Source of the DNA: Formosa sp. Hel1_33_131
GTDB taxonomy: Bacteria > Bacteroidota > Bacteroidia > Flavobacteriales > Flavobacteriaceae
Length of the DNA: 32,000 bases
Assembly: GCF_001735745.1 (NCBI RefSeq)
Contig: NZ_CP017260.1
Coordinates: forward strand, 2,430,001-2,462,000
Direction: 5' to 3'
Made by a program: the position numbers and the translations under genes
Shown here: positions 1 through 32,000 of the stretch, in pieces
Position numbering within the stretch: position 1 is the first letter of the stretch
Layout: each line of letters opens with the position of its first letter
Notes under the pieces: model-generated
Database searches by the model: none
Seen by the model: the letters and a program-made list of their open reading frames with translations, nothing else
What the model was told of the DNA's origin: nothing

Positions 1-936
1 TTTTAATTCTTTAAACAGGCGTTTGCTATTTCTTGAAATCAACTTACGCACCATCAAACTGGTATGGTCATAAAAACTTTGCACACTGTTTTTGGAGTTT
101 AAAAGTGCTATTTTGTTTTTATGCGTTTTATAAAATATTTCTACCGAAGTTATAGATTGATCAATTAGAGTCTTTGAAATTCCAAGATCAGATCCTAATA
201 TATTTAAAAATTCTTGTTCTGCTGCTTCAAGTTTGAGATCACTCCAAGTGGACATGCACGCCAAATCTAAATAATATAAAGATTCTAATTCTGAGGGAGC
301 AGCATCTATAACCGTTTTATAGTTATGGGAAGCGTTTTCTGTGAATCGAAATGAAGACTCTAAAAGTTTAATCAAACTGTCATCATAAGATGTTTTCAGC
401 GATTTAGAATTTAAAGCCGTTAACACCAACGTTCTAATGGAATTTTCAAACTGATTTAAATAAAGGATGGCGTTTTTTTCTCCTTTTAAATATTCTTGGT
501 ACGCCATCACATCCATAAATAGGAGGGCATTCGTCACAAAAAAACTAAAATTTTTAGTCAGAATATTATTGTCAATATGAATGCGTTTATGAAGAATAGA
601 TTCTAGATTGTTCCCTAGAATGGTACGTATAAAGGTTGATTTATATAAGGTGATTTCTTTATAAAACTTTAATAAACTTTTTTCAAAGGGTTCAGTCGAT
701 TTCGTATTAGAATGGACTGCGTACAAGGCAATCACTAAATTGATTTTACAACGCTCTTCCTTAGTATAATCTGGATTGTCAGCGATATGGCTAAGTGTGG
801 CCATATTACTCCCATATAAAAACCCCACATTTCTAAGTTTTGGATACAACTGCTCCAAAGACTCAAATTCATGTTCTGAATGTGCTTTGAGTAGCTTTAA
901 AAGTTTCGTAATCCAACCGCTTCCTGATGGGTTCAT
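1..936 (-). CDS. hypothetical protein, partial (C-terminal part lies beyond the left window edge)
   Basis: I checked triplets 1-936 by hand on the minus strand. There is no stop, and the ATG is at 936-934. Translation starts MNPSGSGWITKLLKLLKAHSEHEFESLEQLYP. It is missing from the ORF track because its stop is outside the window. I recognise no family motif. Confidence 0.6.
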   Translation of the reverse strand, partial: MNPSGSGWITKLLKLLKAHSEHEFESLEQLYPKLRNVGFLYGSNMATLSHIADNPDYTKEERCKINLVIALYAVHSNTKSTEPFEKSLLKFYKEITLYKSTFIRTILGNNLESILHKRIHIDNNILTKNFSFFVTNALLFMDVMAYQEYLKGEKNAILYLNQFENSIRTLVLTALNSKSLKTSYDDSLIKLLESSFRFTENASHNYKTVIDAAPSELESLYYLDLACMSTWSDLKLEAAEQEFLNILGSDLGISKTLIDQSITSVEIFYKTHKNKIALLNSKNSVQSFYDHTSLMVRKLISRNSKRLFKELK

Positions 937-961
937 TCTGCAACGTATTTGATGTAAAATT

Positions 962-989
962 AAAAAAGCTACTCATTACAAGTAGCTTT
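962..989 (-). terminator. rho-independent terminator downstream of the Cu/Zn SOD gene
   Basis: 9-bp stem AAAGCTACT/AGTAGCTTT (965-973 with 981-989) and a 7-nt loop. On the minus strand it is followed by a U-run (plus-strand A-run 962-967). Confidence 0.7.
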
Positions 990-1011
990 GTATCGTTTTT
1001 TTTAAATTAAA

Positions 1012-1605
1012 TTATTCGATAATTCCTCCACAACTCACACGGCTGCCAGCAGCTCCTGAGGGTTGAGATGTAAAATCGTCCATACCTTGGTGCACAATAA
1101 CGCCTTTGCCTAGGATATCTTTTGTGTCATCTCCACAGCCAATACACCATTCATCTGTACTAAACTCAACGGTTGTATCATCCGCTGCGTTTTTAACCAT
1201 AAAATTCCCAATATCTCCTTTGTGGTAGCCCGTTTCAGCACCCCATTTTCCATGTGGTTGCGCCGTTGGATTCCAATGCCCTCCAGCCGATTTCCCATCT
1301 GTAGATGTACAATCACCTGTTTTATGAATATGTATCGCATGAGATCCTTCGGAAAGTCCTTTGATGACCGCAGTCATCTGAACCATGCCGTTGGTTTCTA
1401 CAAATTTAGCCGTTCCAGTCACTGTACTGTTACTTTTTGGGCTGAGAGCGATTGTTAAAGAGCGCATCTTTTGAACGGGTTCTTGTTTTTGCTCGGTATT
1501 AAGCATGTCTTTGTCAGACGTATTTGTTTTTTTGACTTCTTGTTTACAGGATAATACACTGAAAATAAGAAGTAAAGCTAGAATCGAATTTTTCATTTTT
1601 TTCAT
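1012..1605 (-). CDS. sodC: Cu/Zn superoxide dismutase, lipoprotein
   Basis: Metal-ligand motifs HAIHIHKTGDC, GGHWNP and HKGDIGN, plus the C-terminal VIVHQGMDD...SGAAGSRVSCGGI. N-terminal signal with lipobox-like LSC. Confidence 0.93.
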   Translation of the reverse strand: MKKMKNSILALLLIFSVLSCKQEVKKTNTSDKDMLNTEQKQEPVQKMRSLTIALSPKSNSTVTGTAKFVETNGMVQMTAVIKGLSEGSHAIHIHKTGDCTSTDGKSAGGHWNPTAQPHGKWGAETGYHKGDIGNFMVKNAADDTTVEFSTDEWCIGCGDDTKDILGKGVIVHQGMDDFTSQPSGAAGSRVSCGGIIE

Positions 1606-1662
1606 TTTAAATTTAGTTCCTCGAAAGTTAGTTAAAAAATCGCAACCGCATAAGAATGGAGT

Positions 1663-4600
1663 TTAATTTTTTAGTTTAAATGTTTCTATCGTCTTAAATG
1701 GAGACAGATCCTTGGCTTCCATTTCAGTTTGAAATGTGAGCCATTCAGCTTCAAAAAAGCTGTTCGTGGTTTTTAAGGCACTATCAATAGCTGTTTTTGC
1801 TTGTTTCACAAGGCTGTGTTCCGTATCTGTGATTCCATGCTGACGTGTGCTGATATAATACGAAGCCGTCCCAATGCGCTCTGTCACAGAAACCACAGGG
1901 TCACTTGTAATCCCTTGACGTTTATCGTCTTTCCCAAAATAGAGGGCCAAAATAGTATCTAATTTTTTGGTGATTTCTTTGCAATTTTTTAGAGCCTCTT
2001 TATTTATTTTTTTGTCTTTTTTGTTCAGTTTATCTGAAAACTCAGAAACGATGTTTTTACTTTCTACCAGTTGTTTGACGGCATTGCCCGTCATTTCTTG
2101 CTGATGTTCTAAAGCTTTCATCGTATTATATACATCTTGAGTTGCTTCTACATCGTAGGGAATTCGAGGGTCGCTCTGAACTTCAATAACAGTTTCCGAA
2201 ATTTGATCGCCATAACTGACCACCGCACGGTAGGAGCTAGGGAGAACTTGGACTCCAGAAGGTTCTCGTTTTGATTTACTTATTATTTTAGATGGCCATT
2301 CGACGCCTTTTTCGTCCATGTTCCATTTCCAAGTATGCATTCCACTTTCTTTAGGAGCTTTCTGTTTGAGGGTTCTAATAAGCCGTTCCCCATCAAATAG
2401 TTGAAGCTGTAAAGAATCCCATTTGACTTTTGTCGTCATTTCTTCTTCCTCTTCATTCTCATCATCATTTTCTTCCTCATCCGCTTTTGAATCTTTTTCT
2501 TGCACGGTTAAATAATATGAAAACTGTGCGCCACTGTCTCGGTTTTCACCATTAAACAAGGCATCCCCGCCAAATCGACTTCCCGTGGGTTGTTGATACG
2601 CCGCTTGGTAGGCGGTAGGTGGATCAAACAAATGCACTGTTTTTTGAAGTACATTTTGATCTTTCGCGATGGCTCTCAACGGGCGAATGTCGTCCAATAC
2701 CCAAGCCGCTCGTCCAAAAGTTCCAATGACTAAGTCATGCTCACGGGGGTGAATTATTAAATCTTTTACCGAAACGGTTGGGAATCCTTCGGTCCATTTG
2801 GTCCATTTGGTGCCGTGGTCGATAGAAATATAAAGACCATCATCAGTTCCTAAAAACAATAGATTCGGTTCTTCCTCATCTTCTACAATGGATAATGCAT
2901 AACTGGTTACATCTGTAGCATCGACAATGCGTTCCCAATTTTTTCCATAGTTTGTAGTGCGATAGACATAGGGCGTATAATTAAAGCGTCTGTAATCATT
3001 GGCAACTAAAAGTGCTTCGCCCTTATTTGTTTTAGATGCTTTGATTTGTGGAACCCAGCTCCCTTTTGGCAAGCCTTTAATGTTTTTAGTGACCTCAGTC
3101 CATTGGGTGCCTCCATCTTGTGTATAGTGCACACGACCATCATCGGTACTTACCCAAAGCATGTTTGCTTCCACTTCTGAAGGCTCGATGACTAAGATGG
3201 TACAATGATTTTCAGCACCTGTCGCATCCATGGTCAATCCGCCGCTTTCGTGTTGTTTTAATTTATCGGGATCATTGGTGGTTAAATCGGGAGAAATAAT
3301 TTGCCATGTCTCACCCTTATCGGTTGATTTATGCACAAACTGACTTCCAAAGTATAAAGTATTATTTGAGTTGGGATCTATATTAATCGCTGCATTCCAA
3401 TTGAACCGAAGGGTGACATCTGCATCTGGGTGTGTGGGTCGTACAATGTAATTATTCCCTGTTTTCCAGTCGTAACGACTTACATAGCCTTCTTGACTCA
3501 TGGTCCATCCAAATTGAGAATCGTCCTTATCGGGGATCACGTCAAATCCATCCCCAAAACTTATTTCTTGCCAATACGAATTTCTGATGCCCTGCGCACG
3601 CCATACATAGGCGGGACCTCTCCAAGAACCGTTGTCTTGCATGCCTCCATACACATTGTAAGGAAATTCATTATCTATATTGATATGGTAAAATTGTGCG
3701 ACGGGTAAATTTCCGATAAAACGCCAGCTGTCGCCACCATCTTTGGTGATGTTCATACCGCCATCGTTTCCATCTATCATAAAATCACCATTTGTGGGAT
3801 GTATCCACCACGCATGATGATCGGGGTGAATGCCATTATCTACGCCGTAAGCTGGCATGAGTTGTTTGAAACTTTTTCCGCCATCTTCACTTACATTGAC
3901 GTAGGTGAAAATTGAAAACAACCGATTTTCATTTTGAGAATCGACATAAATATCTGCATAATAAAAAGGGCGATTTCCGATTTCGTCCATGTTATCACTG
4001 ACCATTTTCCAGTTGACACCACCATCGGTACTTTTGTATAAAGCATTCTTTTTGGCCTCGATCAGCGCATAAATAACATCGGGTTTGCTAGGAGCAATTG
4101 CGATGCCAATGCGTCCTAAATTCCCTTCGGGCAATCCATCTTCAGAACTTATTTTTTTCCATGTGTCGCCACCATCGTAAGTGCTGTACAGTCCAGAGCC
4201 TTCGCCACCAGAATTAAAAAACCAAGGATCGCGTTTGTGTTCCCACATGGCTGCGATTAATTTATTAGGGTTTTGAGGGTCCATCACCAAATCCGCTGCA
4301 CCACTTTTTTGATTTGTATATAATATTTTATTCCATGTTTTTCCGCCATCGGTGGTTTTATACACCCCTCGTTCTGGGTGCTCTCCCCAAGGCGATCCAA
4401 TGGCTGCTGCATACACCGTATTCGGATTTGTAGGGTCAATAATAACACGATGAATATGTCGGGTTTTTTCTAAGCCCATCAACATCCAATTTTTACCACC
4501 ATCTAAGGATTTATAGATGCCATAACCGCCGTTCAAACTGTTACGGGGATTGCCTTCGCCAGTTCCTACCCAAATGACACTTGGATTGGATTGTTGAACG

Positions 4601-4872
4601 GCAACAGCGCCAATAGAAGCAGTCGCTTCGTCTTCAAAAATGGGTGCCCATTTAATACCTCCCGAAGTGGATTTCCACAAGCCACCAGAAGCGGTACCTG
4701 CATACATGATATCAGGATTGGAATGCACCACATCAATAGAAGTGACCCGTCCCGACATGCCGCCAGGCCCTATGTTTCGAGGGGTTTTGTTTTTAAGAAG
4801 TTCCATGGAAAATTCTTGTGCGAACCCATTAAAACTGAACATTAATAGTAAGATTGATAGTATAGTTCTCAT
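1663..4872 (-). CDS. secreted BNR/Asp-box repeat protein (sortilin/VPS10-like, glycosyl-hydrolase-like)
   Basis: Signal peptide MRTILSILLLMFSFNGFAQ. About ten Asp-box motifs (SLDGGKNW, TTDGGKTW, TYDGGDTW, STDGGVNW, SEDGGKSF, TKDGGDSW, STDKGETW, TQDGGTQW, SIDHGTKW). Confidence 0.85.
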   Translation of the reverse strand: MRTILSILLLMFSFNGFAQEFSMELLKNKTPRNIGPGGMSGRVTSIDVVHSNPDIMYAGTASGGLWKSTSGGIKWAPIFEDEATASIGAVAVQQSNPSVIWVGTGEGNPRNSLNGGYGIYKSLDGGKNWMLMGLEKTRHIHRVIIDPTNPNTVYAAAIGSPWGEHPERGVYKTTDGGKTWNKILYTNQKSGAADLVMDPQNPNKLIAAMWEHKRDPWFFNSGGEGSGLYSTYDGGDTWKKISSEDGLPEGNLGRIGIAIAPSKPDVIYALIEAKKNALYKSTDGGVNWKMVSDNMDEIGNRPFYYADIYVDSQNENRLFSIFTYVNVSEDGGKSFKQLMPAYGVDNGIHPDHHAWWIHPTNGDFMIDGNDGGMNITKDGGDSWRFIGNLPVAQFYHINIDNEFPYNVYGGMQDNGSWRGPAYVWRAQGIRNSYWQEISFGDGFDVIPDKDDSQFGWTMSQEGYVSRYDWKTGNNYIVRPTHPDADVTLRFNWNAAINIDPNSNNTLYFGSQFVHKSTDKGETWQIISPDLTTNDPDKLKQHESGGLTMDATGAENHCTILVIEPSEVEANMLWVSTDDGRVHYTQDGGTQWTEVTKNIKGLPKGSWVPQIKASKTNKGEALLVANDYRRFNYTPYVYRTTNYGKNWERIVDATDVTSYALSIVEDEEEPNLLFLGTDDGLYISIDHGTKWTKWTEGFPTVSVKDLIIHPREHDLVIGTFGRAAWVLDDIRPLRAIAKDQNVLQKTVHLFDPPTAYQAAYQQPTGSRFGGDALFNGENRDSGAQFSYYLTVQEKDSKADEEENDDENEEEEEMTTKVKWDSLQLQLFDGERLIRTLKQKAPKESGMHTWKWNMDEKGVEWPSKIISKSKREPSGVQVLPSSYRAVVSYGDQISETVIEVQSDPRIPYDVEATQDVYNTMKALEHQQEMTGNAVKQLVESKNIVSEFSDKLNKKDKKINKEALKNCKEITKKLDTILALYFGKDDKRQGITSDPVVSVTERIGTASYYISTRQHGITDTEHSLVKQAKTAIDSALKTTNSFFEAEWLTFQTEMEAKDLSPFKTIETFKLKN

Positions 4873-4884
4873 TAGAAAATGTTT

Positions 4885-6531
4885 TTAGTTTAGTTGTTTG
4901 TGATCGATATAAAAGTTTCTATCGATGTTGATTTTTGTAGAATTGATTTCCATTTTTTTCCAATCGGCAGTAGGGTAGAGCCATTGTTTTTCTTCATTGA
5001 TTTCTACTTCAATAGGCATTTGAAACCCATCTACAATATTGATCCAGCGATAGCTCAATTCATTATCTTTTATAGAATACTCTAAAGTCGGAACTCGAAC
5101 ATCCCGAAGGTATTGATTGAAAAAGGCGGTTAAATTTAAACCTGAAAATTCACTCATATAGGTTTCAATCTCTTGAGTGGTGACGGTTTGATGGTAGAAT
5201 GTTTCGTTCAATCCTCTTAACAATTGTCGCCATTTTTCATCATCATTTACGAGTTGGCGTAGTGTGTGGAGCAGATTGGAGCCTTTGTAATACATATCAG
5301 ATGAGCCTTCAGAATTCACATCATAGGTCCCAATGATCGGTTTGTCATTTCGAATGTTCGCTCGGGTTCCAATCACATAGTCTGCAGAAGCTTCTGTTCC
5401 GTAATGATAATCTAAAAACAGATTTTCTGAATAGGCCGTAAACCCTTCGTGAACCCACATGTCCGCTGCATCTTTATACGTAATGTTATTTGCAAACCAC
5501 TCATGCCCCGATTCGTGGATGATAATAAAATCAAATTTCAATCCCCAACCGGTTCCTGATAAATCCCTTCCCAAATAACCTTGTTTGAATTCATTTCCAT
5601 AGGTGACAGAACTTTGGTGTTCCATTCCTAAATACGGCACTTCCACTAATTTGAAACTGTCTTCATAAAAAGGGTAGGGTCCAAACCAATGTTCAAAGGC
5701 TTTCATCATTTTTGGAGCATCTTTGAATTGTTTTTTAGCTTTTTCTAGATGGTCTCTTAAAACATAATAGTCCATGTCTAGAGGGCCTTTTTCGCCTTCA
5801 TAAATTTCAGAGAAATGTACATAATCCCCAATATTGATGTTCACACCATAGTTGTTAATGGGGTTTGTTACGACCCAATTGTAGGTGGTGGTATTGTCGT
5901 CGTGTTCTTCAATTGATTCTAGCCGTCCATTAGAAACGTCCATCAAGTGTTTTGGAACATTCACACTAATTTTCATGCTGTCCACTTCATCGTACATATG
6001 GTCTTTATTAGGCCACCATACACTGGCGCCTAAGCCTTGACAGGAAGAGGCTATAAAATCATTACCGTTAGAATCTTTTTTCCATGAGATGCCACCATCC
6101 CAAGGCGCTCGGACGGCTACCCTTGGTTTACCTTCGTAAAAGACCTCAATTTCTTCCTGAGATCCAATGGCAGTCTGTGGTTTTTTTAAGGAGATAAAAT
6201 GAGCGTTGCCTTCCGTTACGACCACTAATTCTTCTCCATCTTGAACTGCTTTCGTCAGTTTCATAGGCGGCTGTAAATCAATTTGAAGTGTTTGATAGGG
6301 TTCAAGAATTGTGTACTGAATGGTATTTTTCCCTTCGATGGATTTCGTTTCAGGATGGACTGAAATATCTAAATGGTAATAATTCAAATCCCACCATACA
6401 CGTTCTGGAGTAATGCTACCCCTTAGAGAGTCTTGACGTGTAAAGGTCTCTGAGTCTGATTTTAAACTTTGTCCATTAATCAACATGCTTAAAAGCAAAA
6501 TTGGGATTAAAAATAGAGATTTGGTTTTCAT
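4885..6531 (-). CDS. M1-family zinc metallopeptidase (aminopeptidase N-like), secreted
   Basis: HEXXH motif as HESGHEW, followed by the downstream WVHEGFTAY glutamate. N-terminal signal peptide. Confidence 0.88.
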   Translation of the reverse strand: MKTKSLFLIPILLLSMLINGQSLKSDSETFTRQDSLRGSITPERVWWDLNYYHLDISVHPETKSIEGKNTIQYTILEPYQTLQIDLQPPMKLTKAVQDGEELVVVTEGNAHFISLKKPQTAIGSQEEIEVFYEGKPRVAVRAPWDGGISWKKDSNGNDFIASSCQGLGASVWWPNKDHMYDEVDSMKISVNVPKHLMDVSNGRLESIEEHDDNTTTYNWVVTNPINNYGVNINIGDYVHFSEIYEGEKGPLDMDYYVLRDHLEKAKKQFKDAPKMMKAFEHWFGPYPFYEDSFKLVEVPYLGMEHQSSVTYGNEFKQGYLGRDLSGTGWGLKFDFIIIHESGHEWFANNITYKDAADMWVHEGFTAYSENLFLDYHYGTEASADYVIGTRANIRNDKPIIGTYDVNSEGSSDMYYKGSNLLHTLRQLVNDDEKWRQLLRGLNETFYHQTVTTQEIETYMSEFSGLNLTAFFNQYLRDVRVPTLEYSIKDNELSYRWINIVDGFQMPIEVEINEEKQWLYPTADWKKMEINSTKINIDRNFYIDHKQLN

Positions 6532-6592
6532 ATTTTTTTTCTAAAGTTAAACAATTTTTAAACTTAGCACTCTAAGACTGTACATTTTGAAT

Positions 6593-6624
6593 AAAAAAAA
6601 ACGCCTCAAATCACTTTGAGACGT
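6593..6624 (-). terminator. rho-independent terminator ending the beta-oxidation operon
   Basis: Minus-strand hairpin ACGTCTCAAA-gtga-TTTGAGGCGT (one G.U pair) followed by nine U (plus-strand A-run 6593-6601). It lies 21 nt downstream of the acyl-CoA dehydrogenase stop. Confidence 0.85.
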
Positions 6625-6644
6625 TTCTTCACTAGTTAAATTGG

Positions 6645-8453
6645 TTAAAAACAATAGCCATTTTCTTCTTTGACTTTTTCTGCAATTTCAATACGTAAAT
6701 CTACAATATCCGGATAGTTCGCATATTTTGTAAAACGCTTCAGTCCCATTAACATCATGCGTTGTTCGTCGCCTTCAGCAAAAGAGATAATACTTTCTTT
6801 TCCTTTTTCTTCAACGGTATCTACGGCATGGTATAAATATAATTTAGCCATCGCTATTTGTGCCGATTGCTCTTTTTGACTTGTGCGCTTCACATTTTTC
6901 TCCGTTCGTAAAATTGAAGATTCTGCCATGTAGATTTCAATTAAGATATCAGCAGCAGCAATTAACAATTGTTGATGCTCTTCAAGTTGAGGTCCATATT
7001 TTTGAACCGCACCCCCAGCAACCATCAAGAACGTCTTTTTCAATTTCTTAATCATTTCTTTTTCTTCTGAAAATAATTCAGAGTAATCGGGTGTTTCAAA
7101 AGAGGGAATGCCCATGAGTTCTTCTTGAACTTTCGATGCAGGGCCTAATAAATCAAGATGTCCTTTCATTGCTTTTTTAACGAGCATACCCACAGACAAC
7201 ATTCTGTTAATTTCGTTGGTACCTTCATAAATACGTGTAATTCTAGCATCTCTCCAAGCAGATTCCATAGGGGTTTCTTCAGAGAAGCCCATACCACCAA
7301 AAATCTGAATTCCTTCATCGGCACAATTTTGTACATCTTCAGAAACCGCCACTTTTAAGATGGAACATTCAATCGCATATTCTTCAACGCCTTTTAGTTC
7401 GGCTTCTTGATGGGTATTTCCAGCCGCTTCACGTATTGCGATTCGGTCTTCAATATCTTTTGCAGCTCTATAAGTTGCAGACTCACAAGCATAGGCATTC
7501 GATGCCATTTCAGCTAGTTTTACTTTAATGGCTCCAAAGTCTGCAATAGGGGTGTCGAATTGTTTACGTTCCTTAGCATAATTTACAGCGATGGATAAGA
7601 TACGTCTTTGCGAGTCCAAACAAGCCGCAGCCAGTTTGATACGACCTACGTTCAGTGCATTCATTGCGATTTTAAAACCTTCACCACGTCCCGCTAACAT
7701 GTTTTCAACAGGTACCACACAATCGTTAAAAAAGACTTGACGTGTAGAAGACGCACGAATTCCTAATTTGTGTTCTTCTTCACCCAAAACGATACCGTTT
7801 GGTTTGTCACCATCATATTCAACAATGAAACCCGTAATATTTTTATCTCCTTCAATACGTGCAAATACAATCATCACACTACAGAAGCCTGCATTTGAGA
7901 TCCACATTTTTTGACCATTGATTTTATAGGATTTTCCATCAGCAGATAATTCAGCCGTTGTTTTTCCTGAATTGGCATCTGATCCCGCGCCCGGTTCTGT
8001 AAGGCAATAGGCTCCAAACCATTCTCCAGAAGCTAATTTTGGTACGTATTTTTGTTTTTGTTCATCAGTACCATATAAGGTAATTGGCATGGTTCCAATT
8101 CCTGTATGTGCACCAAAAGCAGTACTAAAAGACCCAGTTCCACTAGAGATGTAATCACAAGTCAGGCAAGTCGAGACAAAACCCATTCCCATTCCGCCAT
8201 AGGCTTCAGGAACAGCAACGCTTAAAAAGCCCATATCCCCAGCTTTTCGCATCACCTCTTCTGTTAACGCAAAATCTTTAGCTTCAAAGCGTGCCTTATG
8301 AGGAATGATCTCTCGGTCGTTGAATTCCATCACCGCTTCCTTCATCATTGTTTGCTCTTCCGTAAAATCTTCAGGTGTGAATACGTCTTCACATTTTGTT
8401 TCTTTCACTAAGAATTGACCTCCTCTGAGTAGTTGTTTGTCGTTTGTTTCCAT
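6645..8453 (-). CDS. acyl-CoA dehydrogenase (long, about 600-aa type)
   Basis: ACAD-family sequence throughout (CLTEPGAGSD, ...QIFGGMGF..., YEGTNEI) with a C-terminal extension typical of the 600-aa class. Confidence 0.92.
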   Translation of the reverse strand: METNDKQLLRGGQFLVKETKCEDVFTPEDFTEEQTMMKEAVMEFNDREIIPHKARFEAKDFALTEEVMRKAGDMGFLSVAVPEAYGGMGMGFVSTCLTCDYISSGTGSFSTAFGAHTGIGTMPITLYGTDEQKQKYVPKLASGEWFGAYCLTEPGAGSDANSGKTTAELSADGKSYKINGQKMWISNAGFCSVMIVFARIEGDKNITGFIVEYDGDKPNGIVLGEEEHKLGIRASSTRQVFFNDCVVPVENMLAGRGEGFKIAMNALNVGRIKLAAACLDSQRRILSIAVNYAKERKQFDTPIADFGAIKVKLAEMASNAYACESATYRAAKDIEDRIAIREAAGNTHQEAELKGVEEYAIECSILKVAVSEDVQNCADEGIQIFGGMGFSEETPMESAWRDARITRIYEGTNEINRMLSVGMLVKKAMKGHLDLLGPASKVQEELMGIPSFETPDYSELFSEEKEMIKKLKKTFLMVAGGAVQKYGPQLEEHQQLLIAAADILIEIYMAESSILRTEKNVKRTSQKEQSAQIAMAKLYLYHAVDTVEEKGKESIISFAEGDEQRMMLMGLKRFTKYANYPDIVDLRIEIAEKVKEENGYCF

Positions 8454-8496
8454 GTTCTTTTATAGATTAAAGAAGATAGAAAATAGAGAATAGACC

Positions 8497-8859
8497 CTAA
8501 TTGAGACTATTTTGAAACCCCATTGTCATTCTTTGGAATTCTTCTATTTTTTCTTCTATTTTTTTTAAAGTTTCGTTATTTATATAATTTCTATGTTTTG
8601 CTTCTAATAATTGTGTTCCTAACTCGAACGATGATCCTAAAGAGATATCTAAAAAATGACTAAAAGATTTATCTGTTCTTGAAGACCCTTCTGCAATATT
8701 GCTAGGCATTGAAACAGAACATCTACTTATTTGTGTACTTAAACCATATCGTTCGTGCTTTGGGAAGTCCAATAAAATATCCGAAATATCATTAGTAATT
8801 TCCAAGCCGAGATTCCAAATTTTCAAATTTTTGTAGTTATGTCTTTGTTTAGCACACAT
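8497..8859 (-). CDS. four-helix-bundle protein (23S rRNA intervening-sequence protein family)
   Basis: Family signature LKIW...FPKHERYGLSTQISRCSVSMPSNIAEGSSR...FLDISLGSSFEL. Much more AT-rich than its neighbours (13 G+C in the 60 nt at 8521-8580). Confidence 0.88.
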   Translation of the reverse strand: MCAKQRHNYKNLKIWNLGLEITNDISDILLDFPKHERYGLSTQISRCSVSMPSNIAEGSSRTDKSFSHFLDISLGSSFELGTQLLEAKHRNYINNETLKKIEEKIEEFQRMTMGFQNSLN

Positions 8860-8871
8860 TAGTCTTAATTT

Positions 8872-8899
8872 CTTTCCTCTTTCCTCTTTCCTCTTTCCT
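8872..8899. repeat. perfect tandem heptamer (CTTTCCT)x4, continuing as a degenerate pyrimidine tract to about 8923
   Basis: Read directly: CTTTCCT at 8872, 8879, 8886 and 8893. On the transcribed minus strand it reads (AGGAAAG)x4 and ends 12 nt upstream of the 8859 start codon. Confidence 0.95.
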
Positions 8900-8922
8900 C
8901 TTTTTTCTCTACTCTCTTGTTT

Positions 8923-10119
8923 CTAATTAAGGAATTCAAAAATCCCACACGCACCTTGTCCTGTTCCCACACACATGGTGACGGCTCCATACTTTCCATT
9001 CATTTTTTGCTTTCGCATTTCATCAAACAATTGAACCGATAGTTTTGCACCTGTACAACCTAAGGGGTGTCCTAATGAAATTGCGCCTCCATTTGGATTG
9101 ATGATATCAGGGTTGAGGTTTAATTCTCGGATCACTGCTAACGATTGAGAAGCAAAGGCTTCATTGAGTTCAATCAAAGACAAATCGTCTTGTTTTAATC
9201 CGGCTTGTTTCAATGCTTTTGGGATGGCTTTTACGGGACCAATCCCCATGATTCTTGGCTCGACACCTGCGGCTGCATAGTTGACCAATCGTGCAATCGG
9301 CTCTAAGTTTAATTCTTTTACCATGTCTTCACTCATGACCATGACAAAGGCGGCACCATCACTCATTTGTGATGAATTTCCTGCGGTTACGCTTCCACCC
9401 GCAGCAAAGACAGCTCTTAGTTTTGCTAATGCTTCATTACTCGTTCCGGCTCTTGGACCTTCATCTTTAGTGACTGTATAGGATTTTGTTGCTTTCTTTC
9501 CATTGGCATCAATATATGTTTGTTCTACATCAATCGGTACAATTTGATCTTGAAAACGATTTTCCGCTTGTGCGCGTAAGGCTTTCATGTGAGAGTTATA
9601 AGCAAACGCATCTTGATCTTCACGAGAAATTTTAAACTGATTGGCAACTGCTTCAGCCGTATTTCCCATGCCCCAATAATAATCTTCGTGACCTGCTTTT
9701 ACGATGTCGTAATTGAGTTCGGGTTTATAACCCGTCATTGGAACGCTGCTCATACTTTCAGCACCGCCCGCAATGATGCAATCAGCCATTCCAGCTTGAA
9801 TTTTTGCAGTTGCCATCCCAATCGTTTCGATTCCAGAGGAACAAAAACGGTTGACGGTGACCCCAGGAACATCTACAATATCCAATCCCATTAAAGAGAT
9901 GAGTCGTGCCATATTTAATCCTTGTGACCCTTCGGGCATCGCGTTACCAACAATCACATCGTCGATACGCTTTGGATCTAAATCAGGCAATTCTTTCATC
10001 ATGTATTTGATGGTTTCAGCTGCTAATTCATCGGTTCTTTTAAAACGGAATACACCTTTTGGTGCTTTCCCTACGGCGGTTCTGTAGGCTTTTACAATGT
10101 AAGCTTGTTTGCTATTCAT
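8923..10119 (-). CDS. acetyl-CoA C-acyltransferase (3-ketoacyl-CoA thiolase)
   Basis: Thiolase motifs VNRFCSSG (active-site Cys), NEAFA, GGAISLGHPLGCTG and CVGTGQG. Confidence 0.95.
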   Translation of the reverse strand: MNSKQAYIVKAYRTAVGKAPKGVFRFKRTDELAAETIKYMMKELPDLDPKRIDDVIVGNAMPEGSQGLNMARLISLMGLDIVDVPGVTVNRFCSSGIETIGMATAKIQAGMADCIIAGGAESMSSVPMTGYKPELNYDIVKAGHEDYYWGMGNTAEAVANQFKISREDQDAFAYNSHMKALRAQAENRFQDQIVPIDVEQTYIDANGKKATKSYTVTKDEGPRAGTSNEALAKLRAVFAAGGSVTAGNSSQMSDGAAFVMVMSEDMVKELNLEPIARLVNYAAAGVEPRIMGIGPVKAIPKALKQAGLKQDDLSLIELNEAFASQSLAVIRELNLNPDIINPNGGAISLGHPLGCTGAKLSVQLFDEMRKQKMNGKYGAVTMCVGTGQGACGIFEFLN

Positions 10120-10138
10120 GGTATTAAGATTTTTAGTA

Positions 10139-10492
10139 TTAAGTATTAAGACTTCTTTGAAGTGAGAAATTCATTTTTGTGACTTCAAGAACTTCATTTA
10201 TAATGGGTCTTACATTTTCTTCTTTTATTAAGTTTAACCTTGATGATAAATATAATTGTGTTAATAATTCATAAGAAGAACCATTTGCAATTCCTAAGAA
10301 CTGCTTAAATTCTCCATTTGTATTCCTTCCTGCCTCTTCTGAAATATTAGAAGGAATAGAAACCGCACTTCTTCGAAGTTGAGAGGTCAAACCATATCTT
10401 TCCTCTTTGGGGAAATTTTCTGATGCTTTGTAACATTTTTCAGTGATGTCCATTGCTTTTTGCCATATTTTTAAATCTTCAAATTTGTGCAT
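10139..10492 (-). CDS. four-helix-bundle protein (23S rRNA intervening-sequence protein family), paralog of 8497-8859
   Basis: FEDLKIWQKA...FPKEERYGLTSQLRRSAVSIPSNISEEAGR...FLGIANGSSYEL. Its C-terminus SLNT resembles the NSLN end of the paralog. Confidence 0.88.
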   Translation of the reverse strand: MHKFEDLKIWQKAMDITEKCYKASENFPKEERYGLTSQLRRSAVSIPSNISEEAGRNTNGEFKQFLGIANGSSYELLTQLYLSSRLNLIKEENVRPIINEVLEVTKMNFSLQRSLNT

Positions 10493-10502
10493 GGGGATAA
10501 GT

Positions 10503-10556
10503 GTTAGTTAGTATTAAGTAGTTAGTATTAAGTATTAAGTAGTTAGTATTAAGATT
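10503..10556. repeat. tandem repeat built on GTTAGTATTAAGTA (14-mer) and TATTAAG (7-mer) units
   Basis: Read directly: GTTAGTTAGTATTAAGTAGTTAGTATTAAGTATTAAGTAGTTAGTATTAAGATT. The same motif recurs at 10121-10151 on the other side of the ORF. Confidence 0.95.
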
Positions 10557-10624
10557 AAAAAAATTTCATTTAAATTATATTTTATTAGTTACCTGTCTTA
10601 GTACTTTGTACTCTATACTTTGTA

Positions 10625-13033
10625 CTAGTTACGAAGCGGTTTCCCCGTCGTCAACATATGCTGAATACGTTCCAATGTTTTTCGTTCTGTACAGAGACTC
10701 AAAAAAGCTTCTCTTTCAATGTCTAATAAATACTGTTCAGATACCAACGTTGGTTCTGATAAATCGCCACCCGCCATGACATACGCCAATTTGTTAGCGA
10801 TTTTCATATCGTGTTCCGAAATGTAGTTGCTATCCTGCATAGAGTCTGTTCCTACTAAAAACATCCCTAAAGCTTGTTTGCCCAATACTTTTACATCCGT
10901 TCTCATGATAGGTTGTGTGTATCCACTTTCAGCCATTAATTTAGCATGTTGTTTTGCAACCGCTATCTGTCTGTGTTTATTGACGACTACTACATCTTTT
11001 CCTTTTTGCAAAAGGTTTAAGTCGAATGCTTCATAAGCAGAAGTTGATACTTTTGCCATCCCAATGGTTAAAAAATGTTCTTGTAATACATTCAATTGAA
11101 CATCTCCTTTTTGGAAGGTATCGGAAGCTCTAAGAGCCATTTCTTTTGAACCCCCTCCGCCAGGGATTACCCCAACACCAAATTCTACAAGTCCCATATA
11201 GGTTTCTGCTGCAGCGACTATTTTATCGGCGTGTAAAGACAATTCACAACCGCCTCCTAAAGCCATACCGTGTGGTGCTGCTACCGTTGGAATGGAGGAA
11301 TAACGCATGCGCATCATGGTGTCTTGAAAGTATTTAATTGCCATATTGAGCTCGTCATATTCTTGCTCTGCAGCCATCATAAAAATCATTCCAATATTAG
11401 CACCCACTGAAAAATTCGCCCCTTGATTTCCAACGACTAAACCAGCAAAATCTTTTTCAGCCAAATCAATCGCATTATTTAAGCCTGCCAATACATCCCC
11501 GCCTATGGTGTTCATTTTAGAACGGAATTCACAGTTGAGAATGCCATCGCCTAAATCTTCAATCACCACGCCCGAATTTTTAAAGACTTCGTTAGATTTT
11601 CGAATGTTATCTAGGATGATAAAACTATCCTGCCCAGGGATTTTTTCTTGTGTCTTTTTAGGAATATCATAAGCACAAGTCGCTCCATTTTTAACCGTAT
11701 AAAAAGAAGTGTTTCCAGAAGCTAGCATGTCGTTCACCCAAGCAGCGGGTTCCAAACCTTCGGCTTTCATTAATTCAATTCCTTTTTCAACGCCAATCGC
11801 ATCCCAAATTTGGAAGGGGCCATGCTCCCAGCCAAATCCTGCTTTCATGGCATCGTCAATCTTATAAAGTTCCTCTGTAATTTCAGGAATTCGATTAGAG
11901 ACGTAACCAAAGAGTGCGGTAAAACTTTTACGGTAAAATTCGCCCGCCTTGTCTTTTCCTGCAACTAAAACTTTGAAACGATCAATGACGTTATCAATTG
12001 TTTTGGTTAATTCTAATGTGGCAAATTTTGCTTTTTGAGCCGAACGGTATTCAAGTGTGTTCAGGTCTAAAGTTAAAATTTCTTTTTTGCCTTCGGCAGA
12101 TACATTTTTCTTATAAAATCCTTGACCCGTTTTGCTGCCCAACCATTTGTTTTCCACCATGGTGTTGATGAAATCTGGAAGTTGAAAGGATTCTAAGCGT
12201 TCATCGTCTTTACAGTTTTCTGCAATTCCGTTAGCAACATGTACCAAGGTGTCCAAACCAACAACGTCCACCGTTCTAAAAGTGGCCGATTTTGGTCTGC
12301 CAATGACGGGACCTGTTAATTTATCAACAGCTTCAACAGTCATGTCCATGTCTTTAACTGCATGAAACAAACTCATAATGCTAAAAATTCCAATACGGTT
12401 TCCTATAAATGCAGGGGTGTCTTTGGCAATGACAGCCGTTTTTCCTAAAAATTGCTCTCCATAGCTTCCTAAGAACTCAAGAACTTCGGGATCTGTTTTT
12501 GGCCCTGGGATAATTTCAAACAATTGTAAATAACGCGCAGGGTTAAAAAAGTGCGTTCCACAAAAGTGTTTTTGGAAATCGTCACTGCGTCCTTCACTCA
12601 TGAATTTTATAGGAATTCCTGATGTGTTGGATGTAATTAAAGTGCCCGGCGTTCTGTGTTTTTCTAAGTTTTCAAACACCATTTTTTTGATGTCCAAACG
12701 TTCAACCACCACTTCCATGATCCAATCCACATCGGCTACTTTTGCGATGTCATCTTCCAAGTTACCGGTCGTAATTCGCTGGGCGAATTTTTGATGGTAA
12801 ATAGGGGAGGGCTTTGATTTTAAAGAGGTAGTAAGGGCTTCGTTCACCAATCGGTTTCTGACAGCTTTGTCTTCTAAAGTTAAGCCTTTAGCTTTTTCTT
12901 TGGCGTTGAGTTCTCTGGGAACAATATCTAAAAGTAATACATCGACTCCAATATTGGCAAAATGGCAAGCAATTCCGCTGCCCATGATTCCAGATCCAAT
13001 AATGGCAATTTTTTTGATTCGTCTTGTTTTCAT
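10625..13033 (-). CDS. fused 3-hydroxyacyl-CoA dehydrogenase / enoyl-CoA hydratase (FadB/FadJ-like)
   Basis: N-terminal Rossmann motif IAIIGSGIMGSGIA and 3-HCDH region. The C-terminal half is crotonase-like (GGGCELSLHAD). Confidence 0.93.
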   Translation of the reverse strand: MKTRRIKKIAIIGSGIMGSGIACHFANIGVDVLLLDIVPRELNAKEKAKGLTLEDKAVRNRLVNEALTTSLKSKPSPIYHQKFAQRITTGNLEDDIAKVADVDWIMEVVVERLDIKKMVFENLEKHRTPGTLITSNTSGIPIKFMSEGRSDDFQKHFCGTHFFNPARYLQLFEIIPGPKTDPEVLEFLGSYGEQFLGKTAVIAKDTPAFIGNRIGIFSIMSLFHAVKDMDMTVEAVDKLTGPVIGRPKSATFRTVDVVGLDTLVHVANGIAENCKDDERLESFQLPDFINTMVENKWLGSKTGQGFYKKNVSAEGKKEILTLDLNTLEYRSAQKAKFATLELTKTIDNVIDRFKVLVAGKDKAGEFYRKSFTALFGYVSNRIPEITEELYKIDDAMKAGFGWEHGPFQIWDAIGVEKGIELMKAEGLEPAAWVNDMLASGNTSFYTVKNGATCAYDIPKKTQEKIPGQDSFIILDNIRKSNEVFKNSGVVIEDLGDGILNCEFRSKMNTIGGDVLAGLNNAIDLAEKDFAGLVVGNQGANFSVGANIGMIFMMAAEQEYDELNMAIKYFQDTMMRMRYSSIPTVAAPHGMALGGGCELSLHADKIVAAAETYMGLVEFGVGVIPGGGGSKEMALRASDTFQKGDVQLNVLQEHFLTIGMAKVSTSAYEAFDLNLLQKGKDVVVVNKHRQIAVAKQHAKLMAESGYTQPIMRTDVKVLGKQALGMFLVGTDSMQDSNYISEHDMKIANKLAYVMAGGDLSEPTLVSEQYLLDIEREAFLSLCTERKTLERIQHMLTTGKPLRN

Positions 13034-13052
13034 CTAAGTATATATAGTGTTG

Positions 13053-13484
13053 TTAGAATATTTTTTTATTTGATATGAGGTTCATAATAGAATCCGATAC
13101 TTCATAAAAGTGGTTCAGCTTTTCTTCTGAAATTTCATTTTTAATCACACTGTTAAACTGTAAAACAATTTGTTTTACTTCCTCTCTGTTTTTAAGCCCC
13201 GATTCCGTCAGATGTATCAGTACACCACGACCATCATTTGGATTGGGTAAGCGTTCAATTAAACTCAAGCCTTCCAAGGTTTTTAAAATTCTTGATAGAC
13301 TTGTAGCTTCCATTCCCATTTTTGGACCCAATGATGTTGAAGGCGTCCCATTTTGTGGGTCCACACTTAGGAGGGTGAAACCTGTTGCCATTGTGATTCC
13401 ATTATCTGAAGCCTCTTCATTATACATTTTTTGAACCGCCAACCATGTGGTTCTCAAAACATAATCTATCGTTTTATCTTTCAT
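13053..13484 (-). CDS. MarR-family transcriptional regulator, first gene of the beta-oxidation operon
   Basis: Winged-helix region ...MEATSLSRILKTLEGLSLIERLPNPNDGRGVLIHLTESG. I prefer the ATG at 13484 (MKDKTIDYVLR...) over the track's TTG at 13508, because that TTG lies inside a TAnnTTTG -7 box. Confidence 0.85.
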   Translation of the reverse strand: MKDKTIDYVLRTTWLAVQKMYNEEASDNGITMATGFTLLSVDPQNGTPSTSLGPKMGMEATSLSRILKTLEGLSLIERLPNPNDGRGVLIHLTESGLKNREEVKQIVLQFNSVIKNEISEEKLNHFYEVSDSIMNLISNKKIF

Positions 13485-13505
13485 GCGTATTTTAATATCT
13501 AAACT

Positions 13506-13513
13506 CAAAGATA
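13506..13513 (-). promoter_or_regulatory. Bacteroidota-type -7 promoter box TATCTTTG for the MarR/beta-oxidation operon
   Basis: The minus strand reads TATCTTTG, matching the TAnnTTTG consensus, 21 nt upstream of the ATG at 13484. Confidence 0.45.
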
Positions 13514-13523
13514 GGTAAATATA

Positions 13524-13568
13524 TTATGCATGCATAGTAAAAAGCAAAAAAGTTATGCATGCATAGTA
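13524..13568. promoter_or_regulatory. duplicated operator-like palindrome, candidate MarR binding sites
   Basis: TTATGCATGCATAGTA occurs identically at 13524-13539 and 13553-13568. The core TATGCATGCATA (13525-13536 and 13554-13565) is a perfect 12-bp palindrome. The copies are 29 bp apart, and the proximal one sits where a -33 element would be. Confidence 0.6.
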
Positions 13569-13600
13569 TTATTTTGTATTTCTTTACGGTTAACTGCGTC

Positions 13601-13626
13601 GCTGTCGCACGAATCCTTTCGTGTGG
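13601..13626 (+). repeat. GC-rich hairpin repeat, copy 1 (inverted relative to copies 2 and 3)
   Basis: CGCACGAATCCTTTCGTGTGG at 13606-13626 is the exact reverse complement of the 21-bp core of copies 2 and 3. Stem CGCACGAA/TTCGTGTG, loop TCCT. Confidence 0.9.
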
Positions 13627-13724
13627 CTATAAACTTCTTCATCCTTTAGGTGTTTTTACGGGCTTAATTATATCCTAAAAGTATAACTGTTTATTATTGA
13701 TTTGCGTTAGTGTTGTCGATTATC

Positions 13725-13749
13725 AAAAAAAACAGATGAATCAATCTGT
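13725..13749 (-). terminator. weak rho-independent terminator downstream of the 142-aa ORF
   Basis: Minus-strand hairpin ACAGAT-tgattc-ATCTGT followed by a U-run (plus-strand A-run 13725-13732). The stem is only 6 bp and AT-rich. Confidence 0.35.
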
Positions 13750-13788
13750 AAGTTTTTAGGTTGTTTATCGTTGGTTATAAATCCCACA

Positions 13789-13814
13789 CCACACGAAAGG
13801 ATTCGTGCGGTAGC
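13789..13814 (-). repeat. GC-rich hairpin repeat, copy 2
   Basis: Core CCACACGAAAGGATTCGTGCG at 13789-13809. As minus-strand RNA it forms a 9-bp stem (CCGCACGAA/UUCGUGUGG) with a UCCU loop. An extra outer stem AATCCCA (13780-13786) / TGGGATT (13815-13821) is possible. It lies 99 nt downstream of the 142-aa ORF stop. Confidence 0.9.
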
Positions 13815-13912
13815 TGGGATTAAAAGAAATTCACCTTACGTTGATTTTATGAAATATGCAGCTTAAAATTAATTGAAATTTTATTTGTTTAAGTCATAGA
13901 ATACGGAGTGGG

Positions 13913-14341
13913 TTAATTATTTATCTGTCTATTTTTAATTTGTATATAAATCCCTCCAATCAGCATAGTAGCCATACTGAGAAGCCATAACCAATAACCA
14001 AATTCATAGCCTGTAATTTCTCCGTAGTTCCCTGCTTCATTTATAATAATTTCATTGAATAGAAGGAAACTTAACCCTATAAGCAGTGATATTAAACTCA
14101 ATACCAATGAAGTTTTTTTCTTACTATTAAATAGAATCCAGGAAACAATTAAAAGTGGATTGGCAAGCCAAGTTAAACATGCACCTCCAATAAATAAACC
14201 AAAAAAACCAGATAAAAATATTAGCATTCCACTGCCTATTTCACCACAATCACCATTTGTGCAATATGCTCTTTGACTCAATGAAATTAAAAAGAGACCA
14301 ATACTAATTACTAAAAAATATTTTTTCTTAATACGAACCAT
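13913..14341 (-). CDS. hypothetical multi-pass membrane protein (4-5 predicted TM segments)
   Basis: Hydrophobic segments FLVISIGLFLISL, MLIFLSGFFGLFIGGACLTWL, LLIVSWILF, LVLSLISLLIGLSFLLF and WLWLLSMATMLIGGIYI. I recognise no family motif. Very AT-rich. Confidence 0.6.
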   Translation of the reverse strand: MVRIKKKYFLVISIGLFLISLSQRAYCTNGDCGEIGSGMLIFLSGFFGLFIGGACLTWLANPLLIVSWILFNSKKKTSLVLSLISLLIGLSFLLFNEIIINEAGNYGEITGYEFGYWLWLLSMATMLIGGIYIQIKNRQINN

Positions 14342-14427
14342 TTATTGCATTTCTAAATTTATAGTTGAGATTGGTTTATTTACTTTTTTATAATCCGCTA
14401 AGTCAAAGATTTTGTGGAGCTGTGATA

Positions 14428-14453
14428 CCACACGAAAGGATTCGTGCGGCAGC
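14428..14453 (-). repeat. GC-rich hairpin repeat, copy 3
   Basis: Core CCACACGAAAGGATTCGTGCG at 14428-14448, identical to copy 2, flanked by GCTG (14419-14422) and CAGC (14450-14453). It lies 61 nt downstream of the 280-aa ORF stop. Confidence 0.9.
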
Positions 14454-14513
14454 GGGGGTTTCGTTCATTCAAATGGTAGGTAACGGTTTGGCTAAACTGC
14501 GTTTTAATGCAGT

Positions 14514-15356
14514 TTAGGTTTTGTTATCGTTATAGTCAATTACAGTGAAATATTTTTTAAATGACACTCCTTTTAAGATAGTAAATTCTTCATTTTGATA
14601 ATTTAGAGTCAAAGGACTCTGAACATTTAAATAAAAGCTACCGCTATGACCAATCCAAATTACTCGATATTCATTGTCCAAGGAATAACTATTTGGTTTT
14701 ATGAATAAATAATCTAAGTGCAAAGCATTGGAATGAAATTTTTTATCTATTTCTTTTTTAAATTCTTTAAAAGACCCATTTTTTAATACTCTATCTTTAT
14801 ATTCAATCATTTTAGAGCAAGAAATTAAAGAGTACCGATTAACCTTATTGTTCATTTTTTTTGTGATTAATTTAATTAATTCATTAGGGTTATTCACTTT
14901 TAAAAGTGCTACATCCTTTGCTAAACCAATACTTTCTCTAATTAAATGAATAACCTCCTCTCTCTTTTCTTTAGATATGTTTTTAGGAATAAGAGATAAC
15001 GATAAAGAGTATGGATTACCAATAGCTATAGGTTGATTTTTAATTGATAATCCTCCACTTCCTTTTATAGCTTTAAATTTTTTTGTTGCTTCAATTCCAA
15101 TATACTTTTTACAATCTTTACCTCTAAGCGTCCATTCCTCTTTGTCGGTATTTTCCCAATCTATCGAAATTGTCATTTCACCACTATCACATCTAGCATC
15201 ATTAAATTTTTTATTTCTTACAACTGAACCTATAAGAAAATTTCCTTCTTTACAAGATTTTAAGTCCTTTAAATCAATAAATTTAATGACATCAAAATCA
15301 TTTATAATATATTCTGGAATGCCCCCTAATGTGGTATTATTTCTGAATTTATACAT
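14514..15356 (-). CDS. hypothetical soluble protein, 280 aa, orphan (faint DUF2971-like motifs)
   Basis: Long ORF with no signal peptide or TM segment. 14 G+C in the 60 nt at 14521-14580, against 26 in a purL line. The motifs MYKFR, KKFNDARCD and NEYRVIW faintly recall DUF2971. This is from memory only. Confidence 0.55.
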   Translation of the reverse strand: MYKFRNNTTLGGIPEYIINDFDVIKFIDLKDLKSCKEGNFLIGSVVRNKKFNDARCDSGEMTISIDWENTDKEEWTLRGKDCKKYIGIEATKKFKAIKGSGGLSIKNQPIAIGNPYSLSLSLIPKNISKEKREEVIHLIRESIGLAKDVALLKVNNPNELIKLITKKMNNKVNRYSLISCSKMIEYKDRVLKNGSFKEFKKEIDKKFHSNALHLDYLFIKPNSYSLDNEYRVIWIGHSGSFYLNVQSPLTLNYQNEEFTILKGVSFKKYFTVIDYNDNKT

Positions 15357-15424
15357 TATTTTTCTTAACGATAACTAGCGTATATAAACCACTAGTGGTG
15401 TTTATTTTCATTATATTTTGTTTG

Positions 15425-15467
15425 GAGTGGTTCAATACATCCCAAATTGGCGTGTATTGAACCACTC
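15425..15467. repeat. 43-bp near-perfect palindrome / long hairpin upstream of the 280-aa ORF
   Basis: GAGTGGTTCAATACA (15425-15439) pairs perfectly over 15 bp with TGTATTGAACCACTC (15453-15467). The spacer contains the sub-palindrome CCAAATTGG. Confidence 0.9.
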
Positions 15468-15573
15468 TAGTTCCCCAAGTGTTATCTAAAATTTAAATAA
15501 AAAAATCGCTTACAATTGGTTAAGCTGCTTATGAAGATTTAGACTTGGGAGCTAAAATCAAAGATAAACTTAT

Positions 15574-15609
15574 AAAAAAAATCACGTACATCCAAAGATA
15601 CACGTGATT
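15574..15609 (-). terminator. rho-independent terminator of the acyl-CoA synthetase gene
   Basis: Minus-strand hairpin with an AATCACGT/ACGTGATT 8-bp stem and a 3-bp inner stem, followed by eight U (plus-strand A-run 15574-15581). It starts 42 nt downstream of the stop at 15652. Confidence 0.8.
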
Positions 15610-15651
15610 TTAACAGTTTGTGACTCAGAGTCAACGGAACTTAAACTAAAT

Positions 15652-17427
15652 TTAATCGTCTGTATAAATTTTAGAAACCAAATCTTTGTAGAGGTCAAAA
15701 ATGACACTGCGCTTCATTTTCATGGTAGGCGTGAGGTGCCCACCTTCAATACACCACACATCTGGAGTGAGCTCAAACCGTTTGATTTGTTCCCAATTCC
15801 CAAAGCCTTGGTTGGATTTGCTGACTTCTTTCTGGATGCGATCAATGATGATGTCAGACGCACAAATTGCTTCTGGTGTGGGTTCAAGATCAATATTCTT
15901 TCTTACGATCCATTCTTTGATAAACTCAAAATTAAGCTGAATTAAAGCCGCTGGCATTTTTTTATTTTCACCAATCACCATCACTTGTTCGATGAAATTA
16001 GATTCTTTCAAATCATTTTCAATTAGTGTTGGAATGATGTATTTCCCGCCCGAAGTTTTGAACATTTCCTTTTTACGCCCCGTGATTTTAAGAAACCCAT
16101 CGGGGTCAATTTCACCTTTATCACCTGTGTGAAAATAATCGCCACTCATGACTTCCGCGGTTTTTGTAGGATCTTTGAAATAGCCTACCATTACGTTTGG
16201 GCCTTTGATGAGAATTTCGCCATCCTCAGCAATTTTCACTTCCACATTAGAAATCGGTTTTCCAACCGTTCCAATTTTAAAATGATGATCCGTATGCATT
16301 CCCACCGAAACGACTGGAGACGTTTCTGTAAGGCCATAGCCTTCCATAATCATCATTCCCGATGCACAAAAAATACGTGCCAAGCGTGGGTGCAGGGCTG
16401 CACTTCCCGAAACCATGGTGTGCAACTCGCCACCGAGCGCGGCTTTCCATTTGCTGAAAATTAATTTTCGAGCTATTTTTAATTGAAATTCATACCAAAA
16501 TCCGTTGGCTTGGTACGGTTCGTAGCGTTCGCCTAGTTTGATGGCCCAGAAAAACAAGGCTCTTTTGATCCCTGTTAATTCGCTGCCTTTGGCGTTTATT
16601 TTATTAAATACTTTTTCTAACAAGCGTGGCACCACACTCATCAGGTTGGGTTTGATCTCCTGAGCATTTTCGCCAATCTTCTCGATGCTTTCAGCAAAAT
16701 AAATACTGATCCCTGCATGTTGATATATGTAGATCAATACACGTTCAAAAATATGACAGAGTGGTAAAAAACTAAGGACGCGCGTTGTCCCTTCCATTAA
16801 GGGGAGACGTGGCATACTTACCAACACATTTTCAACCACATTGTAATGAGACAACATCACGCCTTTTGGCTTTCCAGTCGTTCCAGAGGTATAAATAATA
16901 GTTGCTAAATCTGAAGGAATGACTTCTGCCTTTCGAGTTTCAACATCGGGTTGCGTACTTTCATCGGCACCCAGTTCAAATAATTCTGTATAATTTTCAC
17001 AACCTTCAATTTCATCAAAACTAAATACCTTTTTCAGTTTTGTGTTGTCTTTTACTTTGAGAACCTTGTTATAAACCTCTTCATCGGATACAAAACAGTA
17101 AACAGCTTCACTGTGATTTAAAACATATTCATAATCGTCCGAAGAAATTGTCGGATAAATCGGGATATTTTGCGCGCCAACTTGAAGCACTCCAACATCG
17201 ACAATACACCATTCGGTACGGTTGGTTGTCGAAATGACGGCGATTTTATCATTTTTTTGAACGCCCATTTTTAGTAAGGCCCTACTGAGTGCATTTGCTT
17301 TATCGAGGTATTCTTTTGTGGATGTTTTCACCCATTCGCCATCTTTCTTAGAAACCAAAGCGGCTTCTAAATTATGAGTCTCTAATTGATAATAAGCAAA
17401 GTCAAATAGTCGCGTAATTGGTTTCAT
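15652..17427 (-). CDS. long-chain fatty acid--CoA ligase (AMP-dependent synthetase)
   Basis: AMP-binding signature YTSGTTGKPKGVMLSH, with GYGLTETSP and TGDKGEIDPDGFLKITGRKKEMFKTSGGKYI. Confidence 0.92.
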   Translation of the reverse strand: MKPITRLFDFAYYQLETHNLEAALVSKKDGEWVKTSTKEYLDKANALSRALLKMGVQKNDKIAVISTTNRTEWCIVDVGVLQVGAQNIPIYPTISSDDYEYVLNHSEAVYCFVSDEEVYNKVLKVKDNTKLKKVFSFDEIEGCENYTELFELGADESTQPDVETRKAEVIPSDLATIIYTSGTTGKPKGVMLSHYNVVENVLVSMPRLPLMEGTTRVLSFLPLCHIFERVLIYIYQHAGISIYFAESIEKIGENAQEIKPNLMSVVPRLLEKVFNKINAKGSELTGIKRALFFWAIKLGERYEPYQANGFWYEFQLKIARKLIFSKWKAALGGELHTMVSGSAALHPRLARIFCASGMMIMEGYGLTETSPVVSVGMHTDHHFKIGTVGKPISNVEVKIAEDGEILIKGPNVMVGYFKDPTKTAEVMSGDYFHTGDKGEIDPDGFLKITGRKKEMFKTSGGKYIIPTLIENDLKESNFIEQVMVIGENKKMPAALIQLNFEFIKEWIVRKNIDLEPTPEAICASDIIIDRIQKEVSKSNQGFGNWEQIKRFELTPDVWCIEGGHLTPTMKMKRSVIFDLYKDLVSKIYTDD

Positions 17428-17444
17428 CGAATTGTAATAAGTTT

Positions 17445-17460
17445 GTGAGCATGCAAAGTA
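17445..17460. promoter_or_regulatory. degenerate copy of the MarR-operator motif upstream of the acyl-CoA synthetase gene
   Basis: GTGAGCATGCAAAGTA against TTATGCATGCATAGTA matches at 11 of 16 positions, and at 11 of 12 over GCATGCA-AGTA. It lies 18-33 nt upstream of the ATG at 17427. Confidence 0.35.
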
Positions 17461-17509
17461 CTAATTTTTAAAAGAGTATCAAATTTGATTCTTTAAAAAT
17501 AAATACATC

Positions 17510-20500
17510 TTATTTTAAGGCCTCTAACCACAGTTTTGCATTCACAAATCCTTCTAACCAAGGCGAGACATCATCAGTTCTGTTTTCAGGGTAATGTGCC
17601 CAATTCCACTGAAAGGTCGAACGCTCAATATGCGGCATTGTTACCAAGTGACGCCCTGTTGCATCACACATCATGGCGGTGTTAAAATCGGAACCATTTG
17701 GGTTGTGGGGATAGGCATCGTAGGCATATTTACCGACAATGTTATAGTTGGACTCTTCATAAGGCAATTTAAACTTCCCTTCCCCATGAGATATCCAAAC
17801 GCCAAGTGTACTTCCCTCCAAAGACGAAAGCATCACCGAATTATTTTTCTGAATGGTGACCGACGTAAACGCACTTTCGTGTTTTTGAGAATCATTGTAT
17901 GTTAATTTCCCATGTTTTTCGTGTTCTGGGTTGATCAAATCCAATTCCATCCAAAGTTGACACCCATTACAGATGCCGACAGATAACGTGTCTGGACGCT
18001 CAAAGAAATTTTTGAGAGCCAATTTGGCCTTCTCATTGTATTTAAACGCGCCTGCCCATCCTTTAGCCGAGCCCAAAACATCACTGTTGCTAAAGCCGCC
18101 AACGGCTCCAATAAACTGGATATGTTCAAGAGTTTCACGTCCCGAAATTAAATCGGTCATGTGCACATCCTTCACGTCAAAACCAGCCAAATACATGGCG
18201 TTTGCCATTTCTCGTTCAGAGTTACTTCCTTTCTCTCTTATGATAGCGGCCTTTGGTTTGTTTGTTAGGTTGATATTAGGCAATTTCCCAGTGAACTGTT
18301 GTGGAAATTTATAGTTAAGTACTTGTGTTTTATAATTATCAAATCGATCTTTTGCCAATCCATTAGCCGTTTGTTTTTGATCGAGTAAATATGAGGTTTC
18401 ATACCACACATCTCTTAATTCATTGATGTTTAAAGCTAAATCATCCGATGCGTTTTTAATGTTTAAAACAGGCTGATTTGTCACGGTTCCAAGTTCATAA
18501 AAATCAATAGACACTTTTGATAGTTCGGCTGCTACAGAGGCATCTACTGCTTGAAATACAATCCCTGAATTTTCGGAGAATAACAGTTTGATACTGTCTG
18601 CTTCTTCAAGGGAATTCAAATCCAAATCGGCTCCTAAATTGGTATCTGAAAAACACAGTTCTAATAAAGTGGTGATCAATCCACCAGAAGCGACATCGTG
18701 ACCTGCTACAATTTTATTGTTTTGAATCAACTCTTGAAGTGTATTAAATACCGTTTTCACATAAGCTGCACTTTGTACGTTTGGCGTTTCTGTTCCAATG
18801 GTATTTAAAATTTGTCCAAAGGCACTGCCGCCTAATTTAAAAGCATCTTGAGATATATTGATGTAATAAATAGGACCTGCATTTTGTTTAAATAAAGGCT
18901 CTACCACTTTAGAAATCGCATTACAGTTTCCTGCCGCCGTAATAATAACCGTCCCTGGAGAGACCACATCGCCTTCAGGATATTTTTGTTTCATTGAGAG
19001 TGAATCTTTTCCTGTTGGAACGTTGATTCCTAAGTCAATCGCAAATTCAGAAATGGCTTCCACCGCGCTGTACAAGCGTGCATCTTCTCCTTCATTTTTA
19101 CAAGGCCACATCCAGTTGGCAGACAATGAGATACTATCTAAACCGTCTTTTAAAGGGGCCCAAATAATATTAGTAAGTGCTTCAGTAATGGCAGCACGAC
19201 TCCCAGCTTTGGGGTCAATAAGTGCCGCCACAGGCGCATGTCCTAAAGAAGTCGCAATCCCTTCTTGACTTGAATAATCCAAGGCCATCACACCCACATT
19301 ATTGAGCGGGAGTTGTAAGGGGCCAACACATTGTTGTTTGGCAACTTTACCACCCACACAACGATCGACTTTGTTGGTCAACCAATCTTTACAAGCGACA
19401 GATTCAAGTTTTAAAACGTCTTCAAGATAAATTTGAAATAAACTGCTGTCATAAGAAGCCGATTTGTAATTTCTGACAATGGTTTTATCTTCTAAAATCG
19501 TTTTAGGAGAGCTTCCAAACATGTCTTCTAAATTAAAATCCATAGGTTTATTTCCTGTAGATTTTGATTCAAATACAAAACGGTGATCGCCGGTTACGTT
19601 TCCCACCGTGTACATAGGCGAGCGTTCTCTGTCGGCAATTTTTTGTAAGGTATCAATATGTTTTTCAGCAATCACAAGCCCCATGCGTTCTTGAGATTCG
19701 TTGCCAATTAATTCTTTGTTTGAGAGGGTAGGATCGCCAACTGGAAGTTGATCTAAATCGATATGCCCTCCGGTATCTTCGACCAATTCTGACAAGCAAT
19801 TTAAATGTCCACCTGCGCCATGATCGTGTATGGATACAATGAAATTCTCTTCACTTTCAATCATGCCTCGCACGGCATTTGCAGCACGCTTTTGCATTTC
19901 AGGATTCGAACGTTGTACGGCATTTAATTCAATTCCGCTTGATAATGCGCCTGTATCTGCAGAGGATACAGCTGCGCCGCCCATTCCAATGCGGTAATTT
20001 TCGCCTCCGAGGATGACGATTTTATCATTTTTTTCAGGGGTGTCTTTCAGTGCTTGATCGGCTTTTCCGTAGCCAATCCCACCAGCTTGCATGATGACTT
20101 TATCAAATCCTAATCGTTGGGCGTCTTCCTGATGCTCGAATGTGAGCACCGACCCACAAATGAGGGGTTGACCAAATTTATTTCCAAAATCAGAAGCACC
20201 GTTAGAGGCTTTGATCAAAATATCCATGGGAGTTTGATAGAGCCAGTTCCGTTCTTTAAATCCAGCTTCCCAAGGTCGGTTGGAATTTAATCGCGAGTAA
20301 GAGGTCATGTAAACCGCTGTTCCTGCCAAGGGCAACGACCCTTTTCCGCCTGCGAGACGGTCTCTAATTTCGCCTCCAGAACCTGTTGCAGCCCCATTAA
20401 AAGGTTCTACAGTGGTGGGAAAATTATGCGTTTCAGCTTTGATGGAAATTACAGATTCAAAATCTTCTGTGGTATAGAAATCAGGTTTGTCAGCACTTTT

Positions 20501-21172
20501 AGGTGCAAACTGTTCTACGACGGGACCTTTTACAAAAGCAACATTATCTTTGTATGCTGATACGATGGTATTCGGGTGTTGTTTAGATGTTTCTTTTATG
20601 AGTTTGAAAAGGGAAGTTGGTTTTTCTTCCCCATCAATTACAAAGGTTCCGTTAAATATTTTATGGCGGCAATGCTCCGAATTGACTTGTGAAAATCCAA
20701 AGACTTCCGAGTCGGTGAGGGGTCTGCCTATTTTTTTACTGACTTGATTGAGGTATTCAATTTCATCGGCATTTAAAGACAGTCCTTCTTGCTGGTTGTA
20801 AGCAGAAATATCATTGATATTCAAAATCGGTTCTGGGGTGATGTCAATATCAAAACTCTGCTGGTGTAAGCCTTCAAATTTTTCTGAAATCATAGGATCA
20901 AAATCAGAAAAACCTTCTTCAATTGTATGAAATTCTTCGATTCGAATAATCCCTTCAATACCCATGTTTTGGGTAATTTCGACGGCATTCGTACTCCAAG
21001 GCGTAATCATTGCTGCACGTGGGCCTACAAAAGTTGAATTGAGTGTTGTCTGTTCTATTTTTGGTTGGTCACCAAAAAGCCATTGTAGTTTGGCGATCGT
21101 TTCGGGAGTTAATTCGTTTACGGTTTGAACTGCAAATACCTTTGTATCTAGGGTACCAAAGAAATGAATCAT
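17510..21172 (-). CDS. purL: phosphoribosylformylglycinamidine synthase, single-chain large form
   Basis: 1220 aa with the FGAM synthetase domain (SEHCRHKIF, GAATGSGGEIRD) and a C-terminal glutamine amidotransferase (GICNGCQ). Confidence 0.96.
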   Translation of the reverse strand: MIHFFGTLDTKVFAVQTVNELTPETIAKLQWLFGDQPKIEQTTLNSTFVGPRAAMITPWSTNAVEITQNMGIEGIIRIEEFHTIEEGFSDFDPMISEKFEGLHQQSFDIDITPEPILNINDISAYNQQEGLSLNADEIEYLNQVSKKIGRPLTDSEVFGFSQVNSEHCRHKIFNGTFVIDGEEKPTSLFKLIKETSKQHPNTIVSAYKDNVAFVKGPVVEQFAPKSADKPDFYTTEDFESVISIKAETHNFPTTVEPFNGAATGSGGEIRDRLAGGKGSLPLAGTAVYMTSYSRLNSNRPWEAGFKERNWLYQTPMDILIKASNGASDFGNKFGQPLICGSVLTFEHQEDAQRLGFDKVIMQAGGIGYGKADQALKDTPEKNDKIVILGGENYRIGMGGAAVSSADTGALSSGIELNAVQRSNPEMQKRAANAVRGMIESEENFIVSIHDHGAGGHLNCLSELVEDTGGHIDLDQLPVGDPTLSNKELIGNESQERMGLVIAEKHIDTLQKIADRERSPMYTVGNVTGDHRFVFESKSTGNKPMDFNLEDMFGSSPKTILEDKTIVRNYKSASYDSSLFQIYLEDVLKLESVACKDWLTNKVDRCVGGKVAKQQCVGPLQLPLNNVGVMALDYSSQEGIATSLGHAPVAALIDPKAGSRAAITEALTNIIWAPLKDGLDSISLSANWMWPCKNEGEDARLYSAVEAISEFAIDLGINVPTGKDSLSMKQKYPEGDVVSPGTVIITAAGNCNAISKVVEPLFKQNAGPIYYINISQDAFKLGGSAFGQILNTIGTETPNVQSAAYVKTVFNTLQELIQNNKIVAGHDVASGGLITTLLELCFSDTNLGADLDLNSLEEADSIKLLFSENSGIVFQAVDASVAAELSKVSIDFYELGTVTNQPVLNIKNASDDLALNINELRDVWYETSYLLDQKQTANGLAKDRFDNYKTQVLNYKFPQQFTGKLPNINLTNKPKAAIIREKGSNSEREMANAMYLAGFDVKDVHMTDLISGRETLEHIQFIGAVGGFSNSDVLGSAKGWAGAFKYNEKAKLALKNFFERPDTLSVGICNGCQLWMELDLINPEHEKHGKLTYNDSQKHESAFTSVTIQKNNSVMLSSLEGSTLGVWISHGEGKFKLPYEESNYNIVGKYAYDAYPHNPNGSDFNTAMMCDATGRHLVTMPHIERSTFQWNWAHYPENRTDDVSPWLEGFVNAKLWLEALK

Positions 21173-21202
21173 TCGTTTTGTTTTGGATATTATTCGATCC
21201 TA

Positions 21203-21210
21203 CAAATTTA
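21203..21210 (-). promoter_or_regulatory. candidate -7 box TAAATTTG for purL
   Basis: The minus strand reads TAAATTTG (TAnnTTTG consensus), 30 nt upstream of the purL ATG. I found no clear -33 TTG. Confidence 0.3.
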
Positions 21211-21304
21211 ATGATTTTAAGAGTATTTTTGAATGATTTTATTTCCTAATTTATGGAGTTATTCACCAGTTTTGAACATCCCCAAAAAGGATTATAAAAC
21301 CATC

Positions 21305-22516
21305 TTATTTTTTCTCTAATAAAGCCATATAAAATCCGTCAAATCCAGTTTCGTGCGCCAGTATTTTTTTGTCTTTTATAAATGTAAAATCTTTTCCAGA
21401 TTCTGATTTTAAAAAGGTTTTAACTTGAGTTTCATTTTCAGAAGGCAATACTGAACAAGTGGCATAGACCATTTTTCCTTCTGGCTTTACCATTTTAGAA
21501 TATTGTTGCAAAACCTCTTGTTGAGTTTTACGGATTCGGTCTATAAATTCAGGTTCTAGTTTCCATTTTGAATCTGGATTTCGTCTTAAAACTCCCAATC
21601 CAGAACAAGGCGCATCAATCAATAAGCGATCCGCTTTTTCATGCAATTTTTTGATTGGTTTTGTAGAGTCAATCACTTTCATTTCAATATTATGGGCGCC
21701 ATCACGACGGGCTCTAATTTTTAGTTTTTTCAATTTACTTTCGTAAATATCCATCGCTACGACGGAGCCTTTATTTTCCATCAATGCAGAAAGGTGTAAG
21801 GTTTTTCCACCTGCGCCTGCACAACAATCCACTACTTTCATGCCTGGTTTCACATCTAAAAAATCAGCAACTAATTGCGAAGAAGCATCTTGAACTTCAA
21901 ACCAGCCATCTTTAAACGCTTCCGTTGTAAATACATTGGCGCGTTCTTTCAGTTGTAAGGCGTAAGGATACCCCTCAATTTCGATGGTTTCAATGCCTTC
22001 AGATTCTAATTTTAATTTTAAATCTGCTTTCGATGTTTTTAAGGTATTGGTTCTTAAAATAACACTGGCTTGTTTATTTTGCATGGCCATTTCTTTGGTC
22101 CATTTGGCTTCGCCTAATTCTTTAACACCTAATTCATCAATCCAATCTGGAATGGATTCACGGTATTTCCGGTCTTTGGAAAGTTCGTCAAAACGCCCTT
22201 TTATTTTTCTAGAAGGTGTGCCTTCAAAATATTTCCAATCGGGTAATTTCACTCCTTTAAGCGTTGCCCATACTGCAAACAAGCGCCAAGCATCATCTCT
22301 GCTAAATGGCTCTTTGATTTGCGCAATCTCTGCATACAAACGTTTCCAGCGTACGATATCATAAGTGGTTTCAGCCACAAATCCACGGTCGCGACTTCCC
22401 CAACGTTTATCACGTTTTAATAATTTCTGAATGACTTTGTCAGCATATTCTCCTTCATTAAAGATCAGTAAAAGTCCGTCGATGACCGCAAAACATAAGT
22501 TTCTGTGTAAACGCAT
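21305..22516 (-). CDS. RsmB/NOP-family SAM-dependent RNA cytosine-C5 methyltransferase
   Basis: SAM-binding motif DCCAGAGGKT and catalytic motifs DAPCSGLGVLRRNPD and YATCS. Confidence 0.88.
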   Translation of the reverse strand: MRLHRNLCFAVIDGLLLIFNEGEYADKVIQKLLKRDKRWGSRDRGFVAETTYDIVRWKRLYAEIAQIKEPFSRDDAWRLFAVWATLKGVKLPDWKYFEGTPSRKIKGRFDELSKDRKYRESIPDWIDELGVKELGEAKWTKEMAMQNKQASVILRTNTLKTSKADLKLKLESEGIETIEIEGYPYALQLKERANVFTTEAFKDGWFEVQDASSQLVADFLDVKPGMKVVDCCAGAGGKTLHLSALMENKGSVVAMDIYESKLKKLKIRARRDGAHNIEMKVIDSTKPIKKLHEKADRLLIDAPCSGLGVLRRNPDSKWKLEPEFIDRIRKTQQEVLQQYSKMVKPEGKMVYATCSVLPSENETQVKTFLKSESGKDFTFIKDKKILAHETGFDGFYMALLEKK

Positions 22517-22614
22517 AAGTAAATTAGTTATAGCTGCAAAGTTACGTTTAATAATGCTAATTATTACAGATAATATGTATATTGAGAATTCAATTTTTCT
22601 AAATAAAAACGATC

Positions 22615-23640
22615 ATGAAATACGCACTCTCCATCGGAATGTTCATCCTCTTTTTTACGGGGTGTAAGCATTCAAAAAAAACGCCTTCAACTCCATTTTC
22701 TAAATTGATTATTGAATCGGTGATTGAAGATTCTCTGCTCAATATTAGAGCTTTGGAAATTAATGAACAAACCTTAAAAGCTGTATCCTCTATTGGTGAT
22801 GTCTATACTTATGATACAAAAACAGGACAAATGGCAGTCGAAAGGGTTTCGGAGGATACTCTAAATTTTCGAGCTTCGGCAATCGTAGAGAATTCTTATT
22901 TTGCGTTAAGCATTGGAAGTCCAGCGTATTTATTTAAAAATCAAGAATTGGTGTATGAAGAAACACATCCTGCTGCTTTTTATGATGCGCTTCATTTTTG
23001 GAATTCCAAAGAAGGCATTGCGATTGGTGATCCAACGGATGGTTGCATGAGTATGGTGATTACAAGAGATGGCGGACTGACATGGCAAAAAATATCATGT
23101 GATATACTACCTCCAGCAATGGAAGGTGAAGCCGCTTTTGCTGCGAGTGATACAAATATTGCGATTGTAGGCGATCAAACTTGGGTGGCTACTGGCGGTC
23201 GATCGAGTCGTGTTTTATATTCTTCGGATAAAGGAATGACTTGGGATGTTTTTGAGACTCCAATTGTTCAAGGTCTTGAAACGACGGGTATGTATTCCAT
23301 AGATTTTTATGATGCTCTAAACGGATTTGCCATTGGTGGCGATTATACAAAACCAAAAAGTCAACATTCCAATAAAATCCGTACAAAGGATGGCGGGAAA
23401 ACTTGGGAAGTGGTGGCACAGGATCAAAGCCCGGGTTATCGGAGTTGTGTGCAATATGTGCCTAACAGCAACGCAATGGGCTTGGTTGCCTTGGGTTTTG
23501 CGGGGGTCGATTACAGTCAAGACGGCGGTGCTACTTGGAAGCACCTTAGCGATGAAAGCTATTATACCCTTCGATTTTTAAATGACAGTGTGGCTTTCGC
23601 TGCTGGAAAAGGGAAAATTTCTAAACTGACGTTTAAGTAG
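22615..23640 (+). CDS. BNR/Asp-box beta-propeller lipoprotein (Ycf48-like)
   Basis: Lipobox FFTGC. Asp-boxes TRDGGLTW, SSDKGMTW, TKDGGKTW and SQDGGATW. Confidence 0.75.
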   Translation: MKYALSIGMFILFFTGCKHSKKTPSTPFSKLIIESVIEDSLLNIRALEINEQTLKAVSSIGDVYTYDTKTGQMAVERVSEDTLNFRASAIVENSYFALSIGSPAYLFKNQELVYEETHPAAFYDALHFWNSKEGIAIGDPTDGCMSMVITRDGGLTWQKISCDILPPAMEGEAAFAASDTNIAIVGDQTWVATGGRSSRVLYSSDKGMTWDVFETPIVQGLETTGMYSIDFYDALNGFAIGGDYTKPKSQHSNKIRTKDGGKTWEVVAQDQSPGYRSCVQYVPNSNAMGLVALGFAGVDYSQDGGATWKHLSDESYYTLRFLNDSVAFAAGKGKISKLTFK

Positions 23641-23676
23641 TGACAGTAATAGATCAGTTTGTTAAAGTTTAAACTT

Positions 23677-25500
23677 TTATTGAAACGACTGCATAGATAC
23701 AAGGTTGTTGTAAACTCCTTTTTTGTCTAACAATTCTTGGTGTTTTCCTTGCTCTACTATTTGACCTTTTTGCATCACGATGATTTCATCCGCATTCTGA
23801 ATGGTTGAAAGTCGATGCGCAATCACAATAGAGGTTCTGTTTTTCATCATGTTTTCCAAGGCGACTTGCACCAAGCGTTCGCTCTCTGTGTCCAATGCAG
23901 AAGTGGCCTCGTCCAAAATCATGATCGGAGGGTTCTTTAAGACGGCTCTGGCAATGCTCAAACGTTGTTTTTGACCTCCTGATAATTTATTTCCTGAATC
24001 TCCAATGTTGGTATCCATGCCTTCCGGTAAGTCTTTTACAAACTCCCAAGCATTCGCAATTTCTAAGGCCTTTAAAACTTCGTAGTCAGTGGCATCCTCT
24101 TTACCTAAACGCACGTTATTTTTAATGGTATCATTGAAAAGAATAGAATCTTGTGTGACCAAGCCCATTAGGTTACGCAAGGAGTGTTTTGTAAGCGTCC
24201 GAATATCTGTACCATCAATATCGATCTGTCCTTCATTCACATCATAGAATCGAGTTACTAAATTGGCGATGGTCGATTTTCCACTTCCAGATTGTCCTAC
24301 AAGTGCGACGGATTTTCCCTTAGGAACTGAAATTGAAAAGTTTTTCAGAACATATTCATCCTCATATTTGAAGCTAATATTTTTTATTTCAATAGCAGAC
24401 TCAAAATCAGTTTTAGTCAGAGCATTTGGGATGTCTTTTAAAGGCGATTCTGAGTTTAGAATTTCCATCACTCGCTCTGCTGCGGCATTCCCTCTCTTAA
24501 CGCCATAACTTGCTTTGCTTATAGCTTTGGCGGGTGTTAGGATATTATAAGCCAATCCCATGTAAACTAAGAACAAACTTGCGTCTAATGATTTTTCATT
24601 CAACACCATATTTCCTCCGTACCATAACAAGATAGCGATGACTGTAATACCTAAAAATTCACTTGTCGGACCTGCTAGATTTTGCTTGTTTAATAATTTA
24701 TTTGAATACTTATAAAACCGTGTGGTAGAGGATTGGAATTTATTACTAAAAATCTTTTCACCGTTAAAACCTTTAATAACTTTAAGACCTGAAAGTGTTT
24801 CATCAACAATAGACAGGAAATAGCCTTGTTCTTTTTGAACTTTATTAGAATTTCGTTTTAACGACTTCCCTATGAGTGAAATCAGAAATCCAGAGATTGG
24901 GATAAATATCAATACAAAAATTGAAAGTTTTGGACTGATTATAAACATGGATACAAGCGTGAACAGAATTGTGAGTGGCTCTCTTACGATCAGCTCTAGA
25001 ATAGATAAAAACGAGTGTTGAATTTCTAAAACATCTGTAGAGATTCTAGACATGGTGTCTCCTTTTCGTTTTTCGGAATAAAAGGCTAATGGAAGACTGG
25101 TTACTTTGTCATACAATTCGTTTCTCATATCTTTTAAAACACCATTTCTTAAGAAGGTAATAAAAAACATTGCTAAGTAGCTAAAGAAGTTTTTTAATAA
25201 AAATGAACTTATCACAAATCCCACCATAAAAATAAGGACATCATCATTTCCTTCAGATTTTTTTAGGGTGATAAAATAGTTAAGATAGTCTTCTCCATAA
25301 GAGGTTAGATGTCTAAATCCTTCCCATTTGGGTTTAATGAAAAGTGCTTCGGAATCTCCAAATAACACTTTAAGCATTGGAAATAAAGAAATCATCGATA
25401 AGGTCCCGAAAAATGCATAAAAGATGTTGCAAATAACATTCAGTAACGCATAAAATTTATAAGGAATCGCATAGCGAAGAATCGGTTTTAAATAATTCAT
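23677..25500 (-). CDS. ABC transporter permease/ATPase fusion (MsbA-like exporter)
   Basis: N-terminal six-TM domain. Walker A GQSGSGKST, signature LSGGQKQR and Walker B ILDEATSALD. Confidence 0.92.
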   Translation of the reverse strand: MNYLKPILRYAIPYKFYALLNVICNIFYAFFGTLSMISLFPMLKVLFGDSEALFIKPKWEGFRHLTSYGEDYLNYFITLKKSEGNDDVLIFMVGFVISSFLLKNFFSYLAMFFITFLRNGVLKDMRNELYDKVTSLPLAFYSEKRKGDTMSRISTDVLEIQHSFLSILELIVREPLTILFTLVSMFIISPKLSIFVLIFIPISGFLISLIGKSLKRNSNKVQKEQGYFLSIVDETLSGLKVIKGFNGEKIFSNKFQSSTTRFYKYSNKLLNKQNLAGPTSEFLGITVIAILLWYGGNMVLNEKSLDASLFLVYMGLAYNILTPAKAISKASYGVKRGNAAAERVMEILNSESPLKDIPNALTKTDFESAIEIKNISFKYEDEYVLKNFSISVPKGKSVALVGQSGSGKSTIANLVTRFYDVNEGQIDIDGTDIRTLTKHSLRNLMGLVTQDSILFNDTIKNNVRLGKEDATDYEVLKALEIANAWEFVKDLPEGMDTNIGDSGNKLSGGQKQRLSIARAVLKNPPIMILDEATSALDTESERLVQVALENMMKNRTSIVIAHRLSTIQNADEIIVMQKGQIVEQGKHQELLDKKGVYNNLVSMQSFQ

Positions 25501-27233
25501 CAGATCAATTTCATGTCTTTAATTATAGCATCAATTTTAGCATCCAGTGCATTTTCTGTTTGTGAAAACGCTTCTGAGCTGGATAAGCGAGTATTGACGC
25601 TAATATAAAACTTTATTTTAGGTTCTGTACCACTTGGGCGTAGCGCTACTTTACTGCCATCTTCTGTAGTGTAAATTAACACATCGGCTTTGGGTATTGA
25701 AATGGGTTCCGTACTGTTTAAAGCTAAGTTTTTACAGATAGAGAGTTTAAAGTCTTCTACAGTCACCACTTTTGAACCGTTGATAGAAGTTACCGGATTG
25801 TTTCGAGCAGATTCCATGATGTTGTTTATTTCTTGGCTGCCTTCAATTCCTTTTTTGGTGATAGAAATTAAGCGTTCTTTATAAAAGCCATGCTCTACAT
25901 AAGTATTGATCAATTGATTAAAAAACGAACTGTCATTTGCTTTGGTATGGGCTGCAATTTCACAAGCCAGTAGGGTAGAAGTAACTGCATCTTTATCGCG
26001 GACAAAATCGCCCACCATAAAACCGAAGCTTTCTTCGCCACCACCAATGAAATCCATTTCAGGAAAATCTTTTATCATTTTGGCAATCCACTTAAATCCT
26101 GTAAGTCCAATTTTGCACTCAACGCCGTAAGCTTCCACAAGTTTAGGGAGCATTGGAGAAGACACAATAGTAGATCCTACAAATTGATTTCCGTTAATAG
26201 CTCCGTTATTTTTCCATAAATCTAACAAAAACTTGGTCATCATAACCATGGTTTGATTCCCGTTGAGCATCACCATTTTATTGTCAAAATTACGCACTGC
26301 AATTCCGAGACGGTCACAATCAGGATCAGTTCCAATTACGATATCAGCATTGACTTCTTCCGCCAATTCTAAGGCCATTTTCAGAGCTTCTGGTTCTTCA
26401 GGGTTTGGCGACTTCACTGTTGGGAAATCTCCGTCTGGTACGGATTGTGATTCAACAAGATGTACATTCGTATAACCTGCTCGTTTCAAGGTTTCTGGAA
26501 CGGCTGTAATGGAAGTTCCGTGTAAGGCCGTAAAAACGACGGATACATTTTCTCTTGATGCTGGAGTATTCACTTCTAAGCTACCGTTTTTAACGGCTGC
26601 ATTTATAAAAACGTCATCCACATCTTTTCCGATTAAATGAATCAACTCTTCTTTTGCAGAAAAATTAATATCTGTGTATTTTAAAGAATTGATAAGGTTG
26701 ATGATTTCGCCATCAAACGGAGGTACCAGTTGCCCGCCATCTTCCCAATACACTTTATAACCATTGTATTCTGGAGGATTGTGAGAAGCCGTTAAAACGA
26801 TTCCACATTGACATCCTAAATATTTAAGAGCAAAAGATAATTCTGGTGTGGCACGAAGGTCTTCAAACAAAAACACTTCGATATTATTCGCAGAAAACAC
26901 ATCGGCTACAATTTTAGCAAAGGACTGACTGTTGTGCCTACAATCAAACGCAATCACCACTTTTATGGGTTGATTGGGATAGGTTTGATGTAAATAATCA
27001 CTGAGTCCTTGGGTGTTTTTTCCGAGGGTATATTTATTAATTCGGTTGGTGCCAACGCCCATCACGCCGCGCATACCACCGGTTCCAAATTCTAGATTTT
27101 TATAGAAACTATCGTTGAGTTCTTCTGGGTTACTCGTTTGAAGTTGCTGAATTGTTTTCTTTGTAGCATCATCAAAAAAAGGGGATAACCAAGTGGCTAA
27201 ATTTTCTTGAACTTGTAAATCTGTTTTAGACAT
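25500..27233 (-). CDS. phosphoglucomutase/phosphomannomutase-family phospho-sugar mutase
   Basis: Active-site loop [13 protein letters not shown] and metal-binding [10 protein letters not shown]. Confidence 0.92.
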
Positions 27234-27250
27234 GTAAAAAAATATTTTTG

Positions 27251-27258
27251 CAAATGTA
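27251..27258 (-). promoter_or_regulatory. candidate -7 box TACATTTG for the phospho-sugar mutase / ABC exporter pair
   Basis: The minus strand reads TACATTTG (TAnnTTTG consensus), 17 nt upstream of the ATG at 27233. Confidence 0.3.
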
Positions 27259-27307
27259 AATATTTGCGAACATTTATGAATTGTTTTAAGCGCTTTTTAA
27301 GGATATT

Positions 27308-28255
27308 TTAAGCATCTGTAGCTTCAGATACAAGATAACGTTCTTTGTTTTGTCGGGATTGGAGGACTATTTCGCCTAAAAATCCTGCTACAAAAAACTG
27401 TGTTCCAATCACCATGGTTGTCAAGGCGATGAAAAACTCGGGTCTGTTGGCAATCAAGCGTCCAGAAGGATTTAAGAATAATTTATCAATTCCTAGATAG
27501 GTTGCAAATCCCAATCCAATGATAAACATGATGACTCCTAAGAGTCCAAAAAAGTGCATAGGGCGTCTTCCAAACTTGGAAATAAACCAGATGGTAATCA
27601 AATCTAAAAATCCATTTATAAATCGTTCCATACCAAATTTTGTTTTTCCGTATTTTCTTGCTTGATGAATGACTACTTTTTCTACGATGTTGGTAAACCC
27701 TGCATTGACCGCCAATACGGGGATATAGCGGTGCATTTCTCCATAGACATCAATAGTTTTTACAACGTCCTTACGGTAGGCTTTTAGGCCACAGTTAAAG
27801 TCGTGAAGGGACAATCCAGATATTTTTCTGGCCGCCCAATTAAATAATTTTGAAGGCAGATTTTTAGCGAAAAAAGAATCGTAGCGTTTCTTTTTCCAAC
27901 CACAAACGATGTCGTGATCGTGGTCTTTTATAAGTTGAAAGAGTTCTGGGATTTCATCTGGACTGTCTTGTAAATCCGCATCCATAGTGATGACAACTTC
28001 CCCTTTGGCTTTTGCAAACCCGGCGTGCAAGGCTTGAGATTTTCCGAAGTTTTTAGAAAATTTAAGTCCTAAAACTGCTGTGTTTTTGCTGCGTAGTTTT
28101 TGGATCACCTCCCAAGAATTGTCGGAACTACCATCGTCTATAAAAAGAATTTCATAAGAAAAATGATTGGATTGCATCACAGACACAATCCAATCATGGA
28201 GTTCTTCTAAAGAATCTTGTTCGTTAAGTAGTGGTATAACTACTGATATATTCAT
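27308..28255 (-). CDS. family-2 glycosyltransferase (polyprenyl-phosphate sugar transferase-like) with C-terminal TM segments
   Basis: N-terminal ISVVIPLLNE...FIDDGSSD...MDADLQD (DXD). Two C-terminal hydrophobic helices, as in GtrB/ArnC-like enzymes. Confidence 0.88.
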   Translation of the reverse strand: MNISVVIPLLNEQDSLEELHDWIVSVMQSNHFSYEILFIDDGSSDNSWEVIQKLRSKNTAVLGLKFSKNFGKSQALHAGFAKAKGEVVITMDADLQDSPDEIPELFQLIKDHDHDIVCGWKKKRYDSFFAKNLPSKLFNWAARKISGLSLHDFNCGLKAYRKDVVKTIDVYGEMHRYIPVLAVNAGFTNIVEKVVIHQARKYGKTKFGMERFINGFLDLITIWFISKFGRRPMHFFGLLGVIMFIIGLGFATYLGIDKLFLNPSGRLIANRPEFFIALTTMVIGTQFFVAGFLGEIVLQSRQNKERYLVSEATDA

Positions 28256-28288
28256 TCTAATTACTTTTGAAAGTCAAAAGTAAAGAAT

Positions 28289-28819
28289 TTAAGCCTCTTT
28301 ATTGTCAGTTTTCTTAACGATTAATGCGACGATCAGTCCAATTAATGAATAAAATGCCAGTCCAAAAACAAAATTCTTGAATTGCATACCTAATGAAAAG
28401 TTGTCATTTTTAGCAGCTTCTTCTAAGGCAACTTGCATTGCTTCTTGAGGCATTCCAAAACGTTCCATGGTCTGCTTGGTGACAACTAATATTTGCTCAT
28501 TTATATAGGTGGCTGCTTCCGGATCGATAAACGTAAAAATAACAATTCCTAAGACTGTAGAAATAATTGATCCGATTAAGACGGTAATAAAATAAGAAGT
28601 AAAAGCGTCTTTAAAACTAATAAAACCATTTAATAATGTTCTAGATTTTATAGCTGAAATAACGCCGAAAGCGACGACGACTACAAATAAAATAATTCCA
28701 AGCCACCATTCAGTAAATAGATCAAGGTTGACAGCGTAAAGTAAGACGGTAATTAGTGATAAAATTCCTCCTAAGTAAAGACCATTGTTAGTAGCAGATG
28801 ATTTTGTTGTTGTTTCCAT
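28289..28819 (-). CDS. DUF4199-like membrane protein
   Basis: 176 aa with four hydrophobic segments. Its size, topology and position next to a GT2 gene match what I recall for the Bacteroidota DUF4199 family. No search was done. Confidence 0.6.
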   Translation of the reverse strand: METTTKSSATNNGLYLGGILSLITVLLYAVNLDLFTEWWLGIILFVVVVAFGVISAIKSRTLLNGFISFKDAFTSYFITVLIGSIISTVLGIVIFTFIDPEAATYINEQILVVTKQTMERFGMPQEAMQVALEEAAKNDNFSLGMQFKNFVFGLAFYSLIGLIVALIVKKTDNKEA

Positions 28820-28912
28820 AATTTTTGTTGATTTTTGTTAAGTTATATTAATAAGACTCAGGCTTCAAAGATAAGTTACATTTTTAATTAAAAAAATAAA
28901 ATTAATAAACTG

Positions 28913-28942
28913 TTGTAGTTTTGTAAAAAATATATAAATTTG
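28913..28942 (+). promoter_or_regulatory. candidate Bacteroidota promoter for L31: -33 TTG and -7 TAAATTTG
   Basis: TTG at 28913-28915, a 19-nt spacer, then TAAATTTG at 28935-28942. It ends 33 nt upstream of the ATG at 28976. Confidence 0.45.
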
Positions 28943-28975
28943 CAACTCGAAAAATCGAATTTAATAGTTTACGCG

Positions 28976-29227
28976 ATGAAAAAAGATATACACCCAGATA
29001 ATTACAGAGTAGTAGCATTTAAAGATATGTCAAATGAAGATGTATTTTTAACAAAGTCAACTGCAGACACAAGTGAAACTTTAGAAGTGGACGGTGTAGA
29101 ATACCCATTAATAAAAATGGAAATCTCTAGAACATCTCACCCGTTTTACACTGGTAAATCTAAATTAATTGATACTGCAGGACGTATTGATAAGTTCAAA
29201 ACTAAATACGCAAAATTCAAGAAATAA
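28976..29227 (+). CDS. rpmE: 50S ribosomal protein L31, type B (no cysteines)
   Basis: [13 protein letters not shown]...[11 protein letters not shown] is the canonical L31 sequence and contains no Cys at all, so it is the zinc-independent type. I prefer the ATG at 28976 over the track's TTG at 28940, which overlaps the -7 box. Confidence 0.92.
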
Positions 29228-29251
29228 TTACATTTCTTTTAATTATACTAT

Positions 29252-29290
29252 AAAAGCCTTTCAACAATTGAAAGGCTTTTCTTATTTTTA
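29252..29290 (+). terminator. rho-independent terminator of the L31 gene
   Basis: 13-bp stem AAAAGCCTTTCAA/TTGAAAGGCTTTT with a 3-nt loop, followed by a T-rich tail. Confidence 0.85.
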
Positions 29291-29304
29291 CACAAAGCTT
29301 TCGT

Positions 29305-30477
29305 ATGAATTATATACTTTTTGACGGTGAAAATAGAGAGGCCTTATTGCCATTTACCTATACACGTCCTGTAGCCGATATCCGTATTGGGATTTTGACG
29401 ATTCGTGAAAAATGGGAATTATTTTTAGGAGCCACCACCACCACAGTGACGGAGGATTATCTTTCTGATAAATATCCAATGGTTGAAATGGAGCAGAACA
29501 TAATGATCAATGCGTCCTACACACCCAACGAAGCTTTAGTCCATCAAATTAAAAATTTAAAAGAAAATCAAGCTGTTTATGATGGCGACACGATGGTCGC
29601 TTTTTTCAGTTTGGAAGATCAAGAAATAGATATTGATTCCCTAGAGGTATTTCAATCTAAAGGAGAGCTTTTAAAAATTGAAACGACTTGGGATATTTTC
29701 TCCAAAAATGGGGCTGCAATACAAGCGGATTATAAGCTGTTAACAGCCGACAGAACATCCGAACCAATTCCTGAAAAAACGGTGGCTTTTAAACCAGAGG
29801 CTATTTTTATTGAAGAAGGAGCCAAGCTACCCCTTTGTGTGCTCAATGCGACAGATGGCCCTATCTATATCGGTAAAAACACCGAAATTATGGAAGGCAG
29901 TATGGTAAGAGGGCCTTTTGCACTTTGTGAAGGATCGACTCTTAAAATGGGAACTAAAATTTATGGACCCACCACTGTTGGACCCTATTCTAAAGTAGGC
30001 GGTGAGATTAATAATTCGGTGTTCTTTGGTTACTCTAATAAAGGACATGATGGGTTTTTAGGAAATTCTGTTATTGGAGAATGGTGTAATTTAGGAGCGG
30101 ATACTAATAATTCCAATCTAAAAAACAACTATGCTGAGGTACGCTTGTGGAGTTACGAGACTGAAAATTTCGCCAAAACAGGACTTCAGTTTTGTGGTTT
30201 GATGATGGGCGACCATAGTAAATGTGGGATTAATACCATGTTTAATACCGGAACTGTTGTGGGTGTGAGTGCTAATATTTTTGGAAGTGGTTTTCCTCGA
30301 AACTTCATTCCAAGTTTCAGTTGGGGCGGGGCTAAAGGTTTTGCAACCTATCTAACGTCCAAAGCTTTTGAAGTCGCTACAGAGGTGATGAAACGCCGTG
30401 GATTGGAATTCTCGGCACAAGAATCCGCTATTTTAGAACACGTGTTTGAACTGTCTGCAACCTATAGAACCGATTAG
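29305..30477 (+). CDS. GlmU-like putative sugar-phosphate nucleotidyltransferase/acyltransferase (left-handed beta-helix)
   Basis: The C-terminal half is rich in hexapeptide repeats (IYIGKNTEIMEGSMVRGP..., IYGPTTVGPYSKVGGEI, GNSVIGEWCNLGADT). The N-terminus is nucleotidyltransferase-like. Confidence 0.7.
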   Translation: MNYILFDGENREALLPFTYTRPVADIRIGILTIREKWELFLGATTTTVTEDYLSDKYPMVEMEQNIMINASYTPNEALVHQIKNLKENQAVYDGDTMVAFFSLEDQEIDIDSLEVFQSKGELLKIETTWDIFSKNGAAIQADYKLLTADRTSEPIPEKTVAFKPEAIFIEEGAKLPLCVLNATDGPIYIGKNTEIMEGSMVRGPFALCEGSTLKMGTKIYGPTTVGPYSKVGGEINNSVFFGYSNKGHDGFLGNSVIGEWCNLGADTNNSNLKNNYAEVRLWSYETENFAKTGLQFCGLMMGDHSKCGINTMFNTGTVVGVSANIFGSGFPRNFIPSFSWGGAKGFATYLTSKAFEVATEVMKRRGLEFSAQESAILEHVFELSATYRTD

Positions 30478-32000
30478 TTTTTCTGAACGTTTTTTAGTTC
30501 TAATAAATTGGTGGGATTAATTCCTAGCCCTCTCACATCGATAGATGTAAACCGAATGACTTCATCATAAAACAATACGACTACCGGCGCTTTTTTGATC
30601 ACTAATGCATCCATTTTTTGATACAGATGGAGGCGCTTCTCCTGATCTATTTCTAGCAGTGCTTCCTCATACCATCTGTCAAACTGTGCATCTTTAAAGT
30701 GGGTGTAATTAGGGCCGTTGGGCGCGAAATTACCACTGTAAAATAAAGATAAATAATTCTGAGCATCTGGATAATCGGCGACCCAACTCGCTCTAAATAA
30801 ATCTATTTTCCCGTTTGATTTAGCAGATTTCAAAGACGATGGCGGCATCACATCAATACGAATGGTTAAACCAATGGATTGTAATTCTCGTTGAATAAAT
30901 TCACTAAAACTTAAATAATTAGAAATGGTGGTCAACGTAATTTCAGGTTGCGGATTGCCAGATTCATTTCGATAAGTTTCTAGTAGCTGCTTTGCTTTTT
31001 CGGGTTGATAGTCATAGCCTACATTTTCATTATGCCCTGGAAGTCCTTTTGGAATAAATCCGCCCATTCCAGGGATCCCAATGCCGTTTCTAAGGTACCT
31101 CATCATTTTGGTGCGATCAAATCCGTAATTCACAGCTTGTCGAATCAATTCACTTTGATATTCAGAAACTTCGGAATCCATATAAAACCCAAAATATTCT
31201 GTATTTAAATAGGGTGCTCTGAGCATTTTCACGCTTGATGCGTAGCTCGGTTTTAAGACGCCATCGGCACGAAGAATGTCATCTTTATAAGAAGCATCTA
31301 AGCCTGTTATGTAGTCAATATTTCCTTGAATAAATTGTAGAAATTCACTTTGCTTGTCTGCTAAAAACGTAATAGATACCGCTTCTAAATACGGCAATTT
31401 TTCACCTGCTTGATTGGTTTCAAAATAGCGGTTGTTTTTCCTGAAAATTAATTTAATATTTTCTTCCCATCGTTTAAATTTATAAGGACCGGTTCCAATG
31501 GGATTCGACCTGAAATCCGCCCCGTAATGCTCCACAACCTCTTTGGGCACAACACTGCAATACTTCATCGTTATGAGTCCTAAAAACGCAGGGAACGGTG
31601 ATTTTAAAGTGATCTGAAAACGGTGGGTGTTCAATGCTGTATAAGACTCCACATTTTGAAGCACCCAACCTCCAGGCGAAGCCAATTTAGGGTCTCTCAA
31701 GCGATCAAAGCTATAGACAAAATCGTTGGCAGTTACTGTGCGTGTTTTGTCAGTTCCAAACAAGCTATGTGTATGAAAATAGACATCTTCTCTAAGATTG
31801 AAAGTATATACTTTTGCATTTTCTGAAATCTCCCACGAACTCGCGATGGCTGGCACCACATCCATTAAAGAATCCATTTGAACTAAGCCGTTAAACAATT
31901 GATTGATCGCAGAAATATCGGCGTTGTCTTTTGCAAACGCAGGGTCTAAAGAGCCAATGTTTTTATGTTCATTGTATCTAAAAACCTGTTTGGTTTTAGC
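30474..32000 (-). CDS. ABC transporter substrate-binding protein, family 5 (peptide/nickel type), partial (N-terminus beyond the right edge)
   Basis: The frame stays open from 31898 to 32000 (...YNEHKNIGSLDPAFAKDNADISAINQLFNGLVQMD), so the TTG at 31898 is an internal Leu codon. The rest is typical SBP_bac_5 sequence. Confidence 0.85.
   Translation of the reverse strand, partial: AKTKQVFRYNEHKNIGSLDPAFAKDNADISAINQLFNGLVQMDSLMDVVPAIASSWEISENAKVYTFNLREDVYFHTHSLFGTDKTRTVTANDFVYSFDRLRDPKLASPGGWVLQNVESYTALNTHRFQITLKSPFPAFLGLITMKYCSVVPKEVVEHYGADFRSNPIGTGPYKFKRWEENIKLIFRKNNRYFETNQAGEKLPYLEAVSITFLADKQSEFLQFIQGNIDYITGLDASYKDDILRADGVLKPSYASSVKMLRAPYLNTEYFGFYMDSEVSEYQSELIRQAVNYGFDRTKMMRYLRNGIGIPGMGGFIPKGLPGHNENVGYDYQPEKAKQLLETYRNESGNPQPEITLTTISNYLSFSEFIQRELQSIGLTIRIDVMPPSSLKSAKSNGKIDLFRASWVADYPDAQNYLSLFYSGNFAPNGPNYTHFKDAQFDRWYEEALLEIDQEKRLHLYQKMDALVIKKAPVVVLFYDEVIRFTSIDVRGLGINPTNLLELKNVQKN

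Follow-up and report, generated by a model that had tools for sequence, protein, structure and literature searches.

The roughly 2 kb of AT-rich DNA between the acyl-CoA synthetase terminator and the MarR/beta-oxidation operator of Formosa sp. Hel1_33_131 is a small flexible genomic islet in a recombination hotspot. It consists of recently acquired accessory DNA that has come between two genes once adjacent in the ancestor, and its two open reading frames, ORF280 and ORF142, are single genes that were acquired independently. The islet is probably a mosaic of independently exchangeable pieces (an ORF142 cassette, an ORF280 cassette and three REP/BIME-like hairpins), not one system. The features discussed below are collected in Table 1, with positions numbered in the window, by which we mean the whole 32,000-nucleotide stretch that was analysed.

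Table 1. Features of the islet and its borders, in order from the synthetase side to the MarR side.
Feature	Position	Strand	Remarks
Acyl-CoA synthetase intrinsic terminator	15578..15611	-	15-bp stem followed by a T-run
Leader upstream of first cassette	15373..15577	-	95% identical to L007 7728-8055
ORF280 cassette (variable segment)	14404..15372	-	No homology to L007
ORF280, predicted 280-aa soluble protein	14514..15356	-	Maximum Kyte-Doolittle 19-residue mean 0.92
Hairpin over the ORF280 stop codon	14492..14517	-	Fold z = -4.6; terminator-like on the + strand
Hairpin copy A	14420..14464	+	Downstream of ORF280, antisense to the genes; tail CAGCGGGGGTTTCGT; 59.3 bits
ORF142 cassette (common to the sister species)	13904..14403	-	96.8% identical to L007 10400-10899
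ORF142, predicted 142-aa membrane protein, about 5 TM	13913..14341	-	From ORF list and hydropathy
Non-coding variable segment with inverted hairpin pair	13576..13903	.	Missing from L007
Hairpin copy B	13781-13825	+	Inverted pair with copy C
Hairpin copy C	13590-13634	-	Inverted pair with copy B
MarR promoter/operator	13506..13575	-	Two TATGCATGCATA palindromes; backbone, fixed left boundary of the hotspot

The Synthetase-MarR Junction Is an Insertion Hotspot

The gap between the synthetase stop codon and the MarR start codon is shorter than 300 bp in 50 of 80 related species (median 124 bp). In about 20 species the junction contains other inserts, 0.3-5.7 kb long, with differing cargo and usually lower GC, and is therefore a hotspot; ORF280 and ORF142 are missing from it in 78 of the 80. 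An earlier sequence-only reading of this region had proposed that acquired DNA separates the synthetase gene from MarR, and the presence/absence polymorphism that it predicted at the junction in relatives was indeed found. The same reading had placed the insertion at 13570-15573; the insertion itself stands, but its extent had to be revised. On the MarR side the edge is sharp at 13575/13576 in all relatives compared, their homology picking up again at 13566-13577 (mostly 13571-13577). On the synthetase side, 15487-15651 is backbone common to several relatives and 15373-15651 is common to the window and a sister Formosa species, L007, so the inserted DNA runs from about 13576 to 15372/15487 and does not reach 15573.

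The synthetase terminator and MarR operator that had been named as flanks are both real (15611-15578, and palindromes at 13521-13569). The terminator lies inside a stretch common to several relatives (L008, L014, L015 and L016) and is backbone, not insertion, while the MarR promoter/operator, with its duplicated palindromes, also contains a TAnnTTTG box at 13513-13506. The leader between the terminator and the first cassette carries a TAnnTTTG promoter-like box of its own (15566-15559), a 16-bp palindrome, AAACCACTAGTGGTTT, at about 15385-15402, and the large palindrome noted previously, now confirmed at 15425-15467 with 21-nt arms and a fold z of -7.0. Homology of the leader to L007 ends 16 nt short of the ORF280 ATG; in L007 it ends 14 nt short of the ATG with which another gene begins.

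Composition sets the region apart as well: no stretch of the window is poorer in GC than 13575 to about 15490 (0.30 vs. 0.38). GC is 0.297 in 13570-15573 vs. 0.383 in the rest of the window, among the lowest 1.7% of same-size windows, and the local counts reported before were exact (14 G+C of 60 nt at 14521-14580 vs. 26 of 60 at 17521-17580). The gene GC of ORF280 (0.265) and ORF142 (0.296) compares with 0.40 in the neighbours, and their GC3 (0.19 and 0.21) with 0.35-0.38 in the flanking genes.

The Sister Species Has a Different Mosaic

In L007 the synthetase is 98% identical and ORF142 is retained at 97% identity. ORF280, however, is replaced by a 2.3-kb segment with unrelated ORFs of 260, 293 and 156 aa, and the non-coding hairpin segment by an ORF of 136 aa. 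The L007 islet therefore consists of five co-oriented ORFs, none with a Pfam match, and has repeated hairpins of its own: three copies of a repeat upstream of ORFs, and inverted repeats of 39-51 nt after ORFs. The motif ACTTAGCGGATTATAAAAAAG (14380-14403), upstream of ORF142 in the window, occurs three times in the L007 islet. Four breakpoints separate the two islets (15372/73, 14403/04, 13903/04 and 13575/76); all are non-coding, and those at junctions A and C fall 10-16 nt from start or stop codons. The proposal of a self-contained acquired module thus holds for the acquisition but is not supported for the self-containment, since L007 keeps ORF142 while other genes take the place of ORF280.

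In the history that we propose, the ORF142 cassette would have been passed down from an ancestor common to the sister species, and the very AT-rich ORF280 cassette would be restricted to this lineage. As judged from the breakpoints, cassettes were probably swapped through recombination in the conserved flanks or at repeated intergenic elements, and the three 34-nt REP/BIME-like hairpin copies would mark cassette borders.

Hairpin Repeats in the Islet Are REP/BIME-Like

The GC-rich hairpin repeat CCACACGAAAGGATTCGTGCGG occurs three times in the islet, with 0 copies expected by chance. The three copies had been described as identical; two are exact and one has one mismatch. The conserved unit is 34 nt (alignment A4). 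The remaining 30 kb of the window contain no further copy, and about 1 Mb of related loci yielded a single weak match, in the same hotspot; the repeat is also present in unrelated accessory DNA, as inverted pairs. The window has such a pair, as do L111, L112 (twice) and L114, with the two copies separated by 73-146 nt. Copy A and a copy in the L016 hotspot have the same tail, AGC[GT]GGGGTTTCGT, after different yet still-paired hairpins, and the 14-mer tail of copy A was found only in that L016 hotspot and nowhere else in 1.1 Mb.

These hairpins are REP/BIME-like. They share with the REP/BIME elements of Proteobacteria a short, GC-rich, imperfect palindrome with a conserved adjacent tail, an intergenic position, and a frequent arrangement as inverted pairs with a short linker. 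Unlike REP/BIME, their conserved tail is G[TCG]AGCG 3' of the palindrome, not GTAG 5' of it, and their copies are concentrated in accessory DNA.

A Probable Link of ORF142 to Lipase-Toxin Immunity

Hydropathy analysis bore out the description of the two ORFs as a soluble protein of 280 aa and a membrane protein of 142 aa with 4-5 TM segments, about five hydrophobic segments being seen in ORF142. It had also been stated that neither belongs to a recognisable family, and scans of Pfam, NCBIfam, PADLOC and PHROG gave no significant match for ORF142 or for ORF280. The ORF142 family, found in Bacteroidota, comprises 69 homologous clusters, and its WxANP, SFLLF and ExG...GYWLW motifs are invariant. 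Two homologues, P0016 and P0021, are 49-50% identical to ORF142, and their genes each follow immediately behind a co-oriented toxin gene, a layout seen in 2 of the 11 distinct contexts sampled. The P0016 gene (L099/L100) begins 7 nt after a gene whose 703-aa product combines an Rhs core with a lipase domain; the P0021 gene (L104-L107) begins 12 nt after one for a 286-aa Rhs C-terminal fragment that opens with the Rhs boundary motif PYNYxxNNPxxxxDxDGM and carries a GHSLGG lipase motif. Both partners match Pfam PF26363 (Phospholipase-like). With E 2.7e-6 and 1.7e-8 their toxin domains also match PDB 7UBZ_B, the T6SS lipase effector Tle from Enterobacter cloacae, and the Rhs core matches TccC/YenC (E 1e-11). 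In canonical toxin-immunity pairs the immunity gene directly follows its toxin gene in the same orientation. Between the two loci, identity is 55% for the toxin domains and 57% for the proteins encoded downstream, a divergence that the linkage of toxin and ORF142 family has therefore outlasted.

These two ORF142 homologues thus lie where the immunity genes of Tle-Tli pairs lie, directly downstream of Rhs-core/Tle-lipase genes in the same orientation, as in Enterobacter cloacae (PDB 7UBZ/9CYS, PMC11470151). Tle6 lipases have been reported to be invariably paired with ankyrin-repeat immunity proteins, which are periplasmic lipoproteins (PMC11470151), and this would make a 5-TM partner unusual. 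ORF142, a predicted integral membrane protein with 5 TM segments, shows no detectable resemblance to them. One homologue, P0006, is followed by a gene for an ankyrin-repeat protein, the immunity type of Tle6 (PMC11470151). In the window, unlike in Tle-Tli pairs, no toxin gene adjoins ORF142: the upstream ORF280 has no match to PF26363 or any other Pfam family, and no similarity to the lipase toxins of the ORF142 family. ORF142 would therefore be an orphan copy. From these neighbourhoods we consider it probably an orphan immunity protein against a Tle6-like lipase toxin of a rival bacterium; embedded in the membrane, it would neutralise a lipase effector that competitors deliver. As a defence role for ORF142 such interbacterial immunity is better supported than abortive infection. 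Further homologues lie in co-oriented arrays of small ORFs without Pfam matches, and some in housekeeping-looking neighbourhoods; given the latter, and a toxin upstream in only 2 of 11 contexts, the family may have another primary role.

ORF280 Belongs to a Rare, Mobile Family

The ORF280 family has 20 representatives among 1.84 billion proteins, and PADLOC gave nothing for ORF280 even at E <= 1. In an alignment of 16 sequences (A1; ORF280 and 15 relatives) the family motifs are FLxGSxxRNKxF[DN]DxRxDxGE, GNPLSLSLS, Y186 and [DE]xE229-[FY]-R. Y186 is the sole column conserved at >=90%, and [DE]227-x-E229 is kept in all 13 sequences covering that site. The AlphaFold model of ORF280 is confident (pLDDT 88.5, pTM 0.84), and a Foldseek search with it returned no match in PDB or BFVD and no ADP-ribosyltransferase fold. 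One homologue adjoins an IS4-like transposase fragment, in an AT-rich stretch whose GC is 0.33 on a contig that is mostly 0.5-0.67.

The C-terminal half of ORF280 has a single Pfam match, to DUF2971 (PF11185), which we take to be a predicted ADP-ribosyltransferase-like family; at E 1.1 and 11.1 bits it is below the 22-bit gathering threshold. A 130-aa fragment, P0084, is related to ORF280 (E 8e-16 in the family search, 6e-23 in pairwise BLASTP) and reaches E 0.022 (16.5 bits, same threshold) against DUF2971. In the same region (residues 20-109, vs. profile positions 107-196 of 245) it matches PADLOC PDC-S31 at E 7e-6, the only one of the 16 A1 sequences to do so. No DUF2971 match was obtained for 14 of the 16 family sequences scanned, the family consensus or full-length ORF280. 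Y186 and [DE]xE229, the best-conserved positions of the C-terminal half, fall in the DUF2971-aligned stretch and are reminiscent of the Tyr (motif II) and ExE (motif III) reported in that family (PMC12522546), an equivalence that rests on sub-threshold alignments. From these comparisons ORF280 is predicted to be cytoplasmic and to belong to a rare family that moves horizontally and is tied distantly to PDC-S31 and, below threshold, to DUF2971.

Our leading guess is that ORF280 acts as a single-gene defence or toxin-like effector, the alternative being another orphan immunity protein. In the most specific form of that guess, ORF280 would be a stand-alone anti-phage abortive-infection effector of the DUF2971/PDC-S31 kind, with an ADP-ribosyltransferase-like fold as proposed for the one-gene lactococcal abortive-infection system Aristaios, and would modify phage or host nucleic acid or protein upon infection. 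We hold this possible though on balance doubtful. ORF280 is similar in size to DUF2971, Aristaios and PDC-S31 proteins (245-316 aa), and its family is encoded by solitary, mobile, AT-rich genes in different hosts; P0084 meets both profiles over one region, with a colinear PDC-S31 match and a similar protein length, and the C-terminal half of ORF280 aligns to DUF2971 in the same register. Yet ORF280 and most of its relatives fall under every threshold, Foldseek found no structural match to any ADP-ribosyltransferase, and for the beta-rich N-terminal half with its FLxGSxxRNK and GNPLSLSLS motifs these comparisons gave no counterpart in those families. PDC-S31 is moreover itself an untested single-gene defence candidate of PADLOC (10.1101/2024.01.29.577857), linked to ORF280 through that one fragment.

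Alternative Explanations

Soluble sensors or effectors encoded beside small membrane proteins are a known defence architecture, and the sequence-only reading had paired the two ORFs on that model. ORF280 and ORF142 would then form one two-component abortive-infection/anti-phage module acquired as a unit, and they are indeed co-oriented, 172 nt apart, both AT-rich and both inside the insertion. L007, which has ORF142 without ORF280, largely refutes this, and HMM searches of 14 other contexts never placed the two families side by side: the flanks of ORF142 homologues, scanned to about 4 kb or to a nearer contig end, contained no ORF280-family gene in 11 distinct contexts, and no ORF142 homologue adjoined ORF280 relatives in 3. 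With a REP-like hairpin, the stop-codon hairpin and a cassette breakpoint between the genes, no PADLOC match for either product, and lipase toxins as the different, recurrent partner of ORF142 relatives, we judge a joint module very improbable. Even less credence goes to a native origin of the ORFs as accessory members of the fatty-acid degradation regulon, for example as a membrane protein handling fatty acids. Both share the orientation of the fad genes and immediately precede the MarR operator, and an AMP-binding synthetase gene is found about 2.5 kb from an ORF142 homologue in L101. Presence and absence at this junction contradict a native origin, however, since nearly all related species lack the pair there; GC3 is about half that of the neighbours, a strong terminator divides the ORFs from the synthetase gene, and ORF142 homologues are found in unrelated contexts. 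A defence role of the islet in a broad sense is plausible.

The islet could also be a miniature integron-like or rAID-like array, in which single-gene cassettes with a conserved 3' hairpin are moved by a site-specific recombinase encoded elsewhere in the genome; we think this quite unlikely. The islet does resemble the orphan-immunity arrays called rAID-1, for recombinase-associated acquired interbacterial defence (10.1101/471110; PMC12247911). As in these, the genes are co-oriented, short (100-300 codons) and well below the host in GC, and intergenic sequences are repeated, as three hairpin copies here and as separate repeats in the five-ORF islet of L007. Breakpoints close to start and stop codons at half of the junctions, and the tail that copy A and the L016 copy share despite different hairpins, point the same way. 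ORF142, too, comes from a family in the immunity position beside Rhs/T6SS-type toxins (ORF280 has no such link), and is about 50% identical to toxin-linked copies, where rAID orphans range from 30 to 62% (10.1101/471110; PMC12247911). Against this, no recombinase flanks the islet, its neighbours being the AMP-binding synthetase and MarR by Pfam, and the XerD-like tyrosine recombinase found at the 5' end of rAID-1 is absent. Two other recombinase-sized ORFs in the window (315 and 390 aa) are a glycosyltransferase and a nucleotidyltransferase-like protein, not recombinases. No attC-type core was seen by eye in the sequence after either ORF, the occurrence of the hairpin as inverted pairs in unrelated accessory DNA is more REP/BIME-like, and homologous recombination in the conserved flanks accounts for the data equally well. 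The islet further differs from rAID-1 in having two genes (five in L007), in occupying a fixed chromosomal hotspot between housekeeping genes, in its REP/BIME-like repeats, and in its marine Flavobacteriaceae host as opposed to gut Bacteroidales. An integron gene cassette proper finds no support here: no intI integrase adjoins the islet and no RYYYAAC/GTTRRRY attC core was visible by eye.

A bolder synthesis, which we regard as a long shot, would make the fixed fadD/MarR-fad site in marine Flavobacteriaceae a recombinase-less rAID/integron-like array outside gut Bacteroidales, exchanging single defence or immunity genes as units that end in a hairpin and the tail AGCKGGGGTTTCGT. ORF142 would in that case be a new integral-membrane Tle6-like immunity family, and ORF280 a new-fold, ADP-ribosyltransferase-related single-gene defence protein.

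Implications

What makes these findings valuable is a pair of protein families not described before, together with a tidy hotspot; none of it amounts to a new kind of system. With one fixed site and at least 10 cargo sets in about 20 species, the synthetase-MarR junction is a natural experiment, and it can therefore be mined for new defence and immunity genes. ORF280 is a cheap target, small and soluble, with a confident predicted structure, no match among solved structures and a weak tie to ADP-ribosyltransferase-like defence. If the immunity role of ORF142 is true, it would add an integral-membrane immunity family for Tle6-like phospholipase toxins, the known ones being ankyrin-repeat lipoproteins. 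Orphan immunity genes have been studied so far mainly in gut Bacteroidales; they would then also be traded among the free-living marine Flavobacteriaceae that co-bloom after phytoplankton blooms.

A conserved junction that receives foreign DNA

The host of the window is a marine Formosa-like member of the Flavobacteriaceae, the best genome match of its acyl-CoA synthetase being an uncultured Formosa MAG (98% amino-acid identity). Synthetase neighbourhoods were collected from 80 related species and the flanking genes placed by tblastn. In 50 of these, fewer than 300 bp (median 124 bp) separate the synthetase stop from the MarR start, and adjacency of the two genes is therefore the ancestral state. 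At the same junction, about 20 species carry other DNA of 0.3-5.7 kb, usually below the GC of its flanks and with differing cargo. Aligned in this way, the insertion proposed from the sequence alone proved to be real. Its MarR-side boundary falls at 13575/13576 in all relatives, just outside the operator, while 15487-15651 on the synthetase side is common to several relatives; the inserted DNA thus runs from about 13576 to 15372/15487, slightly narrower than the 13570-15573 first proposed.

As examples of the cargo at this hotspot, five species carry a 142-aa protein with a LuxR-type regulator, seven others a DUF1761-like membrane protein (130-134 aa), and locus L015 a UvrD/GajB-like helicase with a 232-aa protein. 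The LuxR-type pair, found in Psychroserpens/Bizionia-type species (L046, 7894-9348; also L051, L055, L082, and L083), consists of a protein of ~145 aa followed by one of 280-337 aa with a C-terminal LuxR/GerE HTH. In L015 (8226-11210), from a Formosa-like species, the 716-aa UvrD-family helicase has a C-terminal zinc ribbon, and its best PADLOC matches are the DRT-associated RTasHel model and GajB; the 232-aa protein that follows had no family match, and the two could be a defence pair. Another hotspot contig, L016 (CALSPC010000007.1), comes from a MAG labelled "uncultured Rhodobacteraceae"; it appears to be misassigned, as contig or bin, because the proteins of its purL-synthetase-MarR-fadB region are 91-93% identical to those of the Formosa window.

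The descriptive claims made for the islet were borne out, save for a mismatch in one repeat. GC is 0.297 over 13570-15573 and 0.383 elsewhere, the lowest for any stretch of that size in the window, and the 60-nt G+C counts (14 in the islet, 26 in purL) were exact on recounting. GC3 is 0.19 in ORF280 and 0.21 in ORF142, compared with 0.35-0.38 in the flanking synthetase, purL, and FadB-like genes and 0.32 in MarR. ORF280 is soluble, ORF142 has about five hydrophobic segments, and neither has a usable Pfam, NCBIfam, PHROGs, or PADLOC match. The palindrome, the synthetase terminator, and the duplicated MarR operator palindromes are all real. Rfam gave no match on 12500-16500 (E <= 1), and the window holds no tRNA gene. 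A sigma-70 promoter scan returned fewer matches than shuffled controls, and such a model is not applicable to Bacteroidota. For MarR the listed start is a TTG at 13508, which a Bacteroidota-type TAnnTTTG box at 13513-13506 overlaps (region 13484-13513); most relatives align only from residue 9 (MKDKT...), and the ATG there is probably the true start. A second AT-rich dip in the window (28500-29250; GC 0.26-0.28 in 500-nt windows) surrounds a 176-aa ORF (28289-28819) and the intergenic region before 29305.

Features of the islet and its flanks, and their occurrence in the sister Formosa species (locus L007)
Feature	Position	Strand	In L007
purL	17510-21172	-	
AMP-binding acyl-CoA synthetase	15652-17427	-	
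Segment at synthetase side	15700-15373		common, 95% identity
Synthetase terminator	15611-15578		
Palindrome	15425-15467		
Segment with ORF280 and one hairpin	15372-14404		absent
ORF280	14514-15356	-	
Hairpin copy A	14420-14464	+	
Segment with ORF142 and its upstream region	14403-13904		common, 96.8% identity
ORF142	13913-14341	-	
Segment with two hairpins, no ORF	13903-13576		absent
Hairpin copy B	13781-13825	+	
Hairpin copy C	13590-13634	-	
Segment at MarR side	from 13575 onward		common again
MarR	13053-13508	-	
FadB-like gene	10625-13033	-	

A mosaic islet rather than a two-gene module

Comparison with the sister species, whose flanks are 96-97% identical to those of the window, gave four clean breakpoints. 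At the position of ORF280 it carries 2.3 kb with ORFs of 260, 293, and 156 aa, and at that of the non-coding segment a 136-aa ORF; none of these had Pfam or PADLOC matches. At the first breakpoint the distance to the next start codon is 16 nt in the window (ORF280) and 14 nt in the sister species (an unrelated gene), so different genes have been slotted behind one shared leader, which holds a Bacteroidota-type TAnnTTTG box and two palindromes. ORF142 is kept in both species and was thus present in their common ancestor, ORF280 having been acquired or swapped in later. Fourteen metagenome contigs encode an identical ORF280 protein, in every case at the synthetase-MarR locus, and several of them end just past ORF280, near the hairpin. 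The sister islet (9874-11517) has repeats of its own: a hairpin, CCGCAAAGTC-TCT-GACTTCGCGG, of which three copies precede successive ORFs by about 60 nt, and inverted repeats of 39-51 nt downstream of ORFs. One repeat overlaps the 156-aa ORF, which is perhaps not a genuine gene.

The sequence-only reading had taken ORF280 and ORF142 for a self-contained two-gene module, possibly of an abortive-infection type. HMM searches found no ORF280 relative in eleven distinct contexts of ORF142 homologues (~4 kb on each side where the contig allowed), nor did they find an ORF142 relative near ORF280 relatives, for which three contexts were available, two on short contigs. This lack of co-occurrence, together with a sister species that has ORF142 without ORF280, refutes the module on the terms of the reading that proposed it. 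Abortive infection found no evidence in the islet either; what stands is acquired accessory DNA that is plausibly defence-related.

ORF142, a family with some members beside polymorphic toxins

Homologues of ORF142 form 69 clusters in Bacteroidota (Galbibacter, Hymenobacter, and Mucilaginibacter among them), and no homologue was found in viral contigs. Its family motifs (an invariant W58-x-A-N-P, SFLLF, and E102-x-G...G-Y-W-L-W) are strongly conserved, so the protein is real and under constraint. In Rhs, CDI, and T6SS systems, the gene that directly follows a polymorphic toxin gene on its strand is the cognate immunity gene. One homologue, P0016, starts 7 nt past a 703-aa gene annotated as RHS repeat plus PF26363 "Phospholipase-like", and another, P0021, starts 12 nt past a 286-aa PF26363 gene (four related contigs). 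The 286-aa protein begins with an Rhs core/toxin boundary motif (PYNYAENNPIINIDADGM) and has a GHSLGG lipase elbow; the 703-aa protein carries the same kind of C-terminal domain (55% identity) behind an Rhs core. Among PDB sequences, both lipase domains match 7UBZ_B, "T6SS lipase effector" (E 2.7e-6 and 1.7e-8), and the Rhs part of the toxin matches TccC/YenC. The complex in 7UBZ, Tle-Tli of Enterobacter cloacae, is the founding member of the Tle6 group (PMC11470151). P0016 and P0021 are 57% identical to each other, so the toxin linkage has held up despite considerable divergence. The gene of a third homologue, P0006, is followed by one for an ankyrin-repeat protein (L108, 1006-1800; 264 aa); ankyrin-repeat lipoproteins are a reported immunity type for Tle6 lipase effectors (PMC11470151), which suggests two immunity-type genes side by side.

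Other homologues sit within co-oriented runs of small ORFs without Pfam match (L095 and L102), and two are in ordinary-looking neighbourhoods. One lies in a variable region of Galbibacter orientalis (L092; JH651379.1, 414197-422619) with a Gp49/HTH toxin-antitoxin pair, a DpnII-MboI-like gene, an AAA_14/DUF4143 ATPase, and a CRISPR-Cas9 locus (Cas9-Cas1-Cas2); the equivalent place in a close relative (L091) is flanked by other genes. The window's ORF142 is 49-50% identical to P0016 and P0021 and has no toxin gene adjacent, which by definition would make it an orphan immunity gene. We lean towards this assignment, under which its product would interact with a toxin of this kind.

ORF280, a rare and mobile family

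A word-indexed search with ORF280 returned only a near-identical fragment, whereas exhaustive HMMER over 1.84 billion representatives recovered 20 family proteins, 18 of them below E 1e-10. Contexts for the family are few, since an alignment-based search of a 5.8-billion-protein set yielded only three proteins, and metagenome and viral scans only two extra short contigs. Conserved blocks in the family alignment are FLxGSxxRNKxF[DN]DxRxDxGE, GNPLSLSLS, Y186, and KPxxYxx[DE]xE-[FY]-RxxW. The single-sequence AlphaFold model was useless (pLDDT 34); with the family alignment the model was confident (pLDDT 88.5, pTM 0.84). Foldseek with that model, a check proposed at the outset, found no relative in PDB (best E 0.8, TM <0.2) or BFVD, and the alignment profile had only two chance matches among PDB sequences, both designed beta-trefoils.

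The relatives are solitary and in unrelated places, one of them beside uvrB (L090). P0090 (31% identity) lies in a patch of GC 0.33 (L087, 6324-7815) on a contig mostly of GC 0.5-0.67, and adjoins an IS4-like transposase fragment with a YxxRWxIExxF motif. The gene is thus horizontally mobile. The rest of L087 holds many small ORFs without Pfam match and a P-loop protein of 470-506 aa, and may thus be a plasmid or virus of a high-GC host. In tblastn searches with ORF280 and P0084, a 130-aa C-terminal fragment of a family member, there was no plasmid match and phages gave only noise (E 7-9).

As to function, a lipase reading of the ORF280 string GHSGS as a nucleophile elbow was rejected because its Ser is not conserved in the family. 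The one lead to a function is indirect. P0084, whose alignment to ORF280 has an E-value of 8e-16 in the library search and of 6e-23 in pairwise comparison, matches PADLOC PDC-S31 (E 7e-6, colinear over 90 residues of the 245-position profile) and, in the same region, Pfam DUF2971 (E 0.022), which in the same register is also the only Pfam match of the C-terminal half of ORF280 (E 1.1). The prediction for DUF2971 is an ADP-ribosyltransferase-like family that is related to DarT and AbiGi and conserves a Tyr and an ExE motif (PMC12522546); the PDC systems, found inside BREX, DISARM, or type I RM loci, are untested candidates (10.1101/2024.01.29.577857). Fourteen of the 16 aligned sequences (ORF280 and 15 relatives), as well as the family consensus, gave no match. 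That ORF280 is a DUF2971/PDC-S31-like single-gene defence effector is a tentative and rather doubtful reading; it could equally be another orphan immunity protein.

A REP/BIME-like hairpin repeat

Three hairpin repeats had been described as identical; three copies of CCACACGAAAGGATTCGTGCGG are indeed present, but one has a mismatch. The sequence occurs nowhere else in the window (chance expectation 0). On the transcribed strand, stable folds are formed by copy A (z = -3.6) and copy B (z = -5.1), whose outer stems differ. Alignment defined a 34-nt unit, CCACACGAAAGGATTCGTGCGG-N-AGCGGGG, with a sharp 5' edge, and the exact 20-nt core was found in four IMG/VR contigs of GC 0.25-0.37. A covariance model run over 1.13 Mb showed that copies mostly form inverted pairs 73-146 nt apart with unrelated linkers (window C/B, L112 twice, L111, and L114), a layout that is REP/BIME-like. 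On the AT-rich contigs classed viral in IMG/VR (L112, 185-392 and 3588-3774; L111, 4737-4895; L114, 16-219), the element has an identical 22-nt core and mostly lies as inverted pairs between small accessory ORFs. A weak covariance match (E 0.01) in the L016 hotspot, downstream of a different 100-aa ORF, is a different but still paired hairpin with the same tail as window copy A, AGC[GT]GGGGTTTCGT; this 14-mer tail occurs only in these two places within the 1.1 Mb compared.

The pair C/B does not behave as a MITE: no target-site duplication was found, its sharp, conserved edges point inward, and the sequence between the copies at one locus is unrelated to that at another. An attC identity was likewise rejected, no core sites being seen on inspection. 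The hairpin has no Rfam match and seems to represent an undescribed family of REP/BIME-like repeats in Flavobacteriia-type genomes; its copies may act as terminators, RNA-stability elements, REP-like selfish repeats, or recombination sites.

Nature of the islet

The closest described kind is rAID-1, the orphan-immunity array of gut Bacteroidales, whose short, co-oriented genes are low in GC, include homologues of immunity genes, and come with a XerD-like recombinase and with intergenic sequences that are repetitive and integron-like (10.1101/471110; PMC12247911). The window islet agrees with it in gene orientation and GC and may partly do so in repeats and immunity genes, but lacks a recombinase and for that reason is not filed as a rAID. 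It is best described as a small flexible or mixed defence/immunity islet at a conserved hotspot, with two genes from undescribed families: a probable orphan immunity gene, and one whose family is rare as well.
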